NCBI GenBank assembly: GCA_038062675.1
Contig: JBBTWP010000001.1
Span: 48,920-112,919 of the forward strand
DNA length: 64,000 nucleotides
Reading direction: 5' to 3'
Origin: Patescibacteria group bacterium
GTDB lineage: Bacteria; Patescibacteriota; Minisyncoccia; Phycocordibacterales; UBA1550
The translations under genes and the position numbers were made by a program. The notes under the pieces are model-generated. The model was not told where the DNA came from, made no database searches, and saw only the letters and a list, made by a program, of their open reading frames with translations. Below, piece by piece: positions 1 through 64,000 of the stretch (within the stretch, counting starts at the first letter, position 1; every line of letters starts with the position of its first letter).

Positions 1-56
1 ACGCTCTTCTTTGTAAAGATTGCGGTCACGGAACCGCATTAGTGTTTAATAATTAA

Positions 57-299
<243 letters not shown>

Positions 300-309
300 T
301 ACATCATTC

Positions 310-753
310 ATGGAGCAAATCGTAACCGTCTTTGGGGTCAACTGGAAACTCTTCCTGATTCAGGCAGTGAACTTCGGCTTGCTTCTTTTGGTGCTCTATC
401 GTTTCTTGTATCGTCCGGTGCTTGCCATGATCGACACCCGAAAAGCAAAAATAGAAAATGCGGTCAAGGAAGCGGAGCGCATGGAGGGAGAGCTTGGTGA
501 AGCGGAGGCAGAAAAAGCGCGCATCTTGCGTGAAGCGACCCAGAAAGGTAGTTTGCTGATTGACGCTGCAAAGAAACACGCAGAAGCAGAGGAGCATGTG
601 CTTCTCAAGGACGCACACCGCAAGGTGGCGCACCTCGTGAGTGAGGCAGAGCGTCGTACTGCGCGCGAACACGAAGAGATGCTCAAGAGTGTCGAGCGGG
701 AAGTCACACGTATGGCAGTGCTTGCTGCCGAGAATGTCCTCCGCAAATCATAA
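310..753 (+). CDS. atpF: F0F1 ATP synthase subunit b
   Basis: N-terminal TM helix followed by a long charged coiled coil; sits between the c and delta subunits. Confidence 0.85.
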   Translation: MEQIVTVFGVNWKLFLIQAVNFGLLLLVLYRFLYRPVLAMIDTRKAKIENAVKEAERMEGELGEAEAEKARILREATQKGSLLIDAAKKHAEAEEHVLLKDAHRKVAHLVSEAERRTAREHEEMLKSVEREVTRMAVLAAENVLRKS

Positions 754-755
754 TC

Positions 756-1160
756 ATGAAAGCTTTTGAATACGCTGAAGCGCTCCACGGCGCGCTCGAA
801 GGAAAGAATGCGAAAGATGCACACAAGATTTTTGAGCGTTTTGTGGAGGTTGTGCGTGCGCGCGGACACGCGGGACTCCTCCGCCTTATTCCCCGCGAGC
901 TCGACAAGATAGCACTTCGGCGTGAGTCGCAGAACGAAGTGGTGCTCGTGACGGCGGACAAAAAGAGCCACACCAAGTGGTCACACGCCTATGACCACTA
1001 CCGTCGCGAAGGGGTGATCCCGGACGTGAAAGGGGAACGTCATGAGATCGACCCCACCATTGTCGGAGGATTCAAGATTCGCACCAAAAATCTCCTCATC
1101 GACGGCAGTTATCACCGCGCTCTCATCGAATTGTATCGAAACATTATCACTAAGAACTAA
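756..1160 (+). CDS. atpH: F0F1 ATP synthase subunit delta (short OSCP-like)
   Basis: Operon position between b and alpha; OSCP-like C-terminal segment; 134 aa, shorter than the typical delta. Confidence 0.7.
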
Positions 1161-1165
1161 GCACT

Positions 1166-2737
<1,572 letters not shown>

Positions 2738-2750
2738 TTATTAAGCATGT

Positions 2751-5116
<2,366 letters not shown>

Positions 5117-5118
5117 TT

Positions 5119-5355
5119 ATGTTTAAACTCACCGTCGCACAAGTAGATAAAGTGTTGTTCAAAGGGGAGGTGCACCAAGTGACCTGTCCAGGGACCGGCG
5201 GGGATGTGACCATCCTCTCTCACCACGCACCGCTCGTGGCACCGCTTCGTGCAGGCGAGCTTCGTATTGTGGACGCGGGTGGGGTAGTGACACAAATTCC
5301 ACTTGCGGACGGTGTGCTCGAGGTGGGGGGCAATGAGGCGACGGTGTTGCTGTAA
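5119..5355 (+). CDS. atpC: F0F1 ATP synthase subunit epsilon (N-terminal beta-sandwich only)
   Basis: Last gene of the operon; 78 aa, lacks the C-terminal helical hairpin. Confidence 0.75.
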   Translation: MFKLTVAQVDKVLFKGEVHQVTCPGTGGDVTILSHHAPLVAPLRAGELRIVDAGGVVTQIPLADGVLEVGGNEATVLL

Positions 5356-5369
5356 AAGTAATTTTACCG

Positions 5370-5398
5370 TTGACAAGATTCTAGTTTTGCTGTATTTT
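5370..5398 (+). promoter_or_regulatory. sigma70-type promoter (TTGACA-17-TATTTT)
   Basis: TTGACA at 5370-5375, 17-nt spacer, TATTTT at 5393-5398; GGAGGG RBS 8 nt before the GTG at 5428. Confidence 0.5.
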
Positions 5399-5427
5399 AG
5401 CTTCAGACTGAATGGAGGGAAACAACC

Positions 5428-5721
5428 GTGACGCCAGAAACTTTAAGGCTGATGTTGAAAAGAATAGAGAGAAAAAATATACCAATTGAAGTGCGAGTAA
5501 GAGCTCTCGTTGATCATCTTCATCAAAGTTTTTTAGGGCTTGCAGGTGAAGGTATGCAAGCGAGAACAGGAGAGGAGCTTCGAGAGATGTATGTCAAGGC
5601 CCGAAAGATTGCTAGGGTCGCCTTGCGACTCTATCGGTGGTTTCCTAACTCTGCAGATAAAGAAAGGAACGAACTTTTTCGGACTCTTTTTGATGCAGCG
5701 TCTCGCTCTATTAAACAATAA
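5428..5721 (+). CDS. hypothetical small helical protein (97 aa, GTG start)
   Basis: Own promoter and RBS; no recognisable motif. Confidence 0.45.
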   Translation: MTPETLRLMLKRIERKNIPIEVRVRALVDHLHQSFLGLAGEGMQARTGEELREMYVKARKIARVALRLYRWFPNSADKERNELFRTLFDAASRSIKQ

Positions 5722-5744
5722 AGATCATATTAGGATAGATGTAT

Positions 5745-6353
5745 CTATCTTGCCGTTGTGCCTTCGGGTTCAGCGGTTTTTTTTATTTTTTTCAATATGA
5801 GCGGAATCTTTTTGAAATCTTCCTTCAGCACCTCGCGCAAGGAACCATTATAGAGCGCTGCAGCGGGGTGGTAGAGAGGAAGGAAATGTTGCTCTTTCCC
5901 CCACATGGGTGCGGTGATGAGGTTGCCATGCGCAGATGATATTTTTTCATGCGGAAAAAAGTGGTTCATGGCGTGTCGCCCCAGAAAAACAACGAGTTTG
6001 GGTTTGATAAGTTGTATTTCTTCTTCGAGCCAGGGTGCACAAGCGGTGATTTCGTCGGGTGTCGGGTCACGGTTGTCTGGCGGGCGATATTTGACGATGT
6101 TGGTTATGTAGACATCTTCGCGTTTCATGCCGATACTTGCGAGCATTTCAGCGAGAAATTTCCCTGCGGCGCCAATGAACGGTCGCCCCTCTTTGTCTTC
6201 TTTTGCGCCTGGAGCTTCGCCAATGAATACAACATCTGCGGTGGCACTCCCATCTCCACGTACCCCCTGCGTTGCAGTCTTTTTTAATTCGCACATGCAG
6301 TTCGTAAGCCACTTTGTGTGGAGTGCGTCGAGTTGGTCGGTCTTGTTCATCAT
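5745..6353 (-). CDS. uracil-DNA glycosylase, family 4
   Basis: GEAPGAKEDKEGRPFIGAAGKFL family-4 UDG motif plus a C-terminal HPAAALY. Confidence 0.85.
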   Translation of the reverse strand: MMNKTDQLDALHTKWLTNCMCELKKTATQGVRGDGSATADVVFIGEAPGAKEDKEGRPFIGAAGKFLAEMLASIGMKREDVYITNIVKYRPPDNRDPTPDEITACAPWLEEEIQLIKPKLVVFLGRHAMNHFFPHEKISSAHGNLITAPMWGKEQHFLPLYHPAAALYNGSLREVLKEDFKKIPLILKKIKKTAEPEGTTAR

Positions 6354-6356
6354 ACA

Positions 6357-6869
6357 CTACTCTTGGTTTTTGGGCAGATATTGTTTTCCCAGCGAGAACG
6401 GTTCATTCGAAAGTACCATCATCCATTGGTTGCAACTTTTGTGTCCGCTGTGCGAGTCGTGCCAGCGTTCGATAAGCTCAGTTTCCTCGAGCTTAAAGTT
6501 TTTTCCGTTCCAAGGATCGTGCAGGATGATGATACCATCTACGTAGCCTGACACAACGGCGTAGTGCCCGTCATCTTCAGATGGTTCAGTGTAATCAATA
6601 ATAACAGGAAGTCCGAGGTTTATAAAATATCTTATTTCATCAACCGATGAATCCGCGTTTACATAACAATAGAACTTTTGATGGAGCGCTGCGTCAATCA
6701 TGCCCTGGTGGCGGGTCCCCGTTTCATTGTCGGTGCTCGCGTGTTTCGCAATTTTTTTCTCAGTCTTAAAAGTGCCAAGAAATGAAAAAACCATTTTGAG
6801 CGAAGCGGGACCACAGGTGTATTCAGTTTTTTGTTCGTGGTAGGGGACGGTGAGTTTCATATCTTTCAT
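6357..6869 (-). CDS. papain-like cysteine peptidase, C39-like (Peptidase_C39_2)
   Basis: YTCGPASLKMV catalytic-Cys motif and a downstream GHYAVVSGY His motif; 4-bp gap to the downstream UDG gene (6353/6357), so co-transcribed. Confidence 0.6.
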   Translation of the reverse strand: MKDMKLTVPYHEQKTEYTCGPASLKMVFSFLGTFKTEKKIAKHASTDNETGTRHQGMIDAALHQKFYCYVNADSSVDEIRYFINLGLPVIIDYTEPSEDDGHYAVVSGYVDGIIILHDPWNGKNFKLEETELIERWHDSHSGHKSCNQWMMVLSNEPFSLGKQYLPKNQE

Positions 6870-7003
6870 ATTCTACTAAATTAGCCGAATATTTGCCAGC
6901 TGATTATTCTGCGAAATTTCTTGTTTTTATGTTTGATAATTAGCTAAAATTATGAGAATATGGTGTTTGGAGTCTCTGTACAACAATTAATGAGGAGGTC
7001 ATT

Positions 7004-7393
7004 ATGACTGCACATTTATCTCTACTTGCAACACAGACTGGAATTCCATTTGCACTACTTGAGGGCGCACTCCACCCATTGCCAGAAGTTGTCTCACAGG
7101 CAACTACCTGTAATGAGGCACAACTGGAATATTATAGTTCGAGACCGGGGAATCCTGCGCGGCACGCTGCACTGAAAAGATGGATTGCTTTGTGTTTCAC
7201 TATTGATGAAATACGTCAGGCTGCTGGTCAAACACTGCTCGGAAGCCAGGATGAAAGTGATGCGTTGATCAAATGGGCTAGTCTCTACACAACTATTCCG
7301 CAAGCACTCGAAGTTCGTAGTCGTACACGATTGGGGAGTGAGGAGGAGCGCGTTGTGCTTCTTAAAATGATTGAAATACACAACGGGAGATAA
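7004..7393 (+). CDS. hypothetical protein
   Basis: 129-aa ORF with SD-like GAGGAGG upstream, followed by an intrinsic terminator. Confidence 0.45.
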   Translation: MTAHLSLLATQTGIPFALLEGALHPLPEVVSQATTCNEAQLEYYSSRPGNPARHAALKRWIALCFTIDEIRQAAGQTLLGSQDESDALIKWASLYTTIPQALEVRSRTRLGSEEERVVLLKMIEIHNGR

Positions 7394-7399
7394 GTTTTG

Positions 7400-7436
7400 A
7401 AAGCCACCAGAAAATTTCTAGTGGCTTTCCTTTTTT
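7400..7436 (+). terminator. rho-independent terminator
   Basis: aaagccaccag / ctagtggcttt stem followed by a T6 run. Confidence 0.7.
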
Positions 7437-7487
7437 GAAGAAGATTGACTTCGAATGGTTTTCAACATAGAATAAACATAAAATACA

Positions 7488-7913
7488 ATGGAAAATACTG
7501 GATTATTTTACGCAATAGGGGCAGCAGTGGTATGGGGGTTAGTGTACACCATCGACCAGAAGATTCTTTCTGAGGTCTCACCTCTTATGCTTTTGTTCAT
7601 AAATTCAATTGTTACCGTAGTAATCTTGTTGCCGTTTGTATTTTTTACCAACACGAAAACAGTTTTCGAAGTTGGTAAAATGGGGTTGCTGCTTATTCTT
7701 GGGGCTAGCTTGTTAGCAGCCCTCGCAAATTTTTTTATTTTTTCGTCAATCAAATCACTAAACGCTTCGACGGCGTCAATAATCGAAGTCTCATACCCAT
7801 TTTTTGTCGTCCTTTTTAGTTTTATTATTTTTCGTGCAGTTCCCAATATTTATTTTTTTCTCGGTGGAGCACTTATTTTTGCAGGAACGTTTGTCATTAT
7901 TAAGCTTGCATAA
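7488..7913 (+). CDS. EamA-like (DMT superfamily) small membrane transporter
   Basis: Four hydrophobic helices in a 141-aa single EamA-like domain. Confidence 0.55.
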   Translation: MENTGLFYAIGAAVVWGLVYTIDQKILSEVSPLMLLFINSIVTVVILLPFVFFTNTKTVFEVGKMGLLLILGASLLAALANFFIFSSIKSLNASTASIIEVSYPFFVVLFSFIIFRAVPNIYFFLGGALIFAGTFVIIKLA

Positions 7914-7921
7914 AGAATTCC

Positions 7922-8737
7922 ATGATCAACCAAAACCCTAAAAAAGAAAAAAAGGCGCCAGTAAAGGCCGGAGCAGACACTTCATGGAACGCCGTGGCGG
8001 GATGGTATGACACCATGATTGAAAAGGACGATGATACCTACCAAACGAAAGTTATTTTGCCGAACATTGTGCGTGCAATGGGTATTAAAGAGGGAACAAA
8101 AGTGCTCGATGTTGCTTGTGGGCAGGGGTTTTTTAGTCGTGCATTTCGTGCAGCAGGGGCGGAGGTTTCCGGCGTTGATGTGGCAACTACGCTCATAGAT
8201 TTTGCCAAAAAGCAGTCCCCGAAAGAAATTCGTTTTTTTGTACGCTCTGCGGAAGACCTTGTTGTTTTTCAAGATGGGTATTTTGATAAGGTGGTTGTTG
8301 TTTTGGCAATTCAAAATATTGAAGCGCCACACAAGGTCTTTAAAGAGTGCGTACGCGTGCTTGCGCCGGGAGGCAAATTGTATTTGGTAATGAACCATCC
8401 TGCGTTTCGCATTCCCAAGGCGAGCGCATGGGGTTTTGACGACGAAGCAAAAACGCAGTATCGGCGCGTTGACCGTTACATGTCAGAATCAAAAAGTGAA
8501 ATCGACATGAATCCGGGGAGACCTTCGGGTAAGAGAGGGGCGACAACCATTTCGTTTCATCGACCACTCCAATACTATTTTAAAACCCTCGCTAACAGTG
8601 GGTTTGCAGTCGCGCGTCTCGAAGAATGGCTTTCTCATCGAGTGAGCGAGAAGGGTCCGCGGCAAGATGCGGAGGATCGAGCGCGCAAAGAAATCCCATT
8701 GTTCTTGTTTCTTGAAGCGGAGAAGCGAGGGAAATAA
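7922..8737 (+). CDS. class I SAM-dependent methyltransferase
   Basis: Motif I VLDVACGQGFFS; Rossmann-like fold pattern. Confidence 0.75.
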   Translation: MINQNPKKEKKAPVKAGADTSWNAVAGWYDTMIEKDDDTYQTKVILPNIVRAMGIKEGTKVLDVACGQGFFSRAFRAAGAEVSGVDVATTLIDFAKKQSPKEIRFFVRSAEDLVVFQDGYFDKVVVVLAIQNIEAPHKVFKECVRVLAPGGKLYLVMNHPAFRIPKASAWGFDDEAKTQYRRVDRYMSESKSEIDMNPGRPSGKRGATTISFHRPLQYYFKTLANSGFAVARLEEWLSHRVSEKGPRQDAEDRARKEIPLFLFLEAEKRGK

Positions 8738-8752
8738 TGGTAGTATAATTGT

Positions 8753-9745
8753 ATGCTCGGTAATATTATCGGTGTATTGATAGCCATTGTCGCGCTTCTT
8801 GGTGCCGGCGTCGTTTCGTATACATATCTCGAGGAGCGATTTGGTCCCGCCGCGCCAACCGAAGTTGTGTTCAAGGTGGAAACAGAGACTCCCGTAGTGC
8901 AACCAAAAACCTCTGGGGGAAGCACTCAGGGTGTTGTTAATGTGCCGACAATACAAAAGAAGTCTGTTCCAGTGAAATCGAGCACACCCGCTCCAATTGC
9001 GGTTACGCCTCAGAAAGTTGTTGTTCCGGGGCCTTTGCGCGCGGAACCTGTCTCCACACCCTTGCCAAGTGTTATTTTGACGGCGCAGGGCGTGTTTGAG
9101 TATACCAATCGTGCACGCGCCGAAAATGGTGGGTTAGGCGCCTTGACGCATAATGAGACTCTCGACCGTATTGCCATGACGAAACTTCTCGATATGTTTT
9201 CAAAACAATATTTTGAACACATATCGCCGACAGGAGTCGGTCCGAGCGACCTTGCGAAAGCGGCAGGTTATGCGTATGTGGTTGTGGGTGAAAATTTAGC
9301 ACTGGGGAACTTTGCCAATGATTCAAAGTTGGTCGATGCATGGATGGCAAGCCCCGGGCATCGCGCAAATATCTTGAATCCGCGATATCAAGAGATTGGT
9401 ATTGCTGCAGGGAGAGGAATGTATGAAGGGCGCGAAACGTGGCTTGCGGTGCAAAGTTTTGGCATGCCTCTTTCTTCGTGTCCTGCCATTGACGCACAAA
9501 AGAAAATGCAAATTGAAACGAATAATGCCACCATTGCCACGATGCGCATAGATCTTGATGCGAAGAAGGTGCAGATTGATACTACGCCACCGAACAATCC
9601 AAAATACAATGTATATGTGGGTGAGTTTAATGTTATGGTAGTGCCATATAATGCTCTGATTGAATCGAGTCGGATTTTAGTCGAGCAGTATAACAGAGAA
9701 GTAAAGGCATTTAATGACTGCGCTGCTGGAACAGCTACAAGTTAA
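8753..9745 (+). CDS. CAP/SCP (PR-1-like) domain secreted protein with N-terminal anchor
   Basis: N-terminal TM helix; CAP motifs GHRANILNPRYQEIGIA and YAYVVVGENLALG. Confidence 0.7.
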   Translation: MLGNIIGVLIAIVALLGAGVVSYTYLEERFGPAAPTEVVFKVETETPVVQPKTSGGSTQGVVNVPTIQKKSVPVKSSTPAPIAVTPQKVVVPGPLRAEPVSTPLPSVILTAQGVFEYTNRARAENGGLGALTHNETLDRIAMTKLLDMFSKQYFEHISPTGVGPSDLAKAAGYAYVVVGENLALGNFANDSKLVDAWMASPGHRANILNPRYQEIGIAAGRGMYEGRETWLAVQSFGMPLSSCPAIDAQKKMQIETNNATIATMRIDLDAKKVQIDTTPPNNPKYNVYVGEFNVMVVPYNALIESSRILVEQYNREVKAFNDCAAGTATS

Positions 9746-9773
9746 GGGAGTAGTCTTGTGATACACTTTGAAT

Positions 9774-10493
9774 ATGTCGACACTTATTTTTGATATTGAA
9801 ACGGTTGGAGAAGATTTTGATGCGCTAGATTCTGCAACTCAAGACGTGCTCACAAAGTGGATTAAAAAAGAATCCGGAGCTCCTGAACATCAGGATGAAT
9901 ATGAACGGGCTCTACAAGACCTGAAAGACGGACTTGGCTTTTCACCACTTACTGGGCAGATCGTTGCCATCGGCGTTCTAGATGACGAGCGTGACAAAGG
10001 TGCCGTATATTTCGATACAAATGGCAAAAAGATGCCCGACCGCGAGGAAGCCGGAATGAAGTTTAAGGCGATGGGGGAGCGCGAGATGCTTGAAAATTTT
10101 TGGCGGGGAGTTGCCGAATACGATGCGTTTGTAAGTTTTAATGGGCGCGGGTTTGACGTTCCGTTTTTAATGGTTCGTTCGGCAATTTATGGCATCCGCC
10201 CATCCAAGGACTTGATGTCGAATCGATATGTCGGGAGTCAAGATTTTGGTGCGAAACATATCGACCTCTTAGACCAGCTTTCTTTCTATGGTGCGGTGCG
10301 TCGCAAGGGAGGGCTTCATTTGTGGTGCCGAGCTTTTGGCATCGAGAGCCCAAAAGCTTCCGGAGTTACCGGGGACGATGTGAAGAGGCTTTTCACGGGA
10401 GGACATTTTGAGGATATTGCGAAGTATAATGCGGGGGATTTGCGCGCCACACGCGAGCTCTATCATCGCTGGAAGAATTATCTCGCTTTTTAG
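9774..10493 (+). CDS. DEDDy 3'-5' exonuclease, PolB-exonuclease-like (RNase H-like fold)
   Basis: Exo I FDIET, Exo II FNGRGFDVPF, Exo III YNAGDLRAT; ATG at 9774 preferred over the TTG at 9768. Confidence 0.65.
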   Translation: MSTLIFDIETVGEDFDALDSATQDVLTKWIKKESGAPEHQDEYERALQDLKDGLGFSPLTGQIVAIGVLDDERDKGAVYFDTNGKKMPDREEAGMKFKAMGEREMLENFWRGVAEYDAFVSFNGRGFDVPFLMVRSAIYGIRPSKDLMSNRYVGSQDFGAKHIDLLDQLSFYGAVRRKGGLHLWCRAFGIESPKASGVTGDDVKRLFTGGHFEDIAKYNAGDLRATRELYHRWKNYLAF

Positions 10494-10628
10494 TGTTTCG
10501 GGAAAGTTTGTCGCTGGTGGAAAAAGCTTGCACAAAAAACCATTTTATACTACACTCACTCATAGATACAGAACATCGTGTCTGAAAAATAGTTCTTTGT
10601 ATTACAATCAACGACCTTGGAGGTCGCT

Positions 10629-10955
10629 ATGAAAAAGTTTGCATCACTGCTGTGTGCAGCTACTTTACTACTGTCCGTAACATTCGTTCCCACCATCGCT
10701 TCCGCAAGTACCATCAATACGGAACTTGCAAGCAACCCCACCGCCACTATTGCTGAAATCGAGAAGATTGGTTTTCCGATGTCGGATGAAATGGCCGGGG
10801 AGATGAGGGGGGAGTTTACTTGGTACAGTATTGCCCTTGGAATTATTTTTGATAACGCCGTGTTTGGTGCCAATGGAAGTAACATTCGTACTACTTTCTT
10901 TTCGCCGATAATGGCATGTTCTGCAACTGTTTCTGGAAGCGGGTACAGTTGTTGA
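10629..10955 (+). CDS. small secreted protein (signal peptide)
   Basis: MKKFASLLCAATLLLSVTFVPTIASA signal peptide; GGAGG RBS; paired cysteines at the C-terminus. Confidence 0.45.
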   Translation: MKKFASLLCAATLLLSVTFVPTIASASTINTELASNPTATIAEIEKIGFPMSDEMAGEMRGEFTWYSIALGIIFDNAVFGANGSNIRTTFFSPIMACSATVSGSGYSC

Positions 10956-10975
10956 ATTGGTTGTTTTTATGTCCC

Positions 10976-11007
10976 AAACGGGTCGGTTTACCCCGACCCG
11001 TTTTTTT
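10976..11007 (+). terminator. rho-independent terminator
   Basis: aaacgggtcgg-tttacc-ccgacccgttt perfect 11-bp stem plus T7. Confidence 0.85.
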
Positions 11008-11040
11008 ATTAAGATTCTGTATCATAATTTTTTTAAAATA

Positions 11041-11508
11041 ATGCTTAATTTTTTTAATCCCGTAAAAGCTGTTTCGGATTATCAGTCTGGGCTTATTTCA
11101 CAGCGGGGGATTCTTTTCCGAAGATATTTTTTCTTTGGATATATTTTTTTGTCTGTGTTTAGTATATTTTTTTTGCCAGTAACAAAATATGGTCTCTACG
11201 ACACCTTTTTTAGTGCTATTTTTCTTATTTTATATATAGGTGTTCCACTTTTGATAAACACAAAAATAGATGGGGAAAATTTTTACACTCGACTTGCGGT
11301 TGTGCATGTTCCTGTTCTTTTCACTACTTTAATTATCTCTACTATTTTGGCAGTATTAACAGCGGTGGTGGTTATTTTTGTAATACCTACGGTAAACATA
11401 GATGCAGTGGCGTTTTTATTACAAACAGTATTGATGTTTTTTAGTATATTTTTCATGGCGTGGTCTTTTAAAAAATACAAATTGAAAAAACCTCCACAAA
11501 AAATATGA
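11041..11508 (+). CDS. hypothetical polytopic membrane protein
   Basis: Four hydrophobic helices; start chosen downstream of the terminator, start uncertain. Confidence 0.4.
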   Translation: MLNFFNPVKAVSDYQSGLISQRGILFRRYFFFGYIFLSVFSIFFLPVTKYGLYDTFFSAIFLILYIGVPLLINTKIDGENFYTRLAVVHVPVLFTTLIISTILAVLTAVVVIFVIPTVNIDAVAFLLQTVLMFFSIFFMAWSFKKYKLKKPPQKI

Positions 11509-11692
11509 AAAAGATTAAGAAGTTTTTTGCATTGATATTTCAACACATTGTTGTTGCGTTAGTATCGTGGTTTTAGTAGTAACATAATCTGGGTAGAAGA
11601 AATAGTTCATCAATGGAGGGAAATACCTTGCGTTTTAAGCCACAAAAACTGAGTGTTTTGTTTGGAGTGCTTCATCGTGGTACGATACTTGT

Positions 11693-12508
11693 ATGTCTGA
11701 CTTTTATAAACCTCACCGAAAACCCGATTGGAATTATGGCGGTCCGCGCTGGCGTCTCTCTCGTTCAAAGATCGAGCTTTATACAGAGTGCCCTCGGTGT
11801 TTCTTTGTTGACAACAAGCTTGGCACGGCACGCCCTCGTGGACCCGCGTTTACTATCAACATTGCTGTTGACACCTTGCTCAAAAAAGAATTTGATGCGC
11901 ATCGTGTGGGGAAAACTTCTCATCCGCTCATGAAAAAGTATGGTGTTGACGCAGTACCGTTTGCACACAAAAACATGGATACATGGCGAGAGAATTTTGA
12001 GGGAGTGGAGTACAAAGACCCACAAACTGGATTTGTGATTTCGGGTGCAGTGGACGATGTTTGGGTAAACCCCGCCGGCGAGCTCATGGTGGTGGACTAC
12101 AAAGCAACCTCAAAAGAGGGAAGCATAGAAACGCTCGCGGATTCTTCATGGGAAGGGCAGTACAAGCGCCAGATAGGTGTGTATCAGTGGTTGTTGCGCA
12201 AAAACGGTTTTAAGGTTTCAGATACAGGGTATTTTGTGTATGCAAATGCAGGTACCGACAAAAAGGCATTTGATGGGCAGCTTGAGTTTGAGGTCACGCT
12301 GATTCCCTGCAAAGGAGAGACGGAGTGGATTGATACAGTATTGCTCGAAATAAAGAAATGTTTGGAGACCAACGAGATTCCCGAGGTCGGTCCACAATGT
12401 GATTTTTGTAAGTATCGCAAAGCAGCGCGCGATGTACAACAAGATTTTCGTGTAAAGAATACAAAAGAAGCAAAAACCGGAAAAGGAGGGGGAAGTTTGT
12501 TTGAGTAA
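11693..12508 (+). CDS. PD-(D/E)XK nuclease with Cys cluster (Cas4/RecB-like)
   Basis: E-x-DYK motif (ELMVVDYKATSKE); N-terminal CPRC and C-terminal C..C..CDFC cysteines suggest an Fe-S cluster. Confidence 0.6.
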   Translation: MSDFYKPHRKPDWNYGGPRWRLSRSKIELYTECPRCFFVDNKLGTARPRGPAFTINIAVDTLLKKEFDAHRVGKTSHPLMKKYGVDAVPFAHKNMDTWRENFEGVEYKDPQTGFVISGAVDDVWVNPAGELMVVDYKATSKEGSIETLADSSWEGQYKRQIGVYQWLLRKNGFKVSDTGYFVYANAGTDKKAFDGQLEFEVTLIPCKGETEWIDTVLLEIKKCLETNEIPEVGPQCDFCKYRKAARDVQQDFRVKNTKEAKTGKGGGSLFE

Positions 12509-12538
12509 TTTTTACATTCTGAGCTGCGCAATCTTCAT

Positions 12539-15232
12539 ATGTCCACTAACAACACATGGCATTCAAAAAGCTCAACTGATATTTTTCAGGAGCTTCACTC
12601 TGGAGAAGAAGGTTTATCCAAGCTTGAGGCTCTGCGACGCTTGAGCGAGCAGGGGTTGAATAAATTGCCAGACGCTAAAGTGGATGGCATTCTCGTTATT
12701 TTTTTGCGGCAGTTTGAAAGTCCTCTCATTTATATTTTAGTTGCGGCAAGTATTATTGTTTTTTTGATGGGAGAGGTAGTGGACGGAGGAATTATTTTGG
12801 CGGTGTTGCTTTTCAATGCCATTATGGGCACGATTCAGGAAGGGAAAGCGCAAAATACTTTGCGCGCACTTAAGCAGTTTATAGAAACCAAAGCAACTGT
12901 ACTTCGAGAAGGTAAAGAATTAATCGTTCCTGATACGGAGGTTGTGGTAGGGGATATTATTATTTTACGCGAGGGGGAAAAAATTTCTGCTGATGCGCGC
13001 GTAATCCTCGCTCACAATATGAAAATTGACGAAGCTGTGCTCTCGGGGGAATCAGAGCCGACACGAAAAGTTGCGGATACTCTTGAAAGTGTTGACACTT
13101 CGCTCCTCACGCAAAAAAACATGGTACTCAAAGGAACACATGTTGTCTTGGGAAACGGGAAAGCTGTGGTCGTGGCAACAGGGCTCGATACGGCTATGGG
13201 ACGAATCGCGACTGAAATAGCCGCAATCGATACTGAAATCCCTCTGAAGGCAAACATCCGCGCGCTTTCACGACTCGTCATTGTTGCCGTCGCTCTTATC
13301 AGTATCACACTTTTTTTAGTTGGTATTTCTTCGGGAAAATCAGCAAAAGAAATGTTTGCGACCGTAGTCTCCCTTTCCGTGTCCGTCATTCCTGAGGGGT
13401 TGCCAATTGTGATGACGCTGGTTTTGGCGACGGGAGTATGGCGGATGAGTAAGCGCAATGTTTTGGTAAAAAAACTGCATGCGGTGGAATCGCTCGGGCA
13501 AGCGCGCGTGATTGCGGTCGACAAGACAGGAACACTCACTAAAAATGAAATGGTGATTCAAAAAGCGTACGTCGATGGAAATTTTTTTGAAGTCGGGGGT
13601 ATTGGGTATGAACCTACGGGAGATATCCGCCTTCATGGTGCTGTGGTGGACCCCGTAAATCATCCTGAGTTATTATTTGTCGGGAAAATCGCAGCATTTT
13701 GTGCCAATGCCCGCGTTTCATTTTTTCCAGAACGCGAAGAATGGCATGTTGCCGGCGATCCGACGGAAGCCGCAATGCTTATATTTTCACAAAAATTGGG
13801 TTTTCATAAAGACAGTCTTGAGCGGGAGTCGCCACTTGTCGCTGACATACCTTTTGATTATAAACTCAAATACCATGCTGCGGTGCATCAGGTTGATGGT
13901 CAAAAATTGTTGACAGTGGTGGGTGCCGCAGAAGAAGTTCTTTCCTTGTCTACCAAGGTTTGGCGCGAAGGAAAGAGCCACCCTCTTTCTAAACAAGAAA
14001 AAGAAGAGTTTGAATCTATTTTTTTGACGATGTCGGGCGAAGGTCTTCGTGTGGTGGCGATTGCGGAGCGACGTGACGCGCCGGAGTCATTTATTCCAGA
14101 GAATATAAAAGACCTTACTTTTGTTGGATTTTTTGGCATGAAAGATGCACTTCGTACAGAAGTGTTGAATGCGATGGAGGAAGCGACTCTTGCGGGAATT
14201 CGCGTAGTGATGATTACGGGAGACCATAAGGTGACCGCACAGGCAATTGCGACTGAAGCGGGGATTTATCACGAAGGAGATTCAGTGCTGACGGGAGTTG
14301 AAATTGATACCTTTTCCGATAGTGATCTCTTGGAGAAACTTTCCTCAGTTTCAGTTTTCGCGCGCGTGAATCCTGAACACAAACTGCGTATTATTCAAGC
14401 ATATAAAGCACGGGGGGAAGTGGTAGCTATGACGGGCGACGGCGTGAACGACGCGCCGTCTTTAGTTGCAGCAGATCTCGGTGTAGCGATGGGGAAAATC
14501 GGGACCGAGGTGGCAAAAGAAGCGGCAGACATCATTCTTCTTGATGATAATTTTGGGAGTATTGTTGCAGCGGTTGAAGAGGGACGCAGTATTTACAAAA
14601 CTATCAAAAAAGTTATTTTATATCTTTTTGCGACGAGTGCAGGAGAAGTCCTTGCGATTGCGGGTGCACTCGTGCTTGGGTATCCGCTCCTCATCTTGCC
14701 CGCTCAAATCATTTGGCTCAACTTGGTGACCGATGGTTTTTTGGACGTTGCTCTTGCTATGGATCCAAAAGAAAAGGGATTGCTCCGAGGAAACTTTAGC
14801 CGTCCTTCAAAATATCTCGTTGACAAACTTATGGGTCAGAGAATGTTTCTTATGTCAGTCACAATGGCAATCGGAGCACTTTACTTGTTCAACGTCGGGA
14901 ACTTTGAAACCGACCTTGCAAAGGCGATGACGATATCGCTCACTGGTCTTGCTGTCTTTCAGTGGTTCAACGCGTGGAATTGTCGTTCGGAAAAACTCTC
15001 GATATTTCAAATGAACCCTTTCTCCAATATGTTTCTTGTAGGCGCGACGCTGGTCGTTATTTCTCTACAGCTTTTCGCGGTCTATAACCCTATGATGCAA
15101 AAACTTTTGCACACCGTTCCTCTCAGTTTTTCGGAGTGGTTGCTCATTATTCCTGTTGCGCTGTCGATCGTAGTGGTTGAGGAGGTTAGAAAGTTTTTTT
15201 ATCGCAGAGCAAAGCATGGCAAAGTAGAGTAG
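12539..15232 (+). CDS. cation-transporting P-type ATPase (type II, Ca2+/Mg2+-like)
   Basis: DKTGTLT phosphorylation site, TGDGVNDAPSL hinge, 10 TM segments. Confidence 0.9.
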   Translation: MSTNNTWHSKSSTDIFQELHSGEEGLSKLEALRRLSEQGLNKLPDAKVDGILVIFLRQFESPLIYILVAASIIVFLMGEVVDGGIILAVLLFNAIMGTIQEGKAQNTLRALKQFIETKATVLREGKELIVPDTEVVVGDIIILREGEKISADARVILAHNMKIDEAVLSGESEPTRKVADTLESVDTSLLTQKNMVLKGTHVVLGNGKAVVVATGLDTAMGRIATEIAAIDTEIPLKANIRALSRLVIVAVALISITLFLVGISSGKSAKEMFATVVSLSVSVIPEGLPIVMTLVLATGVWRMSKRNVLVKKLHAVESLGQARVIAVDKTGTLTKNEMVIQKAYVDGNFFEVGGIGYEPTGDIRLHGAVVDPVNHPELLFVGKIAAFCANARVSFFPEREEWHVAGDPTEAAMLIFSQKLGFHKDSLERESPLVADIPFDYKLKYHAAVHQVDGQKLLTVVGAAEEVLSLSTKVWREGKSHPLSKQEKEEFESIFLTMSGEGLRVVAIAERRDAPESFIPENIKDLTFVGFFGMKDALRTEVLNAMEEATLAGIRVVMITGDHKVTAQAIATEAGIYHEGDSVLTGVEIDTFSDSDLLEKLSSVSVFARVNPEHKLRIIQAYKARGEVVAMTGDGVNDAPSLVAADLGVAMGKIGTEVAKEAADIILLDDNFGSIVAAVEEGRSIYKTIKKVILYLFATSAGEVLAIAGALVLGYPLLILPAQIIWLNLVTDGFLDVALAMDPKEKGLLRGNFSRPSKYLVDKLMGQRMFLMSVTMAIGALYLFNVGNFETDLAKAMTISLTGLAVFQWFNAWNCRSEKLSIFQMNPFSNMFLVGATLVVISLQLFAVYNPMMQKLLHTVPLSFSEWLLIIPVALSIVVVEEVRKFFYRRAKHGKVE

Positions 15233-15326
15233 GGGTGTTCTCAAGCGCGCGTCCAACGGACTTACGCGACACGATTCCGCAGAATCGAAATTCGCAATTT
15301 ATTTAAAAATGTATATACTATAAGGC

Positions 15327-16364
15327 ATGACCCATCTAAAACCTGAATTTTATTTTTTACTCGTCGTACTCATTGCGACCTCTGTGCTCGCTTTTTTCAT
15401 CTTTCAACCATTTTTGTTTGCGTTGGTGCTGGCAGTTGTGTTTGCGGTTGTATTTAGACCCATCTATGAAAAAATTATGGCGCGAGCACACGTCAATTCT
15501 GGGGTTTCTGCACTCATTACGGTTCTTATTGTTGTTGTATTTATTTTTACTCCGCTCACGCTCATTGGGGTACAGGTGGTTCAGGAAGCGGGAGGGCTTT
15601 ATAGTTCTCTTGCAGAAAATGGTGGAGACGAAGGTCTTTCGGGTGCTCTCGACAAAGGTGTGAACAATTTAAAAACCGCTTTTCCTGTTATGCAGGGGCT
15701 TACCATCAACACTGATCAGTATGCAAAGCAGGGGCTCACGTGGGTTGTAGAGCACCTTGGCTCGATCTTCTCTGATTTTGCAAAGATCATGATGAGCCTC
15801 TTTATTTTCTTGGTGGCGTTGTACTATTTGCTTAAAGACGGCGAGAAGATTAAAAAATTTATTATTGAACTGAGCCCTTTGCGTGACCGAAGCGATGAAG
15901 CTATTTTTAAAAAACTCGAAGGTGCTGCGAATTCCATCGTGAAAGGAAATTTGCTCGTCGCACTGACGCAGGGTATGTTGACTGCGCTTGGATTTTGGAT
16001 TTTTGGTGTTCCGAATGCTGCGCTGTGGGGAAGTGTTGCGGTGATTACGGCAATCATTCCGGGAATTGGAACTGCGCTTGTTCTCACTCCGGCAATCGCT
16101 TTTTTGTTTCTTTCGGGGGCGACGGCTTCGGGCTTCGGGCTTCTTGCGTGGGGGGTGGGAGCGGTGGGCCTTGTAGATAATTTCCTCGGACCAAAACTCG
16201 TAGGTCGTGGCATGCAGCTTCATCCGCTTATCATTCTTCTCTCTGTGCTTGGTGGTATTGCGTTCTTTGGCCCCGTGGGGATTCTTATGGGGCCACTTAC
16301 GGTCAGCTTCCTTTTTGCACTCCTCGAAGTTTATTTTTCGCTCTCAAAAGAGCGACAAGGGTAG
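15327..16364 (+). CDS. AI-2E family transporter (PerM/UPF0118)
   Basis: 8-TM pattern with a conserved central loop (LLKDGEKIKKFI...KGNLLVALTQG). Confidence 0.8.
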   Translation: MTHLKPEFYFLLVVLIATSVLAFFIFQPFLFALVLAVVFAVVFRPIYEKIMARAHVNSGVSALITVLIVVVFIFTPLTLIGVQVVQEAGGLYSSLAENGGDEGLSGALDKGVNNLKTAFPVMQGLTINTDQYAKQGLTWVVEHLGSIFSDFAKIMMSLFIFLVALYYLLKDGEKIKKFIIELSPLRDRSDEAIFKKLEGAANSIVKGNLLVALTQGMLTALGFWIFGVPNAALWGSVAVITAIIPGIGTALVLTPAIAFLFLSGATASGFGLLAWGVGAVGLVDNFLGPKLVGRGMQLHPLIILLSVLGGIAFFGPVGILMGPLTVSFLFALLEVYFSLSKERQG

Positions 16365-16430
16365 GCAAGTGTGGGTGCGGTTATGCACGTATTTGCTCAA
16401 CTATCTATTTTTTGCTAGACTCAACCTATT

Positions 16431-16655
16431 ATGTTTAAAGAATTTTTAATGAAGAAGATGATCAAGAGTCAGCTTAAGGGAGTCCCCGATTCCGAGGTTG
16501 ATCGCATTATTGAGCTTGTTTCAAAAAATCCCGAATTGTTCAAGAAAATCGGCGACGAGATTCAAACAAAGATCAAAGGTGGTCGTTCTCAGCAGGCGGC
16601 AACCATGGAAGTTATGCGCACCTACCAAGCAGAGCTTCAGAAGGTTCTCAAATAA
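16431..16655 (+). CDS. hypothetical small protein
   Basis: 74-aa ORF directly upstream of ychF; no motif. Confidence 0.35.
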   Translation: MFKEFLMKKMIKSQLKGVPDSEVDRIIELVSKNPELFKKIGDEIQTKIKGGRSQQAATMEVMRTYQAELQKVLK

Positions 16656-16657
16656 TT

Positions 16658-17755
16658 ATGGCACTTGCAATCGGTATCGTGGGGCTCCCTAATGTGGGTA
16701 AGTCGACTCTATTTAACGCCCTCACGAAAAAATCTGTCCCGGCGGAGAACTATCCGTTTTGTACTATCGACCCATCGGTAGGTGTCGTTGCAGTGCCCGA
16801 CGAGCGTCTCTATAAACTTGCAGAATTTTCAAAAACAAAAAAAACAATTCCCGCTGCCGTTGAGTTTGTGGACATTGCCGGTTTGGTGAAGGGAGCAAGT
16901 GAGGGTGAAGGTCTGGGCAATCAATTTCTCTCACACATTCGCGAAACAGATGCCATTGCAGAAGTAGTGCGTATCTTTGAAGATGACAACGTGATTCATG
17001 TGCATGGAAAGATAGACCCCGTGTCGGATATTGAGACGATCAACCTCGAACTCATTCTTGCCGACGACCAGACGGTCACCAAACGCCTTGCAAATATTGA
17101 GAAAGACGTGAAGCGTGGGGCGAAAGAAGCAATCAAAGAAAAAGAAGTGCTCACGAAAATTTCTGGAGCACTTAAGAGTGGGAATCTTGCACGCTCCGTT
17201 CCAATGACCGATGAAGAGACTCCGCTCGTGCGCACACTCCACCTCCTCACTATGAAGCCGATTTTGTATGTTTTGAACAAGAAAGCGGGTGGAAAAAACT
17301 TGGATGAAATGGGGGACGAGCGCTACGTAAAGCTCCTCGAGTATATTAAAAGCTTGAATGCACACTACGTGATTGTGGATGCTGGGGTGGAGCACGACCT
17401 TTCGCAACTCGAAGGTGAGGAAAAAGAAATGTTCCGTACAGAACTTGGCGCAAAAGACGATGGCGTGAATGAGCTCATCAAAAAAAGTTATGAGATGCTC
17501 GGACTTGAGGTGTACTTTACCACAGGTGAAGTTGAAACACGTGCGTGGACGATTAAAAAGGGAAGCACTGCACCGGTCGCAGGTATGGCGATTCACACCG
17601 ACTTTAAGGACAAATTCATTCGCGCAGAAGTAGTGTTTTGGAAAGATCTACTCGACGCCGGCTCGTATCCTGCCGCTCGCGAAAAAGGCCAAGTGCGCAT
17701 TGAGGGCAAAGAATACATTGTAAAAGACGGCGATGTGATTGAGTTTCGAGTGTAA
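16658..17755 (+). CDS. ychF: ribosome-binding ATPase YchF
   Basis: GIVGLPNVGKSTLFNALT G1 motif; TGS-like C-terminus. Confidence 0.95.
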   Translation: MALAIGIVGLPNVGKSTLFNALTKKSVPAENYPFCTIDPSVGVVAVPDERLYKLAEFSKTKKTIPAAVEFVDIAGLVKGASEGEGLGNQFLSHIRETDAIAEVVRIFEDDNVIHVHGKIDPVSDIETINLELILADDQTVTKRLANIEKDVKRGAKEAIKEKEVLTKISGALKSGNLARSVPMTDEETPLVRTLHLLTMKPILYVLNKKAGGKNLDEMGDERYVKLLEYIKSLNAHYVIVDAGVEHDLSQLEGEEKEMFRTELGAKDDGVNELIKKSYEMLGLEVYFTTGEVETRAWTIKKGSTAPVAGMAIHTDFKDKFIRAEVVFWKDLLDAGSYPAAREKGQVRIEGKEYIVKDGDVIEFRV

Positions 17756-17762
17756 AAAAACA

Positions 17763-17803
17763 CCCCCAAGACTTAGAGCAAGGGGGCGACCTGTTTTTGT
17801 TTA
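17763..17803 (+). terminator. weak intrinsic terminator
   Basis: ccccc...ggggg stem with a 14-nt loop, followed by tgtttttgttt. Confidence 0.35.
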
Positions 17804-17894
17804 GGTGGTAAGACGAGGTATCCCAGGACACCTCCCACTTGCAAGTCCTCAAGGCTGACTCTGCTTAAAAGTATACATATTTATAATTTTTTGT

Positions 17895-17927
17895 CAAGCA
17901 CCTTGAAGATGGCGATGTGATTGAGCT
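17895..17927 (+). repeat. degenerate in-frame copy of the ychF 3' end (33 bp)
   Basis: gaagatggcgatgtgattgagctttgtgtctag versus ychF 17723-17755 aaagacggcgatgtgattgagtttcgagtgtaa; 15-nt exact core, stop codon conserved. Confidence 0.7.
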
Positions 17928-17955
17928 TTGTGTCTAGGGGTGGTATAATTTTCGT

Positions 17956-19464
17956 ATGAAAATAAGACCCCTCTATCTTTTGTTTGCCATTTTTTTTGGG
18001 ATTCTCTCTTTTAGTTTGTTTTTGAGTGGTTCACTAGGTTATCCTGTTTCTAACCCTTTACTTGCAACGCTCCCAGTTACTTTTTATTCGGTTGTGATGG
18101 CTTCCACTCTTTTTTTTATTGCGCTTTCCCAATCCTACTTAACTTCCTTCTTTATTGCATTTTTTTACTTTTTATATGCATTTCATGGTTTGAAAGAAAA
18201 TGCATTCATCAAATCTACTTTATGGGCTCCTGTCATTCTGATTATGCTTGTATTTTGGGTGAGGTCAAATTCATATGGGTTTGAAGCAATTTTGTTTTTT
18301 GTTATTTTTTATGTAATTTTTCTTTTTTGTTTTGTCGTTGGGGTCATCCAGAGCCTTGTTGCTCGTTTTCGTCGCAAGCCCACTCTTGCGGCAATAGGGA
18401 ACAACTATTCACCGTCAGCGTTCCCCAGCACGTCCTTCGATGTTCGTTCAGGTTTGCCCTTAAATCAACAATACACGCCAACGAGCGTAGGACAAAGTGC
18501 TGGGTTCAAAAGCCCACCTTCGGGAAGTGAGCAATCAGTAAGTAGGTATCGTAGTACGCGTCGTACATTACTATTTGTGTGTATTGTCATTGTTATTTTT
18601 CTTGTTAGTTGGGGAGTTTTTAAACTTTTTGTTGACAAGAATGCTTTTCAAATTGAGAATATTCCACAAAGCAGTGTACTAAGTGGGGGTGAGTCGGTTC
18701 CAAAAGAAGAGGTAAGAAATACTGATGGAGTTTTGCAAAGCAGTATGTTAAAAGAACCCAAAGCAGATAGTAGAGAGCGCCAAATGATGGACTACATAAA
18801 AAAGTCACGAGGGGGCGGGGACAACATTTCAATTATTTCAGCGGCAAGGGATGTTCCAGTAGACTCAAATACTTTATTTTTTTCATTCAAATTTAAAAAT
18901 TTTAAGCAAAATTTGACCCTAGATGTATATGTGGATAAGGAGAAATTATATCACGCAGATGCAAAACAAGTTGGGGCAGAAAAGTGGATCCAATTCAACA
19001 CGATAGGCGTCGCGCCGTATCAAGGGAAAAATGTCATCTTGTCTTTTGTCATTGAGGGGGATAAAGGTTCTGGTTTGCAGATAGACGATTTAATTTTTGC
19101 ACAAGTTGAACCGATCGAGTCGGCAACCAAACTAGTTTCTGATGCCACTTTCGTTATAAGCAATCCTAAAAAAGATCAGGTGGTAAATAGCCCGTTAGTC
19201 GTTGAGGGAAAGGCTGATGCAAAACTATTTCCCGAAGGGTGGTTTCGTGTTAGGTTGACAGACGTCAACTACAGGAATATCGCCAGTGCAAATGCCACTG
19301 CCTCTGTCTATCCATTGGTAGCGGACAAAGACGGGAACATGCCTTTCTATACGAGGCTGGTATTTGATGCGAAAAGCGTTTCTACGGATAGTGGATTTCT
19401 TTTCCTCGACAGTAATGGAAGTGAAAATTTACCAGGCCTGCGCATTCCCGTGAGGTTTAGGTAG
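17956..19464 (+). CDS. membrane protein with C-terminal Gmad2 (GerM-like Ig) domain
   Basis: Five or six N-terminal TM helices; C-terminal VISNPKKDQVVNSPLVVEGKADAKLFPEGWFRVRLTD resembles the Gmad2 fold motif; extended -10 TGGTATAAT upstream. Confidence 0.5.
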   Translation: MKIRPLYLLFAIFFGILSFSLFLSGSLGYPVSNPLLATLPVTFYSVVMASTLFFIALSQSYLTSFFIAFFYFLYAFHGLKENAFIKSTLWAPVILIMLVFWVRSNSYGFEAILFFVIFYVIFLFCFVVGVIQSLVARFRRKPTLAAIGNNYSPSAFPSTSFDVRSGLPLNQQYTPTSVGQSAGFKSPPSGSEQSVSRYRSTRRTLLFVCIVIVIFLVSWGVFKLFVDKNAFQIENIPQSSVLSGGESVPKEEVRNTDGVLQSSMLKEPKADSRERQMMDYIKKSRGGGDNISIISAARDVPVDSNTLFFSFKFKNFKQNLTLDVYVDKEKLYHADAKQVGAEKWIQFNTIGVAPYQGKNVILSFVIEGDKGSGLQIDDLIFAQVEPIESATKLVSDATFVISNPKKDQVVNSPLVVEGKADAKLFPEGWFRVRLTDVNYRNIASANATASVYPLVADKDGNMPFYTRLVFDAKSVSTDSGFLFLDSNGSENLPGLRIPVRFR

Positions 19465-19512
19465 GGACGAGTGAGGGCAACTTAGGCAAGAATACGGTAG
19501 TAATTTTTTACA

Positions 19513-20952
19513 ATGACCATAAATGAAATAGCTCAGCGTCACTATCTTTTAAAAAAAATGAGGAATTTCGTTATTCTCGCCACCATTTTGGCTTCAATGG
19601 GTTTATTTACTTACTACCAATTTTTTTATCATTTAATTTATACTGATCCTCAAAATAAGAATTGTCGTATCGACATTTACCCAAGTTATCATTATGAACA
19701 AGCTGACGTTGCGAGTACCATAGATACAATAAAGGTATATTCACCCGAATATTTTCAAAAAATTTGTCGCTATACGAAGGAGATTAAATATAACGAGTGT
19801 AAAGGTAATCCTCATGTGTGGGGTACTCGTGTAGGGGGTTGTGTCGGTACGTTTGACCAGATATGGCTTACGGATGTCCAAGTAAGTCCAACCATATTGG
19901 TGCACGAGACTTGTCATTTGCATCAAAATTATACATTTACCAAAGAGTTCAGTAAGGGTGATAGGGCAAAAATAGAAGCCGAGTGTTATAGTGAGCAAAA
20001 TAAATTTTTGGACATTATGACAAAAGATATGTCCGCTTCGTCAACCTCGGGCACCGTAATACCTGTCAAAAGTAGCACACCTTTTGATTCAAGAATCGAT
20101 TACATTACTGGAGACGTTCCTGTTGGTGTCGCCTTCGATAATATAACAAACTCAGTGTGGGTATCAAACTGGCGATCTGGAACGGTTAGTAAAATTAATA
20201 ATATTACTGGCGGGAAAGTTGACTACCCTGTTGGTGTTTTGCCGTATGGCGTTACTTTTGATAGTGTAACTAAATCAGTGTGGGTTGCAAGTTGGAGTTC
20301 GGAAGTAGTAAGTAAGGTGGATATTTTTACGGGAACTAAAACTGATTACCCTCTTAAAAGTAGGCCTTTTGGCGTTACTTTTGATTCAGTTACCAATTCT
20401 GTTTGGATTGCAGAATATTACGGCGATATTATTAAAATGAATATTTTTACTGGTTTAAAAGATAGTTATAACACTGAAGAAAGATTTATTAGTTTTCTTT
20501 CTGCGGCATTTGATCCAGTTACTAATTCTATTTGGATAACGAACCAGCATTCTAATTTCGTAATTAAGGTAAATGTATTTACAGGCACCAGAATTAGTTA
20601 TCCCGTCGGGGATGGTCCGTCTGGCTTGGCTTTTGATGGTATAACTAATTCAATATGGGTTGCTAATGCTGGTTCAAATACGGTGAGCAAAATAAATATT
20701 CACACAGGGGCAAGATCTGATTATGCAACCAATTTGAGCCCCGATTCAGTTGCTTTTGACCAAAAAACTAACTCAGTGTGGGTAACAAATAGAGATTCCG
20801 ATAATATCAGTAAGATTAATGTTCGTACTGGAGCTAAGATGGACTATTTTGCTGGAGATCGTCCTAGGGGTGTCGTTTTTGACCCAGTCACTAATTCTGT
20901 TTGGGTTGCGAACTCCGGCTCAAATACTATCAGTAAGATTAAAGTTCAGTAA
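19513..20952 (+). CDS. YVTN-type beta-propeller repeat protein with N-terminal HExxH domain
   Basis: N-terminal TM helix; HETCH motif at about aa 137; about 9 tandem ~42-aa repeats (..TNSVWVAN.GSNTVSKI..). Confidence 0.65.
   Translation: MTINEIAQRHYLLKKMRNFVILATILASMGLFTYYQFFYHLIYTDPQNKNCRIDIYPSYHYEQADVASTIDTIKVYSPEYFQKICRYTKEIKYNECKGNPHVWGTRVGGCVGTFDQIWLTDVQVSPTILVHETCHLHQNYTFTKEFSKGDRAKIEAECYSEQNKFLDIMTKDMSASSTSGTVIPVKSSTPFDSRIDYITGDVPVGVAFDNITNSVWVSNWRSGTVSKINNITGGKVDYPVGVLPYGVTFDSVTKSVWVASWSSEVVSKVDIFTGTKTDYPLKSRPFGVTFDSVTNSVWIAEYYGDIIKMNIFTGLKDSYNTEERFISFLSAAFDPVTNSIWITNQHSNFVIKVNVFTGTRISYPVGDGPSGLAFDGITNSIWVANAGSNTVSKINIHTGARSDYATNLSPDSVAFDQKTNSVWVTNRDSDNISKINVRTGAKMDYFAGDRPRGVVFDPVTNSVWVANSGSNTISKIKVQ
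20090..20945 (+). repeat. tandem ~126-bp coding repeats (YVTN blades)
   Basis: Recurring gtgtgggt..aa...gg..aa unit visible at DNA level inside the CDS. Confidence 0.6.
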
Positions 20953-20989
20953 GTACACAGCTTGCTTCATGGTGTTGCCTTTAAATAAA

Positions 20990-21016
20990 AACGCGAGATG
21001 GGTGACATCTCGCGTT
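20990..21016. terminator. bidirectional terminator between convergent genes
   Basis: aacgcgagatg-ggtga-catctcgcgtt, flanked by an A-tract upstream and a T/A run downstream. Confidence 0.7.
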
Positions 21017-21024
21017 AAATCGTG

Positions 21025-21207
21025 CTAAAAATTAATAAGTGTGTAGTTACACTCTTCAGTGTTGGTGCCTTTTGCTCTGCCACACATAGGACAATGGTTT
21101 TCATCAATCGGACGGGTGAAGTTTTTTATCTCTCCCGTAAAATCCTTGGTGGGGCATTCAAATTTATAGTTGTAATAGCGTCTGGGGGTTACATCAGTTT
21201 CGCTCAT
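21025..21207 (-). CDS. small zinc-ribbon-like protein
   Basis: 60 aa with a CPTK...CPMCG...C cysteine pattern. Confidence 0.4.
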   Translation of the reverse strand: MSETDVTPRRYYNYKFECPTKDFTGEIKNFTRPIDENHCPMCGRAKGTNTEECNYTLINF

Positions 21208-21314
21208 AACATTTCATCCCGTTGAGTTGTGTCTGTTCACAACAGTATCATTAAATATGCGGTAAGCATAGTCTGTCTGAGTCAGTGCACATGTGTTATC
21301 ATTTGTATATCAAT

Positions 21315-21815
21315 ATGGACACAACCTCAAGGAAATATTCGTATCTCGTGGCAGCAATCATTCTTGTGTGGTTGACGTCTCTCGCGGTTTCGCAGCCGTG
21401 GGTGCGTTTTGTTGATGACACGAACCTCATCTTCCATGAGGCGGGGCATGCTATCTTTGGATTTTTTGGAGAAATTGTTGCGCTTCTTGCGGGGTCAGTG
21501 TTTCAGGTTCTACTCCCACTCTCCATTGCCGTCGCTTTTTCTTTGAAGCGAGATTGGTTGGGAGCATTGGTGATGCTCTGGTGGGTGGGCGAGAATATGA
21601 TTGGTGTTGGGCGCTATGTTGCTGACGCGAGCAAGCAGGCGCTTCCGCTTTTGGGTGGCGAGCACGACTGGGCGCTTTTGTTTGCACATGCACCAAATCT
21701 TTTCCCTTACGACACGATGATCGGTGGGGCGGTGCGGAACATTGGTATCGTAATAATGTGCACCTCGGTTCTATTGCTCGTGTTTCTATTTGCGTGGGCA
21801 AAAAATATGGTATAG
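21315..21815 (+). CDS. small membrane protein with HExxH (HEAGH) and LLGGE motifs, putative intramembrane metalloprotease-like
   Basis: IFHEAGHAIFGF lies within the first hydrophobic helix; a later LPLLGGEHDW recalls the M50/S2P LDGG motif; start ambiguous (21285, 21291 or 21315). Confidence 0.4.
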   Translation: MDTTSRKYSYLVAAIILVWLTSLAVSQPWVRFVDDTNLIFHEAGHAIFGFFGEIVALLAGSVFQVLLPLSIAVAFSLKRDWLGALVMLWWVGENMIGVGRYVADASKQALPLLGGEHDWALLFAHAPNLFPYDTMIGGAVRNIGIVIMCTSVLLLVFLFAWAKNMV

Positions 21816-21865
21816 TACGCTGAGTTTGGCAGTGATCTTTTTCATTCACGTAGAGCGAGGTGTTT

Positions 21866-22504
21866 ATGATTGAATTGGAATTATTGGTTGTTGACGGCGA
21901 GGCTGGGTCGTCGCGGGTGATTTTTCAGAAAGCGAAATATTATCCGCGATCTTTTAATCCAGGGTTGGAATCCGCGCTTACAAAAGCATTTAGGTCTTTC
22001 TTGCGGGAAGGTGTTTCGCGGATGGAGCTCAAAACCACACTTGTCCCAGAAGCTCATAGTTTAGATCATTTGGTTACGATTTCCGACGAGACGCTCGCTT
22101 GGATAGGTAGTGACGCACGTTCCTTTGATGGCCTCAAACAACTGAATGGGGTGTACGTCGAGTTTCTTGAATCGTTGTCCCCAGTTATAAGCCTGCTTTC
22201 GTGGCACTTTGCGTCAAACAAAGAGCGATTTCATCCGGGGAGTTTGCGTGCTTTGCGTGCTGTGTCCCGTGTATGTATTTTGTGCAAAGACACACAAGTT
22301 CGCAATAGAAATGCGCAAGAACTCCACAAGCCCTCGGGTGAAGAGTCGGGGTGGCCTCTAGGGTGTCTGAATCCTAATTGTCTTTCGCATAAGATTGAGG
22401 AAGAAATTGATCCCGACTATCAAATCCCAGTGGAGGAGGATACTGCGTCTGATCTCTCATCCCTGGGGCTCGCTATTCGGAAGGCAGCAACAAGGGTAAG
22501 ATAG
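21866..22504 (+). CDS. hypothetical protein
   Basis: RBS GAGG 6 nt before the ATG; no motif; followed by a strong terminator. Confidence 0.45.
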   Translation: MIELELLVVDGEAGSSRVIFQKAKYYPRSFNPGLESALTKAFRSFLREGVSRMELKTTLVPEAHSLDHLVTISDETLAWIGSDARSFDGLKQLNGVYVEFLESLSPVISLLSWHFASNKERFHPGSLRALRAVSRVCILCKDTQVRNRNAQELHKPSGEESGWPLGCLNPNCLSHKIEEEIDPDYQIPVEEDTASDLSSLGLAIRKAATRVR

Positions 22505-22524
22505 TTTTTGTGTGGATGTTCTGG

Positions 22525-22557
22525 GACCGACCGTTGTTATAACGGTCGGTCTTTTTC
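22525..22557 (+). terminator. rho-independent terminator
   Basis: gaccgaccgtt-gttat-aacggtcggtc perfect stem plus T5. Confidence 0.85.
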
Positions 22558-22602
22558 TTGAAACGGTATTCTTTTAAGGTCTTTTAGGGTATACTATGGG
22601 GT

Positions 22603-23583
22603 ATGGAAACTACACAAAACATTTCAAAACCAAAGACGACACCCAAAGATTTTTTTCTTCATTTAGGGGGAGTTGTATTTTTGTATATCAGCGTTGTCAG
22701 CCTTTTAATTCTCTTGTTCAGTATTATTGACCAAGTGTTCCCTAATGAACTTTTTTCCGTTGATCCCTATGCGGGAGGAGTGAGTGTTGCTATGGCGATG
22801 CTTATGGTTGCATTTCCGCTTTGCGTGCTTTTTTTGCGGGCAGTAGTTAGAGCGGAGCGAGAGGACCCTGCGCGCCGCGAGGTTTGGATCCGTAAGGCAT
22901 TTTTGTACTGCACACTTTTTGTTGTCGTGGTTGCTGTTGCCATTGACCTCATTGTGCTCCTCAGTAGTTTTTTTGGTGGAGAAGAAATCACGTTGGGTTT
23001 TGTGCTTAAAGTTCTTTCAATTATTGTTGTGCTCGGCGTAGTCGCTGGCTACTATATTTACGATCTTCGTCAGGGAGAGACTGAAAATGGTGCTCGTATG
23101 CGTATGCGCTATGCGTATGCAGGAGGAGTCTTTATCCTACTGGCGATTTCTTTGGGTTTCTGGGTGATGGGTTCACCCTATACGCAGAGGGAAAAACGTT
23201 TTGACGCAGAGCGTGTACGTAATCTTGAGCAGATTCAGTATTTTGTTTTGAATTATTGGCAAATGAAAGGAAAACTCCCAACAGTACTTAGCGAGATCAA
23301 GGATAATCTTTCAGATACAGTAGCTTTGCTTGACCCTAAGAGCAAGATTCCATATGAGTACATAATGACAGGAAAGCTCTCATTTCAACTTTGTGCAACA
23401 TTTAGCAAAGAGGCGTTAAGGAAAGATATGCTGGGTGCACAGCAACCTGTTATGTATAAAAGTGTCGCAATAAGTGAAAATTGGCAACACGCCGCAGGAA
23501 GGGTGTGCTTTGACCGCACGATTGATCCCGAACTTCACCCTTCGCGAAAAGATTTAATCATGACGGAGCCGGTAATGCGATAG
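22603..23583 (+). CDS. hypothetical membrane protein (5-6 TM plus C-terminal soluble domain)
   Basis: Hydrophobicity pattern; no catalytic motif. Confidence 0.45.
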   Translation: METTQNISKPKTTPKDFFLHLGGVVFLYISVVSLLILLFSIIDQVFPNELFSVDPYAGGVSVAMAMLMVAFPLCVLFLRAVVRAEREDPARREVWIRKAFLYCTLFVVVVAVAIDLIVLLSSFFGGEEITLGFVLKVLSIIVVLGVVAGYYIYDLRQGETENGARMRMRYAYAGGVFILLAISLGFWVMGSPYTQREKRFDAERVRNLEQIQYFVLNYWQMKGKLPTVLSEIKDNLSDTVALLDPKSKIPYEYIMTGKLSFQLCATFSKEALRKDMLGAQQPVMYKSVAISENWQHAAGRVCFDRTIDPELHPSRKDLIMTEPVMR

Positions 23584-23598
23584 TAGTTTTTTAGAGCA

Positions 23599-23638
23599 AC
23601 CAAACTCGCGCTCTTTTGAAGAAGGGCGCGAGTTTGGT
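23599..23638 (+). promoter_or_regulatory. 13-bp inverted repeat overlapping the leuS promoter region
   Basis: accaaactcgcgc...gcgcgagtttggt, immediately followed by the extended -10 TGGTATAAT at 23635-23643. Confidence 0.4.
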
Positions 23639-23652
23639 ATAATGTACTCTAC

Positions 23653-26106
23653 ATGACCCCCTACGACCACAAAACAATAGAAAAGAAGTGGCAGGCCGCA
23701 TGGGAAGCGAAACAGCTCTATCACACGAAGAGCGACTCTCTAAAGCCGAAAGCATACGTACTCGACATGTTCCCGTATCCGTCGGGAGACGGGCTCCATG
23801 TTGGACATCCAAAGGGGTACATTGCAACCGATATTTACTCGCGCATGAAGACTATGCAAGGGTACAATGTGCTTCACCCGATGGGGTGGGATGCGTTTGG
23901 CTTGCCCGCTGAACAATATGCTATTAAAAACAAAGTGCATCCCCGTGTGGCAGTCGACAAAAATGTTGCGCGGTATAAGGAGCAACTTTCGGTAATTGGT
24001 TTTAATTATGATTGGACACGCGAACTCAACACAACCGACCCAGCATTTTATAAATGGACGCAGTGGATCTTTTTGAAAATGTTTGAAAAGGGGCTTGCGT
24101 ATGAATCCTATGAGCCTATTAATTGGTGCCCAACGTGCCAAACGGGGCTTGCGAACGAAGACCTTGATGGTTGCAACTGCGAGCGTTGCGATACGCTGGT
24201 GGTAAAAAAACCAATGCGTCAGTGGGTGCTTCGTATTACAGATTATGCCGATCGTTTACTTGCGGATATTGATGCGCTTAATTGGCCTGTGTCGATAAAA
24301 GAATCTCAAAAGAATTGGATAGGGCGAAGCGAGGGTGCAGAGATTGATTTTGTTGTCGAGGGAAGTGAGAAAAAAATCACCGTGTTCACGACACGCCCCG
24401 ATACGCTCTTTGGGGCGACGTATGTGGTGCTTGCGCCCGAGAGCAAAATTTTGGAAGACCTTAAACAACAAATCCTAAACGGGAACGAAGTTTCTCTGTA
24501 TTGCGAGAGTGCAGGAAAACAAAGCGAGATTGAGCGAACGACCGTGGGGCGAGAGAAGACCGGCGTACGCCTCGATGGAGTGATGGCGATAAATCCGGCA
24601 AACAATGAGAAGCTTCCGGTTTTTGTTGCAGATTATGTTTTAGGGCATTATGGTACGGGTGCTGTGATGGCAGTGCCAGCGCATGATGAGCGGGATTTTG
24701 AGTTTGCGAGAAAGTTTGGACTACGAAACAGAAAGGTTGTGTTTCCGAATCCTCTCGTCAGTGTCCCGAGGAATGCGAAGGATATTGCCATGGGGGTTGT
24801 TGGTGAGTTGCGTGTGGTCACTGAGTGTTTTATGGGAAGTGGTGAGATGGTAAATTCGGATCGTTTTACGGGATTTTTTAATGAAGACGCAAAAAAGCCA
24901 ATCACTGATTTTGTTAAAGGGCGCTGGGTTACGAAATATCGCCTCAAGGATTGGGTCTTTTCGCGTCAACGATATTGGGGAGAACCAATCCCACTCATAC
25001 ACTGCGAGAAGTGTGGCGTAGTTCCTGTGCCCGAAAAAGATTTACCGGTTATACTTCCCAATGTGGAATCCTATGCACCGACAGGGACAGGGGAATCACC
25101 CCTCGCGGATATTTCTGAATGGGTGAACACAACATGTCCAAAGTGTAGTGGGAAAGGGAAGCGTGAGACCAACACTATGCCACAGTGGGCGGGTTCATCG
25201 TGGTACTATTTGCGCTATATTGATCCGAAAAATACCGAGATGCTCGTCGACAAAAAACAAGAAGCATATTGGTCGCCCGTGGATATGTATGTGGGTGGCG
25301 CCGAGCATGCAACGCGTCATCTCATCTACGCGCGTTTCTACCACAAGTTTCTCTACGATATTGGTGTTGTGAATTACGAGGAGCCGTTTAAGCGTCTTCA
25401 AAATGTCGGACTCATTATGGCGGAAGACGGACGCAAAATGAGCAAGCGATGGGGGAATGTGGTAAATCCAGATGATATTGTGGCAACCTATGGTGCTGAC
25501 ACCCTTCGCCTTTATGAAATGTTTATGGGGCCGTTTGGGCAGTCGGTAGTGTGGAGCACAGAGTCTATTATTGGCCCTCGCCGATTCATTGAGCGGGTGT
25601 GGCGACTTGCGGATAATGTGAAAGAGGGAGAAGGTGATGCCAAGCTTGAAGCGGTGCTTCATAAAACAATTAAAAAAGTGGGTGATGATATTGAATCATT
25701 TGGCTTCAATACGGCAATTTCGGCGCTTATGATTTTGGTAAATGAAATGGAAAAAGCGACGCAGGTTTCGCGCGTGCACTACGAAACCTTGCTCCGACTT
25801 TTGGCGCCATTTGCTCCCCATGTCGCTGAAGAACTGTGGTCACATGTTGGCAATGTCGAGTCGATTCATCTTGAATCTTGGCCAGTGTTTGATGCGACAA
25901 AAACTGTTACAAGTCAGGTGGTTATTGCGATTCAAGTGAATGGAAAAGTACGCGACACCATGACGGTTCCTGTTGAAACAGGAGAAGTCTCCGCAAGCAC
26001 TATGGCGCAAGAACGTCCTACTGTAGCAAAATGGATTTTTGGAAAAAAAATAAAGAGGGTAATTTTTGTACCACAAAAACTTTTGAATATTGTGGTAGAG
26101 GAGTAA
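23653..26106 (+). CDS. leuS: leucyl-tRNA synthetase
   Basis: HVGHPKGY HIGH motif, KMSKRWGN KMSKS motif, CP1 editing domain. Confidence 0.95.
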   Translation: MTPYDHKTIEKKWQAAWEAKQLYHTKSDSLKPKAYVLDMFPYPSGDGLHVGHPKGYIATDIYSRMKTMQGYNVLHPMGWDAFGLPAEQYAIKNKVHPRVAVDKNVARYKEQLSVIGFNYDWTRELNTTDPAFYKWTQWIFLKMFEKGLAYESYEPINWCPTCQTGLANEDLDGCNCERCDTLVVKKPMRQWVLRITDYADRLLADIDALNWPVSIKESQKNWIGRSEGAEIDFVVEGSEKKITVFTTRPDTLFGATYVVLAPESKILEDLKQQILNGNEVSLYCESAGKQSEIERTTVGREKTGVRLDGVMAINPANNEKLPVFVADYVLGHYGTGAVMAVPAHDERDFEFARKFGLRNRKVVFPNPLVSVPRNAKDIAMGVVGELRVVTECFMGSGEMVNSDRFTGFFNEDAKKPITDFVKGRWVTKYRLKDWVFSRQRYWGEPIPLIHCEKCGVVPVPEKDLPVILPNVESYAPTGTGESPLADISEWVNTTCPKCSGKGKRETNTMPQWAGSSWYYLRYIDPKNTEMLVDKKQEAYWSPVDMYVGGAEHATRHLIYARFYHKFLYDIGVVNYEEPFKRLQNVGLIMAEDGRKMSKRWGNVVNPDDIVATYGADTLRLYEMFMGPFGQSVVWSTESIIGPRRFIERVWRLADNVKEGEGDAKLEAVLHKTIKKVGDDIESFGFNTAISALMILVNEMEKATQVSRVHYETLLRLLAPFAPHVAEELWSHVGNVESIHLESWPVFDATKTVTSQVVIAIQVNGKVRDTMTVPVETGEVSASTMAQERPTVAKWIFGKKIKRVIFVPQKLLNIVVEE

Positions 26107-26234
26107 CGCTCTACATCACGGAAGGTAGACAAAAATGCGTCTTTTTTGTAAAACGCTTGACTTCTTTCCCCTTTAATGATAAAAAGTAAGTATTATATCA
26201 GAAGGAAATTATTAAATAATCTTTGGTTATCTTT

Positions 26235-27263
26235 ATGTCAGCGATCACATTTAAGCCGAAACAAGTCGTAAAACGCCTCATGGCAATGCTGTCTCCTCGT
26301 GCTTTGGATGTTATTGTTAAACGCTATGGCTTAGGAGAAAGTGTGGATCGTATGACGTTGGAAGGGATTGGCGGTATTTACAATATTACTCGTGAGCGTG
26401 TGCGTCAGATCGAAAATTTTGCATTGACGACCATCAAAAAGTCGGATGCATTTAAAAAAGAAGCCGCTGTTTTCAAAGAGCTTCATGAGCTTATTATTAA
26501 AATGGGTGGCGTTGTTTGCGAAGAGGATTTTTTGATGCACGTTGCAAAAGATGCAAGTACGCAGAACCACCTTGCGCTACTCTTGGTTCTTGGTGATGAG
26601 TTTACGCGCGAGAAGGAAGATGAAAATTTTAGACACCGCTGGGTTGTTGATGATGCAACGTCTATGAAAGTGCACGACGCTTTAAAGGGTCTGTATTCAA
26701 GTCTTTCGAATGAAGATCTTGTGCCCGAGGGAGATATTGTGGGTGTTTTTTTAGGACACTTGAAAGAAGTTTCTGAAGAATACAAAAACGAGGAAATCAT
26801 TAAGCGATGGCTAGGACTTTCTAAGATGGTGGCAAAAAATCCATTGGGAGAGTGGGGTGTTGCGCACTCACCAAATGTAAACGCGCGGGGGATGCGCGAC
26901 TATGCGTATTTGATTATTCGCAAACATGGTTCGCCGATGCATTTTACAGAAGTTGCGAAAGCTATCACGGAAGTTTTTCATCGCAAGGCTCATGTTGCCA
27001 CTTGTCACAACGAACTCATTAAGGACAGTCGTTTTGTGTTGGTAGGACGGGGACTCTATGCGCTCTCTTCGTGGGGGTATGAGAAAGGTGTGGTAAAAGA
27101 TGTGGTTACGAAGATTTTAAAAAAGGAAGGACCACTTACCAAAAAAGAAATCATTGATCGTGTTTTGAAAGAGCGTTATGTAAAAGAGAATACGGTGTTT
27201 GTGAATTTACAGGATACGAAGTTTTTCAAAAAAACAAAAGAAGGAAAGTACGCCTTGATATAA
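26235..27263 (+). CDS. sigma-70 region-4-like HTH domain protein
   Basis: LEGIGGIYNITRERVRQIENFALTTIKK matches a sigma70 region-4 HTH; remainder uncharacterised. Confidence 0.55.
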   Translation: MSAITFKPKQVVKRLMAMLSPRALDVIVKRYGLGESVDRMTLEGIGGIYNITRERVRQIENFALTTIKKSDAFKKEAAVFKELHELIIKMGGVVCEEDFLMHVAKDASTQNHLALLLVLGDEFTREKEDENFRHRWVVDDATSMKVHDALKGLYSSLSNEDLVPEGDIVGVFLGHLKEVSEEYKNEEIIKRWLGLSKMVAKNPLGEWGVAHSPNVNARGMRDYAYLIIRKHGSPMHFTEVAKAITEVFHRKAHVATCHNELIKDSRFVLVGRGLYALSSWGYEKGVVKDVVTKILKKEGPLTKKEIIDRVLKERYVKENTVFVNLQDTKFFKKTKEGKYALI

Positions 27264-27271
27264 CAAGGGTT

Positions 27272-27310
27272 AAAAAAGGGTGCGGAAGGCGAAGCCTTCC
27301 GCACCCTTTT
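27272..27310. terminator. bidirectional rho-independent terminator
   Basis: aaaaagggtgcggaaggc-gaa-gccttccgcaccctttt perfect palindrome with flanking A and T runs. Confidence 0.85.
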
Positions 27311-27330
27311 GCGTTCTCCACTTTTGCGGT

Positions 27331-28626
27331 ATGATAGAAGATATGGAATTTCTTCAAATGTTGGGCTTCCAAGAGCTCTATAACCAAACCCTTTCAATTC
27401 TCGTACCCTTTTTCAAGGCATTCCCTTATTGGGGCCCACTTTTTGTCGCAGGATTCTTTTGGAAAAAATGGAAAGAATATACTCAAGAGCGCTGGATTTC
27501 GGGAATGAAGTGGATCATGCTTGAAATAAAGCTTCCAAAAGAAATTCATAAATCACCCGTGGCGACAGAGTTGTTTTTAAATGCACTCTATCAGACGAGT
27601 CAGGGAAAATGGCTTGATCATGTTTGGAAAGGCCGTGTACGCGATTGGTTTTCACTCGAGATGGTTTCTTTGGAGGGACAGATTAAGTTTTTTATTCGTA
27701 CAACCGAAATTTACAAAAATGTCATCGAAGCTCAGCTTTATGCACAGTATCCTGAAATTGAAATCTATGAAGTTCCTGACTATACACGCTATGTGAATTA
27801 TAAGGGAAAGGAGGGAGACTGGGAGATGATCGGTATAGATTTTAAACTTACGAAAAAGGATTTCTATCCCATAAAAACATACATTGATTACGGTCTTGAT
27901 AAAGAGGGGATAAAAGAGGAGTTTAAGATTGACCCTCTGACGTCGATCATTGAATATCTCGGTTCGGCAGGAAAAGGTGAGCAGATTTGGATTCAGATTC
28001 TGGTGCAGGCGGCACAAAAGCGCCATAAACTCAAAACAGATTTTGAAAAAAAGAAAGCGGGTGAAATGGGCGACTGGAAAGATGAGGCAAGGGAGTGGAT
28101 AGACGAGCGTACAAAACGGAATGAGAAGCCTGAAGAAGGAAAGGCGCCTGCTTTTAAAATGTTGATGATGACAAAAGGAGACACTGAAATAGTTGCCGCC
28201 GTTGAGCGCAGCATGGGTAAGTTTGGGTTTGATTGTGGCATTCGGGCGCTCTATCTTTCCAAAAAAGACAAGTTTAATCCAAGCAACATTCGCGCATTGC
28301 CGGGACTTTTCCGTGCGTTTACGACAAGCAATCTCAATGGGTTTGAAATTAAGCACAACAGTATCGGCTTCGATTATTTTTGGCAAGATTACAATAAAAT
28401 TCGTATTACCAAAAAACGTAAAGAGCAATTTGAAGCGTACAAGCATCGCTCATGGTTTTATGGCGGGCATAGCTTGCTTCATGGCGATGAAAAAGAAAAG
28501 CCATTTGTGTTGACCACAGAAGAGTTGGCAACCATTTTCCACTTTCCGGGGGGAGTTGCTCAGACACCAACCTTTGGTCGTATTCCTTCACGCAAAGCCG
28601 AAGCACCTATCAATCTTCCTATTTAA
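27331..28626 (+). CDS. hypothetical protein with N-terminal TM segment
   Basis: Start placed after the terminator (MIEDMEF...); lysine-rich central region; conserved-looking C-terminus TEELATIFHFPGG. Confidence 0.45.
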   Translation: MIEDMEFLQMLGFQELYNQTLSILVPFFKAFPYWGPLFVAGFFWKKWKEYTQERWISGMKWIMLEIKLPKEIHKSPVATELFLNALYQTSQGKWLDHVWKGRVRDWFSLEMVSLEGQIKFFIRTTEIYKNVIEAQLYAQYPEIEIYEVPDYTRYVNYKGKEGDWEMIGIDFKLTKKDFYPIKTYIDYGLDKEGIKEEFKIDPLTSIIEYLGSAGKGEQIWIQILVQAAQKRHKLKTDFEKKKAGEMGDWKDEAREWIDERTKRNEKPEEGKAPAFKMLMMTKGDTEIVAAVERSMGKFGFDCGIRALYLSKKDKFNPSNIRALPGLFRAFTTSNLNGFEIKHNSIGFDYFWQDYNKIRITKKRKEQFEAYKHRSWFYGGHSLLHGDEKEKPFVLTTEELATIFHFPGGVAQTPTFGRIPSRKAEAPINLPI

Positions 28627-28807
28627 AGAAGTGTTCAGACTAGAATTTAGCATGGACGCTTGCGTTTAATGTCTTTGTGTGTTAGGGTCTATTTTAGATT
28701 GTTCCTTCAATCTCGCGGGTACCGAACCGTACTTGAAAGTGTTTACACACAACGGGACGAGCTAGGTAGTGTATTTTAAGCTCGTTTTTGAACAGGAGGA
28801 AAGTGTT

Positions 28808-29323
28808 ATGGCAAGTGAAGAGGAAAAGTACTACAAGCGGCAAAATGAGCGGGATGCCGAGATAGATGCGCACAATGCTGAGGTGAGGCGGGACCACGAG
28901 CGGTGGGAAAAAGAGAACGCCGAGCGAGAAGAACGAAATGAAAGAGACGCAAATTCAGAATATGGAAGTTCTGATCGCGTTATCTGCACTCACTTCTATA
29001 GAAAAGGTATGCTGGCACGAGAAGTTTGGCGCGCAGATATGACATTTACCGCCAAACATCTTTCGGAGACAACAGTTCGCGGATATCACTTCTGGGCAAT
29101 TCCGTACGTTCAATTGATGCGCAAAAATTCTTTTGCTGAACGCATCATGTTTCCTCTTGCAAAGTGGCGGGCTGAGGAGTTGGGGTATCAAATGGGTGTA
29201 CTTCCGCGTAGTAACTTTAAAGGGAAGGCGGTGCGCTTGATTTTGGAGCCTTTTTGTTGGACGCTCGGTTGTTTTGTGGATCAAAAGGACTGGCGGGTGC
29301 TTGAAGAGGCGAATAAGACCTGA
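28808..29323 (+). CDS. hypothetical protein (charged N-terminus plus W/Y-rich C-domain)
   Basis: AGGAGG RBS before MASEEEKYY. Confidence 0.4.
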   Translation: MASEEEKYYKRQNERDAEIDAHNAEVRRDHERWEKENAEREERNERDANSEYGSSDRVICTHFYRKGMLAREVWRADMTFTAKHLSETTVRGYHFWAIPYVQLMRKNSFAERIMFPLAKWRAEELGYQMGVLPRSNFKGKAVRLILEPFCWTLGCFVDQKDWRVLEEANKT

Positions 29324-29347
29324 CCTTGAGAGATTTTTAGTTAATCT

Positions 29348-29386
29348 AATCGCGTAGACTTTATAGGGTTTACGCGATTTTTTTGT
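29348..29386 (+). terminator. rho-independent terminator
   Basis: aatcgcgta...tacgcgatt stem plus T8. Confidence 0.75.
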
Positions 29387-29415
29387 TTGTGTTGCTGATG
29401 GTGTATAATTTCTTT

Positions 29416-30447
29416 ATGGATCACTTTAGCAATAGGCAATCATATCTTCATCGCGAAGAGCAGGCAGGAAATGCCTTTCAAATTTCTCCAGAGAGTGCTG
29501 AAAAAAATGTGTTCAAAAAAATTCTTTTGGGTATGTCCTTTGTGATTATTTTCGGTGCTTCAATTTCTTTTTTGTGGTCACCACCGTCTGAATTCCCCGA
29601 AAATAAAATTTTTGAAATAAAACACGGTATGACTTTGGGGGAAATTTCTGCTTTTTTGAAAGAAGAACATGTCATTCGTTCGCGTTTTGCATTTGAGTTT
29701 TGTGTCATCTCGTTTCGAGGAGACCGAGGCGCTCTCTCTGGAAACTATCTTTTCAAAGAACCTCTTGGGGCTTGCATGGTTGCCCAAAGAATTGTAAAAG
29801 GTATCTCAGGTATTCCTGCGGTGCGTATTACTATCCCTGAGGGCTCCTCAGTGAAGGAGATTGCGCAGATTCTTGCAAAAAACATGCCAGAATTCGATAC
29901 CGCTCATTTTCTGACTCTCGCAGAAAAGAAGGAAGGATATTTGTTCCCCGATACATATTTCTTTAAAGGAGACACAAGTCCTGAGAAGGTGCTCGAGACA
30001 TTTTTGGAAAATTTTGAGAAGAAATTTAACACCTTAACAAAAATGATTGAACGGTCGGGCAATCGGAATGATTTGGTAATTATGGCATCGATTATCGAAA
30101 AAGAAGCAAGAACGCCTAAGGATCAAGAGATTGTTTCTGGGATTTTATGGAAACGTATTGACATTAAGATGCCTCTTCAGGTTGACGCGCCATTCTATTA
30201 CTTGCTTGGCAAGGAGTCGTCAGAGATCACTCAAAAAGATTTATACATGAAGTCACCCTATAACACCTATCGCAACTTGGGATTACCAATAGCTCCCATT
30301 AGTAATCCAGGGTACACTGCACTACTTGCTGCTGCAGTTCCTCAAGAGTCGCCCTACCTCTTTTATCTTTCGGACAAAGAAGGAATTATTCACTATGCAA
30401 AAAACTTTGAGGAGCACAAGAAAAACAAAGCAAAATATTTGAAGTAA
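29416..30447 (+). CDS. mltG: endolytic murein transglycosylase MltG (YceG family)
   Basis: N-terminal TM anchor; YceG motif IEKEARTPKDQEIVSGILWKRIDIKMPLQVD; extended -10 TGGTGTATAAT at 29397. Confidence 0.8.
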   Translation: MDHFSNRQSYLHREEQAGNAFQISPESAEKNVFKKILLGMSFVIIFGASISFLWSPPSEFPENKIFEIKHGMTLGEISAFLKEEHVIRSRFAFEFCVISFRGDRGALSGNYLFKEPLGACMVAQRIVKGISGIPAVRITIPEGSSVKEIAQILAKNMPEFDTAHFLTLAEKKEGYLFPDTYFFKGDTSPEKVLETFLENFEKKFNTLTKMIERSGNRNDLVIMASIIEKEARTPKDQEIVSGILWKRIDIKMPLQVDAPFYYLLGKESSEITQKDLYMKSPYNTYRNLGLPIAPISNPGYTALLAAAVPQESPYLFYLSDKEGIIHYAKNFEEHKKNKAKYLK

Positions 30448-30500
30448 TAAATCAATATTTTTGACGTTATTGTACGTTTTTGCTATACAGAAGAGGTTAT

Positions 30501-31598
30501 ATGCCAAATAAAAAATCAACAACTTTAAAAAAACGTGTCTTCGTCGCCATGTCAGGGGGTGTAGACAGTTCCGTTGTTGCCGCGCTCTTGGTGAAAGAAG
30601 GGTACGCTGTCACCGGCGTTTTTATGAAAGTGTGGGAGCCTGATTTCTTGCCGTGCACATGGCGAGAAGAGCGACAGGATGCGATGCGTGTTGCCGCGCA
30701 TCTAGGGATACCACTTCTTACGTGGGATTTTGAACGCGAGTACAAAGAGGGTGTTGCCGACTACATGATTCGCGAGTACAAGGCAGGAAGGACCCCCAAT
30801 CCCGACGTGATGTGTAATAAGGAGGTAAAATTCGGTGCGTTTTTCCGTCGGGCTATCGCCATGGGGGCGGACTATGTTGCGACTGGTCATTATGCAAGAA
30901 TTGCGTTTGATCAACAGGAGGGCGTCTGTCGAATGTTTGCCGGAGTTGATGAGACAAAAGATCAGTCATATTTTTTGTGGACACTCGGGCAGGAAGAACT
31001 CAAAAAAACACTTTTCCCTATTGGGGAGTATAAAAAAATGAAAGTGCGGGCAATGGCAAAAAAGTTTGCATTGCCGACGGCAGAAAAAAAAGATAGCCAA
31101 GGGCTTTGCTTTGTGGGCAAGCTCGACATGAAAGATTTTCTTCTCCATTTTATGGAGAAAAAAGAAGGGGTGGTGGTGAATCAGGAAGGGGAACAGATCG
31201 GAACTCATCAAGGTGCATACTTTTATACACTCGGCGAGCGTCGCGGTTTTACGATTACAAAAAAAACGACTACCGAAACTCCTTACTACATTATTGCAAA
31301 AGATCTCGTTCAAAATACTTTGACCGTAGCACATAAAACGTCTGCGAAATCTTTGGAACAAGGAACAAAAGAAATACGAATCGCACAGATGAATGTGTGC
31401 GTAGGGGGTGTTTTCGATACTGAAAAAACCTATACAGCACGAATTCGCTATCATGGAGAGGCTCATGTCTGCAAAGCGCATAACCTGAATGGCACGTCTG
31501 CTATTTTGGAGTTTGAGAAACCTGTCCTTGTTGCTTCAGGGCAGTCTGTGGTGCTTTACGACAACGATGAGTGTGTGGGGGGTGGTATTGTGGAGTAA
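30501..31598 (+). CDS. mnmA: tRNA 2-thiouridine(34) synthase MnmA
   Basis: PP-loop VFVAMSGGVDSSV; catalytic cysteines. Confidence 0.9.
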   Translation: MPNKKSTTLKKRVFVAMSGGVDSSVVAALLVKEGYAVTGVFMKVWEPDFLPCTWREERQDAMRVAAHLGIPLLTWDFEREYKEGVADYMIREYKAGRTPNPDVMCNKEVKFGAFFRRAIAMGADYVATGHYARIAFDQQEGVCRMFAGVDETKDQSYFLWTLGQEELKKTLFPIGEYKKMKVRAMAKKFALPTAEKKDSQGLCFVGKLDMKDFLLHFMEKKEGVVVNQEGEQIGTHQGAYFYTLGERRGFTITKKTTTETPYYIIAKDLVQNTLTVAHKTSAKSLEQGTKEIRIAQMNVCVGGVFDTEKTYTARIRYHGEAHVCKAHNLNGTSAILEFEKPVLVASGQSVVLYDNDECVGGGIVE

Positions 31599-31623
31599 TG
31601 TCTCATTTGAAAGACTTCTTGCA

Positions 31624-32517
31624 ATGTGCGATGATATGGAGGATATGAAAAAAATACATCATAATGACAAAGCTGATGGCGGGGGTGTATGGGTCCTCAA
31701 GAATTCAGGCGAGCGAGAATTGTTTTCTTTAGAAAAACTCAAAAGGTCTCTCGTGCGATCTGGGGCGGATGCAAGTACCGTGGAACGTGTTGCGTCACAT
31801 ATTGTCCTAGAACTCAAGGACAATATGAAAACCTCGGCAATCTACCGCCACGCTTTCTCCATTCTTAAAAAGAATCAATATGTAGTTGCGCTTCGGTATA
31901 GTCTGCGTCGTGCGGTTGCCGATCTCGGTCCTAGTGGGTTTCCGTTTGAAAAGTTTGTTGCAGAAATTTTGAAGAGAAAAGGATATTCTACGCGAACGGG
32001 AATCATCTTGCCGGGGTTTTGTGTTTCTCATGAAGTTGATGTTCTTGCTGAAAAAGATAACAAACATATTTTTATTGAATGTAAATTCCATAATCAAGAG
32101 GGAATGAAAAGCGACGTAAAAGTGGCACTCTATGTGCATGCGCGGTTTCTCGATCTTCAAAAAGGTCACGAAAGAGGAGAACAATCTGCGTCAAGGATCC
32201 ATGAAGGGTGGCTCGTGACTAATACAAAACTCACTCATGATGCGATTCAGTATGCCAATTGCGCCGGACTCAACCTTATTGGTTGGGATTATCCTCACGA
32301 GGGGAACCTTCAAGATTTGATTTTAGAAACAGGAGTGCATCCACTCACATGCCTCATGAGTCTTTCGACTGCTCATAAAAACGAATTATTGCGACAGGGG
32401 ATTGTGATGTGCGTCGATCTCAAAAAGAAAGAGGAATCTTTGCAAAATCTCGGGCTTTCTCAGGAGAAAATTTCGAGTGTTATCAAGGAGGTGAATATGA
32501 TTTGTCGGGAAAACTAG
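31624..32517 (+). CDS. ATP-cone domain fused to Mrr-like restriction endonuclease domain
   Basis: N-terminal VWVLKNSGERELFSLEKLKRSL...VERVASHIVLEL is ATP-cone-like; C-terminal FEKFVAEILKRKGYS...HEVDVLAEKDNKHIFIECKFH is an Mrr_cat-like PD-(D/E)XK core. Confidence 0.6.
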   Translation: MCDDMEDMKKIHHNDKADGGGVWVLKNSGERELFSLEKLKRSLVRSGADASTVERVASHIVLELKDNMKTSAIYRHAFSILKKNQYVVALRYSLRRAVADLGPSGFPFEKFVAEILKRKGYSTRTGIILPGFCVSHEVDVLAEKDNKHIFIECKFHNQEGMKSDVKVALYVHARFLDLQKGHERGEQSASRIHEGWLVTNTKLTHDAIQYANCAGLNLIGWDYPHEGNLQDLILETGVHPLTCLMSLSTAHKNELLRQGIVMCVDLKKKEESLQNLGLSQEKISSVIKEVNMICREN

Positions 32518-32544
32518 ATTTTATTAGCGACGTAGAGCGAGCGA

Positions 32545-32578
32545 AATGAAAAGTGTAATCACTTCTCATTTCCGAGTC
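32545..32578 (+). other. 13-bp inverted repeat hairpin downstream of the Mrr-like gene
   Basis: cgaaatgaaaagtg-taat-cacttctcatttcg; no T-tract. Confidence 0.4.
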
Positions 32579-32620
32579 GAGGATCCTTTATTTATTCGGT
32601 ATATCTGATATTATAGACGT

Positions 32621-33094
32621 ATGGAATCAACAATCAATAACATCGATCTTATTATCAAGCTTGCGCTCGCATTGTTTTTGGGGATGTGTCTGGGTATTGA
32701 GCGCGTTGTTGCAGGAAAAATTGCCGGCATGCGCACCTATGGTCTGGTGACTATGGGGTCAGCTCTTTTTACTATCGTTGGGATTATTGCGGCGGGAGGA
32801 TATGAGTCAACTCTCGCAATCAAGGAATCTATACGTTTAACAGCACAAATTATCACTGGTATTGGGTTTATTGGTGCTGGTCTCATCATTTTTAATGGCG
32901 CAAAAGTTAGCGGAGTTACCACCGCCGCGGGGATTTGGGTTGCAGCCGGAGTTGGCGCGGCTACGGGGTATGGATTATATATTCTTGCAATTATTGCTAC
33001 TGTTTTTGCGCTCATTACATTCACAATTTTGTGGTATGTTGAGGACCGCCTTAAGATATTTATTCGTGCCGAAATAGCAGAGCGAGAAGAATAG
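32621..33094 (+). CDS. MgtC/SapB family membrane protein
   Basis: LALALFLGMCLGIERVVAGKIAGMRTYGLV MgtC signature. Confidence 0.75.
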   Translation: MESTINNIDLIIKLALALFLGMCLGIERVVAGKIAGMRTYGLVTMGSALFTIVGIIAAGGYESTLAIKESIRLTAQIITGIGFIGAGLIIFNGAKVSGVTTAAGIWVAAGVGAATGYGLYILAIIATVFALITFTILWYVEDRLKIFIRAEIAEREE

Positions 33095-33096
33095 TT

Positions 33097-33519
33097 ATGT
33101 GGATTGTCTATGCGTTTTTGTCAGCACTTACTGCCGCACTTGTGGCGATTTTTGCAAAGTTGGGATTGAAAAATATTGATGTTACGCTTGCCACTACAGT
33201 GCGCGCGATTATCATGGGTGTTTTTTTGATTATGGTGGCGATTGTGCTTCGAAAGTTTGATGGGTTTACCCTTGCGTCATTTTCGGTTCGTGAGTGGACA
33301 CTCATTACCTTGTCGGGTATTGCCGGAGCGCTCTCGTGGCTTTTTTATTTTTTCGCTCTCAAGACGGGAACAGCATCACAAGTGGTGGCAATCGACAAAT
33401 TGAGCGTGGTTTTCGTCGTTATTCTCGCCGTGATTTTTCTCGGCGAAGTACTTACATGGAAAACGGCACTCGGTGCGGTATTTATGGCAACAGGAGCAAT
33501 TTTAATGGTCTTAAAATAA
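33097..33519 (+). CDS. EamA-like small membrane transporter
   Basis: 140 aa with 4-5 TM segments in a single EamA domain. Confidence 0.55.
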   Translation: MWIVYAFLSALTAALVAIFAKLGLKNIDVTLATTVRAIIMGVFLIMVAIVLRKFDGFTLASFSVREWTLITLSGIAGALSWLFYFFALKTGTASQVVAIDKLSVVFVVILAVIFLGEVLTWKTALGAVFMATGAILMVLK

Positions 33520-33529
33520 AATCTACACT

Positions 33530-34033
33530 ATGAAAAAACAACAAGAGCTTCATCAACAAATCTGCGACCTGCATCTTCACACGCAAGGAGAGAAAGAATA
33601 CGGTGTGGCATATCGCGAGCATTTTCTTGAGCAATACAAGATCGCAATTCAAGGGATTGATTACACTAGCAAATGGAAGCATTTTGTAAATAATTATTTT
33701 CTCACTATTCATACAGTGCTTCTCGCTGCCATAGGGCTTTCTGTTGCGCGCGATCAAATCATGGCGCCTGTTCTGACACATCAAATTGTTCCGATTATTG
33801 GTGTATTTATGGCGACTGCATGGTGGGTCATGGTGCGAAGTTCCAATGATGTTTTGTCTGCAAAGTTCGCAATTCTTCATTGTATTGAGAAGCATTTACC
33901 ACTCGCAATCTACAAGACCGAATGGGAAATTCTTGGAGCTTTTTCTTCTGCTGCTCGTCGCATTGCCGTCATTGAAGCGATTGTCCCTTTTTTGTTTCTC
34001 GTGTTTTACGGGCTTATTTTAATTTTTTTGTAA
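33530..34033 (+). CDS. hypothetical membrane protein
   Basis: Three hydrophobic segments; no motif. Confidence 0.4.
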   Translation: MKKQQELHQQICDLHLHTQGEKEYGVAYREHFLEQYKIAIQGIDYTSKWKHFVNNYFLTIHTVLLAAIGLSVARDQIMAPVLTHQIVPIIGVFMATAWWVMVRSSNDVLSAKFAILHCIEKHLPLAIYKTEWEILGAFSSAARRIAVIEAIVPFLFLVFYGLILIFL

Positions 34034-34060
34034 AGTGATGGTAATTATATTAAGATAGAC

Positions 34061-35851
34061 ATGATGAATTCACAAGAAATTAGACAGCGATTTCTGGCAT
34101 TTTTTGAGAAGCGGGGGCACGCCATTATTCCCTCGTCACCCCTGGTGCCCGAAAATGACCCTTCAGTGCTTTTTAATACTGCAGGTATGCAACCGCTCGT
34201 GCCGTATCTCATGGGTTCACCCCACCCCAGCGGAGCGCGTCTCGCGGACGCACAGAAGTGTGTGCGCACGGGCGACATCGACGAAATCGGCGACAATACG
34301 CATGTCACCTTTTTTGAAATGCTTGGCAATTGGTCACTCGGCGATTATTTCAAAGACGAGTCTATCAAGTGGAGCTATGAACTTCTAACCTCAAAAGAAG
34401 AAGGGTTTGGGCTTGATCCCAAGCGTCTCTATGTGACGGTGTTTGAAGGGAATGATGATGCTCCGCGTGATGAAGAATCTGCTGCTATTTGGAAAAAGAT
34501 TTTTGCAGACGCAGGGATTTCTGGCGAGCGTATTTATTTTTTGCCCGCAAAGTCAAACTGGTGGAGCCCTGGCGACAATGGTCCCTGTGGTCCTGACACG
34601 GAAATGTTTTATGATGTGACGGGTAAACTGACTGATGGTATGACCAAGGAGGAATACCTTGCAGCCGACGAACGACAAGAGGTGGTAGAGGTCTGGAACA
34701 ATGTGTTCATGGAATACGAGAAAAAAGAGGGCAAGGTGGTAGGTAAACTTGCGCAAAAAAACGTAGATACGGGTTCTGGGCTCGAGCGTATCACGATGGC
34801 AATACAGGGCAAGAACAATATTTTTGATACAGATTTGTTTGTGCCGGTTATGGAGAAAATTAAATCGGGGGCAACGCACTACGACGAGCGGGCAGCGCGC
34901 ATTGTTGCTGACCATATTCGTACTGCGGTGTTTATGATTGGGGATGGAGTACGACCATCGAACACTGACCAAGGGTATATTTTGCGCCGACTTCTCCGCC
35001 GCGCTGTGCGCTTTGCGGATGTTCTGGGGATGCCACAAGGGACTCTTGTTGGTCTTGTGCCGGTATTCGCAGAAAAATACCAGGGAGTCTACAAAAATGT
35101 GGGAGCACAAATAGAGCTTGTCACCAATGAAATTCGTGGTGAGGAGGAGAAGTTCCGAAAGACGCTGGAGCGCGGGATAAAAGAATTTTCGAGGATTCCT
35201 CGCGGTGGTAGTGTGAGTGGGGTGCAAGCAAGTACTATGTTTACCACGTTTGGTTTTCCGTTTGAAATGATTACTGAACTTGCAAAAGAGTCAGGGATCA
35301 CCGTTGACGAAGTCGGTTTCCGTGAAGAAATGAAAAAACACCAAGAGCTTTCTCGCGCCGGTGCAGAGCAAAAATTCAAAGGCGGGCTTGCGGATGCAAA
35401 CGAGACGACGGTGATGCTCCACACTTCGACTCACCTCATGCTTGCAGGGTTGCGCAAATATCTCGGTGACCACGTGCATCAAGCGGGCTCAAACATAACA
35501 GTCGAGCGCACACGTTTCGACTTTACGCATCCGGAAAAGGTATCGCGCGAAACACTCGACAAAGTAGAAGCGTATGTGAATGAAGCAATTGCAAAGAAAT
35601 GTGGCGTAACGATTGAGCAAATGCCAAAAGGTGAGGCGCAAAAAAGGGGAGTTGAGGGGAGTTTTTGGGAAAAATATCCCGATGTGGTCAATGTGTATAT
35701 GGTCAAAGCTTCAGATGGCACTGTGTACTCGCAGGAGCTCTGTGGTGGCCCGCATGTCGAAAGTACCGCAACTATCAAGGGTACATTCAAAATCATCAAA
35801 GAAGAGGCAGTTTCGCAAGGTGTCCGTCGCGTGAAGGCAGTCTTGGTTTAA
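34061..35851 (+). CDS. alaS: alanyl-tRNA synthetase, short form lacking C-terminal domain
   Basis: Class II core (FNTAGMQP, GDYFKDE) and editing HxxxH...CGGPHV motifs; only 596 aa. Confidence 0.9.
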   Translation: MMNSQEIRQRFLAFFEKRGHAIIPSSPLVPENDPSVLFNTAGMQPLVPYLMGSPHPSGARLADAQKCVRTGDIDEIGDNTHVTFFEMLGNWSLGDYFKDESIKWSYELLTSKEEGFGLDPKRLYVTVFEGNDDAPRDEESAAIWKKIFADAGISGERIYFLPAKSNWWSPGDNGPCGPDTEMFYDVTGKLTDGMTKEEYLAADERQEVVEVWNNVFMEYEKKEGKVVGKLAQKNVDTGSGLERITMAIQGKNNIFDTDLFVPVMEKIKSGATHYDERAARIVADHIRTAVFMIGDGVRPSNTDQGYILRRLLRRAVRFADVLGMPQGTLVGLVPVFAEKYQGVYKNVGAQIELVTNEIRGEEEKFRKTLERGIKEFSRIPRGGSVSGVQASTMFTTFGFPFEMITELAKESGITVDEVGFREEMKKHQELSRAGAEQKFKGGLADANETTVMLHTSTHLMLAGLRKYLGDHVHQAGSNITVERTRFDFTHPEKVSRETLDKVEAYVNEAIAKKCGVTIEQMPKGEAQKRGVEGSFWEKYPDVVNVYMVKASDGTVYSQELCGGPHVESTATIKGTFKIIKEEAVSQGVRRVKAVLV

Positions 35852-35914
35852 AGGGCATTCTCCTTATTGTTTATGCACCTATCTCATGCCCGAGCATGCT
35901 ATAAGGTGTAAAAA

Positions 35915-35923
35915 GGGGGGGGG
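35915..35923 (+). repeat. G9 homopolymer abutting the -35 box
   Basis: aaaaGGGGGGGGGttgaca. Confidence 0.8.
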
Positions 35924-35952
35924 TTGACAAATGGTTTGCTAGGTGATATACT
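35924..35952 (+). promoter_or_regulatory. consensus sigma70 promoter TTGACA-17-TATACT
   Basis: Perfect -35 at 35924-35929, 17-nt spacer, TATACT at 35947-35952; about 120-nt leader to the ATG at 36074. Confidence 0.65.
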
Positions 35953-35989
35953 ATTAACAATCTATTAGGAGATCTCAATAGAGCACATT

Positions 35990-36022
35990 GCAGACGTTTG
36001 AGTTGTAATGTCTGTTCTTTTA
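35990..36022 (+). promoter_or_regulatory. terminator-like hairpin within the 5' leader (candidate attenuator)
   Basis: gcagacg...atgtctg stem followed by ttcttttaa. Confidence 0.35.
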
Positions 36023-36073
36023 AACCAAATCGACTGGCGATAAAATCAAAGGCGATATTGCGGAGGATTTACC

Positions 36074-36697
36074 ATGAACGTAAGGTTCTATTTTGGCAGC
36101 AGTAAAAAGGCAATTGCAACTTACTTAAAATTGGGCTCAGACGTCCAAGGACATTATGTTGCGAGCGACGCCGACCCAAGAGACCCGACATTTATCTTGC
36201 GTGAGGAATTGCGTGAGAACATCTCTTTCGTTTCATGCCTCGTCCATCACTCCATCGTATCAAAGTGGCGTCTTCCAGACGGTGTTTCTTTTTGCAATAT
36301 CCCAGGGGTGGTGATTATTCATGATGCCCATCGCATCCCCAACTCTGAAGCTATTGTTAAGGCGCCAACGTGGGAGGCTCTATGTTCAGTATTTGAACAG
36401 CTCGAGAATCCAGAGTTGGTATACACTATGCCAAGGTCTAAATATCTCCTTGAACGTGCTTTGGAAAAGCAAATCGCAGCAGAAAAGGTCATTAAGTGGC
36501 TTCAAATTGATTGCAGTTGGATGAGTCACCGCATTGAATCTGATACAAGCCGTGCCTTGTTGACAGAGAAGGAAATTGGTCGGTTGAAGGCAGAAGTCCA
36601 TCAGTTGAAGCAGGATTTGGCAATTGCTAACAAGCGACCGTGGCGACGGAGTGCGAATTTTGCAAAATCGATTTGGAATCGTATGTGTGTAGAATGA
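36074..36697 (+). CDS. hypothetical protein (alpha/beta N-domain plus C-terminal coiled coil)
   Basis: GCGGAGGA RBS; alternating beta-alpha pattern; C-terminal heptad LTEKEIGRLKAEVHQLKQDLAIANKR. Confidence 0.45.
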   Translation: MNVRFYFGSSKKAIATYLKLGSDVQGHYVASDADPRDPTFILREELRENISFVSCLVHHSIVSKWRLPDGVSFCNIPGVVIIHDAHRIPNSEAIVKAPTWEALCSVFEQLENPELVYTMPRSKYLLERALEKQIAAEKVIKWLQIDCSWMSHRIESDTSRALLTEKEIGRLKAEVHQLKQDLAIANKRPWRRSANFAKSIWNRMCVE

Positions 36698-36757
36698 TGG
36701 GGGGAGTATAACCCTCATCCCCATGGCGGCTTTCTTAGGAAGGTCGCCATTTTTTTG
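36696..36757 (+). terminator. tandem hairpins plus T-tract (terminator)
   Basis: atgggg...ccccat then atggcggc...ggtcgccat followed by T7. Confidence 0.6.
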
Positions 36758-36835
36758 TATCTCTGGGTTGTTATTCACACTTATTTGATTATTATCTTGA
36801 AATAAAATTATTGTGCGTGGTATACTGTAAGAGTA

Positions 36836-38020
36836 ATGGCTTTTTCTTTTTTTTCCGAATCTGAAGATAAATCTCTCGTCCTACTAGTGGATGTTGGGTC
36901 GGGGAGTGTTGGAGGTGCTCTGGTAAGAATTTCTGCGGGAAAACCACCGCACGTTCTTGCTACGGTGCGTCGTAATATTGAATTTCAAAACGCTCTTTCG
37001 TCTGCTCGGTTTCTTCTGACAATGAATAATGCACTCGAGCAGACACTCAAAGATCTTCAGGGGTTCGCGAAAGGGCATGGTGCGCCATCGCAGATTTTTT
37101 GTACCCTCTCATCTCCGTGGTTTATTCTCAAAACTCGGCACTTGCGCGTTGTTCGAGGAGAACCTTTTGAAGTCTCTGAGCGAGTGGTAAAAGAATTTCT
37201 GGATGAAGAGATTTTAAAGTTAAAAGAAGAACTCGCCCTCACATTGCCACCCAAAGAGGTTGAAGTTATTGAAAAGAAAATCATTCAAATGAAATTGAAT
37301 GGTTATGAGCTCAAAAATCCGTATGGTCAAAAAACCTCACAAATGGAAATGGTGGTTGCTATTGGGGTTTCGTCTACGCGAGTTGTTGCGAGCATCAAGC
37401 GAAAAATCGGGCAAATTTTTCATACAAAATCGCTTAGGTTTGGGTCGTTTCCCCTTGTGGCATTCAGCGCCCTTCGTGATATTTTCCCTAACGAAAGGAA
37501 TTTTTTGTTCTTGGACATTACGGGAGAAGCGACTGATGTGTCGCTGGTAGAGCGAGATGTATTGTTGGGGAATTCTCTGTTTCCGCGGGGGAGGAATTTT
37601 TTTGTTCGAGAAATCTCAACTGCGCTTCACACTGTACACGAAGAAGCGGAATCATTATTCAATATGCATGTGCGTGGTGAGCTTGCTGGGCCCAAAAAAG
37701 TTGCAGTTGCAGATATTATTGAGCGTAGTCGTGTTGAATGGTTGGACCGTTTCGAAAAGGCACTCGCAGTCCTCGCAGGAGAAGGCACGCTGCCCCGTAC
37801 GGTGTTCTTTCTTGCAGACGCTGATGTCGCCGCCTTTTTCTCGGAAGTCATCAATGGCGCACAGTCAAAGTTTTTACTTAACAATGGATTTGAGTCACGA
37901 TTCCTGGATGCACTCATCACTATGCAGTTTGTAGGTTTTGAAAGCGGAGTGATTCGTGACCCGTTTTTGGTTGTCCTAGCGCTCCTCGCTCACAAGGAAT
38001 TAACCGCTTCCGAATCCTAG
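36836..38020 (+). CDS. actin-like ATPase fold protein (ASKHA; FtsA/PilM-like)
   Basis: Phosphate-1-like LLVDVGSGSVGGALV and phosphate-2-like FLFLDITGEATDVSLV motifs. Confidence 0.4.
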   Translation: MAFSFFSESEDKSLVLLVDVGSGSVGGALVRISAGKPPHVLATVRRNIEFQNALSSARFLLTMNNALEQTLKDLQGFAKGHGAPSQIFCTLSSPWFILKTRHLRVVRGEPFEVSERVVKEFLDEEILKLKEELALTLPPKEVEVIEKKIIQMKLNGYELKNPYGQKTSQMEMVVAIGVSSTRVVASIKRKIGQIFHTKSLRFGSFPLVAFSALRDIFPNERNFLFLDITGEATDVSLVERDVLLGNSLFPRGRNFFVREISTALHTVHEEAESLFNMHVRGELAGPKKVAVADIIERSRVEWLDRFEKALAVLAGEGTLPRTVFFLADADVAAFFSEVINGAQSKFLLNNGFESRFLDALITMQFVGFESGVIRDPFLVVLALLAHKELTASES

Positions 38021-38041
38021 GAACACATTTATTTTACTACT

Positions 38042-39403
38042 ATGAGCAACGAACAACCACGAAAACCAATTCAAGATATCATGGTTCCTCACCAAGAGCT
38101 TCTTCGTCGACCGGTCTCCACAACAAGTCATGCTAATGTGGTTTTGAGTGCGCGCCCAAAAGAGCCTACTCCTCGCCGAATCGAAAACAACCCTTTTTTT
38201 GCGAAAAATACCGAACCGCGTGAACAGAAAAAAGCAAAAAAATCTGGTTTCTGGTTTCTGGTTCTAGGTGTTGTTGTGCTTCTTGCTGCATTGTTTGGGC
38301 TTGCGGTATTTTTTTCTTCCGCGAACATTGAACTTACTCCTATTTCTAAAAGTGTCGTGCTTGACCATGAATTTTCTGCAACCGCCAATCTGGACGGAGA
38401 TAACCTTGTGTTCGAGTTTGTGAGTTTTTCAGATGAGAAGACAAAAGAAATTCCCGCAACTGTGGAGCAGAAAATCCAGAAAAAAGCGTCAGGGAAGGTC
38501 CTCATCTATAATTCCTACAGTGCAACAAGTCAACGACTTATCAAAAACACTCGCCTCGAGTCTTCTGATCATAAGATTTTTCGAATTGATGAGTCTGTGG
38601 TTGTTCCGGGGGCAAAAGTGAGCACAAAAGCGGGGGAACGAGGCAAAATCGTAGAGCCGGGGAAGGTGGAGGTTGTTGTGTATGCAGATGTGCCCGGCAA
38701 AGAATATAATATTGGCTTGGGGGACTTCACAATTCCCGGATTCAAGGGCGATCCACGCTATACAAAGTTTACCGCACGTTCAAATCCAACCTCTCTTATT
38801 GGTGGAGGGTTTTCTGGCACCATAAAGGTTCCTTCCGAGTCCGCTGTAACGACAGCGCAAAATGAGCTCAGAGAAGAACTCAAGAAGAATGCGATTGATA
38901 AATCGCGCGCACAAATTCCTGAAAATAAATCCTTTTTTCCGGGGAGCGTTATTATGAAATTTGAAGAAGTCCCTCAAGATTTTTCAGCTGATTCGGTGGC
39001 AAAAATATCTCTTCGCGCCAGCACATCAATATTTTTCTTTGACACCGAGTCACTTACCAAAAAAATTATCGGAAAGGCGATTCCTCAAGAATCCGCAAAA
39101 CCTCTTGCCGTCTCTAGTATTGGATCAATCTCATTCGCATTCCTTGACCCTGTCGATAATGTGGTGCTCTCTGACTTAAAGCATGTTCGCTTTAAGCTCT
39201 CGGGGGAAGCGTCGTTTGTAGGAAATATCGATACTGAAAAATTGCGGGCACTTTTAGCGGGGAAAACAAGAGAAGAATCTTTTACGGTTATTAAAAATCA
39301 AAACAATGTTGAAAAAATGAATTTTATCATTCGGCCATTTTGGCAAAAGAGACTTCCTCTGGATCCTCAGAAAATATTTGTTAAAGTTTTGATCCCAAAC
39401 TAA
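38042..39403 (+). CDS. single-pass membrane protein with large extracytoplasmic domain
   Basis: Cytoplasmic N-terminus of about 75 aa, TM helix FWFLVLGVVVLLAALFGLAVFF, about 360-aa beta-rich external region. Confidence 0.4.
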   Translation: MSNEQPRKPIQDIMVPHQELLRRPVSTTSHANVVLSARPKEPTPRRIENNPFFAKNTEPREQKKAKKSGFWFLVLGVVVLLAALFGLAVFFSSANIELTPISKSVVLDHEFSATANLDGDNLVFEFVSFSDEKTKEIPATVEQKIQKKASGKVLIYNSYSATSQRLIKNTRLESSDHKIFRIDESVVVPGAKVSTKAGERGKIVEPGKVEVVVYADVPGKEYNIGLGDFTIPGFKGDPRYTKFTARSNPTSLIGGGFSGTIKVPSESAVTTAQNELREELKKNAIDKSRAQIPENKSFFPGSVIMKFEEVPQDFSADSVAKISLRASTSIFFFDTESLTKKIIGKAIPQESAKPLAVSSIGSISFAFLDPVDNVVLSDLKHVRFKLSGEASFVGNIDTEKLRALLAGKTREESFTVIKNQNNVEKMNFIIRPFWQKRLPLDPQKIFVKVLIPN

Positions 39404-39463
39404 TCTATTCGAGCGTTTACCTATTGACGGCGCAAGTATTATTTGATACCATAAAAGTTCGCA

Positions 39464-39682
39464 ATGGCAGAAACAGAAAAAGTTGAGGAATTAGTACAAG
39501 GGGAGGTCATCGAAGCCCTCCCCAGCACTATGTTTCGTGTTCAGTTTCCTGACGGAAACGTACTCATAAGTTACCTTGCGGGCAAGATGCGATTTAATCG
39601 TATCAAGGTTTTAGTGGGGGATAAAGTGTTTGTAAAAATTGACCCCTATGGCGGTAAAGGACGCATTGTAAAACGCCTTTAG
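39464..39682 (+). CDS. infA: translation initiation factor IF-1
   Basis: 72-aa S1-like OB fold (GKMRFNRIKVLVGDKV). Confidence 0.9.
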   Translation: MAETEKVEELVQGEVIEALPSTMFRVQFPDGNVLISYLAGKMRFNRIKVLVGDKVFVKIDPYGGKGRIVKRL

Positions 39683-39842
39683 TTTGCAGCACAAAAGGGG
39701 TTTTTGTAGAAACTTGGTCTATGGTATTGCATTTAATTTCAATTTGCTGTAGACTAGGAAAATCGTTTTGTTTAATGACCCCATTAGATTGCCGATCTTA
39801 GTAGTTTAGTTAGGTCGGGAGTCTAAGGGTTTTTTATGTGAT

Positions 39843-39956
39843 ATGAAAGTACGAGCATCAGTAAAAAAAATTTGTGTGAAATGCAAGACGGTCAAACGAG
39901 CCAATCGTGTTCGTGTTATTTGTGCTGACCCCCGCCACAAACAACGTCAAGGTTAA
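39843..39956 (+). CDS. rpmJ: 50S ribosomal protein L36
   Basis: [37 protein letters not shown]; below the ORF-track length cutoff, found by eye. Confidence 0.85.
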
Positions 39957-39994
39957 GATTTTCATTATTACTAACACTATTATTTAGGTCATAT

Positions 39995-40375
39995 ATGCGT
40001 ATTCTTGGAGTTACAATACCGGATGAAAAACGATTGGAAATTAGCCTGACTTCCGTCTATGGCATCGGGCGTCCTCGTGCAAAAAAAATTCTTGACGAGG
40101 TGGCAATCGAATACAACAAGCGGGCAAAGGAGCTCACTCCGGACGAAGAAGGAAAAATTCGTAAAGCTATTGAAGTTTTCACTCTCGAAGGAGACCTTAA
40201 GCGAGAAATTTCAGTTTCCATTAAACGCTTGAAGGACATTAAGGCATATCGTGGAGTTCGCCACATGAAGAAACTTCCTGTTCGCGGACAACGCACCAAG
40301 ACAAATTCTCGAACGGTCCGCGGGAATATGCGCAAGACCATGGGTAGCGGTCGTCGCAAAGCCGAGAAGAAATAA
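39995..40375 (+). CDS. rpsM: 30S ribosomal protein S13
   Basis: MRILGVTIPDEKRLEISLTSVYGIGRPRAKKIL. Confidence 0.95.
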   Translation: MRILGVTIPDEKRLEISLTSVYGIGRPRAKKILDEVAIEYNKRAKELTPDEEGKIRKAIEVFTLEGDLKREISVSIKRLKDIKAYRGVRHMKKLPVRGQRTKTNSRTVRGNMRKTMGSGRRKAEKK

Positions 40376-40402
40376 ACATACCAAACAGCATACAATAGTA
40401 TT

Positions 40403-40837
40403 ATGGGAAAAAAACGAATTATCAAAAAAGAAGGACAAAGCGTTGATCAGGGATTGGTATCTCGCGCTCTTGGACGTCAGGCAAAAAAGAAACACGTTGC
40501 AGGAACGCTTTTTGTGCAATCAACGTACAACAACACGAAAGTACTCCTTTCAGACAAGAAGGGGAATGCGCTTGCGTGGTCTTCGAGTGGCTCGCTTGGT
40601 TTCAAGGGAGCAAAGAAAGGAACTCCATTCGCAGCAGCAAAAGTTGGCGAATTGGTTGGAGAGCGCGCTGTCATCATGGGCATTAAAGAGGTTGACGTGG
40701 TGGTAAAGGGTGTTGGATCAGGTCGCGAGAGTTCAATTCGTGCCTTTAACTCAAAAGGTATCGACATTACGCTTATCCGCGACATGACCCCTGTTCCTCA
40801 CAACGGACCAAAGCCAAAGAAGCCCCGAAGAATTTAA
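40403..40837 (+). CDS. rpsK: 30S ribosomal protein S11
   Basis: Conserved S11 core (TFNNTKVLLSD...GSLGFKGAKKGTPFAA). Confidence 0.95.
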   Translation: MGKKRIIKKEGQSVDQGLVSRALGRQAKKKHVAGTLFVQSTYNNTKVLLSDKKGNALAWSSSGSLGFKGAKKGTPFAAAKVGELVGERAVIMGIKEVDVVVKGVGSGRESSIRAFNSKGIDITLIRDMTPVPHNGPKPKKPRRI

Positions 40838-40853
40838 TATATTATTATACATT

Positions 40854-41468
40854 ATGAGCAGAGTTACCTGTAAAATTTGTCGTCGACTTGGAGAATCAAT
40901 TTGTGGCCGCGAAAAGTGTGCTTTTAAGAAGCGCCCGTATCCGCCAGGAAAGTTGCTTTCTGAGAAGAAGCATCGTGCAACGTTGACCGACTTCGGTCGC
41001 CAGCTTCGTGAGACGCAAAAGGTGCGCAATACTTACGGGCTCAGTGAAAAGCAGTTTAGTAATTACGTAAAAGAAGCTTCCGGAAAACAGGGAGTGAATC
41101 CTTCTGAATATCTTTTTGAAGCACTTGAGTCTCGTCTCGACAACGCCGTCTTTCGTGCTGGCTTTGCTCCTGCTCGCTCTGTGGCGCGTCAAATCGTAAA
41201 TCACGGACATATTACGGTAAATGGTCGTCGCACCAACATCCCTTCACGCCGGCTAAAGCTGGGCGACATCCTCACTATTCGCGAGGGAAGTAAAAAATCC
41301 AAACTTTTTGAAGGAATTTCTGAGAAGTTGAAAAATACACCAGCAGCGACAACATGGATGAAGATTGACGCAGAGAAACAAACGGCACACTTCCAAGGCA
41401 AACCAAAGCTTGGACAGGTGGAACAAGCATTTAATCTTACTGCCATTGTTGAATTTTATAGCCGTTAA
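40854..41468 (+). CDS. rpsD: 30S ribosomal protein S4
   Basis: N-terminal C4 zinc finger plus S4 domain. Confidence 0.95.
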   Translation: MSRVTCKICRRLGESICGREKCAFKKRPYPPGKLLSEKKHRATLTDFGRQLRETQKVRNTYGLSEKQFSNYVKEASGKQGVNPSEYLFEALESRLDNAVFRAGFAPARSVARQIVNHGHITVNGRRTNIPSRRLKLGDILTIREGSKKSKLFEGISEKLKNTPAATTWMKIDAEKQTAHFQGKPKLGQVEQAFNLTAIVEFYSR

Positions 41469-41539
41469 TGGGCGATAAGAAAAAGAGTTGCATTTATTAA
41501 ATAAATAAGGTATAGTTTCATTGTTTAAATTACATCATC

Positions 41540-42505
41540 ATGCTCGACTATAACATCACATTGCCGTCAAAACCAAAGGTTCTTGCGGAAGATAATTTTA
41601 AAGGAAGTTATGAAATTGAGGGCTTGTACCCTGGGTATGGTCACACGTTGGGCAATTCACTTCGTCGCATTATTTTGTCGTCACTTTTGGGTGCCGCTAT
41701 TACAACGGTAAAAATTGAAGGCGCAGCTCATGAATTTTCTACACTTGAAGGTGTCAAAGAAGATGTAATCACCATCTTGCTCAATTTGAAAAAAGTTCGC
41801 TTTAAACTTGCAACTGTTGAACCACAAGTAGTTACTCTTTCGGTAAAAGGCGCAAAAACAGTAACTGCCGGAGATATTACGGTTGGTGGACAGGTTGAAG
41901 TGTTGAATCCAGAGTTGCCTCTCGCAACACTTACCGACAAGAACGCATCTCTCACTATTGAAATCACTGTTGCAAAGGGCTTCGGATATGTTTCAAAAGA
42001 GGTGCATCAGAAAGACAAGGTTGATATTGGCACTATTGCTGTTGATGCAATTTTTACACCTATTCGTCGTGTGAACTATGAAGTTGATAACATGCGCGTT
42101 GGTGATCGTACAGACTACAATCGTTTGAAAATCAGTATTGAAACTGATGGCACTATTACCCCTCGTCGCGCACTCGAGTCTTCTATTGAGATCATGATTA
42201 ATCAGCTCAAGGCGGTTATCGGTTTTATTGAGCATGATGAAGCAGCAGAAACCACTGAAACTGTCTCGGAGGAAAAGGGAACTAAAAAAGATCCTGCTGA
42301 TAGCGAATTTCTCAAAACACGTATTGAGAGCCTTGACCTTTCTACGCGTACCGCCAATGCACTTGCTCATGCAAATGTTCGTACTGTGGGCGGTCTTGCG
42401 CGAAAGAGCGAGGAAGACCTTCTTGAGATCGACGGATTGGGCGACAAAGGAATTCAGGAGATTAAGCGCGTTCTTGGTTCACACAACCTCGTGCTCCGCA
42501 ATTAA
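41540..42505 (+). CDS. rpoA: DNA-directed RNA polymerase subunit alpha
   Basis: alpha-NTD GYGHTLGNSLRRILLSS; alpha-CTD helix-hairpin-helix. Confidence 0.95.
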   Translation: MLDYNITLPSKPKVLAEDNFKGSYEIEGLYPGYGHTLGNSLRRIILSSLLGAAITTVKIEGAAHEFSTLEGVKEDVITILLNLKKVRFKLATVEPQVVTLSVKGAKTVTAGDITVGGQVEVLNPELPLATLTDKNASLTIEITVAKGFGYVSKEVHQKDKVDIGTIAVDAIFTPIRRVNYEVDNMRVGDRTDYNRLKISIETDGTITPRRALESSIEIMINQLKAVIGFIEHDEAAETTETVSEEKGTKKDPADSEFLKTRIESLDLSTRTANALAHANVRTVGGLARKSEEDLLEIDGLGDKGIQEIKRVLGSHNLVLRN

Positions 42506-42528
42506 CATAAAGAAATTAAGTTACCATT

Positions 42529-42888
42529 ATGAAACACCACAAGTCGATGAGAAAATTTGGACGAGATCACGCAGGACGCGTAGCGCTTTTTCGTTCGCTC
42601 GCGCTCGCACTTATTGATCACGAGCAAATCAAGACCACTGAAGCGCGCGCAAAAGAACTCCGCCCACTCATTGAAAGCATGGTGACACGCGGACGTAAAA
42701 CAGACCTTGCTTCACGCCGCCTTCTTATTGCTCGCTTGGGCGGTGTTTCTGGCGAGGCTGGAGCAAAAAAACTCATTGAAGAAATCGCACCACGTTACGC
42801 CACTCGTCCGGGCGGATATACGCGCATTATTAAACTGCCTCGTCGAGGTGGGGACGCAAGCCCGATGGCAGTTATTGAATTTGTATAA
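42529..42888 (+). CDS. rplQ: 50S ribosomal protein L17
   Basis: KFGRDHAGRVALFRSLA... Confidence 0.9.
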   Translation: MKHHKSMRKFGRDHAGRVALFRSLALALIDHEQIKTTEARAKELRPLIESMVTRGRKTDLASRRLLIARLGGVSGEAGAKKLIEEIAPRYATRPGGYTRIIKLPRRGGDASPMAVIEFV

Positions 42889-42895
42889 TAATTTT

Positions 42896-43240
42896 ATGGA
42901 ACACACGATTGACGCAACAGGAAAATCTGTAGGACGCATCGCCACCGAGGCGGCGTCGGTTCTCATGGGTAAAACCTCACCAACATTCCAGAGGAATTTG
43001 GTCGCCGATGTTCAGGTGGTTATTCAGAATGCATCAAAGGCAACAATTGCTCCCCGCAAAAGAAAGGAAGTTCACATGAAGCTCTATTCTGGTTACCCAG
43101 GAGGACTTAAAGAACGCACTATTGCTAAAACAATCGAAACAAAAGGCTACAGTGAGGTGTTTGTTCACGCAATCAGTCGCATGATTCCTCGCAATCGCCT
43201 TCACAAGGAGCGAATGAAACGTTTAATGGTTACTGAATAA
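42896..43240 (+). CDS. rplM: 50S ribosomal protein L13
   Basis: IDATGKSVGRIATEAASVLMGK; in-frame ATG at 42896. Confidence 0.9.
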   Translation: MEHTIDATGKSVGRIATEAASVLMGKTSPTFQRNLVADVQVVIQNASKATIAPRKRKEVHMKLYSGYPGGLKERTIAKTIETKGYSEVFVHAISRMIPRNRLHKERMKRLMVTE

Positions 43241-43241
43241 T

Positions 43242-43715
43242 ATGACTACTACCACAGAAAAAAAAATAAAAACGACAAGCGAGGCCGTAAAAACGCCTGC
43301 AGTCAAGGCAGTAAAGAAGGCGAGTGCTCGTTATATTGAAGCAGTAGGACGTCGTAAGACTTCTACGGCACGCGTACGTATAACTCCAGCAACAAAAGAA
43401 AGTGTCATCGTGAATAGCAAAACTGTTCCTGTTTATTTTCCTACCGCTGAAATGCAATTTATTGTGAATGATCCATTGGTTAAATCAAAAGTTGCAGAAA
43501 AATTTTTAATTACGGTAGTTGTTCGCGGAGGAGGAATCCACTCTCAAGCAGAAGCGTTTCGTCATGGACTTTCGCGTGCATTGGTCAAGTATGACGAGGA
43601 GACAAGAACTCGTTTAAAGAAACTTGGATTCTTGAAACGCGATCCTCGCATGAAAGAGCGCCGAAAGTTCGGTCTCAAAAAGGCCCGCAAGGCACCACAA
43701 TGGTCAAAGCGTTAA
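43242..43715 (+). CDS. rpsI: 30S ribosomal protein S9
   Basis: GRRKTSTARVR...GGGIHSQAEAFRHGLSRAL...KRDPRMKERRKFGLKKARKAPQWSKR. Confidence 0.9.
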   Translation: MTTTTEKKIKTTSEAVKTPAVKAVKKASARYIEAVGRRKTSTARVRITPATKESVIVNSKTVPVYFPTAEMQFIVNDPLVKSKVAEKFLITVVVRGGGIHSQAEAFRHGLSRALVKYDEETRTRLKKLGFLKRDPRMKERRKFGLKKARKAPQWSKR

Positions 43716-43745
43716 TTTACCCCCTACGCTCGACAATATCGAAAA

Positions 43746-43780
43746 AAAAGAGAAATTATCAAAAGTAGTTTCTCTTTTTT
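43746..43780 (+). terminator. rho-independent terminator
   Basis: aaaagagaaa...tttctctttt stem plus T-run. Confidence 0.6.
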
Positions 43781-43813
43781 CGTGAGGCATGATACGATAA
43801 GAAATGAACTACT

Positions 43814-44461
43814 ATGAATGATACAAACGATGATTTTAAAGGAAAAACACTCTCAGAAGACGCTCAAAACAGCAATGTTGCACAACCGCTTGACACCATG
43901 ACAGATGGTATATATAGTGATGATGTGCAGTTTGAGTCAACCGATGAGAGTGGCGAAAACCAGGCGCTCGTTTTGAAGAAAATGCGTGAAAAACTTCACA
44001 CATGCGAGTCGGAAAAGAAGGAATATCTCGATGGTTGGCAACGCATGCGCGCTGATTTTGCAAACGCTCGCAAAGAAGAAGATGCACGGCGCGGAGACTT
44101 GATAAAATTTGCTTCAGAAGGGCTCGTGGAAGACATGCTCCCCATTCTCGACAGTTTTGGAATGGCATTTGCCAACAAAGAATCATGGGAAAAAGTTGAT
44201 GCAAATTGGCGCAAAGGAGTTGAGTATATTCACAGTCAACTTCTCTCAGTTCTTGAGTCTCGTGGGCTTGCTCCCATCGGCATGGTAGGGGAAAAAGTAG
44301 ATCCGCGATTGCACATTGCGATTGATGTCATTCCCACTAAAGACGAAAAACAAGAAGATGTAGTTGCAGAAGTTATACAAAAAGGATACCGGCTTCATAG
44401 CAAAGTTATTCGTCCCGCAAAAGTAAAAGTATTCGGACATCTTGAAAAAGATTCACAATAA
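43814..44461 (+). CDS. grpE: nucleotide exchange factor GrpE
   Basis: Coiled coil plus conserved GrpE C-terminus (YLDGWQRMRADFANARKE). Confidence 0.9.
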   Translation: MNDTNDDFKGKTLSEDAQNSNVAQPLDTMTDGIYSDDVQFESTDESGENQALVLKKMREKLHTCESEKKEYLDGWQRMRADFANARKEEDARRGDLIKFASEGLVEDMLPILDSFGMAFANKESWEKVDANWRKGVEYIHSQLLSVLESRGLAPIGMVGEKVDPRLHIAIDVIPTKDEKQEDVVAEVIQKGYRLHSKVIRPAKVKVFGHLEKDSQ

Positions 44462-44504
44462 TAAAGTCGAATTTTAATCATTTTAAACAATTACGAACAA
44501 ACAT

Positions 44505-46409
44505 ATGGCAAAAATTTTAGGCATTGATCTTGGCACAACAAACTCTGCAATGGCAATCATTGAGGGAGGTGAACCGCGCATTGTGGAGAATATTGAAGGA
44601 GTGCGCACTACACCATCCGTTATTACGGTTTCAAAGAGTGGAGAGCGTCTTGTGGGGCTCTTGGCGAAGCGTCAAGCAGTTACCAATCCAAAGAACACCT
44701 TGTATGGTGTGAAGCGTTTGATCGGCCACACCTTTGAAGACGATGGTGTGCAGCGCGATAAAAAGACTTCACCGTTTGCCATTGAGCGTTCGGAAGACGG
44801 TGGGGTGAAGGTAAAAATGGGGGACCGATTGTATCGCCCTGAGGAGATTTCTGCTATGGTGCTCCAGAAGCTCAAGCAAGATGCTGAGGCAAAGCTTGGC
44901 GAAAAAATTACCGAGGCGGTGATTACGGTACCTGCATATTTTAACGATTCTCAGCGCAAGGCAACAAAAGATGCTGGGCAGATTGCCGGTTTTGACGTAA
45001 AGCGCATCATCAACGAGCCTACTGCAGCGGCACTTGCATACGGTTTTAATAAAAAGAAAGATGAAAAGATTGTCGTCTATGACTTTGGTGGAGGAACGTT
45101 CGACGTTTCCGTGCTTGAGGTTGGTGATGATGTAATTGAAGTGAAGTCGACCGATGGTGATGTGCACATGGGCGGAGAAGACATTGATCAAAAAATCATT
45201 CGCTTTATTGCGGACGAATTTAAAAAGGAGTCCGGTATCGATGTTTCAAATGACATCATGGCCCTTCAGCGCCTCAAAGAAGCGGCAGAGAAAGCAAAGC
45301 ATGAGCTCTCGACTACTCTCGACGCGGAGATTAACATTCCGTTCATCACCTCAACAGCAGAAGGTCCTCAGCACTTACAGCTTAAAATGTCGCGCACTAA
45401 ACTCGAAGAACTCGCGCGTGAGTATATAGACAAATCAATCGAGATCACCAAGCGTGCTCTCGCGGCGTCACCGTTCAAAAAAGAAGACATCAATGAAATC
45501 ATCATGGTGGGTGGACAGACGCGCATGCCGGCGATTGTTAACGCTGTAAAAGAACTCTTCGGCAAGGAGCCTAATCGCTCAATCAATCCGGACGAAGTGG
45601 TGGCTATTGGTGCGGCTATTCAAGCAGGTATTCTTCAGGGAGACGTAAAGGATGTGTTGCTCTTGGATGTTATCCCACTTTCTCTCGGCATTGAAACATT
45701 TGGCAATGTGGCAACTAAACTTATTGAAAAAAATACAACAATCCCTGCGTCGCGTTCGCAAGTTTTCTCTACAGCTTCTGACAATCAAACTTCTGTTGAA
45801 ATTCATGTGGTGCAAGGCGAGCGTCCTATGGCACCCGACAACAAATCTCTCGGACGATTCATTCTTGATGGCATTCCGCCATCTCCGCGTGGACTTCCGC
45901 AAGTGGAAGTTACCTTTGATGTGGACGCAAACGGTATTCTTCAGGTGAAAGCAAAAGAAAAAACAACCGGCAAGGAACAGTCTATTCGTATCGAGGCAAG
46001 TTCGGGCTTGACCAAGGACGACATTGCGCGCATGCAAAAAGAAGCTGAGATGAATGCGGCAGAGGATGCAAAGAAGCGCGATGCAGCTGAAGTGAAGAAT
46101 ACTCTTGAGCAACTTGTGTATACCGCAGAAAAATCATTGCGCGATGGTGGCGATAAAGTTCCTGCTGATATTAAAACTGCAGTTGAAGGAAAGCTTGCGC
46201 TTGCAAAGACGGCAAGTGTCGGTTCAAACATTGAAGAAATGAAAAAAGCATCCGGTGAACTTTCAGCTGAACTTCAAAAGATTGGCGAGGCGATGATGAA
46301 AAACCAAGAAGCGCCAAAAGAGGGCACGCAAGGTGCGCCTGAAGCGAAGGATGGTGAAGGAACCGTGCGTGATGCAAACTACACAGAGGGGGAGGAGGGG
46401 AAAAAGTAG
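44505..46409 (+). CDS. dnaK: molecular chaperone DnaK (Hsp70)
   Basis: [17 protein letters not shown] and [13 protein letters not shown] motifs. Confidence 0.97.
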
Positions 46410-46423
46410 GACGCTCGGCTCGT

Positions 46424-46501
46424 TTGGTTTGAAATGCACGCATAATTTTTTGCTAAAAATTTGCTCTGCTCGCGCCGTCGCGCTGTGCAAGGCATTTCAA
46501 A
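46424..46501 (+). promoter_or_regulatory. 12-bp long-range inverted repeat in the dnaK-dnaJ spacer
   Basis: ggtttgaaatgc ... gcatttcaaacc, 54 nt apart; not CIRCE. Confidence 0.35.
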
Positions 46502-46553
46502 CCAAAGAGCCTCGCTTTAAGGTTGGATACACAGGAAACCTCCGAACACTGAA

Positions 46554-47630
46554 ATGGCAAAAGATTATTACAAAATATTGGGGGTAGATAAAAAGGCAAG
46601 CGCGGACGAAATTAAAAAAGCGTTCCGTAAGCTCGCGCACCAGCATCACCCCGACAAAGGGGGTGATGAGAAGAAGTTCAAGGAAGCCAGCGAAGCGTAC
46701 CAAGTGCTCTCGGACGACAAAAAGCGTGCCTCGTATGATACGTATGGAGAAGCGGGGGCGCAAGGGTTTGGTGGGCACGGAGGAGGGCAGGGTTTCGATC
46801 CTTCAGGCTTCGGTGGTTTTAACACGCAGGGGTTTAGTGGCGATATTGACCTCAATGACATTTTCGGAGAGTTTTTTGGCGGTGGACGCCGAACGGCTCC
46901 TGAAAAGCGTCGTGGGCGAGATGTTTCTGTTGACCTTGAAGTTTCTTTTTCCGAAGCAATTTTCGGCGTGAAGCGCAAGGTGCTCATCACCAAAACTTCT
47001 TCTTGCACCACGTGTGATGGTACGGGCGCAAAGAGTGGTACTCCAATGAAGACCTGCGCCACCTGTGAAGGAAAGGGGAGTATTGAGGAAACAAAACGTT
47101 CGTTCTTGGGCGTCTTTTCACAAACACGCGAATGTTCGACATGTGCTGGTGTGGGGAAAATCCCTGAACAAAAATGTGCGGAATGCAAAGGACATGGCGT
47201 GCTTCGTCGTGAGAGTGAGCTTACCATTGAAATTCCAGCAGGTATCCAACATGGAGAGATGGTGCGCCTTTCTGGCGCGGGGGAGGCGATACAGAATGGA
47301 ACTTCGGGTGACTTGTATGTGAGAATCCGTGTCGCCCCACACAAAGTATTCCATCGTGAGGGACAAAATCTCGTTATGCATCTTTCAGTGAAATTCACTG
47401 ACGCTATTTTGGGCGCCGAATATCCAATAGAAACATTGGACGGCAAAATAGATTTGTCGATTCCGAAAGGGGTGTCGTCGGGTGAGGTTCTGCGTGTGCG
47501 CGGCAAGGGGGTGCCCATGGGCGCCAAGCATCGTGGTGACCTCCTCATAAAACTTGAAATAAAAACCCCCACCAAACTTTCCCGCCAAGCACTCAAGCTT
47601 GTTGAGGGGTTGAGAGGGGAGGGGGTGTAG
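46554..47630 (+). CDS. dnaJ: molecular chaperone DnaJ
   Basis: J-domain HPD motif; G/F region; four CxxCxGxG repeats. Confidence 0.95.
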
Positions 47631-47643
47631 GGGAACTAATGTT

Positions 47644-48711
47644 ATGGTAAAAAATTATGCACTTAAGTGGATTAAAGATATGACACCATACTCCCCTCCG
47701 CTGGGCGGTAGGTTGAATTTTTCTGGCGACTTACTTGATTTTAATGAGAGAGTGACGACGCCGTCAAAAAAAGTAACAACAGCACTCATCGCATTTTTTC
47801 GCAAAGGAAAGATACAGAGGTACCCAGAATATGCTGATTTGCAAGAGAAGATTTCTAAATATGCAAAGGTGCTTGCAAATCAGGTAATGATTACAAACGG
47901 TTCTGACCACGGCATTGACGTTATTTTTCGGACTTTTGTTGGTAAAAATGACACCATTGTAATACCTGCGCCAACTTTCCCAATGTTTATGCAGTACGCA
48001 CAGATGATAGGGTGTCGAGTTGCAAAAGTTCCCTACGAGAAAATAGACTTCAAGTTTCCCGCGGCAGAAATTCTTCAATTGCTTAAAAACAAGAATCCCA
48101 AGCTTATTATTATCTGTAATCCAAATAATCCAACAGGCAGTGTTATTTCAATGAAAGATATTGAGGTAATCGTACTAAAGGCTCCTGATTCGATTTTTAT
48201 GATAGACGAGGCATACTTTGAGTTTTCGGGGATAAGCGCAACCTCGCTTCTTAAGAAATTCCCGAACATCGTCATCGTCAGAACTTTCTCCAAGGCTTTT
48301 GGGCTTGCATCACTACGTATAGGATATGTTATCGCCAGCGAGCAACACATTGAAGAGATGATGAAAGTTCGTGGGCCATACGCCGTAAACATGGCTGCAC
48401 ATATTGCAGCAAATGCCGCGCTTGATGATATTGAGGATATGAAAATGTATGTGCAAGAAGTAATGACAAAAGCAAAACCTCTTCTCGAAACATTTTTCAA
48501 AAAAAATAGTATTCCATTTTATAAATCTGGAGCAAATTTTATACTCTTCGAACCCAAAAATAAACAAGAAGTATATGAGCATTTTAAAAAGAACGATATC
48601 TTAGTTCGCCCACAGCGCGCCCCAGAGATACAAGACATGCTTCGCGTGAGTATTGGAACCGTTAAGCAGATGAACCGATTTATTAAGGTATATTCACAAT
48701 TATTGGGTTAG
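47644..48711 (+). CDS. class I/II PLP-dependent aminotransferase, HisC-like
   Basis: NPNNPTG motif and RTFSKAFGLASLRIGY PLP-lysine motif. Confidence 0.8.
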   Translation: MVKNYALKWIKDMTPYSPPLGGRLNFSGDLLDFNERVTTPSKKVTTALIAFFRKGKIQRYPEYADLQEKISKYAKVLANQVMITNGSDHGIDVIFRTFVGKNDTIVIPAPTFPMFMQYAQMIGCRVAKVPYEKIDFKFPAAEILQLLKNKNPKLIIICNPNNPTGSVISMKDIEVIVLKAPDSIFMIDEAYFEFSGISATSLLKKFPNIVIVRTFSKAFGLASLRIGYVIASEQHIEEMMKVRGPYAVNMAAHIAANAALDDIEDMKMYVQEVMTKAKPLLETFFKKNSIPFYKSGANFILFEPKNKQEVYEHFKKNDILVRPQRAPEIQDMLRVSIGTVKQMNRFIKVYSQLLG

Positions 48712-48748
48712 AAAAATCGCTAACGAATGGGCACTTGACAAGTAGCCG

Positions 48749-48785
48749 CATAAAAAGGTATGCTCTTTACATGGTAGTAGCGCTC
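48749..48785 (+). promoter_or_regulatory. TTGACAAGT...CATAAAA promoter-like motif, copy 1
   Basis: cacttgacaagtagccgcataaaaaggtatgct; the same motif recurs at 50636 and 51235. Confidence 0.4.
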
Positions 48786-48875
48786 AAAAGCATCTTTGTC
48801 GGATATTCATATAGCTATTATAGCTCACGCAGATGAGACTTGTTTAAGGTGCTGAAAAAATAATTTCAACCTCTC

Positions 48876-48908
48876 AAACTGGCCTCATCCGAGGCCAGTT
48901 TGTTCTTT
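48876..48908 (+). terminator. rho-independent terminator
   Basis: aaactggcctc-atcc-gaggccagttt plus T-run. Confidence 0.8.
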
Positions 48909-48948
48909 ATACGATTAAAATCGGATTATAATTTATAGGAGGTGTGCC

Positions 48949-49641
48949 ATGTTTGTTGCGAACTCTCTTGATGGAGGTATTTGCAAAATATCAGATTGGT
49001 CCGAGCAGCTGGCTACGCTTACTCGGACTGCCTGGACAGGTAAAGATGGTAAATGTTATTTTCCTTACCTACCCCTTACTACAAAGGAACATTGGGAACA
49101 ATCTGTGCTTAAGCAATGGGAAAGTAATGAGATGGTTTCATGGGTTCTAGTTTCAGGCCATGGGCGAATCCTTGCTCACGTGGCTGTTGTTAAAAGGCAC
49201 GGATATCACGAGCTCGGTAGGTTTGTTGCTTATCCTGATAGTCCTAAAAATGCAGTCACCAGTCTTTGTTATGAAGCGATGAGCTACGTTTCAGTTATTG
49301 GAGACCCCGTACTTGTTGAAACGACTCAGGCTCACACTGCTTCGCAATTTATTTGCGAGAAGATTGGGCTCAGATTTGCGGGCATTGGATTTCTTTCCGT
49401 TGTTGATGATATATCGTGGGACATAATTTACTACGATAATCTCGATGTTGAAGATTTTGTTCCGCAAGAAGGTATTCTCGGGGACCCCCTCCGTAAACCA
49501 GTTGTTCGTCTACCAGAGCATAAAGACAGACTTGAGATAGTTCGCGGAATTCTTTCTTGTGAGCAGGGTGGAGATATTCCACCATCAAAATTTCATGTCT
49601 TGCCACATCGACTTGAAGTAGTTCGATTAATCGTTAGTTAA
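48949..49641 (+). CDS. hypothetical protein, possibly GNAT-fold N-domain
   Basis: Strong SD AGGAGGTG; GNAT-like segment ...HGYHELGRF...QFICEKIGLRFAGIG; weak call. Confidence 0.35.
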   Translation: MFVANSLDGGICKISDWSEQLATLTRTAWTGKDGKCYFPYLPLTTKEHWEQSVLKQWESNEMVSWVLVSGHGRILAHVAVVKRHGYHELGRFVAYPDSPKNAVTSLCYEAMSYVSVIGDPVLVETTQAHTASQFICEKIGLRFAGIGFLSVVDDISWDIIYYDNLDVEDFVPQEGILGDPLRKPVVRLPEHKDRLEIVRGILSCEQGGDIPPSKFHVLPHRLEVVRLIVS

Positions 49642-49671
49642 CTTGTTTTTTGGGTTAAAATATAGTATAAT

Positions 49672-49703
49672 AGCATGGAGATTCAAATCTCCATGCTATT
49701 TTT
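49672..49703 (+). terminator. hairpin plus T-run abutting the next start codon
   Basis: agcatggagat-tcaa-atctccatgct-attttt, then the ATG at 49704. Confidence 0.6.
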
Positions 49704-50639
49704 ATGACAGAAATTGAAGAATTATTGATTGAGCTTGTAAAGATACCATCTGTCTCTGGGCAGGAGAAAAAGGTCGGTGACTTTATTATTTCACAATTAG
49801 CTGATATAAAAGGTCTGAAAATTCAAAAACAGAAAGTTAGCAAGGATAGATTTAATTTAGTTGTTAAAAAGGGCAAGTCAAAAAAATGGCTAGTTGCTCA
49901 CATGGATACAGTTCCAGGAAACTTGCCTTGTCGTATAACAAAAGACAAAATATTTGGACGTGGTGCTTGTGACAATAAGCAAAGCATCGCTGCCTCCATT
50001 ATCCTTGCCCGCCAACTAGAAAATATTAATATTCTTTTTACGGTCGGAGAAGAGGTTGATTTTTCAGGAGCACAGAAGGCTTTCGAGAAAAGAACATGTG
50101 GAGACGCTGAGCTCGTAGTTGTGCAAGAACCTACTTGCTTCAAGATAATTACTGGTCAATGTGGCGTTATAGCTTTTTCAATTGAAACTACTGGACGAGA
50201 GCAACATTCGAGTCTGGATAAACCAAATAATGCTATTCATAAACTTTCTGAAGTTCTTTCCACCTTAATCAAGAAAAACTGGGCGGCTTTTAATATAGGA
50301 ATAATAGGAGGAGGGATTGCAGAAAATGTTGTTGCTGGTAGTGCTCGTGCGATGATCTCAGTTCGACCTCGTGATGCAAAAGAGCAAAAAGAAATTATGT
50401 TTGAACTAAAACGGCTACCTGCAAAAGTTGTTATTAATAAAAATATTCCCTCTTTTCGTTGTAATCTAGGTTATCCAGAGGCAATAGCCACTCATTTCTC
50501 TGAAATGGGATTTTTCAAGAATAGTATCCAATTTGGTGCTGGTGATATTCGGAATGCGCACACACAACAAGAATATATTCTGCGAAAAGATTTAAATATT
50601 TTACCAAAAAAATTATTAGAAATTTTATCGCGTCATTGA
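49704..50639 (+). CDS. M20 family metallopeptidase/deacylase (ArgE/DapE-like)
   Basis: VAHMDTVPG metal site and GRGACDNKQSIAA motif. Confidence 0.75.
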   Translation: MTEIEELLIELVKIPSVSGQEKKVGDFIISQLADIKGLKIQKQKVSKDRFNLVVKKGKSKKWLVAHMDTVPGNLPCRITKDKIFGRGACDNKQSIAASIILARQLENINILFTVGEEVDFSGAQKAFEKRTCGDAELVVVQEPTCFKIITGQCGVIAFSIETTGREQHSSLDKPNNAIHKLSEVLSTLIKKNWAAFNIGIIGGGIAENVVAGSARAMISVRPRDAKEQKEIMFELKRLPAKVVINKNIPSFRCNLGYPEAIATHFSEMGFFKNSIQFGAGDIRNAHTQQEYILRKDLNILPKKLLEILSRH

Positions 50640-50711
50640 CAAGTTCGTCATAAAATGTGAGGATAGCAGGGTGTTAAGGGTCAGTTCGTTAATGTTTTTA
50701 AGGAGATAAGC
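50629..50711 (+). promoter_or_regulatory. duplicated promoter/leader copy A (TTGACAAGT..CATAAAATGTGAG..AATGTTTTTAAGGAGATA)
   Basis: About 75% identical to 51228-51312, including the identical RBS region. Confidence 0.55.
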
Positions 50712-51146
50712 ATGAAGGTATTATTTATTTGCAAAAATAATCAATTCCGTAGCCAAATGGCTGCGTCAATATACAATCAGATAACGGGAACGGAAGATGC
50801 CGATTCTGCTGGTACATATGTCGGTTCTGTTGCTGTGCCAGAGGGGACTGTTATTGAGGGTTACTTTCGCACCCCCGACTTCTTTGAACTTATGGAGGAG
50901 AATGGGATGAACATAAGGGGCAATCGTACAAAAAAGCTTTTACCCGAAATGATCGAAAGTGCCAGCATTGTTGTTTCGATTGTGCAAGAACCGTTTATTC
51001 CAGATTTTCTACGTAACAATGAAAAAGTAATATGGTGGGGAATAGCCGATCCTTCCTTTGCTACACGCGAGGTCTCAGAAAAAACATACAGTGAGATAAA
51101 AAGCTTGGTTGAACAACTCGTTTCATCTGAGGGTGCGAGTCTCTAA
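50712..51146 (+). CDS. low-molecular-weight phosphotyrosine phosphatase / ArsC-like
   Basis: P-loop CKNNQFRS (CX5R-S) at the N-terminus. Confidence 0.75.
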   Translation: MKVLFICKNNQFRSQMAASIYNQITGTEDADSAGTYVGSVAVPEGTVIEGYFRTPDFFELMEENGMNIRGNRTKKLLPEMIESASIVVSIVQEPFIPDFLRNNEKVIWWGIADPSFATREVSEKTYSEIKSLVEQLVSSEGASL

Positions 51147-51182
51147 TAAAAACGCGGAATATTTCCGAAGTTCTTTTCAGAA

Positions 51183-51209
51183 GCCAGCAGAAATGCTGGT
51201 TTCTTTTTA
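51183..51209 (+). terminator. rho-independent terminator
   Basis: ccagca-gaaa-tgctgg plus tttcttttt. Confidence 0.6.
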
Positions 51210-51227
51210 TACATTGGAGCCAAAATT

Positions 51228-51312
51228 TTACCTATTGACAAGTTGAACATAAAATGTGAGTATTGCGTAGGAGTCGGAGTTATTTTAAGCAATGTTTTTA
51301 AAGGAGATAGAC
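51228..51312 (+). promoter_or_regulatory. duplicated promoter/leader copy B
   Basis: Shares ttgacaagtt, cataaaatgtgag and aatgtttttaaaggagata with copy A. Confidence 0.55.
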
Positions 51313-52560
51313 ATGAAGAAACTTGATATATTCGACAATTTAGTAGGTCGTGGCTTTGTAAAACAGTGTTCAAACGAGACTGCTTTACGCGAGCTGTTCG
51401 GTAAAGGACCGTTGGTCTTTTACGCTGGATTTGATCCAACAGCCGACAGTCTTCATGTGGGCAGTTTGGTTCCAATAATGGCGATGGCCCACATCCAGAG
51501 AGCTGGGCATACTCCGATATGTATTGTTGGGGGAGGCACGGCATTAATTGGTGACCCAAGCGGCAAAACAGAAACACGTCGCATGTTGACCGTAAATGAG
51601 ATCGACCACAACAAGGAAGGTCTCTTTGGGCAACTGCAGCGGTACTTGTCGTTTGGCGAAGGGAAAGGAATGATACTCAATAATGCCGACTGGCTTGTTG
51701 GGTTGAAATATATCGAATTCCTTCGAGACATTGGCCGTTACTTTAAGGTGAATGAAATGATACGAGTAGAATCGTATCGCCTTCGTCTTGAACGGCAGGA
51801 AGGATTGTCGTTTATCGAGTTTAACTATCAGCTACTTCAAGCGTATGACTTTTTGGAACTTCATGATCGTTACGGTTGTGTGTTGCAGATTGGCGGTGAC
51901 GATCAATGGGGGAATATGGTCGCTGGTACTGGGTTAATTCGGCAAGTTCGAAAGGCCGAGGCTCATGTTTTGACCTTCCCATTGCTTGAAACAGCAAACG
52001 GAAGGAAAATGGGCAAGACTGAGAATGGCACCATTTGGCTTGATGCAACAAAAACTGCGCCATATGACTTTTATCAGTACTGGAGAAATACTGATGACCG
52101 GGATGTAATTAAGTTTTTAAAGCTTTTTACGTTCTTGTCCTCGGAGGAAATAAGTCAGTACGAGAAGTTGAGTGGTGCGGAGCTTAAGCCCGCAAAAGAG
52201 CGCCTTGCATTTGAGGCTACAAAAATTACCCATGGAGAGCAGGCAGCAAAGGATTCAGCAGAGGCTGCTTCTCAGTTATTCGGTAATTCTAGTGGTTTGA
52301 ATTCAAACGCGGTGCCAACTGTTGAAATTAGGCAAGCCGTTCTTGCTCAGGGTGTCTCTGTTCCTGACTTGTTCAGGCTTGCTGGGCTAGTAAAAGGTAC
52401 TTCTGAGGCTCGGCGCCTTGCAGACCAAGGAGGTGCTTATGTTAATGAAAAGCGCGTTACGTCTGATCAGATGTTCTATAAATCTGATATGGTTGATGGT
52501 GTGCTACTTCTCCGACAAGGGAAAAAGCACTACTGTCGTGTGGTACTAGCTCTTGAATAG
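51313..52560 (+). CDS. tyrS: tyrosyl-tRNA synthetase
   Basis: HVGS(L) HIGH variant, KMGKT KMSKS motif, S4-like C-terminus. Confidence 0.9.
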   Translation: MKKLDIFDNLVGRGFVKQCSNETALRELFGKGPLVFYAGFDPTADSLHVGSLVPIMAMAHIQRAGHTPICIVGGGTALIGDPSGKTETRRMLTVNEIDHNKEGLFGQLQRYLSFGEGKGMILNNADWLVGLKYIEFLRDIGRYFKVNEMIRVESYRLRLERQEGLSFIEFNYQLLQAYDFLELHDRYGCVLQIGGDDQWGNMVAGTGLIRQVRKAEAHVLTFPLLETANGRKMGKTENGTIWLDATKTAPYDFYQYWRNTDDRDVIKFLKLFTFLSSEEISQYEKLSGAELKPAKERLAFEATKITHGEQAAKDSAEAASQLFGNSSGLNSNAVPTVEIRQAVLAQGVSVPDLFRLAGLVKGTSEARRLADQGGAYVNEKRVTSDQMFYKSDMVDGVLLLRQGKKHYCRVVLALE

Positions 52561-52569
52561 AGGTGCCAA

Positions 52570-53451
52570 ATGAGGAAAATAAAAGTTGGATATCTGGGGC
52601 CTGGTACTAATACTTTTGGGTACCAGGCCCTCCAGAAGTTTTTTGCAGGGAAAGGCTTCAAAAACATCGAGGCGGTGGCATTTACAAACCACAGCGAAGT
52701 GTGTTTAGCGGTCGGCAATATGGAAGTTGACTACGGTGTTGTTGCGATTGAGAATGTTATTGACGGGGTTGTGGCGGAGACTATCCGCGCTATTGAAAGT
52801 GTTGACAGTCACCTCGGCCTAAAAATCTGGGGCGAAGTCATCCTGTCGATAGAACTATTCTACATGAGCAAGAGTGGGGATGAATCACTTGTAAAAAAAC
52901 TCCTCTCTCATCCGACAGCTATTGGGCAATGCCGAAAGTTGGTATCCATGCTTCAAGAGCGTGGAATTCCAATCGAGGTACAGCCCTCGACATCTCGTGG
53001 TGCTGAGCTTGCATCAAGTGATTCTGAGGTTGCAGCACTTGCTTCCAAAGTTGCCCTAAGGAACTTTGGACTTAAGCTTATTCGCAAAGAGTCTGTTACT
53101 GACTACAAGAACAGTGCTACACGGTTCTGGGTTCTTGGAAAGGAGCATGCACGACTTGGCGAGGATACGGCATTAAAGTTTAAAACATGCTTCCTTGCCA
53201 ACCTTGAGCAAACAGCATCAGGAGTGCTTCATAAGACGCTTGGAGTTTTTGCAGAAAAAGGGATTAGCGTTCTCCTTGTGTACCCTAGCCCTATTTTGGG
53301 GAAAAAATGGGAATACACGTTTGTTCTTGAAGTAGGCGGTCATGTTTCGGAATCACGCATGATTGAGGCGTGGGAAGATTTTCGAAAACTTGGCATATCG
53401 CTCTTACCCCTGCGTTTCTTGGGGTCTTATCTTGATACAACATCAGGATGA
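52570..53451 (+). CDS. pheA: prephenate dehydratase with ACT domain
   Basis: PDT domain (VGYLGPGTNTFGYQA) plus C-terminal ACT. Confidence 0.85.
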   Translation: MRKIKVGYLGPGTNTFGYQALQKFFAGKGFKNIEAVAFTNHSEVCLAVGNMEVDYGVVAIENVIDGVVAETIRAIESVDSHLGLKIWGEVILSIELFYMSKSGDESLVKKLLSHPTAIGQCRKLVSMLQERGIPIEVQPSTSRGAELASSDSEVAALASKVALRNFGLKLIRKESVTDYKNSATRFWVLGKEHARLGEDTALKFKTCFLANLEQTASGVLHKTLGVFAEKGISVLLVYPSPILGKKWEYTFVLEVGGHVSESRMIEAWEDFRKLGISLLPLRFLGSYLDTTSG

Positions 53452-53454
53452 AAA

Positions 53455-53487
53455 AAACCGGGTTGAAATATACCCGGTTTTTCTTTT
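53455..53487 (+). terminator. rho-independent terminator
   Basis: aaccgggt-tgaaatat-acccggtt plus T5. Confidence 0.8.
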
Positions 53488-53522
53488 GCTAGTTAACCTC
53501 CTGTTTTGAGGTGTATTTTGAC

Positions 53523-53892
53523 TGTACTATTCACGGGCGCAGGGGAAGCTATTCAGAATGGCACGGCAGGTGACTTGTATGTCAGAATTCACGTCGCCCC
53601 ACATAAAGTATTCCATCGTGAGGGACAAAATCTCGTTATGCATCTTTCAGTGAAATTCACTGACGCTATTTTGGGCGCCGAATATCCAATAGAAACATTG
53701 GACGGCAAAATAGATTTGTCGATTCCGAAAGGGGTGTCGTCGGGTGAGGTTCTGCGTGTGCGCGGCAAAGGGGTGCCCATGGGCGCCAAGCACCGTGGCG
53801 ACCTCCTTATAAAGCTTGAAATAAAAACCCCCACCAAACTTTCCCGCCAAGCACTCAAGCTTGTTGAAGAACTGCGGGGGGAAGGTGTATAA
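53523..53892 (+). pseudogene. truncated duplicate of the dnaJ 3' end (C-terminal domain fragment)
   Basis: About 95% nt identity to 47270-47630, including a ~170-nt identical core; no J-domain or zinc finger. Confidence 0.85.
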
Positions 53893-53895
53893 TGA

Positions 53896-54585
53896 ATGTA
53901 CATGAATTTATTTTCTTGGACCCCGTTTATTTTGCAGACAATGGTATACCCGTTCACATGGGTCGGGTTAAGATTTTTTACACACATTCGTATCTTGGGA
54001 GAAGAAAATTTAGTGGGACATACACAAGGAGTAATCTTTGCTGTTAATCATCTCAGTGAACTTGACCCAATTCTAATCCCTGCAACACTGAATCCTTTTT
54101 CTCCTTTAATGCCTATGTTTTATACCGCTCGTGAGCGGTTTTTTTATGAAAAAAAAGGGCTTGCACAGTATTTTTATGGAGGCACCTTTTTTAAACTTTG
54201 GGGAGCATACACTGCGTATGTTGGGACAGGGGATCTCGCTTTGTCGCTTAGGCACCATATTCGCATTCTGAAAAAAGGAAAGAGCGTATGCATTTTCCCT
54301 GAGGGAGGTAAAATTCCAGAAGGAGTTATTATTGAGGGGAAAACCGGTGTTGCGTATTTGTTGTGGAGAACAGGGGTGCCAGTAATTCCTGTTGCTATGC
54401 GCGGACACTATAAAATGACTTCTCGAGAGTTTTGTGCGCGTACGCGCACAATCACGGTTTCATATGGAAAACCCATCACAAAGCAAGAACTTTTTAATTT
54501 GCGCCCAGATCCTGGGGTGGTACCCACGCGAGAAGAACTTCGTACTGCCACACATATCATTATGTCGCGTATTCGTGAGATGTAA
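53896..54585 (+). CDS. plsC: 1-acyl-sn-glycerol-3-phosphate acyltransferase (LPLAT family)
   Basis: NHLSELD (HX4D) and FPEGG motifs. Confidence 0.8.
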   Translation: MYMNLFSWTPFILQTMVYPFTWVGLRFFTHIRILGEENLVGHTQGVIFAVNHLSELDPILIPATLNPFSPLMPMFYTARERFFYEKKGLAQYFYGGTFFKLWGAYTAYVGTGDLALSLRHHIRILKKGKSVCIFPEGGKIPEGVIIEGKTGVAYLLWRTGVPVIPVAMRGHYKMTSREFCARTRTITVSYGKPITKQELFNLRPDPGVVPTREELRTATHIIMSRIREM

Positions 54586-54683
54586 AAAGATTTTTTTGTT
54601 TATGAATGCAAAGTAGGATTCTGTTTGGTATAATAGAGGAGGAGAATATAAGTCAAATTATTTTTTTAAATTAATCTACAAAA

Positions 54684-56318
54684 ATGCTTAGTCAGGAAGC
54701 CCTCCAAAAAATTTTAGGCATCAAAGAAGATGTGTATGTTACTCCAGAAGAAATGGCTGACAAGCTAAACATCACTTTTTTTCCGTATGACCCTAGATCC
54801 GCTAGTGCTCAAGTGTTGAAATTTTTACAACAACTGGAAAAGACTTTCTTGGAATTAAATGTAAATATCGTTCCGTATGAAAAAGCGCTCGTTAAAATTC
54901 CAACGAGGAAAATTTTAAAGAAAGTATATCTTCTGTCTCTTAATAATCTTTTTTATGTACTTGAAAAGATTACAGGAAGGGGTTCTGGTCGAAATTATGT
55001 TGAACTTTCAGCGATAAAAAAAATGCTCTTGAGACCAAAGAGAGTGAAGGCCGGCATTTCGATTATTGCTATAGCCAATGAGAAGGCAGGGGAGTTGCCA
55101 ATTGATTATACTTCGAGTTTTCGACACAGTTCTGTTGTGACGGTGCTCGATATGCCAAGTAATATCTCAAAAGAGTCTACTTTCCATGAACATTTTGATA
55201 CGGCAATGTCTTTGTTTGCACAACATATGACCAATATTGTGATTGGAGTGAACCAAAAAGAATGGATACTATATAATTTTAATGCTTCTCATCCAGTATA
55301 TCCGCTTCATGAAAATTTCAAGGCTAACATTTTGAAGGCGTTGATTTCAAAAATTGTTGCACCGATTATGCCATACCGTTTTTCTGATTTTGCAGCCACC
55401 TCCGAGCATTTTAAAGTAACTGATGAGCCATACAAAAGTCTTGTTGCGGATTTTTTGGCAAGTGGAGAACTCCTCGAAAAAGCTTCTCTTTATCCGAAAG
55501 GAAAAAAAATAAATGATTTGCCATTTCGGAATGAGTTTTATAAATTGGTAGGTAAAATACATTTGGATAATAGAAGTGGGATGAGCTATGGGTTTCTTGC
55601 GTTGCAGATGCCGGTGAATGTTACGCCTGCAGTTCTCTTTGAAAAATCTCCAGAAAAAGAATTTTTCATGAATACAAAAAAAGATTATATAGTAAAGGAA
55701 GATGGAACAATTTTTATTGCAGTAGAATTGTCGCAAGCAAAGTATGTTGTAAAAGTTCCTGATATTTTTGTATTGTCTCAAAAATCTGGTTCTGATAAAA
55801 CAAATTTTAATCCAGACAAAGATTTGATCAGGCTTGGCTTGGTTAAGGGGGCGATGGTTCTTGCGACGCCGGAAGGTCTGGTCCTTACTTCGGATTTTAA
55901 GCCTTCTTTTGACACCAAAGTCATTCTTGCTCATGCGGTGGGGAATGCAATTGTTGCCTCGCTATTGAAAGTGGTTGAAAAAGAATCCAAGTTTGTGGAT
56001 ATGCTTGAAGCGCGGGGTATGGCACTTGTGCATTGGCATGGATATGTGAATCAGAAATTTATCCCTGACAATTTCCATGTACATGGTGCGGGGAATCCGC
56101 ATGTTTCTTGTTCTTCTCCACAATCTGCCCTTTATGCTATTGATGGAAAATTACGAGCTTTTTCTCACGCGCTCACAGAAGGAGTTGGCTATTTGGGCGA
56201 TGTGCACATTGAGCCACACCATGGAACAAACATGACTTTCCCGTCGCTTGAGGCGTTTGGGAGGTTTGTAACGAGTGGTCCAGAAGTCACATCCTTGGGT
56301 AATAAGTATCTCCACTAA
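54684..56318 (+). CDS. hypothetical 544-aa soluble protein
   Basis: No recognisable motif; His-rich C-terminus; 5-nt gap to the downstream histidine kinase. Confidence 0.5.
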   Translation: MLSQEALQKILGIKEDVYVTPEEMADKLNITFFPYDPRSASAQVLKFLQQLEKTFLELNVNIVPYEKALVKIPTRKILKKVYLLSLNNLFYVLEKITGRGSGRNYVELSAIKKMLLRPKRVKAGISIIAIANEKAGELPIDYTSSFRHSSVVTVLDMPSNISKESTFHEHFDTAMSLFAQHMTNIVIGVNQKEWILYNFNASHPVYPLHENFKANILKALISKIVAPIMPYRFSDFAATSEHFKVTDEPYKSLVADFLASGELLEKASLYPKGKKINDLPFRNEFYKLVGKIHLDNRSGMSYGFLALQMPVNVTPAVLFEKSPEKEFFMNTKKDYIVKEDGTIFIAVELSQAKYVVKVPDIFVLSQKSGSDKTNFNPDKDLIRLGLVKGAMVLATPEGLVLTSDFKPSFDTKVILAHAVGNAIVASLLKVVEKESKFVDMLEARGMALVHWHGYVNQKFIPDNFHVHGAGNPHVSCSSPQSALYAIDGKLRAFSHALTEGVGYLGDVHIEPHHGTNMTFPSLEAFGRFVTSGPEVTSLGNKYLH

Positions 56319-56323
56319 TATTT

Positions 56324-58024
56324 ATGGATATTCTTTCAGAAATAAATTATTACAGTTTTGCACTACTTCTTGGCGGGGTGGTTGCCTTAGTTTCTGGTAT
56401 CAGTGTTTATTTGAAAAGTGAAAAAGGAGAACAGTACGGTGTATGGTTATTGTTGAACATTAGTAGCGCGGTATGGAGTTTTGGATACTTTATAATGATT
56501 CTTGCAAAGAGTGATAAAATCGCCTTGTGGAGTAATTGGATGCTCCATTTTGGTGCAATTTTTATCCCAGTTCTGTATTTTTTGTTCATTATTTTTATAA
56601 CAGACGCATATAAAAAATACAGACGATATATATATGTTGGAGTTATTTTTTTACTTTTCTTTTTAATCACTAACACAACAACGTTTTTTGTGAAAGGGGT
56701 TTTACCAAAATATGTTTTTAATTACGCTCCTGACGCCGGACCCCTATACCCATATTTTACGGCCTACTTCTTTTTCTTTATTGGACTTGCTATCTTCATT
56801 TTGATATTAAAAATTTTAAGGACTGAAGGTCAAGAAGCTTTGCGTTTAAAATATATTCTGTGGTCTTCTATCGCAGGGTTTCTTGGTGGGGGAAGTGTAT
56901 TCTTTTTAACATTCAACGTGGACATACCACCATATCCTTTGATTGCATTCTCTCTTTACCCGTTAATTATCGATTACGCAATTCTTAAACACAATCTTTT
57001 TAGTATTAAGGTTATTCTTGTTGAGCTTGCTGTTTTTCTTTTGAACTTATTTTTGTTCCTCAATGTTTTGACTTTTAATAGCATAGACAGCTTTATTCTT
57101 AACGGATCAGTATTTTTGGCTACTCTCATTTTTAGTGTGTTACTTTTGCGAACGATTTATAAAGACATTCGAATACGTGAGAGGGTTTCGGAGTTGGCAA
57201 AGCAAATGATGGTCGCCAATGACCGGTTGAGGTATATGGAAAAACAAAAAACAGAATTTGTTTCCATTGCGTCTCACCAGTTGCGTACGCCCCTCACGGT
57301 TATTAAGGGATATGTGTCCATGATTAGAGAGGGGACGTTTGGACCTCTTTCTGAGAGTGCTCGTGATGCAATGGACAAATTGCATAAATCCAGCGAAAAA
57401 ATGGTGGAACTTGTGGAAGACCTCCTAACGGTTTCTCGGTTGGAACAGAAGCGCGCAGTGCTTCGCTTTGAGGTTACTGACGTTGTGCGTATGATGCGCA
57501 ACATTATCGCCGGAGTGGAAGACGAGGCTGATCATGTGGGGCTTAAAATGTCCCTTGTTGCGCCGGCGGACATGAAATTTCTTTCTATGATCGATGAGAA
57601 AAAGTTTATTCAAGCAATAAAACATATCTTGGATAATGCCATTCGATATACAAATCCACCCGGTTTTGTGCGTATTGTGATTTCAAAAAGCACTCTGCCG
57701 GGAATGATTCGAATTTCTATTTCAGACACCGGCATGGGGATGACTGAAGAAAAATTGCGATCTCTTTCGGAACAACTTGATTTCAAGGCAAGTGCGGTGG
57801 TTGCCAGACTTAAGACAATAATGCCAAAAACAAAGCACCAGCCCGGAGAGGTTCTCGGTCAATCGGAGGTAAAAAATGCGCCAACAGGAGACAAGACAGT
57901 AGGGGTAGGTCTCTACATCGCTAAAGAGATCATCTCTGCACATCGAGGCAATATTTGGGCAAAATCCGAGGGCCTGAATAAAGGAACTACGGTTATTGTG
58001 GAAATTCCCGAGGTGAAGAATTAA
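56324..58024 (+). CDS. sensor histidine kinase with 7TM N-terminal domain
   Basis: Seven or eight TM helices; HisKA H-box SIASHQLRTPLT; HATPase N, G1 and G2 boxes. Confidence 0.85.
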   Translation: MDILSEINYYSFALLLGGVVALVSGISVYLKSEKGEQYGVWLLLNISSAVWSFGYFIMILAKSDKIALWSNWMLHFGAIFIPVLYFLFIIFITDAYKKYRRYIYVGVIFLLFFLITNTTTFFVKGVLPKYVFNYAPDAGPLYPYFTAYFFFFIGLAIFILILKILRTEGQEALRLKYILWSSIAGFLGGGSVFFLTFNVDIPPYPLIAFSLYPLIIDYAILKHNLFSIKVILVELAVFLLNLFLFLNVLTFNSIDSFILNGSVFLATLIFSVLLLRTIYKDIRIRERVSELAKQMMVANDRLRYMEKQKTEFVSIASHQLRTPLTVIKGYVSMIREGTFGPLSESARDAMDKLHKSSEKMVELVEDLLTVSRLEQKRAVLRFEVTDVVRMMRNIIAGVEDEADHVGLKMSLVAPADMKFLSMIDEKKFIQAIKHILDNAIRYTNPPGFVRIVISKSTLPGMIRISISDTGMGMTEEKLRSLSEQLDFKASAVVARLKTIMPKTKHQPGEVLGQSEVKNAPTGDKTVGVGLYIAKEIISAHRGNIWAKSEGLNKGTTVIVEIPEVKN

Positions 58025-58154
58025 AAATCCTTGACGCCCCCTCGATGGTAATAAATGCCAGAAATTTGACTTAAAAGCCTTGTTTTGGAGGGTTTGCAGT
58101 GGATTTGAAGGTTTCCCTTGCAATTTCTTTTATTTTGTGTAGAATAAAGGGACT

Positions 58155-58472
58155 ATGAATTTTGCAGTAATCCAGACAGGCGGTAAACAATACAAGGTCG
58201 CTCCGGGCGAAATGCTCACGATTGAGAAGCTTCCGGGCGACTTTAAAAAAGGGGACAAGATTGTTTTTGATCAGGTTCTCTTGGTCAACGACGGCTCAAA
58301 GACTCTTGTTGGAGCACCACTTGTTTCTGGGGCAACCGTCGAAGCTGATTTTGAGGAGAATGGCCGTGGTAAAAAAGTCATTGTCATTCACTATCGCCAA
58401 AAGAGCCGTCATTTTAAAAAGAACGGACATCGTCAGCCTTACACAAAAGTAAAGATAAGTGCAATTAAGTAA
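58155..58472 (+). CDS. rplU: 50S ribosomal protein L21
   Basis: MNFAVIQTGGKQYKV. Confidence 0.9.
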   Translation: MNFAVIQTGGKQYKVAPGEMLTIEKLPGDFKKGDKIVFDQVLLVNDGSKTLVGAPLVSGATVEADFEENGRGKKVIVIHYRQKSRHFKKNGHRQPYTKVKISAIK

Positions 58473-58482
58473 ATAACTCTGC

Positions 58483-58510
58483 AAAAAAAATCGGCTCACG
58501 CCGATTTTTT
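58483..58510 (+). terminator. rho-independent terminator
   Basis: aaaatcggc-tcac-gccgatttttt. Confidence 0.8.
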
Positions 58511-58529
58511 AGTATGACGAGTTTGTAAA

Positions 58530-59534
58530 TTGCATGCTATGATGGGAGTTGTGAAATATCGTCTTTTTTACATTTCAGGGATAGTTACGGCTGTTGGGCT
58601 TCTGTCCGCGTTTTTGTGGGGTGGCACAAAGGCACTTTTTATAACGGGACTTTTAGCGATACTAGAAGTAACGTTGTCTTTCGATAATGCGGTGGTGAAT
58701 GCGAAGATATTAAAACGCATGAATGCCCTCTGGCAGGAGCGTTTTTTGACGTGGGGGATTTTGGTTGCGGTATTTGGGACACGCGTATTCCTCCCTATTC
58801 TTATTGTGGCGGCGAGCGTCGGAGCTTCGCCTTGGGTTATCGCAACTCTTGCGGTCAATGATTCTGTTCAGTATGCCAAGCTGGTGGCAGATGCGCATTA
58901 TGCCATCGGAGCCTTTGGCGGAATATTTCTCCTTCTTGTATCATTGAAATATTTTTTTGATGCAGAAAAAAATGTACATTGGATTTCCGCTGTCGAGCGA
59001 CGACTGGCAAGGTGGGGGAGTATCGAGGCGATTGAAATCGCACTTGCTCTTGTTGGCATTGCGGTGCTCTCAGTGCTTGTTGACTCAACCCACCAATCAA
59101 CGGTGCTGTTTTCAGGGCTCATTGGCGCAATTCTCTTTATTGTCATCGAGGGTGTTGCAAGCTCGTTTGATGTGGAAGCAAAGGGTGTTGCTGGGAGCAG
59201 TATCGCACTTTTTTTGTATTTAAATGTACTCGATTCGGCATTTTCTTTAGATGGTGTGGTGGGTGCGTTTGCCCTTTCTTCTGACTTGGTAGTGATTGGC
59301 ATCGGGCTTGGCATTGGTGCGTTCTTTGTCCGCTCTCTGACAGTATTTTTTGTGCGTGAGCGCATGCTCGATACGTTGGTATATCTTGAACACGGAGCGC
59401 ATTGGGCAATATTTGGGCTTGCAATGACGATGCTCGGTGGACTTTTGGTGCCTATTAACGAAGTGATCATCGGGCTCATCGGGTTTGTGTTTATTGTGCT
59501 CGCGTATGTTTCGTCAAAAAAAGCACTGCGGTAG
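58530..59534 (+). CDS. DUF475/TerC-family integral membrane protein
   Basis: LSFDNAVVNA signature; 8-9 TM helices. Confidence 0.6.
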   Translation: MHAMMGVVKYRLFYISGIVTAVGLLSAFLWGGTKALFITGLLAILEVTLSFDNAVVNAKILKRMNALWQERFLTWGILVAVFGTRVFLPILIVAASVGASPWVIATLAVNDSVQYAKLVADAHYAIGAFGGIFLLLVSLKYFFDAEKNVHWISAVERRLARWGSIEAIEIALALVGIAVLSVLVDSTHQSTVLFSGLIGAILFIVIEGVASSFDVEAKGVAGSSIALFLYLNVLDSAFSLDGVVGAFALSSDLVVIGIGLGIGAFFVRSLTVFFVRERMLDTLVYLEHGAHWAIFGLAMTMLGGLLVPINEVIIGLIGFVFIVLAYVSSKKALR

Positions 59535-59557
59535 GTAGATTAAGGTTTAGGCTGGGG

Positions 59558-60169
59558 CTATCCCCGATTTTTGAGCGCGTGGCGGAGGGTTTCGGAGTCG
59601 GAGTACTCGAGCTCGGTACCGGTGGAGAGACCGCGTCCAAGGGTGGTGATTTTGAGCCCATGTTTCTGCGTTAGTGGTTCAAGTGTCTTGGCGACATAGT
59701 CGCGGGTAAAATCGCCCTCAACGTTCGCAGAAAGGGCAAGGATGACTTCAGAGAGGCCTTCTTTTGTGCCGTGCTCGATGCGCGCCAGAAGCTCGCGGAT
59801 GCGAATTTTTGACGCTGGGTCGCGCTCAAGGACGGGGATGGTGCCACCAAGCACAAAATATCGTCCCGCATGTCCGCCGCTGCGGCGCATGTTTTCCATG
59901 TCGGAGTCTTTTTCAATAACCAAAAGTGCGCTTGGGTCAGCATCGCTTGAACATATGTCGCATATGGTTCCGTTGTTTTTGTGCGGATAAAAGCGAAAAC
60001 ATGATGAGCATTGTGCAATATTATTTTTGAGGTCGCCAATTTCGCGCACCAAGCTTTCGAGAAAACGCGGATCTTGAGCAAGGAGAAAATACACAAAGCG
60101 TTTTGCTTGGCGTGTCCCAATGCCGGGGAACTTCATAAATAAACTCGCAAGATTTTCGATGGTACTCAT
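59558..60169 (-). CDS. recR: recombination protein RecR
   Basis: HhH, C4 zinc finger and Toprim pattern. Confidence 0.9.
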   Translation of the reverse strand: MSTIENLASLFMKFPGIGTRQAKRFVYFLLAQDPRFLESLVREIGDLKNNIAQCSSCFRFYPHKNNGTICDICSSDADPSALLVIEKDSDMENMRRSGGHAGRYFVLGGTIPVLERDPASKIRIRELLARIEHGTKEGLSEVILALSANVEGDFTRDYVAKTLEPLTQKHGLKITTLGRGLSTGTELEYSDSETLRHALKNRG

Positions 60170-60184
60170 ACGGTGCCGCAGAAA

Positions 60185-61585
60185 TTAAAAATCATCAACA
60201 TTTCCCCCCGCACGGCTCATGCTCCCCGGATTGTAGTCGTGTTGCTTGTCGAGAGAAACAAACGTTGATTTTTCTTGATCGAAAAAAAGCTCAACTTCAC
60301 CAACGGGGCCGTTGCGGTGCTTTTCAACGATGATTTGGGCGATATTCGGCTTGTCAGAGTTCTCGTTGTATTTATCGTCGCGGTGGATGAAAATAACCAC
60401 ATCGGCGTCTTGTTCGATAGAACCTGAGTCGCGAAGGTCGGAGAGGCGAGGACGGTCACGACGTGTTTCAATGGCACGAGAGAGCTGTGAGAGGGCAATA
60501 ACGGGCACATCGAGGTCTTTGGCGAGCCCTTTCAAGGAACGCGAGATTTCGGTCACTTGGTTCACCATAGAGTCGTAGTGTTTTGCGGTACCCATAAGCT
60601 GGAGGTAGTCGATAATAATAAGTCCCAGTCCGTGCTCACTTTTCAGCTTTCGTGCGGCGGAACGCATCTTCATGATAGTGTTTCCTGCTTGGTCGTCGAT
60701 GAAAATAGGCGCCTTAGAGAGACGGTCAAGGGAGTTCCGGAGTTTATCGAAGTCTTCGTCAAGCGAAAGTTTTCCGGTGCGAAGTTTCCATGCGTTGACG
60801 CGGGACTCGGCTGCAAGCATGCGGTCGACAAGTTGCTGAGTGTTCATTTCGAGAGAAAAAATACCGACAGGAACTTTGTATTGAATCGCAGCTTGTCGTG
60901 CGATGTCGAGCGCGAGTGTCGTCTTTCCCATAGAGGGACGTGCTGCAAGGATGATAAGATCGGATTTTTGAAAACCGGAAAGAAGTGTATCGAGGGCAGG
61001 GAAACCACTAGGGACTCCGCGGAGCTCGCTTCCTTCTTTGTGCATTTTGTCGAGTCGATCCCACGCCTCTTCCAGTGTGTCTTTAATGTTGACGAATTTT
61101 TTGGTGACGCTCGCGTTGGTGATGGAGTAAATTTTTTTCTCCGCTTCATCCAAAACATTTTCAATCTCTTCTGCTTCATTATAGCCAAGCTCGGAAATGT
61201 GCTCGGCCGCTTCAATGAGTGTGCGCAGGATGTATTTGCGCTGAACCATCTCGGCATAGTATTTTGCGTTGGTCGAAGAGGGGACAGAGTCAGTAAGCTC
61301 GGCAAGATAGCTTCCTCCACCAATGCCATCAAACTTACCTCGCTCTTTGAGGCGTGCCGACACCGAAAGAAGGTCGATAGGTTCATGTCGCGTATGAAGC
61401 TCGATCATGGCATCGAAAAGCATGCGATGCTTTTCGACATAAAATGACTCACGGGTGAGAACATCGGCAACGTCGTACATTCCTTCAGGGCGGATCATGA
61501 GCGACCCAAGAAGGGCTTTTTCTGAGTCGATGTTCTGTGGAGGAATGCGGAGCTCTCTGGATTTAAACTGTTGTTTGGTTGCCAT
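60185..61585 (-). CDS. dnaB: replicative DNA helicase DnaB
   Basis: Walker A GKTT; conserved DnaB N-terminus. Confidence 0.95.
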   Translation of the reverse strand: MATKQQFKSRELRIPPQNIDSEKALLGSLMIRPEGMYDVADVLTRESFYVEKHRMLFDAMIELHTRHEPIDLLSVSARLKERGKFDGIGGGSYLAELTDSVPSSTNAKYYAEMVQRKYILRTLIEAAEHISELGYNEAEEIENVLDEAEKKIYSITNASVTKKFVNIKDTLEEAWDRLDKMHKEGSELRGVPSGFPALDTLLSGFQKSDLIILAARPSMGKTTLALDIARQAAIQYKVPVGIFSLEMNTQQLVDRMLAAESRVNAWKLRTGKLSLDEDFDKLRNSLDRLSKAPIFIDDQAGNTIMKMRSAARKLKSEHGLGLIIIDYLQLMGTAKHYDSMVNQVTEISRSLKGLAKDLDVPVIALSQLSRAIETRRDRPRLSDLRDSGSIEQDADVVIFIHRDDKYNENSDKPNIAQIIVEKHRNGPVGEVELFFDQEKSTFVSLDKQHDYNPGSMSRAGGNVDDF

Positions 61586-61601
61586 AGGGTCTATTCTAGC
61601 A

Positions 61602-61623
61602 TACCGCCCCTTGGGGCGGTATG
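61602..61623. other. perfect 9-bp GC-rich palindrome hairpin between dnaB and the SBP gene
   Basis: ataccgcccc-ttgg-ggcggtat. Confidence 0.5.
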
Positions 61624-61690
61624 GAGGAGTGGGGGAAAGTTGGTGGAAAAGAGGGGGATAGTGGTAGAAACCCCACGTTAACTTGAATTC

Positions 61691-62683
61691 CTACTGTATA
61701 ACCTTAGTAGCAGCACCCAAGGTTTCCTGATTGAGCGGAATTCCCAGTGCTTTGGCGTTAGAAACACTAATGATATATTCAATTTTTTCGGGTTGTTCGA
61801 AAGGAATCACTCCAGGGTTTTCTCCTGAAAGCACTTTGTTTGCTATTCGTGCCAAGGAACGTCCCATTTCGCCATAGTCTGGCCCATATGAAGCAAACGC
61901 TCCACTCTTAATTGCCGTTTCGTCAGGCATAATCATAGGGAGTTTTTCTTCGAGCGATCTCTTCAGGAAAAGGTCTGCCTTTGAAAAGAGCGACCCGTGA
62001 GGGTAGAACAAAATGGCGTCGAATTCCTTTTTTGTAATTTTGTTGAGAACGTTTTGGAGGTCATCCTTGCTCGGGTTTGTGAGTGGAAATTCTGTTAGGG
62101 TGACGCCAAGCTGGGGTGCTTGAGCATTTGCAATAGGTCGTGCCTTTTTTGTGGGCCCGCATGTAGTGTCGTACACAATAGCTATTTTTTTTATGCTCGG
62201 GATTGCTTTTTTGAGCAACTCAATTCGTTTTGGAGTGAGCTCGATGTTTTGTTGAGAAATTCCTGCCAGATTGAAGCCCGAACCTTGGAGTGTTTTAACA
62301 TACCCGTGTTCAACAGGATCACCAAGGGCTGTTAAAACCGCAATAGTTTTAGTTTTAGCAGTTATTTTGAAAGTAGGACCAGAGCTGATGGTTGTGATGA
62401 TGGCGGGGTTTTGAGCAATAGCCTCGTCTATGTATTGATCGAGCTTATCTTTGTCTCCTAGAGCATCTTTATAGGTGATGTTGACATTACCGTCGGGGCG
62501 AGAAGCTTTTAACGTTTTTATAAAATTGTCGAGAAAAATGCCGTACGTTTCACCACCCGGATTAATGACATACACTTGTTGTGCGGTTTGTTTTTTTGTA
62601 ACTGCACCTGTTTGTGACTTATAGATGTAAAATCCACCGCCGGTAAGTAGAAGTATTCCTAATAAAACAAAAAATTTTTTCAT
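61691..62683 (-). CDS. ABC transporter substrate-binding protein (ABC_sub_bind/BMP-like)
   Basis: N-terminal anchor MKKFFVLLGILLL; periplasmic-binding-protein fold pattern. Confidence 0.7.
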   Translation of the reverse strand: MKKFFVLLGILLLTGGGFYIYKSQTGAVTKKQTAQQVYVINPGGETYGIFLDNFIKTLKASRPDGNVNITYKDALGDKDKLDQYIDEAIAQNPAIITTISSGPTFKITAKTKTIAVLTALGDPVEHGYVKTLQGSGFNLAGISQQNIELTPKRIELLKKAIPSIKKIAIVYDTTCGPTKKARPIANAQAPQLGVTLTEFPLTNPSKDDLQNVLNKITKKEFDAILFYPHGSLFSKADLFLKRSLEEKLPMIMPDETAIKSGAFASYGPDYGEMGRSLARIANKVLSGENPGVIPFEQPEKIEYIISVSNAKALGIPLNQETLGAATKVIQ

Positions 62684-62740
62684 GATGCTGATTTATAAAT
62701 ATATCCACTGCTTATAGTAATACTTAAGTCTAACATGCAA

Positions 62741-62750
62741 GGGGGGGGGG
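62741..62750. repeat. G10/C10 homopolymer abutting a minus-strand -35 (TTGCAT)
   Basis: The minus strand reads CCCCCCCCCCttgcat-17-ctataa, upstream of the SBP gene. Confidence 0.75.
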
Positions 62751-62762
62751 TATTCAAAGTTT

Positions 62763-64000
62763 TTATTTGTGGATAAGTTTTGAAACCTTTTGTTCTTCTC
62801 CTGTGTCGATGACATCATAACCAAGAGCTTGAATGTTTGCACGTAGTTCGTCAGAACGAGACCAATTTTTGGTGAGACGGGCTTCTTTGCGTGCAGTGAG
62901 GAGTGTTTGAATTTCGGGGGGCACGACAATATATTTGGGTTCGTTTATGGAAAGCTGAAGTCCAAGGGCACGGTCGAAATCGAGAAGTGTCGCTGTTTTG
63001 TCGGCAGGAGAAAGTGCTTCACTTTTTGCGACTTCCCACGCAAGCGCGAGGGCGCGCGGGGTGTCGAGGTCGTTGGCGATAATCTCAGCAAAGCGCGCAC
63101 GATATTCTGCATGTATTATGCCTGATTCTGTCCCCAGATGAGTTTTGAGGCGCCCGAGGGCGGTCTGTGCTCCCTCAAGCGCTTCCCATGTGAAGTTTGC
63201 CTTTGAGCGATAGTGTGCTGTTAGAGTCCAGTAACGAAAAGCGAGGGGGTCAATGCTGTGTTCGATGACCATTTTAAGGGTGGTGAAATTGCCGAGCGAT
63301 TTCGACATTTTTTGTCCGTCAACGGTGAGGAATTCTTCATGTAACCAAAGTTTTGAAAATAGTTTTCCTGTCGCCGCTTCGGACTGAGCTATTTCGTTGG
63401 TGTGGTGGGGGAAAATAAGGTCAACGCCACCAGTGTGAATGTCGAGCGTTTCGCCGAGCTCGGCAAGTGCCATGGCGGAGCATTCAACGTGCCAGCCCGG
63501 ACGACCGCGCCCAAACGATGCTGCAAACACATTTTCGCCGTCGTCTTCAGTCCAAAATTTCCAAAGTGCAAAGTCCCGTGGATCTTTCTTTTCGTATTCG
63601 TCGGTTTCGATGCGAGATTGCGTTTCAGCGCTGAGGTCGAGGCGTGCGAGAGCTCCATACCCTTTGGATTTTTTTATATCAAAATAGACGCCATTGGGGG
63701 TTGTGTAGGCGTATTCGTCTCGCAAGAGTTTTTCAATGAGGGCGACCATTCCACCAACGTGGTCGGTGGCTCGTGGGAGTGCGTGGGGGGTTTTTATGTT
63801 GAGATGTGCGAGGTCCGCGAGAAATAAATTTTCATAACGACGCGTAAGGTCGCCCATAGTCGTCCCTTCTTCGCGACTTCTTGCTATGATCTTGTCGTCA
63901 ATATCGGTGATATTCATCACTTGCTTGACCATATAATTGGAATACTCAAGAGTACGCCTGAGAAGGTCGTTGGTGATGAACGTGCGTAGATTTCCAATAT
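62763..64000 (-). CDS. cysS: cysteinyl-tRNA synthetase (5' end outside the window)
   Basis: Translation continues past 63932 as ...IGNLRTFITNDLLRRTLEYSNYMVKQVMNITDIDDKI (HIGH region); KMSKSLGN present. Confidence 0.9.
   Translation of the reverse strand, partial: IGNLRTFITNDLLRRTLEYSNYMVKQVMNITDIDDKIIARSREEGTTMGDLTRRYENLFLADLAHLNIKTPHALPRATDHVGGMVALIEKLLRDEYAYTTPNGVYFDIKKSKGYGALARLDLSAETQSRIETDEYEKKDPRDFALWKFWTEDDGENVFAASFGRGRPGWHVECSAMALAELGETLDIHTGGVDLIFPHHTNEIAQSEAATGKLFSKLWLHEEFLTVDGQKMSKSLGNFTTLKMVIEHSIDPLAFRYWTLTAHYRSKANFTWEALEGAQTALGRLKTHLGTESGIIHAEYRARFAEIIANDLDTPRALALAWEVAKSEALSPADKTATLLDFDRALGLQLSINEPKYIVVPPEIQTLLTARKEARLTKNWSRSDELRANIQALGYDVIDTGEEQKVSKLIHK

What the first reader, a model, noticed from the sequence alone, without database searches (positions are those of the whole stretch)
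36074..39403. Uncharacterised three-gene unit: unknown alpha/beta-plus-coiled-coil protein, actin-like ATPase, TM-anchored extracytoplasmic protein
Three tightly spaced genes with no assignable function sit behind the strong promoter and structured leader, just upstream of infA. The middle gene carries two ASKHA phosphate-binding-like motifs (DVGSGSVGG and DITGEATDV), so it is an actin-fold ATPase of the FtsA/PilM/MreB kind. The last gene is a single-pass membrane protein with a 360-aa external domain. The first gene (207 aa) ends in a heptad coiled coil. An actin-like ATPase paired with a bitopic membrane partner resembles divisome (FtsA) or pilus-assembly (PilM-PilN) modules, but no FtsZ, PilN/O or pilin is adjacent. 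This may be an undescribed cytoskeletal or envelope system in a lineage with poorly understood cell division.
Basis: partly seen in the sequence, partly recalled or inferred. Interest (0 to 1): 0.6.

Follow-up and report, generated by a model that had tools for sequence, protein, structure and literature searches.

The report
FtsA-like protein plus membrane partner
Two of the three genes form a tightly linked pair, conserved at the same genome position across the ultra-small Parcubacteria, that encodes an actin-like (FtsA/PilM-type) cytoplasmic protein and a membrane-anchored outer protein shaped like a phage baseplate wedge; its function has not been described, and the third gene is an unrelated, lineage-specific insertion.

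Summary
The three ORFs are real and lie at the stated coordinates, but they are not one unit. Gene 1 (207 aa) has its own promoter and a strong terminator. It has one homologue in 5.8 billion proteins and is absent from 121 of 121 related loci.

Genes 2 and 3 form a conserved two-gene operon with their own near-leaderless promoter. Gene 3 follows gene 2 in every related locus with enough sequence, at down to about 25-30% identity. The pair almost always sits just upstream of infA-rpmJ-rpsM-rpsK.

Gene 2 is confirmed as an actin-fold protein of the FtsA/PilM class (AlphaFold pLDDT 89.5; Foldseek E 5e-20 to FtsA, 4e-19 to PilM). It fails the FtsA family thresholds, has no C-terminal membrane helix, and has Asp residues where the adenosine-motif glycines should be.

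Gene 3 is an N-in, single-pass membrane protein. Its 363-aa ectodomain resembles phage baseplate wedge proteins (Baseplate J/gp47) and the GlxA beta-barrel. A short N-terminal cytoplasmic peptide is conserved. The family has at least 2,932 clusters at 50% identity, none of them named.

Best reading: a PilM-PilN / FtsA-FtsN-style transmembrane module with a new kind of outer domain, probably serving a housekeeping envelope or division function. The function itself is inferred, not shown.

The parts
36797..36826 (+). Promoter of the gene 2-gene 3 operon (TTGAAA, 18 nt, TG-extended TATACT). The -10 element ends 9 nt before the ATG, so the mRNA is leaderless or nearly so.
   Evidence: (10 of 12 matches, TG present) and sequence. 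The same arrangement, ATTGAAA-N17/18-TGgTAcAAT-N9-ATG, recurs upstream of gene 2 in most close relatives, and a TAtAAT-like box within about 6-12 nt of the start appears in distant ones.
36836..38020 (+). Gene 2: a 394-aa cytoplasmic actin-fold protein of the FtsA/PilM class, forming a new subfamily.
   Evidence: AF2 pLDDT 89.5, pTM 0.88. Foldseek against PDB: FtsA 1e4f E 5e-20, TM 0.67-0.72; PilM 5eoy E 4e-19 and 2ych TMt 0.72. Profile against PDB sequences: FtsA E 0.006, PilM E 0.01. Pfam FtsA 14.7 bits against a cut-off of 31.8; TIGR01174 16.9 against 175.85.
36890..36913 (+). Gene 2 phosphate-1 motif (aa 19-26, DVGSGSVG).
   Evidence: D19 99%, G21 96% and S24 95% conserved in 82 sequences. 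Aligns to DIGSTS of PilM chain 3jc8.
37121..37375 (+). Gene 2 1C-type subdomain (about aa 96-180), carrying the near-invariant L154-N-G-Y157 and N161-P-Y-G motifs.
   Evidence: Secondary-structure elements E97-112, H115-135, E142-154 and E166-180. The region is collinear with FtsA chain 7q6g residues 53-257, including FtsA's IKNPVG motif. L154, N155, G156 and Y157 are 96-99% conserved.
37514..37537 (+). Gene 2 phosphate-2 motif (aa 227-234, DITGEATD).
   Evidence: D227 94%, G230 87%, E231 95% and T233 90% conserved. Aligns to DIGGGTMD of FtsA.
37805..37825 (+). Gene 2 adenosine-motif position (aa 324-330, FFLADAD). The usual GG(G/A) is replaced by (T/A)-D-x-D.
   Evidence: D328 85-100% conserved. 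In one search the preceding strand aligns to PilM ...KVYLSG. The effect on nucleotide binding is inferred, not tested.
38042..39403 (+). Gene 3: a 453-aa bitopic (N-in) membrane protein with a baseplate-wedge-like ectodomain.
38060..38113 (+). Gene 3 conserved N-terminal cytoplasmic peptide (aa 7-24, RKPIQDIMVPHQELLRRP). It is the candidate docking peptide for gene 2.
   Evidence: The pattern [KR]-x-[IM]-x-D-[IV]-x-[VP]-P-x4-[SI]-[IV]-R-[RNK]-[IP] is kept in relatives down to about 30% identity, while the following linker varies in length and sequence. D12 is 93% conserved in 91 sequences. Binding to gene 2 is inferred.
38240..38311 (+). Gene 3 transmembrane helix (aa 67-90), preceded by the basic patch KKAKK.
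   Evidence: helix 67-90, pLDDT 84-89. The positive-inside rule gives N-in, C-out (inference).
38486..38818 (+). Gene 3 beta-barrel domain (aa 149-259). It is the most conserved part of the protein and carries an invariant polar patch.
   Evidence: Pfam GlxA beta-barrel PF21110: E 4.9e-5 for the window protein, and a match in 17 of 33 family members. PHROG 6 (baseplate wedge) E 0.003 at aa 143-231. N157, Q164, T170, R171, E173, R181, D216, Y222, N223, D228, K235 and R239 are 90-100% conserved in 91 sequences.
39424..39452 (+). Promoter of infA in the gene 3-infA spacer. It marks the downstream edge of the pair. No terminator lies between gene 3 and infA.
   Evidence: TTGACG-17-TACCAT with TG. 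The arrangement TTGACG-N17-TGgTAttAT about 11 nt before the infA ATG is conserved in most related loci.
35924..36757 (+). NOT part of the unit. This is the separate gene 1 cassette: promoter 35924-35952, 5' leader, gene 1 (36074-36697, 207 aa) and intrinsic terminator 36723-36757.
   Evidence: Only one homologue exists (P0242, 56% identity), at the same position after alaS. Absent from 121 of 121 related loci. dN/dS 0.45 against 0.10 for alaS.

Best explanation
Genes 2 and 3 are a conserved two-gene operon that encodes a two-protein module spanning the membrane.

Gene 2 is a cytoplasmic actin-fold protein of the FtsA/PilM class. It has no membrane-targeting helix of its own. I infer that it is held at the membrane by binding the short, conserved N-terminal cytoplasmic peptide of gene 3. 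This is how PilM binds the PilN N-terminus and how FtsA binds the FtsN tail.

Gene 3 crosses the membrane once. Outside the cell it displays a multi-domain ectodomain built like a phage baseplate wedge protein (Baseplate J/gp47). Its beta-barrel carries an invariant polar patch that is probably a ligand or partner binding site.

I infer that the nucleotide or assembly state of gene 2 inside the cell controls the clustering or conformation of gene 3 outside. The fixed position beside core housekeeping genes, the dedicated promoter and the very wide distribution in Parcubacteria argue for a constitutive envelope function. The likeliest such function is cell division or wall and surface growth.

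Shown: the folds, the gene linkage, the transcription signals, the conservation pattern and the distribution. Inferred: the physical contact, the direction of control and the cellular process. Gene 1 is not part of the module.
For: Gene 2 fold: AF2 pLDDT 89.5; full-length Foldseek matches to FtsA and PilM at E 1e-15 to 5e-20; profile matches to FtsA and PilM chains that are collinear through the 1C subdomain and share FtsA's NPxG motif.

Gene 2 ends 3 residues after its last core helix, so it has no linker or amphipathic tail.

Gene 3: one TM helix and an N-terminal peptide conserved down to about 30% identity, followed by a variable linker.

Linkage: gene 3 lies directly downstream of gene 2 in 38 of 38 genome loci that continue past gene 2, and gene 2 lies upstream of gene 3 in 60 of 60 metagenome loci with room. 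Gaps are often 1-4 nt.

A dedicated conserved promoter sits upstream of gene 2, often preceded by a terminator, and a separate infA promoter follows gene 3.

The most conserved surfaces are the 1C-subdomain LNGY motif in gene 2 and the polar patch of the gene 3 barrel.

Family size: 2,932 clusters at 50% identity with E<=1e-30.

Position: flanked by alaS, rpsP or a TlyA-like gene upstream and by infA-rpmJ-rpsM-rpsK downstream.
Against: No direct evidence that the two proteins touch.

Gene 2's adenosine motif lacks the canonical glycines, so ATP binding, and therefore nucleotide-controlled behaviour, is uncertain.

No division, wall-synthesis or pilus gene lies next to the pair in 1.69 Mb of related loci, so the cellular process is a guess from context.

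Conserved synteny in reduced genomes can persist without functional coupling to the neighbours.

The inter-domain geometry of the gene 3 model is uncertain (pTM 0.50). The full-length matches to wedge proteins have a high rmsd.
Confidence: 0.55

Rival explanations
1. Gene 2 is simply this lineage's true FtsA orthologue, highly diverged. Gene 3 is then its FtsN, FtsQ or DivIB-like bitopic divisome partner, and the pair would be the known divisome anchor under a different sequence.
For: FtsA is the top structural match. The profile alignment is collinear with FtsA and shares its NPxG motif. PGAP names one member 'cell division FtsA domain-containing protein' and one member has a precomputed PF14450 hit. 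Parcubacteria proteins are generally very divergent (my own knowledge).
Confidence: 0.2
2. The pair is a PilM-PilN-type alignment module of a type IV pilus or competence pseudopilus, encoded away from the rest of the machine.
For: PilM matches are almost as strong as the FtsA matches (E 4e-19; 2ych TMt 0.72). Like PilM, gene 2 lacks a membrane helix and is followed by a bitopic protein with a conserved N-terminal peptide. Type IV pili are widespread in this radiation (PMC6744442; PMC8672522).
Against: No PilM_2 Pfam match at E<=1. No pilB, pilC, pilO or pilin gene in the window or in any related locus. In this radiation the canonical PilM, PilN, PilO, PilC and PilB families co-localise in many genomes (PMC6744442), so they are already accounted for by other genes. 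The fold matches for gene 3's ectodomain are led by GlxA and baseplate wedge proteins rather than pilus proteins.
Confidence: 0.12
3. Gene 3 is a remnant of, or a domesticated piece of, a phage tail or contractile injection system (baseplate J). Its adjacency to gene 2 is incidental.
For: Fold matches to baseplate wedge proteins and a weak PHROG 6 hit.
Against: There are no other tail genes nearby. Gene 3 has a TM anchor and a cytoplasmic peptide, which no wedge protein has. It sits in a fixed core-genome position in 121 loci, with ordinary sequence divergence. The family has at least 2,932 clusters. No relative was found in IMG/VR by pattern scan. There is no Baseplate_J Pfam match. An ancient recruitment of the fold is possible, but that does not make the gene a prophage remnant.
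Confidence: 0.04
4. All three genes form one functional unit behind the upstream promoter and leader.
For: The three genes are adjacent and on the same strand. The one gene 1 homologue sits at the same place after alaS.
Against: A strong terminator and a second promoter lie between gene 1 and gene 2. Gene 1 is absent from 121 of 121 related loci. Gene 1 has only two family members in 5.8 billion proteins. It is under relaxed constraint (dN/dS 0.45).
Confidence: 0.03

Closest known systems
PilM-PilN (type IV pilus inner-membrane alignment subcomplex; PDB 2ych, 5eou, 3jc8)
   Same: An FtsA-like actin fold with a 1C-type subdomain and no membrane helix of its own. The next gene encodes a bitopic N-in membrane protein with a short, conserved extreme N-terminus followed by a TM helix. 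The two genes are tightly spaced.
   Different: No pilO, pilB, pilC or pilin genes nearby. No PilM_2 Pfam match. The ectodomain is three to four times larger than PilN's and resembles a baseplate wedge protein rather than a ferredoxin-like domain. The N-terminal peptide is not the PilN INLLP type (PilN motif from my own knowledge; gene 3 peptide). The adenosine-motif glycines are replaced.
FtsA with its bitopic partners FtsN, FtsQ and DivIB (divisome; PDB 1e4f, 4a2a, 7q6i)
   Same: Best structural match, TM 0.67-0.72. The sequence profile is collinear through the 1C subdomain and shares the NPxG motif. FtsA's 1C subdomain binds cytoplasmic tails of bitopic division proteins (PMC7613929, listed), which matches the logic proposed here.
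   Different: Far below the FtsA family thresholds. No C-terminal amphipathic helix. Never beside ftsZ or ftsQ. The partner's outer domain gives no divisome-protein match among the leading fold hits.
Baseplate J / gp47 / T4 gp6-type wedge proteins of contractile tails and injection systems (Mu gp47 9ki1, A-1(L) gp31 8kea, phi812 9euf, diffocin 8v3w)
   Different: Gene 3 is a cellular, membrane-anchored, extracytoplasmic protein in a core-genome position, with no tail genes around it. No Baseplate_J Pfam match. The global superposition is poor (rmsd above 8 A). Homology is plausible for the barrel and unproven for the whole ectodomain.
GlxA beta-barrel domain (Pfam PF21110; Streptomyces lividans GlxA, PDB 4unm)
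   Different: Gene 3 has no copper-oxidase propeller. The window protein scores 24.4 bits, below the 27-bit gathering threshold. The function of the barrel in GlxA is itself unknown.
GspL/EpsL (type II secretion) and MreB-MreC
   Same: Both follow the same general logic: an actin-fold cytoplasmic part coupled through one TM helix to an outer domain. In GspL the parts are fused; MreB and MreC are separate proteins (my own knowledge).
   Different: GspL did not appear among the best fold matches for gene 2. MreB-type topology is not the best match. MreC is not prominent among the gene 3 fold matches.

Membership tests
FtsA (TIGR01174; Pfam PF14450 plus SHS2_FtsA) | Actin fold with a 1C subdomain in place of 1B | tested here: met
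   Foldseek full-length matches to FtsA 1e4f, 4a2a and 7q6i: E about 1e-19, TM 0.60-0.72. The secondary-structure order is consistent with this topology.
FtsA (TIGR01174; Pfam PF14450 plus SHS2_FtsA) | Scores above the curated family thresholds | tested here: not met
   TIGR01174 16.9 bits against 175.85; PF14450 14.7 bits against 31.8. Precomputed Pfam is '-' for 119 of the 120 listed homologues.
FtsA (TIGR01174; Pfam PF14450 plus SHS2_FtsA) | C-terminal flexible linker plus amphipathic membrane-targeting helix | tested here: not met
   The protein ends 3 residues after the last predicted core helix (H376-391 of 394). Relatives end at the same place.
FtsA (TIGR01174; Pfam PF14450 plus SHS2_FtsA) | Genomic association with ftsZ or ftsQ (dcw cluster) | tested here: not met
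   No tubulin signature and no second FtsA-like ORF in 135 held sequences totalling 1.69 Mb. The neighbours are alaS, rpsP or a TlyA-like gene, and infA with ribosomal protein genes.
FtsA (TIGR01174; Pfam PF14450 plus SHS2_FtsA) | Binds the FtsZ C-terminal peptide and polymerises on the membrane | not testable with these tools
   Needs biochemistry or a complex model.
PilM (Pfam PilM_2) | FtsA-like actin fold without a membrane helix | tested here: met
   PilM 5eoy E 4e-19; 2ych TMt 0.72, rmsd 4.6. No C-terminal tail.
PilM (Pfam PilM_2) | Matches the family model | tested here: not met
   No PilM_2 hit at E<=1. There is only a weak profile hit to the M. xanthus PilM chain, E 0.01.
PilM (Pfam PilM_2) | Encoded with pilN, pilO and the pilus motor or platform genes | tested here: not met
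   None in the window, in the 10-kb upstream extension, or in 121 related loci.
PilM (Pfam PilM_2) | Binds the conserved N-terminal peptide of the downstream bitopic protein | tested here: inconclusive
ASKHA ATPases in general | Phosphate-1, phosphate-2 and adenosine motifs all intact | tested here: inconclusive
   Phosphate-1 (D19-x-G-x-x-S) and phosphate-2 (D227-x-x-G-E-x-T-D) are conserved. The adenosine GG is replaced by (T/A)-D328-x-D.
Baseplate J / gp47 (Pfam PF04865) | Matches the family model | tested here: not met
   No PF04865 hit for gene 3 or for any of 33 relatives at E<=0.1. There is only PHROG 6 at E 0.003.
Baseplate J / gp47 (Pfam PF04865) | Wedge-protein fold (barrel, helix and alpha/beta domains) | tested here: met
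Baseplate J / gp47 (Pfam PF04865) | Part of a tail or injection-system gene cluster; a soluble structural protein | tested here: not met
   No tail genes nearby. Gene 3 has a TM anchor. No IMG/VR relatives by pattern scan.
GlxA beta-barrel domain (PF21110) | Matches the domain model above the gathering score | tested here: inconclusive
   The window protein scores 24.4 bits against 27 (E 4.9e-5). 17 of 33 relatives match at E<=0.1, best 3e-6. One close homologue (P0123) has a precomputed PF21110 hit. GlxA is the top fold match.

The most novel reading that the evidence does not exclude
A cellular, membrane-anchored relative of the phage baseplate wedge protein, operated from the cytoplasm by a dedicated FtsA/PilM-like actin-fold protein, forms a previously unrecognised envelope machine. 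It would be near-universal in Parcubacteria/Paceibacteria and would do a core job, such as division, wall or S-layer remodelling, or surface attachment, that other bacteria do with FtsA-FtsN/FtsQ-type modules. It would also mean that the baseplate-J fold has an ancient cellular branch outside contractile injection systems.
Probability: 0.25. Interest if true: 0.8.

Novelty: new variant of a known kind. Interest (0 to 1): 0.6.

Why it matters
Parcubacteria/Paceibacteria are among the most abundant and least understood bacteria, and how they divide and build their envelope is largely unknown. This pair is one of the most strongly linked and widely conserved sets of unknown genes I could find around a core-genome landmark. 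The gene 3 family has at least 2,932 clusters at 50% identity, and the pair holds a fixed position beside infA.

It adds a third branch to the FtsA/PilM class of bacterial actins. It also couples that branch to an outer domain type, baseplate-wedge/GlxA-like, not previously seen in such modules. That gives concrete, testable targets: a peptide-groove interaction, a conserved polar patch and a conserved 1C-subdomain motif. These could be tested in the few cultivated relatives or by heterologous expression.

Tried and rejected
**No significant or useful result**
- Single-sequence searches of genes 1 and 2 against PDB sequences gave nothing significant. The gene 3 profile against PDB sequences also gave nothing.
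- PADLOC gave nothing for genes 2 and 3, and one weak, uninterpretable hit for gene 1.
- Rfam and tRNA scans of the window were empty.
- Names for ten distant gene 3 representatives were all absent or 'hypothetical'.
- The IMG/VR pattern scan for gene 3 relatives found none.
- Six literature searches and four paper look-ups found no description of the pair.

**Tools unavailable or capped**
- The afdb50 fold library was not available.

**Test I could not complete**
- I tried to establish whether the same genome also has a canonical ftsA-ftsZ or pilMNO.
- The window and 10 kb upstream of it contain none. The downstream edge protein was not on record.
- Signature scans of all held loci found no FtsZ and no weaker gene 2 paralogue.
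- The remaining roughly 180 kb of the contig could not be reached with the tools, so this test stays open.

**Readings considered and rejected**
- The 'structured leader' as a riboswitch-like element of the unit: its fold z-score is -0.47, it has no Rfam hit, and it belongs to gene 1.
- Gene 1 as a mobile-element insertion: no flanking direct or inverted repeats of note.

Full report
**1. What is in the sequence**

Upstream is a short alaS (596 aa). Downstream are infA, rpmJ (39843-39956), rpsM, rpsK, rpsD, rpoA, rplQ, rplM, rpsI, grpE, dnaK and dnaJ.

The window is part of a 265-kb contig from Hainich groundwater (ENA ERZ1292624). Its closest named relatives are Candidatus Yonathbacteria, in the Parcubacteria group of the Patescibacteria.

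**2. Gene 1 is not part of the unit**

- Gene 1 has its own promoter (35924-35952, TTGACA-17-TATACT). A 12-bp-stem terminator with a T-run follows it at 36723-36757. Gene 2 then has a separate promoter at 36797-36826.
- Gene 1 has a single homologue among 5.8 billion clustered proteins (56% identity). That homologue also lies directly after alaS.
- Gene 1 is missing from all 42 genome loci and all 79 metagenome loci that carry genes 2 and 3. In those loci alaS, or another gene, is followed within tens of bases by gene 2.
- It is probably a real but fast-evolving gene: dN/dS is 0.45, against 0.10 for alaS. Only weak coiled-coil-type matches appear at aa 143-188.

**3. Genes 2 and 3 are a strongly conserved pair**

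- Starting from gene 2, gene 3 lies immediately downstream in 38 of 38 species-representative genome loci whose contig continues. The other four contigs end there. Stop-to-start gaps are mostly 1-70 nt and often 1-4 nt.
- Starting from gene 3 in metagenomes, gene 2 is upstream in 59 of 60 loci with room. The sixtieth has gene 2 843 nt away.
- The linkage holds down to about 24-30% identity and includes loci labelled Nomurabacteria, Kaiserbacteria and Paceibacterota.
- infA-rpsM-rpsK follow in 33 of 35 genome loci and 61 of 69 metagenome loci.
- The upstream neighbour varies: alaS, rpsP or a TlyA/FtsJ-like gene. One genome has a 1560-aa beta-helix protein inserted between gene 3 and infA.
- The invariant unit is therefore gene 2 plus gene 3.

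**4. Transcription signals**

- In close relatives the sequence ATTGAAA-N17/18-TGgTAcAAT ends 9 nt before the gene 2 ATG, as it does in the window. It is often preceded by a terminator hairpin.
- More distant relatives keep a TAtAAT-like box a few bases before the start.
- The mRNA is therefore leaderless or nearly so, and no Shine-Dalgarno sequence precedes gene 3 either.
- The gene 3-infA spacer carries infA's own conserved promoter and no terminator.

**5. Gene 2**

*Fold*
- The AlphaFold model is confident (pLDDT 89.5, pTM 0.88).
- It aligns over its full length to FtsA (1e4f E 5e-20; TM up to 0.72) and to PilM (5eoy E 4e-19; 2ych TMt 0.72). Other ASKHA proteins score far worse.
- A family profile finds FtsA and PilM chains at E 0.006-0.01. 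That alignment is collinear through the 1C subdomain and shares FtsA's NPxG motif.

*Departures from FtsA and PilM*
- It scores 16.9 bits against a TIGR01174 cut-off of 175.85, and 14.7 against 31.8 for PF14450. There is no PilM_2 hit.
- It ends right after the last core helix, so it has no FtsA-type membrane tail.
- The adenosine-motif glycines are replaced by (T/A)-D-x-D, while phosphate-1 and phosphate-2 are kept, with an almost invariant Glu231.

*Most conserved features*
- These are the phosphate motifs, S-x-P94-W95, L154-N-G-Y157 in the 1C subdomain, W302 and D375.
- A hydrophobic N-terminus, M-x-[FL]-S-[FL]-F, is also kept. A role for it in membrane contact is speculation.

**6. Gene 3**

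*Architecture*
- The model (pLDDT 77; ectodomain mostly 80-89; pTM 0.50) shows a disordered cytoplasmic N-terminus and one TM helix (aa 67-90).
- The ectodomain consists of a beta-sheet domain, a beta-barrel (about aa 149-259), a long helix (aa 266-291) and two alpha/beta domains.

*Fold matches*
- Foldseek independently gives GlxA (6e-6) and wedge proteins (4e-5 to 7e-4), some over 350-395 columns.
- At sequence level only the GlxA barrel model (17 of 33 members, best E 3e-6) and PHROG 6 'baseplate wedge subunit' (E 0.003) respond.

*Conservation*
- Nearly all invariant polar residues sit in the barrel: N157, Q164, T170, R171, E173, R181, D216, Y222, N223, D228, K235 and R239. This points to a binding site there (inference).
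- On the cytoplasmic side the extreme N-terminal peptide is kept across the whole family. In the window it reads RKPIQDIMVPHQELLRRP; in distant relatives it reads K-K-I-x-Q-D-[IV]-x-P-P-x-x-R-S-I-R-x-I-P.
- The linker to the TM helix varies from about 20 to 90 residues.

**7. Distribution and prior knowledge**

- A full HMMER scan of 1.84 billion representatives finds 2,932 clusters at E<=1e-30 and 4,856 at E<=1e-10 for gene 3.
- None of the sampled members carries a name other than 'hypothetical'.
- No relative was found in IMG/VR by pattern scan.
- I found no paper describing the pair.
- The literature reports that the canonical pilus proteins PilM, PilN, PilO, PilC and PilB co-localise in genomes of this radiation (PMC6744442). 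It also reports that annotated ftsA is expressed in groundwater Patescibacteria (PMC9938205).
- This suggests the pair is additional to those systems, but I could not verify that for this genome.

**8. Mechanism**

The anatomy matches the PilM-PilN and FtsA-FtsN logic:
- an FtsA/PilM-class protein without its own membrane anchor;
- followed, often with near-overlapping stop and start codons, by a bitopic protein;
- only the extreme N-terminus of that protein's cytoplasmic part is conserved.

I therefore propose that gene 2 docks on that peptide, probably through the conserved 1C-subdomain surface. I further propose that it controls the assembly or conformation of the outer baseplate-wedge-like domain, whose barrel binds a wall or surface ligand or partner.

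The dedicated promoter, the core-genome position and the breadth of the family argue for a constitutive envelope or division role.

The folds, linkage, signals and conservation are shown. The contact, the direction of control and the process are inferred.

The main rivals are:
- gene 2 is the lineage's own, diverged FtsA (0.2);
- the pair is a detached pilus alignment module (0.12);
- gene 3 is a phage remnant (0.04);
- the original three-gene unit (0.03).

**9. Verdict**

The pair is best filed as a new variant of the known 'actin-like protein plus bitopic partner' kind. It has an outer domain type not seen before in such modules, and it belongs to no curated family. Interest is 0.6.

Noticed in passing
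window 35974-36073 (5' leader of gene 1) and L008 9901-10000: The 100-nt leader of gene 1 is 96% identical between the two lineages that have gene 1, while alaS and gene 1 coding DNA are only 81-86% identical. Synonymous divergence in the 5' half of gene 1 (pS 0.25) is also well below that of alaS (pS 0.57). This suggests either constraint at the nucleotide level or a recent exchange of this cassette. The leader does not fold better than shuffled sequence and has no Rfam hit.
   Followed up: partly
window 36797-36836 and 39424-39464; related loci: Both gene 2 and infA have conserved TG-extended -10 boxes that end only 9-12 nt before the start codon, with no Shine-Dalgarno sequence. Leaderless or near-leaderless mRNAs appear to be the rule at these genes across this clade.
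   Followed up: partly
window 34061-35851: alaS encodes only 596 aa, with the catalytic domain (PF01411) and editing domain (PF07973) but no C-terminal C-Ala/DHHA1-type region. The same short form (590-596 aa) is present in relatives.
   Followed up: no
window 39843-39956: A 37-aa rpmJ (L36) [40 protein letters not shown], lies between infA and rpsM. It is not in the called-gene list of the source assembly, although it is called in a relative.
   Followed up: yes
L054 11789-17379: In one Paceibacterota genome a 1560-aa NosD/beta-helix protein and two small ORFs are inserted between gene 3 and infA. This is the only large interruption of the gene 3-infA junction that I examined.
   Followed up: no
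window 38486-38818 (gene 3 aa 149-259): The beta-barrel concentrates almost all invariant polar residues of gene 3, in the motifs QRLIKNTRxE, VPG, AD..G..YN and DFTxPGFK. It looks like a binding or active site. The same barrel type occurs in Streptomyces GlxA, where its role is also unknown.
   Followed up: partly
window 31489-32517 and neighbours (L001 4732-5682): An Mrr_cat/AF1548-like restriction-endonuclease-type ORF overlaps the end of mnmA. It is replaced by an unrelated 286-aa ORF in the Yonathbacteria relative, so this is a variable spot within an otherwise syntenic block.
   Followed up: no

Follow-up and report, generated by a model that had tools for sequence, protein, structure and literature searches.

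A six-gene block between two dnaJ 3' ends in a Patescibacteria group bacterium: a possible scar of recombination between related lineages

The DNA analyzed here (64,000 nucleotides, GCA_038062675.1, JBBTWP010000001.1:48920-112919; referred to as the window) contains a six-gene housekeeping block lying between an intact dnaJ and a 5'-truncated second copy of the dnaJ 3' end. The locus does not look like a self-mobile element; it has the appearance of a scar left by recombination between related lineages. Our preferred explanation, to which we give about an even chance, is that DNA was exchanged between diverged Patescibacteria by recombination anchored in dnaJ. Two diverged dnaJ alleles sharing a perfectly identical tract point, at the level of sequence, to host recombination between lineages and not to a mobile element.

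Organization of the dnaJ-plsC locus

All features described are on the plus strand and are numbered from the first nucleotide of the window. The grpE and dnaK genes (43814-46409; Pfam; ordered as in relatives L007 and L008) make up the upstream portion of the conserved rpsI-grpE-dnaK-dnaJ neighborhood, which is not rearranged. They are followed by an intact dnaJ (46554-47630; MEK7538318.1) encoding 358 residues with J domain, zinc finger and C-terminal domains (Pfam). The first-pass annotation had placed a structural anomaly inside the grpE-dnaK-dnaJ neighborhood; the operon is in fact undisrupted, and the insertion lies 3' of the dnaJ stop codon.

The first block gene, a hisC-type aminotransferase (47644-48711; TIGR01141, 297.7 bits, above cut-off), begins with an ATG 13 nt past the dnaJ stop, with no terminator in the gap, and its product is 76-85% identical at the amino acid level to those of L087, L088, and L089. 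It is followed by a conserved non-coding unit (48735-48908) comprising a promoter-like site, approximately 110 nt and an intrinsic terminator. This unit, 92-94% identical in L087 and L090, is a candidate small RNA and the putative left border of a variable cargo slot. The slot (48949-50639) holds a 230-residue ORF and a 311-residue M20 (ArgE/DapE-like) hydrolase, and is filled by other genes in relatives. Beyond it lie genes for an LMW-PTP/ArsC-like protein (50712-51146; Pfam LMWPc; 93% amino acid identity to L087), the tyrosine-tRNA ligase TyrS (51313-52560; TIGR00234, 393 bits; 89% to L087), and a pheA-type prephenate dehydratase with an ACT domain (52570-53451; Pfam PDT and ACT; 78-82% to L087 and L088). 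A 27-nt promoter-like motif is found before the LMW-PTP gene (50635-50661) and again before tyrS (51234-51260). The pheA intrinsic terminator (53453-53490) forms the right edge of the block. Five of the six original gene calls (HisC, M20, LMWPc, TyrS, and PDT with ACT) stand, whereas a GNAT-like assignment for the 230-residue ORF does not, as this ORF has no family match in Pfam, NCBIfam or PHROGs.

Between the pheA terminator and the second dnaJ copy is a 45-nt junction (53491-53535) that is homologous neither to dnaJ nor to the sequence following pheA in relatives. Within it are an SD-like GAGGTG (53508-53513) and two TTG codons (53506 and 53518); no microhomology is evident where the pheA terminator is joined to dnaJ codon 241. 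The second copy, hereafter the relic (53536-53892), spans codons 241-358 plus the stop in an open frame. It had been described as a 5'-truncated C-terminal DnaJ piece, in agreement with its match to DnaJ_C (Pfam PF01556, E 6.6e-32), and is annotated by NCBI as a 124-residue protein. Its last approximately 30 nt include a promoter-like TTGAAG-18-TATAAT and the SD region of the plsC-type acyltransferase gene that stands directly downstream (53896-54585; Pfam; probable start at the conserved ATG 53902). Judging from the dnaJ-plsC adjacency in L007, L008, and L009, plsC is the ancestral neighbor 3' of dnaJ.

Divergence and identity of the two dnaJ 3' ends

A repeat search of the 64-kb window returned a direct repeat (47274-47573 and 53536-53835; 94% over 300 nt, spacing 6262). 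This was the only long repeat family apart from intragenic NHL repeats. Codon-by-codon comparison showed a sharp onset of homology at 47274 and 53536, and an end at the stop codons (47630 and 53892). The full repeat is 357 nt with 28 differences (92.2% identity); the last approximately 360 nt of dnaJ do recur as initially reported, but the reported identity of about 95% was too high, and the reported start of the second copy at 53523 was 13 nt too far left. Copy 1 (47274-47630), the final 119 codons of dnaJ, divides into a diverged left flank (47274-47342), a perfectly identical core (47343-47506, equivalent to 53605-53768), and a diverged right flank (47507-47630), within which the variant list reveals a second identical stretch of 53 nt. 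The core measures 164 nt, close to the 170 nt first estimated. Given the divergence of the flanks, the probability of such identity is approximately 1e-10. The core is incompatible with flank divergence and, on these sequence statistics, represents a recombination or conversion tract, as had been proposed.

The differences between the copies are mostly synonymous, as previously noted, with 21 codons differing synonymously and three non-synonymously. Counted as changes outside the core, approximately 24 are synonymous versus three non-synonymous, where random mutation would be expected to give 25% synonymous (approximately 75% non-synonymous). The left flank has dS 1.40 and dN 0.04, the right flank dS 0.61 and dN 0.011, and dN/dS is approximately 0.02-0.03 in both. 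Relative to the 357 nt of copy 1, the truncated copy contains no indels or stops, and at two of the three amino acid differences it is the relic that carries the clade-consensus residue; the relic thus shows no signs of decay. The copies look like two functional dnaJ alleles, long separated, that may have been joined by a crossover or conversion tract. With the synonymous excess and low dN, they do not resemble an in situ duplicate that subsequently decayed. Simple segmental duplication followed by gene conversion, the other mechanism suggested at first, is also contradicted: two copies in the same genome do share an identity tract, but the neutral decay expected of a non-functional copy outside such tracts is not seen, given flank dS of 0.6-1.4, the low dN/dS, and the consensus residues retained in the truncated copy.

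Low dN/dS would also follow, even from an old duplication, if the truncated copy were a functional stand-alone DnaJ C-terminal-domain protein under purifying selection. Its frame is open across 119 homologous codons and retains clade-consensus residues, the SD-like GAGGTG stands 4 nt ahead of TTG 53518, and the NCBI pipeline annotates a protein. However, L090, a close relative that is 96.5% identical downstream, keeps just 33 nt of the relic, and no other genuine stand-alone homolog was found among 5.8 billion proteins, with the exception of a phage-linked piece in L097; short matches are contig-end or frameshift artifacts. The relic is furthermore situated directly after a strong terminator and lacks the J domain needed for action on DnaK. 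We consider a functional role for the protein very unlikely.

The same arrangement is present in the NCBI MAG, where proteins across the locus are consecutive (MEK7538318 to MEK7538326), and in six contigs, the longest of 265 kb, from independent Hainich groundwater assemblies. An assembly artifact or wrong phase, in which a true dnaJ-plsC locus and a separate molecule or strain with the block were mis-joined via the 164-nt core, would be favored by a core longer than usual k-mer sizes and by the shorter contigs, several of which break exactly at the edge of the core. Such breaks are, however, expected of a true repeat. The six contigs and the MAG agree through both copies, the variants flanking the core on either side are specific to each copy, and L090, from another sample, independently joins block-type genes to a plsC-side dnaJ remnant. 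An artifact is hardly credible on this evidence.

Relatives, mobility genes and the origin of the block

In all three of the closest reference genomes (L007, L008, and L009; DnaJ 60-69% identical, order rpsI-grpE-dnaK-dnaJ-plsC), dnaJ is directly followed by plsC. Given this empty site, the outcome of a comparison suggested in the first-pass annotation, the six-gene block is an insertion with respect to the ancestral gene order. Among 80 relatives, there is no case of a second dnaJ piece, nor of a block gene in the 10 kb that follow dnaJ. In L087 and L088, the hisC...LMWP-tyrS-pheA cluster (76-93% amino acid identity) occupies other chromosomal sites with other flanking genes, and no dnaJ repeats surround relatives' copies. 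Homology to the relatives' blocks begins at the hisC ATG and stops at the pheA terminator. Relatives of the block proteins are 78-93% identical, versus 75% for the best database DnaJ, a comparison that does not include the block relatives' own DnaJ. From 53860 onward, L090 and the window share 96.5% identity, but the LMWP of L090 is only 81% identical and its cargo is different; its order is LMWP, a 33-nt dnaJ relic, and plsC, with no tyrS-pheA. Within pheA, the nearest relative of the block shifts from L087 to L088. The L090 identities and the switch in pheA provide comparative evidence for recombination among lineages at this locus.

The 64-kb window contains no integrase, transposase, phage gene, tRNA or inverted repeat, and no excisionase or conjugation gene was found in the block or the window. 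No recombinase family is represented in the block genes or approximately 50 other ORFs of the window. Of the machinery for competence and homologous recombination, only RecR and DnaB were seen in the window; comEC, dprA, and recA, if the organism has them, are encoded elsewhere. The original statement that no integrase is present holds for the block and the entire window. GC content and codon usage of the block, which had been suggested as a possible contrast with the rest, are native-like and indistinguishable from the remaining window; any donor would consequently be a close relative. Two candidates were rejected: a transposon or IS insertion, given the lack of terminal inverted repeats and transposase, and a recognizable mobile element in general, given that relatives hold the cluster elsewhere, the window has no mobility genes, and composition is native-like.

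The repeats had initially been likened to attL and attR. This comparison is valid for the topology of integration, an intact gene with a displaced 3' end, but not for a discrete element, in view of the housekeeping cargo, missing mobility genes and native-like composition. The locus could in principle be what is left of a temperate phage or island, a site-specific integrative element that entered dnaJ at its 3' end and supplied a new one. The intact end of dnaJ would then be attL and the relic attR, the integrase and other element genes having since been lost or replaced, or the recombinase having acted in trans. The match in topology is exact, comprising direct repeats of the target 3' end with an intact 358-residue DnaJ, a displaced 3' fragment, and an empty site in relatives. 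Bifidobacterium prophages use the dnaJ2 3' end and rebuild the gene (PMC6109161). In the related Patescibacterium L097, a fusion joins a 5'-truncated dnaJ piece (codons ~231-351, 76% amino acid identity to the relic) to an HNH endonuclease; the ORF that comes next shares 47% identity (E 9e-31) with gp50 of Pseudanabaena phage Pan5, which likewise comes after HNH in that phage. However, no recombinase is encoded. The insert does not consist of element-type genes foreign to relatives' core genomes; it is a chromosomal cluster, including tyrS, that is conserved in relatives at other sites without dnaJ repeats. At 357 nt, the repeat is 10 times the length of the 35-bp att site in Bifidobacterium, homology reaches 69 nt upstream of the identical core, and truncation points are unequal (codon ~231 in L097, 241 in the window); a viral contig bearing a dnaJ fragment was not found. 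Taken together, an integrative element is a distinctly unlikely source.

The arrangement might also have arisen in situ with no foreign DNA, by template switching or by tandem duplication and differential loss, the flanks being overwritten later. The block would have been moved or copied behind dnaJ from the same genome, with dnaJ codons 241-358 re-copied, and the identical core would be what remains of initially identical copies whose flanks were replaced through allelic recombination with block-free relatives. Empty-site tracts must end in the dnaJ 3' end (copy 1) or start in the relic (copy 2), and this confinement by the repeat would produce diverged flanks with low dN/dS around an untouched core. 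The scheme explains the architecture without a donor having dnaJ-hisC adjacency, and agrees with the native-like block composition, the absence of mobility genes, and the evidence of frequent recombination at the locus. On the other hand, it takes at least three events, a complex duplication-insertion and two independent imports from donors 12-19% diverged. Its simple form is contradicted by the synonymous excess and the consensus residues in the relic, and neither a second block copy nor a vacated former locus is visible in the 64-kb window. An in situ origin is possible but rather unlikely.

In the recombination scar that we prefer, a conserved cluster (hisC, cargo slot, LMW-PTP, tyrS, and pheA) would have recombined into the ancestral dnaJ-plsC junction via dnaJ 3' homology. 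Two dnaJ alleles of diverged Patescibacteria lineages would meet, one becoming the 3' end of the intact gene and the other surviving as the relic from codon 241, ahead of plsC. We infer an inter-lineage donor from a junction that lies in a homologous stretch with sides resembling diverged alleles (flank dS 0.6-1.4, mosaic identity to relatives). The data accommodate two routes equally well. In one, a circularized donor fragment (a dnaJ 3' piece plus the block) would integrate by a Campbell-type single crossover. In the other, linear DNA would be taken up from a relative with dnaJ and then the block; a homologous crossover upstream would be paired with illegitimate joining of the donor DNA beyond pheA to resident dnaJ codon 241. 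The 164-nt core may be the crossover or heteroduplex-repair tract, or result from later gene conversion between the copies. Once DNA had been taken up, RecA-type recombination by the host would be enough, with no need for a dedicated recombinase or mobile element. The relic may persist because the event was recent, and probably also because its last approximately 30 nt serve plsC translation and perhaps carry promoter signals. Patescibacteria undergo natural transformation, which proceeds through ComEC and involves homologous recombination (PMC10633639), and the genes for competence and homologous recombination are general for the phylum (PMC10633639, PMC12455944). Most detected horizontal transfer is from Patescibacteria to Patescibacteria, with translation and chaperone genes enriched (PMC12455944), and mosaic donor segments can result from single transformation events (PMC13344027).

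Several observations weigh against the scar. The donor arrangement that both routes need, a dnaJ 3' end followed by hisC with no relic, is absent from 80 genome loci, the contexts of close HisC homologs, and 80 metagenome loci, in which close relatives are sparsely sampled. The native-like composition would also suit a block that originated entirely within the genome. With saturated outgroups, it was not possible to polarize which parts were resident and which incoming. Homologous recombination is inefficient at 12-19% divergence, the tight left junction at the hisC ATG is not predicted, and the L090 arrangement is left without explanation. Phase across the 164-nt core depends on the assemblers' use of read pairs.

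The 164-nt core would in principle permit RecA-dependent looping-out. It is interesting to speculate that the block and one dnaJ 3' copy together form a 6.26-kb mobilizable cassette of biosynthetic and essential genes (tyrS, pheA, and hisC), with no recombinase of its own, that loops out, re-integrates via dnaJ homology, and is exchanged between Patescibacteria, perhaps with phage-like help as hinted by L097. On this view, housekeeping modules would be swapped in these reduced genomes at a dedicated docking site, the dnaJ 3' end. We view such a cassette with strong doubt.

Patescibacteria have tiny genomes with few recognizable mobile elements. The locus bears on how they gain and reshuffle genes, as a base-resolved example of a housekeeping cluster, including an aminoacyl-tRNA synthetase, relocated into a conserved operon neighborhood. 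The insertion is predicted from sequence to put hisC under heat-shock operon transcription, and leaves plsC dependent on predicted signals within a gene relic. While the event is of a known kind and reveals no new mechanism, it may serve as a case study and as a strain-tracking marker in the Hainich aquifer.

Comparison with known systems

Prophage 21 and element e14 are inserted in the 3' part of the Escherichia coli coding gene icd, supplying an alternative 3' end with mainly synonymous differences that keeps the gene intact, and displacing the native 3' fragment to the far end. Both are phage-derived and integrate through their own integrase by site-specific crossover. The dnaJ locus likewise has an intact target gene and a truncated, displaced 3' copy beyond the insert, but differs in having no recombinase or phage gene, a housekeeping insert and a 164-nt homogenized tract.

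In enterobacteria, gene conversion acts between the dispersed duplicates tufA and tufB, both of which are full-length, functional and have long been kept similar. A perfect-identity tract within diverged direct repeats is common to both cases; here, in contrast, only one copy is full-length, the other being a truncated relic, and the flanks resemble alleles of different lineages. Tandem duplication with differential loss, a gene-order change described mainly for organelle genomes, would similarly yield dnaJ, the block, a partial dnaJ and plsC without foreign DNA. However, it predicts copies that are identical at first and neutral decay of the partial one, which the flanks do not match.

Bifidobacterium prophages at the dnaJ2 3' end are 39-43 kb and inducible, encode a tyrosine integrase, and reconstruct the gene through 35-bp att sites with a 7-bp crossover region; gene conversion between attachment sites and host alleles has been invoked for them (PMC6109161). 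The target gene family and the gene end are the same as in the present locus, but the insert described here comprises 5.9 kb of non-phage genes, bounded by a repeat of 357 bp.

Campbell-type single-crossover integration and homology-facilitated illegitimate recombination (HFIR) in natural transformation were worked out by experiment in organisms such as Acinetobacter and Streptococcus. While the process at dnaJ is deduced from sequence alone, and the donor arrangement was not found, the locus resembles both in having no element-encoded enzymes and, putatively, DNA from a related organism. Here too, a homologous anchor at one junction is combined with a non-homologous junction at the other, where the pheA terminator meets dnaJ codon 241.

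Two copies of the dnaJ 3′ end

A repeat search of the window returned a single long direct repeat (47274–47573 versus 53536–53835); the only other long repetition in the 64 kb lies inside a gene and consists of NHL repeats. The NHL repeats comprise five diverged 76-nt units with 123-nt spacing (20128–20947) within the ORF of a β-propeller protein (19513–20952), and are ordinary repetition within a gene. Codon-by-codon comparison of the dnaJ ends reveals an abrupt onset of homology at 47274/53536 that extends to both stop codons (47630 and 53892), with 28 differences over 357 nt (92.2% identity) and a perfectly identical core of 164 nt (47343–47506 in the first copy). Copy 1 (47274–47630) is the end of an intact 358-residue DnaJ. 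Copy 2 (53536–53892) encodes a 5′-truncated DnaJ_C fragment from codon 241 (Pfam E 6.6e-32). The pheA terminator and then 45 nt of unrelated sequence lie before it, and plsC follows a few bases downstream. The first-pass annotation had described this repeat correctly in general, but copy 2 starts at 53536 rather than 53523, and the identity is 92%, not 95%.

The window lies on a 265-kb contig from a Hainich groundwater metagenome (ERZ1292624); the genome is one of the Patescibacteria (CPR), and those nearest to it among named relatives are Nomurabacteria, Paceibacterota, and Yonathbacteria. Identical arrangements are carried by six contigs of independent assemblies and by the NCBI MAG, whose accessions are consecutive (DnaJ, MEK7538318; PheA, fragment, and PlsC, ending in 324, 325, and 326). 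This agreement makes a wrong assembly phase barely credible. Shorter contigs start precisely where the core begins and then display copy 2 variants, a break consistent with the behavior of assembly graphs at genuine repeats. Both the repeat and the insertion are genuine, with the phase across the 164-nt core resting on the assemblers' use of read pairs.

A chromosomal cluster at the dnaJ–plsC junction

Six genes lie between the copies: a hisC-type aminotransferase exceeding the TIGR01141 cut-off, a 230-residue ORF, a short M20 ArgE/DapE-like hydrolase, an LMW-PTP/ArsC-like protein (LMWP), tyrS (matching TIGR00234), and an ACT-domain prephenate dehydratase (pheA). Pfam, NCBIfam, and PHROGs place the 230-residue ORF in no family, leaving its initial label as GNAT-like unsupported. 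Outside the block, the window carries ordinary core genes (ATP synthase, leuS, alaS, ribosomal proteins, rpoA, and the dnaK operon). In GC content and codon usage the block falls inside the range of the window and gives no signal, and tRNA and Rfam scans of the window produced no matches. A Mrr-like restriction endonuclease ORF is present at 31489–32517; in its longest frame it shares approximately 110 nt with the end of mnmA, and its true start is probably further downstream.

In the three closest relatives (DnaJ 60–69% identical), rpsI-grpE-dnaK-dnaJ is followed by plsC within 7–290 nt, with a histidine kinase beyond plsC, matching the window. Of the 80 species-level relatives surveyed, all fetched through DnaJ, none has a block gene within 10 kb downstream of dnaJ, or a second dnaJ piece. 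This makes the block an insertion at an ancestral dnaJ–plsC junction, and the three closest genomes provide the empty site that the first-pass annotation had named as the mark of one.

HisC homologs of 75–85% identity were identified on Logan contigs, and their contexts are the same cluster at other chromosomal sites. In one (L087), the cluster is preceded by a histidine kinase, a NUDIX gene, and a hypothetical gene, comprises hisC (83%), two other genes, LMWP (93%), tyrS (89%), and pheA (78%), and is followed by another kinase, trpS, and aspS. In a second (L088), it comprises hisC (76%), a small ORF, an AAA_33 kinase, LMWP (75%), tyrS (81%), and pheA (82%). The hypothetical gene upstream of hisC is homologous among relatives, and no repeats flank their clusters. 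Homology to the window block runs from the hisC ATG to just past the pheA terminator. Given these boundaries, the recurrence of the cluster elsewhere, and the lack of flanking repeats there, the block is a lineage-specific yet chromosomal housekeeping cluster and not the cargo of a mobile element. In a metagenome scan, TyrS had no close relatives (identity ≤57%), and tyrS and pheA are linked in one of 80 metagenome loci.

Transcription signals and block edges

At the left edge, hisC begins 13 nt past the dnaJ stop (47628–47646) and lacks the 80–115 nt upstream region of its relatives. As no terminator intervenes in this short gap, hisC is probably co-transcribed with the grpE-dnaK-dnaJ heat-shock operon. 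Between hisC and the cargo genes lies a candidate small RNA unit (48735–48908), with a promoter-like TTGACA-18-TATGCT, approximately 110 nt, and a strong intrinsic terminator. The unit is at least 90% identical in L087 and two further relatives (L089 and L090), with adjoining genes at approximately 80%. It has no Rfam match even at E ≤ 1, and its consensus fold contains 31 pairs with one compensatory change (three sequences only). A 27-nt motif, ATTGACAAGTTnnnCATAAAATGTGAG, occurs twice exactly (0 expected), just upstream of LMWP (50635–50661) and tyrS (51234–51260). It occupies the same two positions in L087, and is probably a shared promoter or operator. The interval between the conserved noncoding unit and the first motif (48909–50634) is a variable cargo slot, so called because its genes differ in every relative: the 230-residue ORF and M20 hydrolase in the window, ATP-grasp-like and Asparaginase_2 genes in L087, a small ORF and AAA_33 kinase in L088, and an AAA_33 kinase in L090.

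At the right edge, the last approximately 30 nt of the dnaJ relic hold the plsC Shine–Dalgarno region and a promoter-like TTGAAG-18-TATAAT (53864–53893). ATG 53902, not 53896, seems to be the conserved start of plsC; the transcript would then have a very short leader or none. L090, from another sample (Logan SRR34294545, 1–2645), is 96.5% identical in nucleotide sequence from 53860 through plsC and the next gene. Its order is AAA_33 kinase (as in L088), LMWP (81% identical), a 75-nt spacer, the last 33 nt of dnaJ, and plsC; tyrS and pheA are absent between LMWP and the dnaJ remnant. L090 thus keeps exactly the part of the relic with the plsC Shine–Dalgarno region and promoter-like site, and it is plausible that this end is retained for the predicted plsC signals.

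Short DnaJ C-terminal matches elsewhere include three full-length genes cut by contig ends (L094–L096) and two frameshifted or stop-containing genes (L092 and L093), all rejected as stand-alone fragments; only contig L097 carries a true truncated piece. That the relic is itself a functional gene would agree with its Shine–Dalgarno-like site, its open frame, and its annotation as a protein by NCBI. However, L090 has lost all but its last 33 nt, and searches turned up no true stand-alone homolog, making this very unlikely.

Divergence of the copies and origin of the insertion

Outside the core, the two dnaJ ends differ by approximately 24 synonymous and 3 nonsynonymous changes; if the same codons mutated at random, only 25% of the changes would be synonymous. 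Values of dS and dN are 1.40 and 0.04 in the left flank (23 codons), and 0.61 and 0.011 in the right flank (41 codons). The fragment contains no indel or stop. At two of the three amino acid differences the relic has the near-universal residue of relatives, and the intact dnaJ the unusual one. Simple tandem duplication followed by decay is rejected, given mostly synonymous changes where drift predicts mostly nonsynonymous ones. The duplication with gene conversion raised in the first-pass annotation is, in its simple form, disfavored by the same counts and by the consensus residues of the relic, which looks like part of a functional dnaJ long evolved in a different lineage.

None of 54 third positions differs in the core, compared with 22 of 64 in the flanks (P about 1e-10). 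Given the flank divergence, the core must be a recombination product, whether the tract of a crossover or heteroduplex or the trace of later conversion. Comparison of the 28 variant sites with 11 outgroup dnaJ genes gave them no polarity, synonymous sites being saturated. GC3 is higher in copy 1 than copy 2 in both flanks, a difference too weak to tell chimeric from whole-allele copies. An in situ duplication-insertion, the flanks of which were later overwritten by allelic recombination, agrees with these data, as any tract from an empty-site relative would have to end inside the repeat, but it requires at least three events and is unlikely.

Several features point to exchange at the locus. 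L090 is nearly identical to the window from 53860 onward, yet upstream of its dnaJ remnant has a far more diverged LMWP and different neighboring genes. LMWP and tyrS of the block are closest to L087, and part of pheA to L088. Block proteins have relatives at 78–93% identity, while the best DnaJ among 5.8 billion proteins is 75% identical, a gap suggestive, though not conclusive, of exchange. The contigs with the closest full-length DnaJ (75%), two from different JGI samples (L100, 4941–5002; L101, 2203–2263), are uninformative on gene order past dnaJ: both end approximately 61 nt beyond its stop. The shared end point hints at a repeat or variable junction 3′ of dnaJ there too.

The topology also agrees with a decayed site-specific element at the dnaJ 3′ end, and L097 (1–1083, ENA ERZ18641798), from a related organism, joins its dnaJ piece to phage-like genes. 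This piece (codons ~231–351, 76% amino acid identity to the relic) has stops upstream and is fused in frame to an HNH endonuclease. The following ORF is 47% identical to gp50 of Pseudanabaena phage Pan5, which likewise follows an HNH in that phage. The contig is a putative phage-like element adjoining a dnaJ 3′ fragment. However, its truncation point (codon ~231) differs from that in the window (codon 241), the insert is core-like, and no integrase, transposase, or phage gene is present in the 64-kb window. Scanning viral contigs with either the fragment or an alignment yielded only 26–34% identical DnaJ-like genes. We consider a decayed element distinctly unlikely. Of the integrating element first proposed, the insertion and its integration-like topology stand and the noted lack of an integrase is borne out, but there is no recombinase or phage gene and the insert is a chromosomal cluster. 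A composite transposon is rejected, as the window has no transposase.

The explanation favored here, at about even chances, is that diverged lineages exchanged DNA through host recombination. Experiments show that Patescibacteria can be transformed by way of ComEC and homologous recombination (PMC10633639), surveys find transfer mostly within the phylum and enriched in translation genes and chaperonins (PMC12455944), and mosaic tracts may remain after transformation (PMC13344027). The block could have arrived by Campbell-type integration of a molecule bearing a dnaJ 3′ piece and the block. Alternatively, in a one-sided homologous import, a relative's dnaJ and block would have replaced the 5′ part of the resident dnaJ, with an illegitimate join of imported DNA to resident codon 241 at the far end. 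The topology fits both equally, and with saturated outgroups they are inseparable here. Each needs a donor with dnaJ directly 5′ of hisC, an adjacency not found in the 80 relatives, the contexts of HisC homologs, or the metagenome loci. Bifidobacterium prophages use dnaJ 3′ ends as att sites (PMC6109161), which speaks for a decayed element; the window involves the same gene end, but its repeat exceeds known att sites tenfold in length. Read instead as host-mediated exchange, the dnaJ–block locus would be a further instance of an already known kind of event.

Follow-up and report, generated by a model that had tools for sequence, protein, structure and literature searches.

TyrR and T-boxes are the classical controls of tyrosine genes. 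Leader peptides of actinobacteria are often translated from leaderless transcripts, and the CPR/Patescibacteria are usually regarded as poor in regulation and auxotrophic. The closest described counterparts of the element reported here are the E. coli leaders pheL-pheA, pheM-pheST and trpL, with which it has in common a short open reading frame (ORF) carrying a run of the sensed codon, and an intrinsic terminator downstream. Within aromatic metabolism, a ribosome-mediated attenuator with Tyr in its leader peptide has been described for aroR-aroF of C. glutamicum (Neshat et al. 2014, summarised in PMC11802643); the AroR leader contains Phe-Tyr-Phe and, going by that summary, responds to Phe and not to Tyr (PMC11802643). 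For tyrosine genes, the reviews consulted name T-boxes and not attenuators (PMC1262725).

The stretch of DNA analysed here (64 kb, hereafter the window) belongs to a groundwater Patescibacteria (CPR) genome. The motif TTGACAAGT-N{4,5}-CATAAAA occurs in it exactly three times (sites 1 to 3, at 48735-48755, 50636-50655 and 51235-51254), always on the + strand and in intergenic DNA, and the full motif is found in none of 100 dinucleotide-preserving shuffles. With one mismatch allowed, TTGACAAGT itself occurs at about the frequency expected by chance (19 observed, 20.9 expected), so the signal lies in the exact nonamer together with CATAAAA. Three sites had been reported in an earlier note on this DNA, and three are real; sites 2 and 3 were placed correctly at 50636 and 51235, but site 1 begins at 48735, 14 nt below the 48749 given for it. 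The motif also differs from the generic promoter of this host, a condition on which that note had made its case depend: TTGACA is found at only five intergenic positions in the 64 kb, and most promoters in the window are of the TGGTATAAT type, lying 15-18 nt before the ATG and with no recognisable -35. The explanation that we favour, and consider reasonably probable as a whole, is that the three copies are the -35 hexamer and the distal spacer of three sigma-70-type promoters in a tyrosine/aromatic gene cluster. The genes and terminators of this cluster are:

48949-49641, + strand: GNAT-family acetyltransferase gene, directly downstream of the putative attenuator described below (Pfam/NCBIfam; the 230-aa protein has homologs with PF13302 and GNAT names).
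49704-50639, + strand: M20 ArgE/DapE-type deacylase gene, likewise downstream of the putative attenuator (Pfam/NCBIfam).
50712-51146, + strand: LMW-PTP-like phosphatase (PTP) gene (Pfam LMWPc, 5e-9; ArsC matches weak and sub-threshold).
51179-51204, + strand: intrinsic terminator after the PTP gene (terminator scan; 11-bp stem, then TTTTTAT), separating PTP from the tyrS unit.
51313-53482, + strand: operon of tyrS (51313-52560) and a prephenate dehydratase gene (52570-53451), with a terminator at 53453-53482.

The phosphatase-like protein has, as read from its sequence, a C-X5-R-S P-loop, a single Cys and a DP loop. The order LMWPc-tyrS-PDT is kept in six relatives, four of which carry an aminotransferase upstream, and the context of the cluster (HisC-type aminotransferase, tyrS, prephenate dehydratase) fits tyrosine/aromatic metabolism.

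Each of the three motif sites has an exact TTGACA, the consensus -35, and a candidate -10 hexamer 17-18 bp past it (TATGCT at site 1, GAGGAT at site 2 and GAGTAT at site 3). The resulting units are:

48735-48764, + strand: site 1, putative promoter of the leader-peptide unit; -35 TTGACA at 48735-48740, 18-bp spacer with CATAAAAAGG, -10 TATGCT at 48759-48764.
50616-50717, + strand: site 2, copy A of the promoter and 5'UTR, before LMW-PTP; -35 TTGACA at 50636-50641, 17-bp spacer, candidate -10 GAGGAT at 50659-50664, SD GGAG at 50702-50705, ATG at 50712.
51217-51318, + strand: site 3, copy B, putatively the ancestral tyrS promoter and 5'UTR; -35 TTGACA at 51235-51240, 17-bp spacer, candidate -10 GAGTAT at 51258-51263, SD GGAG at 51303-51306, ATG at 51313.

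At site 1, TTGACA-18-TATGCT is a scanner call of 10/12, with TATGCT matching TATAAT at 4/6 positions; the geometry is kept in 7 lineages, the TTGACA being exact in six of the seven orthologs and TTGACG in L090. At sites 2 and 3 the hexamers, each following a 17-bp spacer with TG at -15/-14, agree with TATAAT in only 3/6 positions and were called by the promoter scanner in neither case; we infer them to be the -10 elements. TTGACA-17-GAGNAT, with A-11 and T-7, is kept in 9/9 tyrS/PTP copies, in which TTGACA is 100% conserved. Because hexamers with A-11 and T-7 sit at the canonical 17-18 bp, CATAAAA is best read as spacer. The earlier note was right that TAAAAT, 9-10 nt past TTGACA, does not serve as the -10 for that -35, but the unusual element that it had deduced from the short spacing becomes unnecessary. 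In common with sigma-70 promoters that have a consensus -35 and an extended -10 (TGn) are the exact TTGACA, the 17-18 bp spacers, A-11/T-7 and, in the tyrS and PTP copies, TG at -15/-14; unlike them, sites 2 and 3 have a poor -10 (3/6), and conservation of the A-tract ATAAAA (-21 to -16) exceeds the prediction of the standard model. Across seven tyrS orthologs, conservation is 100% in the -35, 81% in the spacer block TAAAATGTG, 70% in the proposed -10 and 46% in the middle of the leader. The better conservation of the block than of the -10 is not fully accounted for by a plain promoter.

TAAAAT (or TAAAAA) could instead be the real -10, with the TTGACA 9-10 nt upstream acting as a regulator site or as part of an unusual promoter class. 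TAAAAT matches TATAAT at 5/6 positions, against 3/6 for GAGKAT, almost every tyrS copy retains its A-11 and T-7, and near site 3 the scanner calls TTTACC-17-TAAAAT instead of the promoter proposed here. In the orthologs, however, neither a conserved -35 nor a conserved TG is suitably spaced from TAAAAT (the hexamers in the -35 place read TTCTTT, ATGCGC, AAGAGC and AATGAT), whereas TTGACA lies exactly 17 bp from the A-11/T-7 hexamer in every one of the nine copies. A -10 at TAAAAA would also leave site 1 with a 5'UTR of about 10 nt without an SD, where TATGCT gives the 6-9 nt to the ATG that are usual in the window. We regard this placement of the -10 as quite unlikely.

Site 1 had previously been treated as the same kind of upstream region as sites 2 and 3. 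It appears to be distinct, namely the promoter of a Tyr-rich leader peptide with a probable attenuator, which had been missed, and it is this attenuator, more than the motif or the duplicated leader, that matters here. Its parts are:

48771-48836, + strand: leader ORF of 21 codons plus TGA, MVVALKSIFVGYSYSYYSSRR; ORF and frame conserved in 7 close relatives and in L103.
48804-48821, + strand: putative regulatory run of Tyr codons (codons 12, 14, 16 and 17, all TAT); Y-x-Y-x-Y-Y or a close variant in 8/8 lineages.
48833-48888, + strand: predicted antiterminator, a long imperfect hairpin in which A-UGA-GACUUGUUU, stop codon included, pairs with AAACUGGCCUCAU, the terminator 5' strand.
48875-48910, + strand: intrinsic terminator (terminator scan), a 12-bp GC-rich stem CAAACTGGCCTC/GAGGCCAGTTTG (48875-48902) followed by the U-tract TTCTTTAT.

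The -10 of site 1 ends 6 nt before the ATG, as in the apparently leaderless TGGTATAAT-N6-9-ATG promoters of the window, and the distance to the conserved ATG is 6-7 nt in six of seven close lineages and 9 nt in L090. From this spacing, the transcript would start at or next to the ATG, and the ORF is probably translated from a leaderless transcript. Among the 417 small ORFs of the window it is the sole one with at least four Tyr in six codons. Its length varies from 20 to 32 codons among eight lineages and its Ser codons vary synonymously (TCA/TCC/TCG, AGC/AGT); within the peptide it is chiefly the Tyr/Ser run that is conserved, and the N-terminus tolerates change. As the run is Y-x-Y-x-Y-Y without Phe or Trp, the expected signal is tyrosine.

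The predicted antiterminator encloses an inner hairpin (48847-48872). In 8/8 lineages its helix is what the nascent transcript adopts as minimum-energy fold; the energies run from -6.6 to -20 kcal/mol in the seven close lineages, six of which reach -12.8 or better, and L103 has -17.4. For the fold of 48765-48910, z is -2.5. Of the alignment cells of the antiterminator, 90.9% pair, against 26-51% in slid registers, and three pairs show compensatory change; in the terminator state (terminator, inner hairpin and P1 taken together) the figure is 93%, with four compensatory pairs, two of them in the terminator helix. Together the two structures are 91-93% paired, compared with 24-51% in slid registers. 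For both, the covariation measures are reached by 4-12 of 500 shuffles, a modest signal from eight related sequences, and the percentage paired is reached by 64/500 shuffles (antiterminator) and 25/500 (terminator state). In all eight lineages, L103 with its different ORF length and stop position among them, the antiterminator 5' strand contains the stop codon. Folds with a masked ribosome assumed a footprint reaching 11 nt beyond the A-site codon, so that a ribosome modelled on the last YY ends at about the stop codon. With the ribosome on the Tyr run and the transcript not extended past the terminator 5' strand, these folds give the antiterminator; with the ribosome on the stop codon and the full transcript, only the terminator results. 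For most lineages the full-length transcript favours the terminator thermodynamically, and antitermination must therefore be kinetic. The element is present in one copy per locus and nowhere else in the 784 kb searched. In L100 there is a related hairpin pair (E = 0.0014) without a Tyr ORF and without a U-tract, and L102 has a looser hairpin resemblance, seen by eye only; since the hairpins occur there without the Tyr ORF (L100) or are only loosely alike (L102), the RNA may have another role in these two.

We suggest that site 1 is probably a classical ribosome-mediated attenuator tuned to tyrosine. With Tyr-tRNA scarce, a ribosome would stall on the Tyr run and leave the stop codon and the following GACUUGUUU free; this segment would then pair with the terminator 5' strand, so that the antiterminator forms and RNA polymerase reads into the downstream genes. 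With Tyr-tRNA plentiful, the ribosome would get to the stop codon and cover the stop/GACUUGUUU segment, upon which the terminator (48875-48902 and U-tract) would form and transcription end. We infer the stalling on the Tyr run, and with it the response to tyrosine, from sequence and folding models. Four elements that characterise such attenuators can be recognised: a short ORF with clustered codons for one amino acid (in eight lineages), an intrinsic terminator between this ORF and the regulated gene (48875-48910), a mutually exclusive antiterminator that uses the terminator 5' strand (in predicted folds, with modest covariation, n = 8), and a stop codon at which a ribosome blocks the antiterminator, as one on the Tyr codons does not (in the model, eight lineages). 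The downstream gene starts 17-34 nt past the terminator in six of the seven relatives with the Tyr-rich ORF and about 35 nt past it in L103; six of these seven have no evident promoter in the gap, in which L103 has a TTGACA. With the ribosome-binding site (RBS) less than 40 nt past the terminator and no evident promoter in the gap in six relatives, the downstream gene would depend on read-through.

The ORF and hairpins might also serve as a gene for a small protein, or for a small RNA that has its own terminator, the product of which would act elsewhere. Such a product could explain why 24 nt (TGAGACTTGTTTAAGGTGCTGAAA) show no change in any sequenced lineage of the window's clade but L095 (six of seven; TyrRS 78-89% identical to that of the window), which exceeds what pairing alone requires, and it agrees with the varying genes downstream and with the hairpins retained in L100 without Tyr ORF or U-tract and, by looser likeness, in L102. 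Peptide conservation centred on the Tyr/Ser run beside a variable N-terminus speaks against it, however, as do the stop codon placed within the antiterminator 5' strand even in L103 and the next RBS less than 40 nt past the terminator in all seven ORF-bearing relatives, six of them without an evident promoter there. We consider a product acting elsewhere distinctly improbable, and prefer the attenuator.

Sites 2 and 3 are of another kind. A gapless repeat search finds a 33-nt block (50635-50667 and 51234-51266, 85% identity) and, about the RBS and start codon, a second one of 44 nt (50695-50738 and 51296-51339, 70% identity), and both leaders have the common RBS region AATGTTTTTAA(A)GGAGATA, as had been noted before. 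The two regions of about 100 nt have a global alignment score of 83.5, whereas tyrS scores at most 30 against 54 other upstream regions. Identity is 0.71 from TTGACA to ATG and 0.68 over a longer stretch, so that the duplication previously described is real but slightly less close than the 75% over about 85 bp then given. The likeness reaches some 20 nt upstream of the -35 (AAATTTTA), into the final codons of the M20 gene, whose stop codon overlaps the -35 of copy A. Judged by alignment, the leaders of PTP and tyrS (about 80 nt) are true paralogs, by far the most alike of all pairs of upstream regions.

The tyrS promoter is conserved in relatives with a TyrRS 78-89% identical to that of the window, whereas the PTP copy is confined to the window and L087, the closest relative; in five other relatives the region upstream of PTP is a different one and lies behind a terminator. 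This restriction to two lineages marks the PTP copy as a recent, lineage-specific duplication, and the identity of the paralogs (0.71-0.80) is about that of the window and L087 orthologs (0.79-0.80). The ancestral unit of about 100 bp would have comprised an AT-rich upstream stretch, TTGACA, a 17-bp spacer with TG at -15/-14 and a weak -10 GAGKAT, followed by an unstructured 5'UTR of about 43 nt with a strong GGAG ribosome-binding site. The tyrS copy would be ancestral, and the PTP copy would have been made in the common ancestor of the window and L087 as the genes upstream of PTP were replaced. The duplicated leader is thus probably an ordinary promoter and 5'UTR copied before a neighbour gene during local gene replacement, and PTP, with a unit copied from tyrS, would therefore have inherited tyrS-like constitutive signals and no special RNA switch. 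The co-regulation of a phosphatase and tyrS, which had seemed unexpected, is then only apparent.

That the 85-nt leaders of PTP and tyrS act in cis as an RNA switch, T-box-like or a riboswitch, is suggested by their duplication and partial conservation, and by the fact that tyrS is classically T-box regulated in Firmicutes (PMC1262725). The leader-RNA element proposed earlier finds no conserved structure in the folds, though: single folds have z = +0.1 to +0.8, equal to shuffles, RNAalifold on eight homologous leaders gives 0 consensus pairs, and Rfam returns no match at gathering thresholds or at E<=10, T-box RF00230 included. From the predicted start, the transcribed leader is only about 43 nt long, has no terminator, and is least conserved in its middle (46%). 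The leader is too short for a T-box and has no Stem I, specifier, T-box sequence or terminator; the tyrS leader of B. subtilis, likewise a regulatory region upstream of tyrS, is 200-300 nt long and has a T-box. We hold an RNA switch at these two sites to be extremely improbable. The copied, probably ordinary promoter closes the reading as unusual spacing or RNA switch.

What the three promoters have in common beyond the -35 could be part of a binding site for a putative tyrosine- or aromatic-responsive transcription factor, made up of TTGACA(AGT) and the block (C/T)ATAAAA(A/T)G(G/T) that closely precedes the -10. Such a factor would add to the promoters' own function by regulating PTP, tyrS and the leader-peptide unit jointly. 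Two independent families of promoters, each with a link to tyrosine, have the block at one and the same offset, 3 nt ahead of the -10 hexamer; in tyrS orthologs its conservation exceeds that of the -10 (81% vs 70%), and no other TTGACA or TGGTATAAT promoter in the window carries it. Across about 110 kb of loci from relatives, TTGACA-N6-12-A[TC]AAAA is almost confined to these promoters, and in L091 a YerC/YecD TrpR-like gene adjoins the cluster. Against such a factor, the three sites have no dyad or direct-repeat symmetry in common, the TyrR box (TGTAAA-N6-TTTACA) has no match within 3 mismatches at any of them and genome-wide counts below chance, and the 64-kb window yielded no TrpR-like gene. 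The block is common to no more than two independent families of promoters, and at site 1 it degrades in L090 and L094 while the promoter persists. It is moreover A-rich in AT-rich DNA and adjoins the TG/GG of the extended -10, so promoter function alone could impose its conservation. We regard the factor as a possibility, if a doubtful one, and keep to the reading of the block as promoter spacer.

None of the genes that immediately follow the putative attenuator belongs to tyrosine biosynthesis, and they differ between lineages; the slot is occupied in relatives by an AAA_33 kinase, or by an ATP-grasp protein with a beta-aspartyl peptidase. If the attenuator is true, it would be a simple cis-sensor of Tyr-tRNA charging in organisms that are not culturable alone, and it would mark the genes that these cells switch on when tyrosine is short. 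In the open-access literature we found no report of a Tyr-codon leader peptide, or of any attenuator in Patescibacteria, and both appear to be undescribed so far. The most far-reaching version of these ideas is that a CPR lineage senses tyrosine by a new Tyr-codon attenuator on a leaderless transcript, gating a swappable scavenging/modifying slot (kinase, GNAT and deacylase, ATP-grasp and peptidase) beside tyrS, and that attenuator and tyrS/PTP promoters share a dedicated operator (TTGACAAGT...CATAAAAWG) as a small tyrosine regulon; in this combined form we think it unlikely.

As in the leader attenuators of E. coli, the predicted antiterminator is made from the terminator 5' strand, and the stop codon is placed so that a non-stalled ribosome would block it. 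The setting in a cluster with the cognate aminoacyl-tRNA synthetase gene, here tyrS, is that of E. coli pheST. In contrast to the E. coli leaders, the sensed codons are those of Tyr, the transcript is probably leaderless, the host belongs to the Patescibacteria/CPR, and the site 1 element has no sequence or Rfam relationship to known leaders. The genes directly controlled here would be those of a swappable slot (kinase, GNAT with deacylase, or ATP-grasp with peptidase) and not of a biosynthetic operon.

The motif TTGACAAGT-N4/5-CATAAAA has three matches in the window (counted in 64 kb of the 265-kb contig), at 48735, 50636 and 51235, all of them intergenic and on the + strand, and none in shuffled sequences. 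Its recurrence in front of three genes is thus confirmed, with the first copy starting at 48735, 14 nt from the position first assigned to it. Both the motif and the duplication of the leader that carries it are real but probably ordinary. The sequence comes from the 0.1 µm fraction of Hainich groundwater (ENA ERZ1292624), and the genes around the three sites (sites 1, 2 and 3, in order) are the following.

dnaK and dnaJ, + strand, local genes
47644-48711, + strand, HisC-type aminotransferase
48949-49641, + strand, 230-aa protein of a CPR-wide GNAT family
49704-50639, + strand, M20 ArgE/DapE-type deacylase
50712-51146, + strand, LMW-PTP-like phosphatase (PTP)
51313-52560, + strand, tyrS
52570-53451, + strand, prephenate dehydratase (PDT)

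No tRNA or tmRNA genes were found in the window, and PDB sequence searches gave no informative match for the 230-aa protein or for the AAA_33 kinase encoded at relatives' loci. The entire block from the aminotransferase through PDT is flanked by direct repeats at least 300 bp long and 94% identical (47274-47573 and 53536-53835; spacing 6262 bp), the 3′ end of dnaJ being copied as a truncated DnaJ_C ORF at 53506-53892. These bracketing dnaJ repeats suggest that the tyrosine/aromatic cluster came to lie between dnaJ and an acyltransferase gene in one piece, by insertion or rearrangement.

At site 1, TTGACA is followed after 18 bp by TATGCT, a promoter called by the promoter scan at 10/12. At sites 2 and 3, GAGGAT or GAGTAT stands exactly 17 bp after TTGACA, with TG at -15/-14; each of the two agrees with TATAAT at 3/6 positions and neither is among the scanner's calls, and A-11 and T-7 of the putative -10 are retained in nine of nine tyrS/PTP copies from seven lineages. 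Because hexamers with A-11 and T-7 stand 17-18 bp from TTGACA, CATAAAA would be spacer, with the -10 hexamer following 3 nt later in each of the two promoter families. The unusual spacing of 9-10 nt reported in the earlier note arose from taking TAAAAT as the -10, and it disappears with the putative hexamers at 17-18 bp. Nor is the motif this organism's generic promoter, the alternative that the same note had raised: TTGACA occurs in intergenic sequence five times in the window, and the usual promoter is TGGTATAAT, so close to the start codon (15-18 nt before the ATG) as to suggest that the mRNAs are leaderless. The three copies of the motif appear to belong to three ordinary promoters, of which one was copied recently.

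Elsewhere in the window, an extended -10-like TGGTA(T/G/C)NNT ends 6-9 nt before annotated ATGs that have no Shine-Dalgarno sequence (e.g. the genes at 8753, 11693, 17956, 23653 and 36836), so many genes of this CPR genome look leaderless. On the - strand, the 200-bp gap at 17756-17955 holds a promoter-like TTGACA-16 bp-TATACT at 17892, pointing into a stretch of about 110 nt closed by a G-run and TTTTT; this stretch may encode a small RNA, and in Rfam it gives sub-threshold noise only. The sole other intergenic TTGACA on the + strand, at 35924 in 35852-36073 (TTGACA-17 bp-TATACT), opens a leader of about 140 nt with a terminator-like hairpin (CAGAC...GTCTG TTCTTTT), ahead of a gene for a 207-aa protein of unassigned family. 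This may be another cis-regulatory leader; neither it nor the 207-aa gene has an Rfam or Pfam match. In the gap between the GNAT and M20 genes (49642-49703), TTGTTT-17 bp-TATAAT is followed by a perfect 10-bp hairpin (GCATGGAGAT/ATCTCCATGC), TATTTTT and, immediately after it, the M20 ATG without a Shine-Dalgarno sequence. The hairpin, for which Rfam returns weak ctRNA-like matches only (E = 0.14), could end transcription of the preceding unit, stand at the 5′ end of the M20 mRNA, or do both.

The PTP and tyrS leaders share a 33-nt block over the promoter (85% identical) and a second block over the ribosome-binding site and start codon, with an identity of 0.71 from TTGACA to ATG. Aligned globally they score 83.5, where the other upstream regions tested reach at most 30, which bears out the proposed duplication; judged by sequence, the two are genuine paralogs. 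The suggestion that they also carry a leader-RNA element fared less well: the folds of their 5′ untranslated regions are no better than those of shuffles (z = +0.1 to +0.8), RNAalifold on eight homologous leaders gives zero consensus pairs, and Rfam searches, with gathering thresholds for the whole window and E<=10 for 48600-51400, found nothing relevant and no T-box. Conservation by block (-35, 100%; proximal spacer, 55%; TAAAATGTG, 81%; putative -10, 70%; mid-leader, 46%; Shine-Dalgarno region, 65%) has the pattern expected where a promoter is followed by a ribosome-binding site.

The spacer block TAAAATGTG shows higher conservation than the putative -10 and is common to both tyrosine-linked promoter families, and the relatives' loci (about 110 kb) hold hardly any further site of this kind; for these reasons an additional operator within it is possible. 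However, the three sites have no dyad symmetry in common, a TyrR box is absent, and there is no TrpR-like gene in the window. At L091, the locus of a close relative, a gene for a TrpR-related YerC/YecD protein (168-482, - strand; Pfam Trp_repressor, 6e-20) precedes the aminotransferase gene by about 1 kb; no homolog was found in the 64-kb window.

The order LMWPc-tyrS-PDT is kept in six relatives on six distinct contigs (TyrRS 80-89% identical). Directly upstream, four of the six (L087, L090, L091 and L095) carry the aminotransferase gene and a slot whose genes vary, and L088 and L094 carry other genes. All six keep the tyrS promoter, and the copy before PTP is found only in the window and L087; upstream of PTP the other five have an AAA_33 kinase gene and a terminator, and the sequence leading up to PTP itself is unrelated. 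Derived states (GGATAGC) are common to the PTP copies of these two, the window and L087, and paralog identity (0.71-0.80) is close to ortholog identity (0.79-0.80), so the copy would date from the ancestor that the two share and from the replacement of the kinase gene, whose place is taken by GNAT and M20 in the window and by ATP-grasp and beta-aspartyl peptidase genes in L087. In the window, the -35 of the PTP copy and the M20 stop codon overlap, and the final M20 codons still belong to the similar stretch. More distant TyrRS relatives, L098 and L105, have no synteny. Three others (L100, L102 and L103) carry an HD-domain hydrolase gene in the LMW-PTP slot upstream of tyrS, preceded in L102 and L103 by an AAA_33 kinase gene; a kinase and phosphohydrolase pair beside tyrS-PDT thus recurs with non-homologous phosphatases.

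Site 1 differs in what follows the promoter. Its -10 stands 6 nt before an ATG at 48771, the geometry of the window's apparently leaderless promoters, and this ATG starts a 21-codon ORF, MVVALKSIFVGYSYSYYSSRR, which alone among 417 small ORFs of the window has at least 4 Tyr in 6 codons. The ORF is present in all seven close-clade lineages, with the Y-x-Y-x-Y-Y core kept, variable N-termini and synonymous changes in the Ser codons, and L103 (TyrRS 66% identical) has a 32-codon leader ORF, ...AYHYYIQNLPRLV. A longer reading frame from the TTG of TTGACA was rejected, as stop codons close it in L088 and L094.

After the ORF, a terminator scan finds a 12-bp terminator with a U-tract at 48875-48910, and the stop codon together with the 10 nt after it (UGAGACUUGUUU) could form a helix with the terminator 5′ strand (AAACUGGCCUCA) around a small conserved hairpin. 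In masked folds, with the ribosome footprint assumed to extend to 11 nt past the A-site codon, the minimum-energy structure of the nascent transcript is the antiterminator when the ribosome is placed at the Tyr run (-6.6 to -20 kcal/mol across the seven close lineages, six of them at -12.8 or better; -17.4 in L103), and with the ribosome at the stop codon the terminator alone remains. Across the 8-sequence alignment, pairing is 91-93% in the two states and 24-51% in slid registers, compensatory changes occur at 3 and 4 pairs, and the covariation measures are reached by 4-12 of 500 shuffles, which supports the switch model, though not conclusively at this sample size. In six of the seven relatives with a Tyr-rich ORF, the ribosome-binding site of the next gene follows 17-34 nt on with no evident promoter between; in L103 about 35 nt intervene, with a TTGACA among them. 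The architecture is probably that of classical ribosome-mediated attenuation tuned to tyrosine, in which a ribosome stalled on the Tyr run would allow the antiterminator to form, and one reaching the stop codon the terminator.

A covariance-model search of 784 kb found no further copies of this attenuator beyond the 8 lineages and L100. Its core has two matches only in genome contigs of GTDB representatives, both in Bacteroidota with unlike flanks, which we take to be chance, so that the representatives searched yielded none from the present lineage, and it has none in viral contigs; TyrRS relatives in JGI metagenomes are at most 57% identical, too distant for leader comparison. L100 (4594-4701; TyrRS 62% identical) has a related two-hairpin element before a PPDK_N protein gene (E = 0.0014), with apparent compensatory changes by eye, and without a Tyr-rich ORF or U-tract. 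L102 (about 5590-5665; TyrRS 64% identical) has a looser resemblance, by eye, before the AAA_33 kinase gene.

No report of a Tyr-codon attenuator, or of any attenuator in Patescibacteria, was found in the open-access literature, and the site-1 element is probably a new member of the leader-peptide attenuator class. Tyrosine genes are listed as T-box-regulated, not attenuated, in a survey of Actinobacteria (PMC1262725). The AroR leader peptide of C. glutamicum is described as having Phe-Tyr-Phe and responding to Phe, not Tyr (PMC11802643). In mechanism, as predicted here from sequence and folds, the site-1 attenuator resembles both the C. glutamicum aroR leader and the E. coli pheL/pheM/trpL type.

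Follow-up and report, generated by a model that had tools for sequence, protein, structure and literature searches.

The stretch of Patescibacteria DNA analyzed here, 64,000 nucleotides long and referred to below as the window, carries on its plus strand a conserved block of three genes (AT-X-HK). The block opens with a PlsC-type acyltransferase of 229 amino acids (AT; 53896-54585; lysophospholipid/1-acylglycerol-3-phosphate-like), continues with ORF X (54684-56318 in the ORF listing; ATG start, TAA stop), which encodes a predicted soluble protein of 544 amino acids, and ends with a gene for a sensor histidine kinase of 566 amino acids (HK; 56324-58024; ATG start). Only 5 nt (TATTT, 56319-56323) separate the stop codon of ORF X from the start of the kinase, and the next gene after the kinase is rplU (58155-58472; Ribosomal_L21p, E 1e-35). 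An initial annotation of the locus had described both the 5-nt gap and rplU, and all elements of that gene context hold; what it had missed is the acyltransferase, which lies upstream in the same conserved block. The neighbors of the block in the clade to which the window belongs are housekeeping genes (dnaK/dnaJ, aminoacyl-tRNA synthetases, and ribosomal proteins), not lipid genes. A weak candidate for an extended −10 element, TGGTATAAT (54626-54634), can be made out by eye in the 98 nt between AT and X, some 50 nt before the X start; a consensus promoter scan did not call it and found no enrichment of promoter-like sites over shuffles across the region. The consensus scan for terminators found no such site at the X-kinase junction, and the two scans together gave too little enrichment to delimit the transcription unit.

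The acyltransferase matches PF01553 above the cut-off (E 5.4e-17) and has the motifs of a PlsC-type enzyme, with HX4D (HLSELD) at residue 52 and PEGG at residue 135. The kinase is complete, as the initial annotation had it: a 7TM sensor at about residues 1-275, with seven predicted transmembrane segments (HisKA_7TM, E 8.5e-14, residues 14-228), is followed by HisKA (E 1e-18, residues 308-375) and HATPase_c (E 4.5e-18, residues 424-563) domains, and the H-box histidine and the N, G1, and G2 boxes are all present. The phospho-accepting residue, placed by motif position in the H-box SHQLRTP, is His318 (codon 57275-57277), which is kept in 68/68 orthologs, while N438, D468xGxG, and G527xG are kept in 65/65. 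A Pfam search detected no cytoplasmic sensor domain between the transmembrane region and HisKA; the conserved intramembrane polar residues are the following (W51, S52, Y55, H75, GGGSVF at 188-193, T196, P203, Y212, and P213).

ORF X defines an undescribed protein family

ORF X has no match in Pfam-A or NCBIfam (E≤0.1 in both) or among PDB sequences (best E 0.77), and searches of Pfam, NCBIfam, and PDB with a profile of the X family were as empty as those with the single sequence. The statement that X belongs to no recognized family is borne out by these searches: judged by sequence, the X family is an undescribed one, outside every curated family searched (Pfam, NCBIfam). Literature searches on HisKA_7TM, on Patescibacteria kinases and acyltransferases, on class II aldolases with docking domains, and on cyanobacterial TubC docking turned up no account of the family or the gene pair either. 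Full-length homologs at about 50% identity make up at least 358 clusters (representatives, 180 clusters). Much more distant are the uncharacterized cyanobacterial proteins named "TubC N-terminal docking domain-related protein" (for example, Nos7524_0279 and Cylst_1199), which are full-length homologs at 22 to 28% identity, keep all family-invariant residues, and bear an extra N-terminal TubC_N docking domain (PF18563).

The initial description of X as soluble and His-rich at its C terminus also holds, with a single helix, buried within the fold, as the only transmembrane-like segment, and with 9 of the 19 histidines between residues 445 and 520, including those of HWHGY (450-454) and HIEPHHG (508-514). 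In the AlphaFold2 model (pLDDT 90, pTM 0.90), an N-terminal alpha/beta three-layer domain (residues ∼1 to 230; 54684-55373; strands 29-32, 69-71, 119-130, 151-156, and 185-207) precedes a C-terminal domain (residues ∼284 to 544; 55533-56318) with the characteristic alpha/beta/alpha fold of the class II (metal-dependent) aldolase/adducin type, which contains an extra beta insertion at about residues 310 to 360. The C-terminal domain harbors the motifs G299-M-S301, S368-G369..K372, P407-S408-F-D410, H450-W-H452, and H513-G514. The residues that are invariant across the family (P230, R297, G303, S368, G369, K372, D380, P407, S408, D410, H450, H452, G468, C476, E510, H513, and G514) all lie, except P230, inside or at the edge of this domain, and the catalytic-type residues among them are invariant down to 20% identity, in kinase-less homologs as well. 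The motifs with the putative metal ligands, H450-W451-H452 for the first two (codons 56031-56039) and H513-G514 for the third (codons 56220-56225), are invariant in both of our alignments (A1 and the broader A2).

We compared X with Escherichia coli FucA by means of an ordered pattern of five class II aldolase motifs (G.{1,2}S / [ST]G / PS.[DE] / H.H / HG), which was devised after both proteins had been inspected and which spans residues 28 to 156 of FucA and 299 to 514 of X. Read with that proviso, the motifs occur in the FucA order in 34/35 members of A2, compared to 1/10,500 shuffles, and in 1/407 ORFs of the window. Sequence profiles gave no such signal. The Pfam Aldolase_II profile matched 1 of 35 X-family members, at E 0.2, and hhalign of A2 against the FucA single sequence returned a probability of 0.2% and paired HWHGY with a different FucA motif; a large-database search with FucA yielded, among the 120 matches listed, only enterobacterial FucAs at least 85% identical, and hence no usable profile. 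Because no sequence-level link to class II aldolases was obtained, the equivalence that we infer of H450/H452 with FucA H92/H94, and of H513-G514 with FucA H155-G156, rests on motif order and fold, and the absence of a PF00596 profile match means that X can be no more than a very distant relative of that superfamily, defined by structure, and does not count as a member by curated criteria. The superfamily, which is marked by metal-dependent enediolate chemistry on phosphorylated or anionic carbonyl compounds, includes FucA, RhaD, AraD, MtnB, OtnC/YgbL, pyruvic oxime dioxygenase, TqaM, and NovR. In contrast to these class II aldolases, to which it has no detectable sequence-profile similarity, X carries the beta insertion (∼50 residues, between motifs 1 and 2), has Asp and not Glu at the acid/base position, has the additional invariant residues R297, K372, and C476, is fused to an N-terminal alpha/beta region of ∼280 residues that is absent from known members, and occurs with lipid/PKS clusters and a sensor kinase rather than in sugar catabolism. 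Our best reading is that X is a putative metalloenzyme of a lipid pathway, with a class II aldolase-type catalytic domain, and is functionally coupled to a membrane-sensing kinase without being its substrate. Proteins of this fold carry out many reactions (aldol, epimerase, dehydratase, decarboxylase, and dioxygenase reactions among them), and the fold therefore does not fix the reaction of X.

The X-kinase junction is conserved while its surroundings change

Across 82 further loci (78 from the genome scan and 4 other distinct ones), a kinase follows X in 71, which comprise all 5 first-sampled loci, about 66 of the 78 genome-scan loci, and L091. The distance from the X stop to the kinase start has a median of 2 nt and falls between −20 and +30 nt in 68 of these 71 loci. 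The pair recurs in about 70 independent genomes, and its range covers many lineages of Patescibacteria, the Omnitrophota, and a single diderm lineage, with variable flanking genes. The junction is intact despite a ribosomal operon in L003, an ISL3 element in L005, and a 6.3-kb insertion in the window, and also amid different neighbors in Falkowbacteria, Staskawiczbacteria, Omnitrophota, and the lineage with FadL. The pairing is not due to chance, and since it persists across lineages while the flanks change, a functional partnership of X and the kinase, which the initial annotation had proposed from the adjacency, is very likely. Within Paceibacteria, the region around the block is syntenic and of the housekeeping type: GrpE-DnaK-DnaJ precede the block, and genes for aminoacyl-tRNA synthetases or ribosomal proteins follow it. 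The AT-X-HK synteny there could be partly inherited gene order.

This syntenic position, together with a fold and motifs that are those of sugar-phosphate enzymes, would agree with the view that the adjacency is meaningless and that X belongs to central metabolism, as an ordinary aldolase, epimerase, or decarboxylase of sugar phosphates that happens to be inherited beside the kinase. In that case, our result would amount to a new branch, if a remote one, of a superfamily already known. We regard this as very unlikely: the junction persists where all other neighbors change and its spacing is constant at about 2 nt, whereas the contexts outside the CPR are lipid/PKS clusters and not sugar catabolism, and some homologs carry a docking domain for carrier proteins.

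Receivers and the N-terminal half of X

In agreement with the initial annotation, which had found no response regulator in the window, a phmmer search with CheY, PhoB, and Spo0F against the 407 six-frame ORFs of at least 60 aa detected no receiver domain there (best E 0.023, on a spurious short ORF); most Paceibacteria-type loci likewise have no receiver gene within ±8 kb. In relatives, however, a stand-alone receiver (PF00072) directly follows the kinase (L060, L061, L074, and L080), the lineages with this arrangement being basal Patescibacteria and Omnitrophota; the stand-alone receivers near the kinase are 124 aa long. The description of the kinase as an orphan is therefore correct for its position in the window but not for its family, which has a conventional partner type, and these loci in part supply the adjacent cognate regulator in a related assembly that the initial annotation had named as evidence against an unconventional pair.

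The N-terminal half of X is Rossmann/flavodoxin-like. Because no residue before P230 is invariant across the family, this half probably serves docking or regulation. A hidden receiver in it was considered and rejected, as there is no conserved acidic pocket: the only acidic candidates, E/D132 and D156, reach 89% conservation in the close clade, with N, Q, and E as accepted substitutes, and disappear in the family at large. The pocket with Thr/Ser and Lys that marks receivers is missing from this half, the Pfam search gave no match of X to Response_reg (PF00072), and hhalign of the X family alignment against the CheY single sequence gave no signal. A Rossmann dinucleotide-binding motif was rejected too; conservation of the GISVIALGE stretch stops at the close clade, and we therefore make no claim about a cofactor.

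These results bear on the suggestion of the initial annotation that X is a noncanonical substrate of the kinase, that is, a phospho-acceptor standing in for a response regulator. The lack of receiver genes in the window and around most Paceibacteria-type kinases fits this idea, but the failure to find a conserved Asp/Glu pocket, a Response_reg match, or a CheY signal, the stand-alone receivers directly after the kinase in basal relatives, and the mapping of the conserved X histidines to the metal site of the aldolase fold all argue against it. The missing pocket already goes most of the way to refuting it, and we consider it extremely unlikely.

A better case can be made for a reading near the initial one, in which X acts chiefly in the cytoplasm as a co-sensor or an accessory subunit of the kinase. 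X would bind a metabolite at its aldolase-like site, dock on the DHp/CA region, possibly by a pseudo-receiver N terminus, and thereby turn the kinase on or off, so that the two act as a single sensor. The median spacing of 2 nt and the frequent start/stop overlaps suggest stoichiometric coproduction; X and the kinase form the invariant core of loci in which AT, FadL, and receivers vary; and the window's kinase has no cytoplasmic sensor domain of its own between the membrane and HisKA, while the N-terminal half of X is free of invariant catalytic residues, as an interaction domain would be. Against this stands the invariance of the catalytic-type residues down to 20% identity even without a kinase, which argues that X was a catalyst ancestrally and has remained one. 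On balance, we deem a mainly co-sensory X rather unlikely. An enzyme physically coupled to the kinase is a possible meaning of the "unconventional signalling pair" of the initial annotation, with the contact between the two being hypothetical; if the coupling is physical, a metabolic enzyme would be tied to two-component signaling in a new manner.

Lipid-related contexts of X homologs

In about 45 loci, the gene directly upstream of X encodes a homolog of the PlsC-type acyltransferase; in others, such a gene lies no more than a few kilobases away. Distant X homologs without a kinase stand within lipid/PKS clusters, and the primary role of the family therefore looks enzymatic rather than signaling. 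These lipid contexts are drawn from homologs of only 22 to 33% identity. One cluster holds a lipid kinase (DAGK_cat/YegS), a PlsC-type AT, X, an HIBADH-type dehydrogenase, and a Zn-ADH (L082); another holds an AT, a START-Rossmann protein, X, a 7TM-GAF kinase, two receivers, an SDR, and two KS genes (L080). A CDP-alcohol phosphatidyltransferase adjoins X in L074, and in L091, which represents one kinase-linked branch, a FadL-type long-chain fatty-acid channel lies upstream of X and is followed, after X, by the 7TM kinase. In cyanobacteria, a PUFA-synthase-like cluster with a free ACP, X with its TubC_N docking domain, and an SDR is seen in L085 and L090. In L087, FAAL-ACP precedes TubC_N-X. 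Oxidoreductases flank X in L059, L082, L085, L089, and L090, with one further downstream in the L080 cluster. The contexts of L088, L089, and L092 are uninformative or too short.

An enzyme gene beside a kinase with a purely membrane-embedded sensor is also the layout of CqsA-CqsS, LqsA-LqsS, and LuxM-LuxN, and an acyl-derived chemistry is plausible for both those pairs and ours. By analogy with these Vibrio and Legionella systems, X could be the synthase of a hydrophobic signal and the 7TM kinase its receptor. The kinase has no extracytoplasmic domain and has conserved polar residues in its transmembrane segments, including H75 and the GGGS motif, which suggests a discrete intramembrane ligand site, and X homologs occur at the product-release end of acyl assembly lines. 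However, X is unrelated in fold to CqsA and LqsA (PLP-dependent enzymes) and to LuxM, and has no match to aminotransferase/PLP or LuxM families in Pfam or NCBIfam, so that only the layout resembles the CqsA/CqsS type. Moreover, the autoinducer pairs differ in gene company from X and its kinase, which come with an acyltransferase, with phospholipid genes, or with a FadL importer. PlsC-type acyltransferases and phospholipid genes are frequent neighbors of X and speak for bulk lipid metabolism rather than signaling, FadL suggests import rather than export of hydrophobic compounds, and the block has no conserved export gene. A signal synthase therefore strikes us as decidedly unlikely.

Two further systems offer partial parallels. 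Like DesK-DesR of Bacillus subtilis, the kinase has a sensor made of transmembrane segments only and is genetically tied to a lipid-modifying enzyme, and a role in membrane homeostasis is plausible. DesK, in contrast, has 5 transmembrane helices and belongs to the HisKA_3 family, compared to 7 helices and HisKA here; DesR is DNA binding and adjacent, whereas the receivers of X-linked kinases, where present, are stand-alone; and X is translationally coupled to its kinase instead of being a regulated target elsewhere. In pathway position, X resembles PlsX (acyl-ACP:phosphate transacylase) and FakA/FakB (fatty-acid kinase), which supply acyl groups to PlsY/PlsC: it adjoins a PlsC-type AT, follows carrier proteins in other phyla, and is found with FadL in one lineage. 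The likeness is one of gene context, as X shares neither fold nor sequence with PlsX, FakA, or FakB, and the class II aldolase fold is not known to support acyl-phosphate chemistry.

A proposed lipid-handling module with a membrane sensor

The explanation that we favor, and to which we give an even chance, is that the conserved AT-X-HK block is a module for handling lipids that brings its own membrane sensor, with X as a soluble metalloenzyme coupled to the kinase. This explanation starts from what was obtained directly (fold, motifs, synteny, gene coupling, intact kinase boxes, and the lipid contexts of homologs); from these we infer the substrate and reaction of X, the stimulus of the kinase, and a physical contact between the two. 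X would bind a metal through H450, H452, and H513, with D410 as the acid/base residue, and would hold a phosphate with loops around G299/S301, S368-G369, and S408, plus the invariant R297 and K372. It may act on two substrates together, one derived from an acyl chain and the other a DHAP-type carbonyl compound that is phosphorylated or anionic in some other way. Cyanobacteria would supply the former by way of a carrier protein, whereas CPR bacteria would scavenge it from their surroundings. The result would be a lipid intermediate that the neighboring PlsC-type acyltransferase could acylate. The kinase, made by translational coupling with X, would use the conserved polar residues of its seven-helix domain to sense the lipid substrate, the product, or the membrane state that follows from them. 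The signal would pass to a stand-alone receiver, whose gene adjoins that of the kinase in basal lineages and must lie elsewhere in the genome studied here.

Much of bacterial diversity falls within the CPR/Patescibacteria, and the X family may help to explain how these tiny, lipid-scavenging cells assemble their membranes and keep watch over them. CPR bacteria have no fatty-acid synthesis, ACP, or PlsX, and they possess PlsY, PlsC, and ordinary acyl lipids; how scavenged acyl chains are activated and inserted is recognized as an open problem (Probst et al. 2020, PMC7242380). With PlsX and ACP absent and PlsY and PlsC present, some enzyme must fill the PlsX role, and X is a concrete candidate: a conserved, unannotated family with a recognizable putative catalytic site, located by a PlsC-type AT and coupled to a membrane-embedded kinase. 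In its most far-reaching form, which we think quite unlikely, this proposal makes X the missing entry enzyme of CPR membrane-lipid assembly, wired by a pseudo-receiver-like N terminus to a lipid-reading 7TM kinase, with the same family performing a chain-release or head-group step in the PUFA-synthase-like "secondary lipid" clusters of cyanobacteria. X would then join or activate a scavenged acyl chain with a DHAP-type phosphate, yielding either a lipid backbone of a new, C-C-linked kind or an acyl donor in activated form that takes the place of PlsX/Fak, and X and the kinase would form one regulatory machine in need of no adjacent response regulator.

Whichever step X catalyzes, the presence of homologs in genetically tractable cyanobacteria (Nostoc and Anabaena relatives) offers a route to its chemistry. 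The cyanobacterial homologs directly follow carrier proteins in PUFA-synthase-like clusters. Those with TubC_N differ from the window's X in that they follow an ACP in such clusters and have no adjacent 7TM kinase.

The X-kinase pair and its conservation

The 544-aa protein studied here (X) is encoded on the plus strand at 54684-56318 and the 566-aa sensor kinase on the same strand at 56324-58024, according to the ORF listing, and the spacer from the TAA stop to the ATG start is TATTT, so that both the ORFs and the 5-nt gap of the initial annotation agree exactly. The kinase is complete, as had been proposed, with Pfam matches to HisKA_7TM (E = 8.5e-14), HisKA (1e-18) and HATPase_c (4.5e-18) and seven predicted transmembrane (TM) segments. 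The next gene is rplU, and a search through all 407 six-frame ORFs in the window detects no receiver domain, in keeping with the claim that no response regulator is encoded there. X is soluble and, also as described, matches no recognized family in Pfam, NCBIfam or PDB sequences; the source is a Patescibacteria (CPR) bacterium, and the database record identical to X reads [quoted passage not shown] A gene absent from that annotation, encoding a PlsC-type acyltransferase (AT; 53896-54585; PF01553, with HX4D and PEGG motifs), lies directly 5' of X.

Five neighborhoods were retrieved by exact protein look-up, and a scan of species-representative genomes yielded 78 loci, which were surveyed for kinase and AT with phmmer on six-frame ORFs. 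The order AT-X-kinase is intact in all five looked-up neighborhoods despite differing flanks, such as a ribosomal operon (locus L003) or an ISL3 transposase (L005). In virtually every Patescibacteria locus with sufficient flank, X is directly followed on its own strand by a HisKA_7TM kinase, and the phmmer survey places an AT directly 5' of X in about 45 of these loci. The X stop and the kinase start are an estimated 2 nt apart in the median; the distance is between -20 and +30 nt in 68 of the 71 loci, and overlaps of 1 and 4 nt are common. With adjacency recurring across loci at this spacing, the pairing is genuine and probably functional, and the alternative that the synteny is meaningless is very improbable. 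Judging from their sequences, the kinase orthologs are active, since H318 is kept in 68 of 68 and N438, DxGxG and GxG in 65 of 65 each. X and this catalytically intact 7TM kinase thus form an ancient, translationally coupled pair, with the PlsC-type AT as the usual third member of the block. Strongly conserved polar and aromatic TM residues (W51-S52..Y55, H75, GGGSVF at 188-193, T196, P203 and Y212-P213) suggest that the membrane domain has a defined intramembrane site.

Two further features of the kinases were observed. The segment from G1 (DTGMGM) to G2 (GVGLYI) spans 54 residues in the window's kinase (about 57743-57902; residues ~474-526) and 23 to 28, mostly 27, in all other orthologs with the catalytic domain present, which places an insertion of ~27 residues, specific to this genome, in the ATP-lid region. 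One sub-clade carries a second histidine kinase, divergently encoded between AT and X and directly 5' of the latter (L036, L039, L040, L053, L054, L056, L058 and L064; about 6200-8000 in each); in four or more of them the 7TM query matches this kinase too, though more weakly.

Receivers in deeper-branching relatives

The description of the kinase as an orphan holds for the window, where no receiver is adjacent, but not for deeper-branching relatives, where a stand-alone receiver (PF00072; 124-129 aa) follows the kinase directly in L060 (Falkowbacteria), L061, L074 (Staskawiczbacteria) and L080 (Omnitrophota, two receivers). Several of these kinases have an additional GAF domain. In these lineages X is followed by the 7TM(-GAF) kinase and that by a single-domain receiver, an arrangement that may predate the one in the window's clade, where the receiver just does not adjoin the kinase. 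The presence of a regulator beside the kinase in relatives weakens the proposal of an unconventional, regulator-less pair. Stand-alone receivers work via protein contacts, and the output is therefore probably post-translational. The X-linked kinase of L060 is apparently split, with the 7TM part in a 100-aa ORF (9614-9916) and the GAF-HisKA-HATPase part in a 618-aa ORF (9926-11782); the sensor may truly be split, or the break may come from a frameshift or an assembly error.

An aldolase-like fold in a narrow family

A word-indexed search gave at least 358 clusters of X homologs, the best 120 of which come from Parcubacteria/Paceibacteria-type lineages and are nearly all full-length, 47 to 73% identical and labeled hypothetical. 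Scanning 1.84 billion representatives exhaustively with HMMER gave no more than 180 clusters at E ≤ 1e-3, so the family is well conserved yet phyletically narrow. Seventeen residues are invariant in an alignment that extends to sequences with as little as 20% identity: P230, R297, G303, S368, G369, K372, D380, P407, S408, D410, H450, H452, G468, C476, E510, H513 and G514.

The AlphaFold2 model of X, built on an alignment of 36 sequences, is confident (pLDDT 90, pTM 0.90), and Foldseek agrees with it in matching the class II (metal-dependent) aldolase RhaD with probability 0.99. The invariant residues belong to five motifs, which are ordered like the catalytic motifs of Escherichia coli FucA, another class II aldolase (G28-N29..S31, T43-G44, P70-S-S-E73, H92-x-H94 and H155-G156); the FucA sequence used agrees end to end with PDB 1fua (E = 5.8e-144). 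Composed after inspecting both FucA and X, a regular expression that takes the five motifs in order matches FucA, X (residues 299-514), 34 of 35 family members, 1 of 10,500 shuffled sequences of the family and, in the window, no ORF besides X. Profile methods detect no similarity between X and class II aldolases, and the relationship is established at the level of modeled fold and motifs only. In the model X has a domain of the class II aldolase fold, in which the set of putative metal, phosphate and acid-base motifs is intact and invariant. Residues 445-520 hold 9 of the 19 histidines of X, and, given fold and motif order, this "His-rich C-terminus" is most likely a three-His metal site.

A literature search found no publication on the X protein or the X-kinase pair. 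The fold and the two-component parts are of known kinds; the X family itself has no earlier description, nor have its N-terminal fusion, its fixed coupling to a 7TM kinase and its location in lipid clusters.

Lipid contexts and a possible function

Homologs at 22 to 33% identity, with every invariant residue retained, stand among lipid genes and have no kinase. L082 (Thermodesulfobacteriota) has the order DAGK/YegS-type lipid kinase, PlsC-type AT, X, HIBADH-type dehydrogenase, Zn-ADH. A widespread cyanobacterial branch (e.g., the full-length Cylst_1199 and Nos7524_0279) bears a TubC_N docking domain; its sole annotation is "TubC N-terminal docking domain-related protein," and these uncharacterized enzymes of secondary-lipid clusters are not discussed in recent surveys. 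A carrier protein always precedes the full-length homologs of L085 (10001-11896), L090 (10001-11872) and L087 (10001-11854), being a free ACP directly before X at the end of a PUFA-synthase-like cluster, with an SDR adjoining X, in the first two and a FAAL-ACP didomain in the third, from another lineage. Kinase-linked homologs also have such neighbors: the X-kinase-receiver module of L080 is flanked by a PlsC-type AT plus START-Rossmann protein and by SDR-KS-KS, a CDP-alcohol phosphatidyltransferase adjoins X in L074, and L091 (a low-GC diderm contig) has a FadL/Toluene_X long-chain fatty-acid channel before X and a HisKA_7TM kinase. Outside CPR, NAD(P)-dependent oxidoreductases recurrently adjoin X. 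X homologs are thus placed at acyl-chain hand-over points of lipid pathways; taken together, we infer from these contexts that the family acts on acyl chains that are activated or imported and probably carries out carbonyl/phosphate chemistry.

The aldolase-fold motif set and the kinase-less homologs make X look like an enzyme instead of the kinase substrate or mere ligand-binding accessory first suggested. A role as phospho-acceptor of the kinase is largely excluded; that X is a co-sensor subunit, as the fixed pairing might have it, is unlikely, and a signal synthase/receptor pair more doubtful still. We consider it an even chance that X is a metalloenzyme that would convert an acyl-derived substrate, together with a phosphorylated or anionic carbonyl partner, to a lipid intermediate then used by the AT, while the kinase TM domain would sense the X-derived lipid or membrane state and signal to a stand-alone receiver encoded elsewhere. 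Two narrower chemistries would both fit: a DHAP-dependent condensation of the aldol type with a long-chain aldehyde or acyl group, whose product the recurrent oxidoreductases would reduce, or the provision of activated acyl groups in the manner of PlsX/Fak. According to Probst et al. [quoted passage not shown]

Contigs labeled Thermoplasmata/Thermoplasmatales (L057, L059 with ~70% GC, and L063) also hold X homologs, 39 to 42% identical to CPR X and closer to it than the Omnitrophota or Staskawiczbacteria versions. No kinase or AT lies beside them; the neighbors are an SDR and a glyoxal/galactose-oxidase-like protein in L059 and a sulfotransferase in L063. Horizontal transfer into halophilic archaea or mis-binning could account for them.

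Upstream rearrangement and strand bias

The 3' end of dnaJ is duplicated in the window: a 128-aa ORF (53506-53892) shares 95% identity with the final 122 residues of the complete DnaJ (46554-47630), and a 300-nt direct repeat (47274-47573 and 53536-53835; 94% identical, 6262 nt apart) brackets six genes, for an aminotransferase, an unknown protein, an M20 peptidase, LMW-PTP, TyrRS and prephenate dehydratase. AT-X-kinase directly follows GrpE-DnaK-DnaJ in relatives, so the genome studied here has a ~6.3-kb insertion or rearrangement just 5' of the operon. Across 1-64000, GC skew is positive in all 2-kb bins, cumulative skew climbs monotonically and the plus strand carries nearly all long ORFs; this strong gene-strand bias, with the uniform skew, indicates that the window lies entirely on one replichore, with neither origin nor terminus inside.
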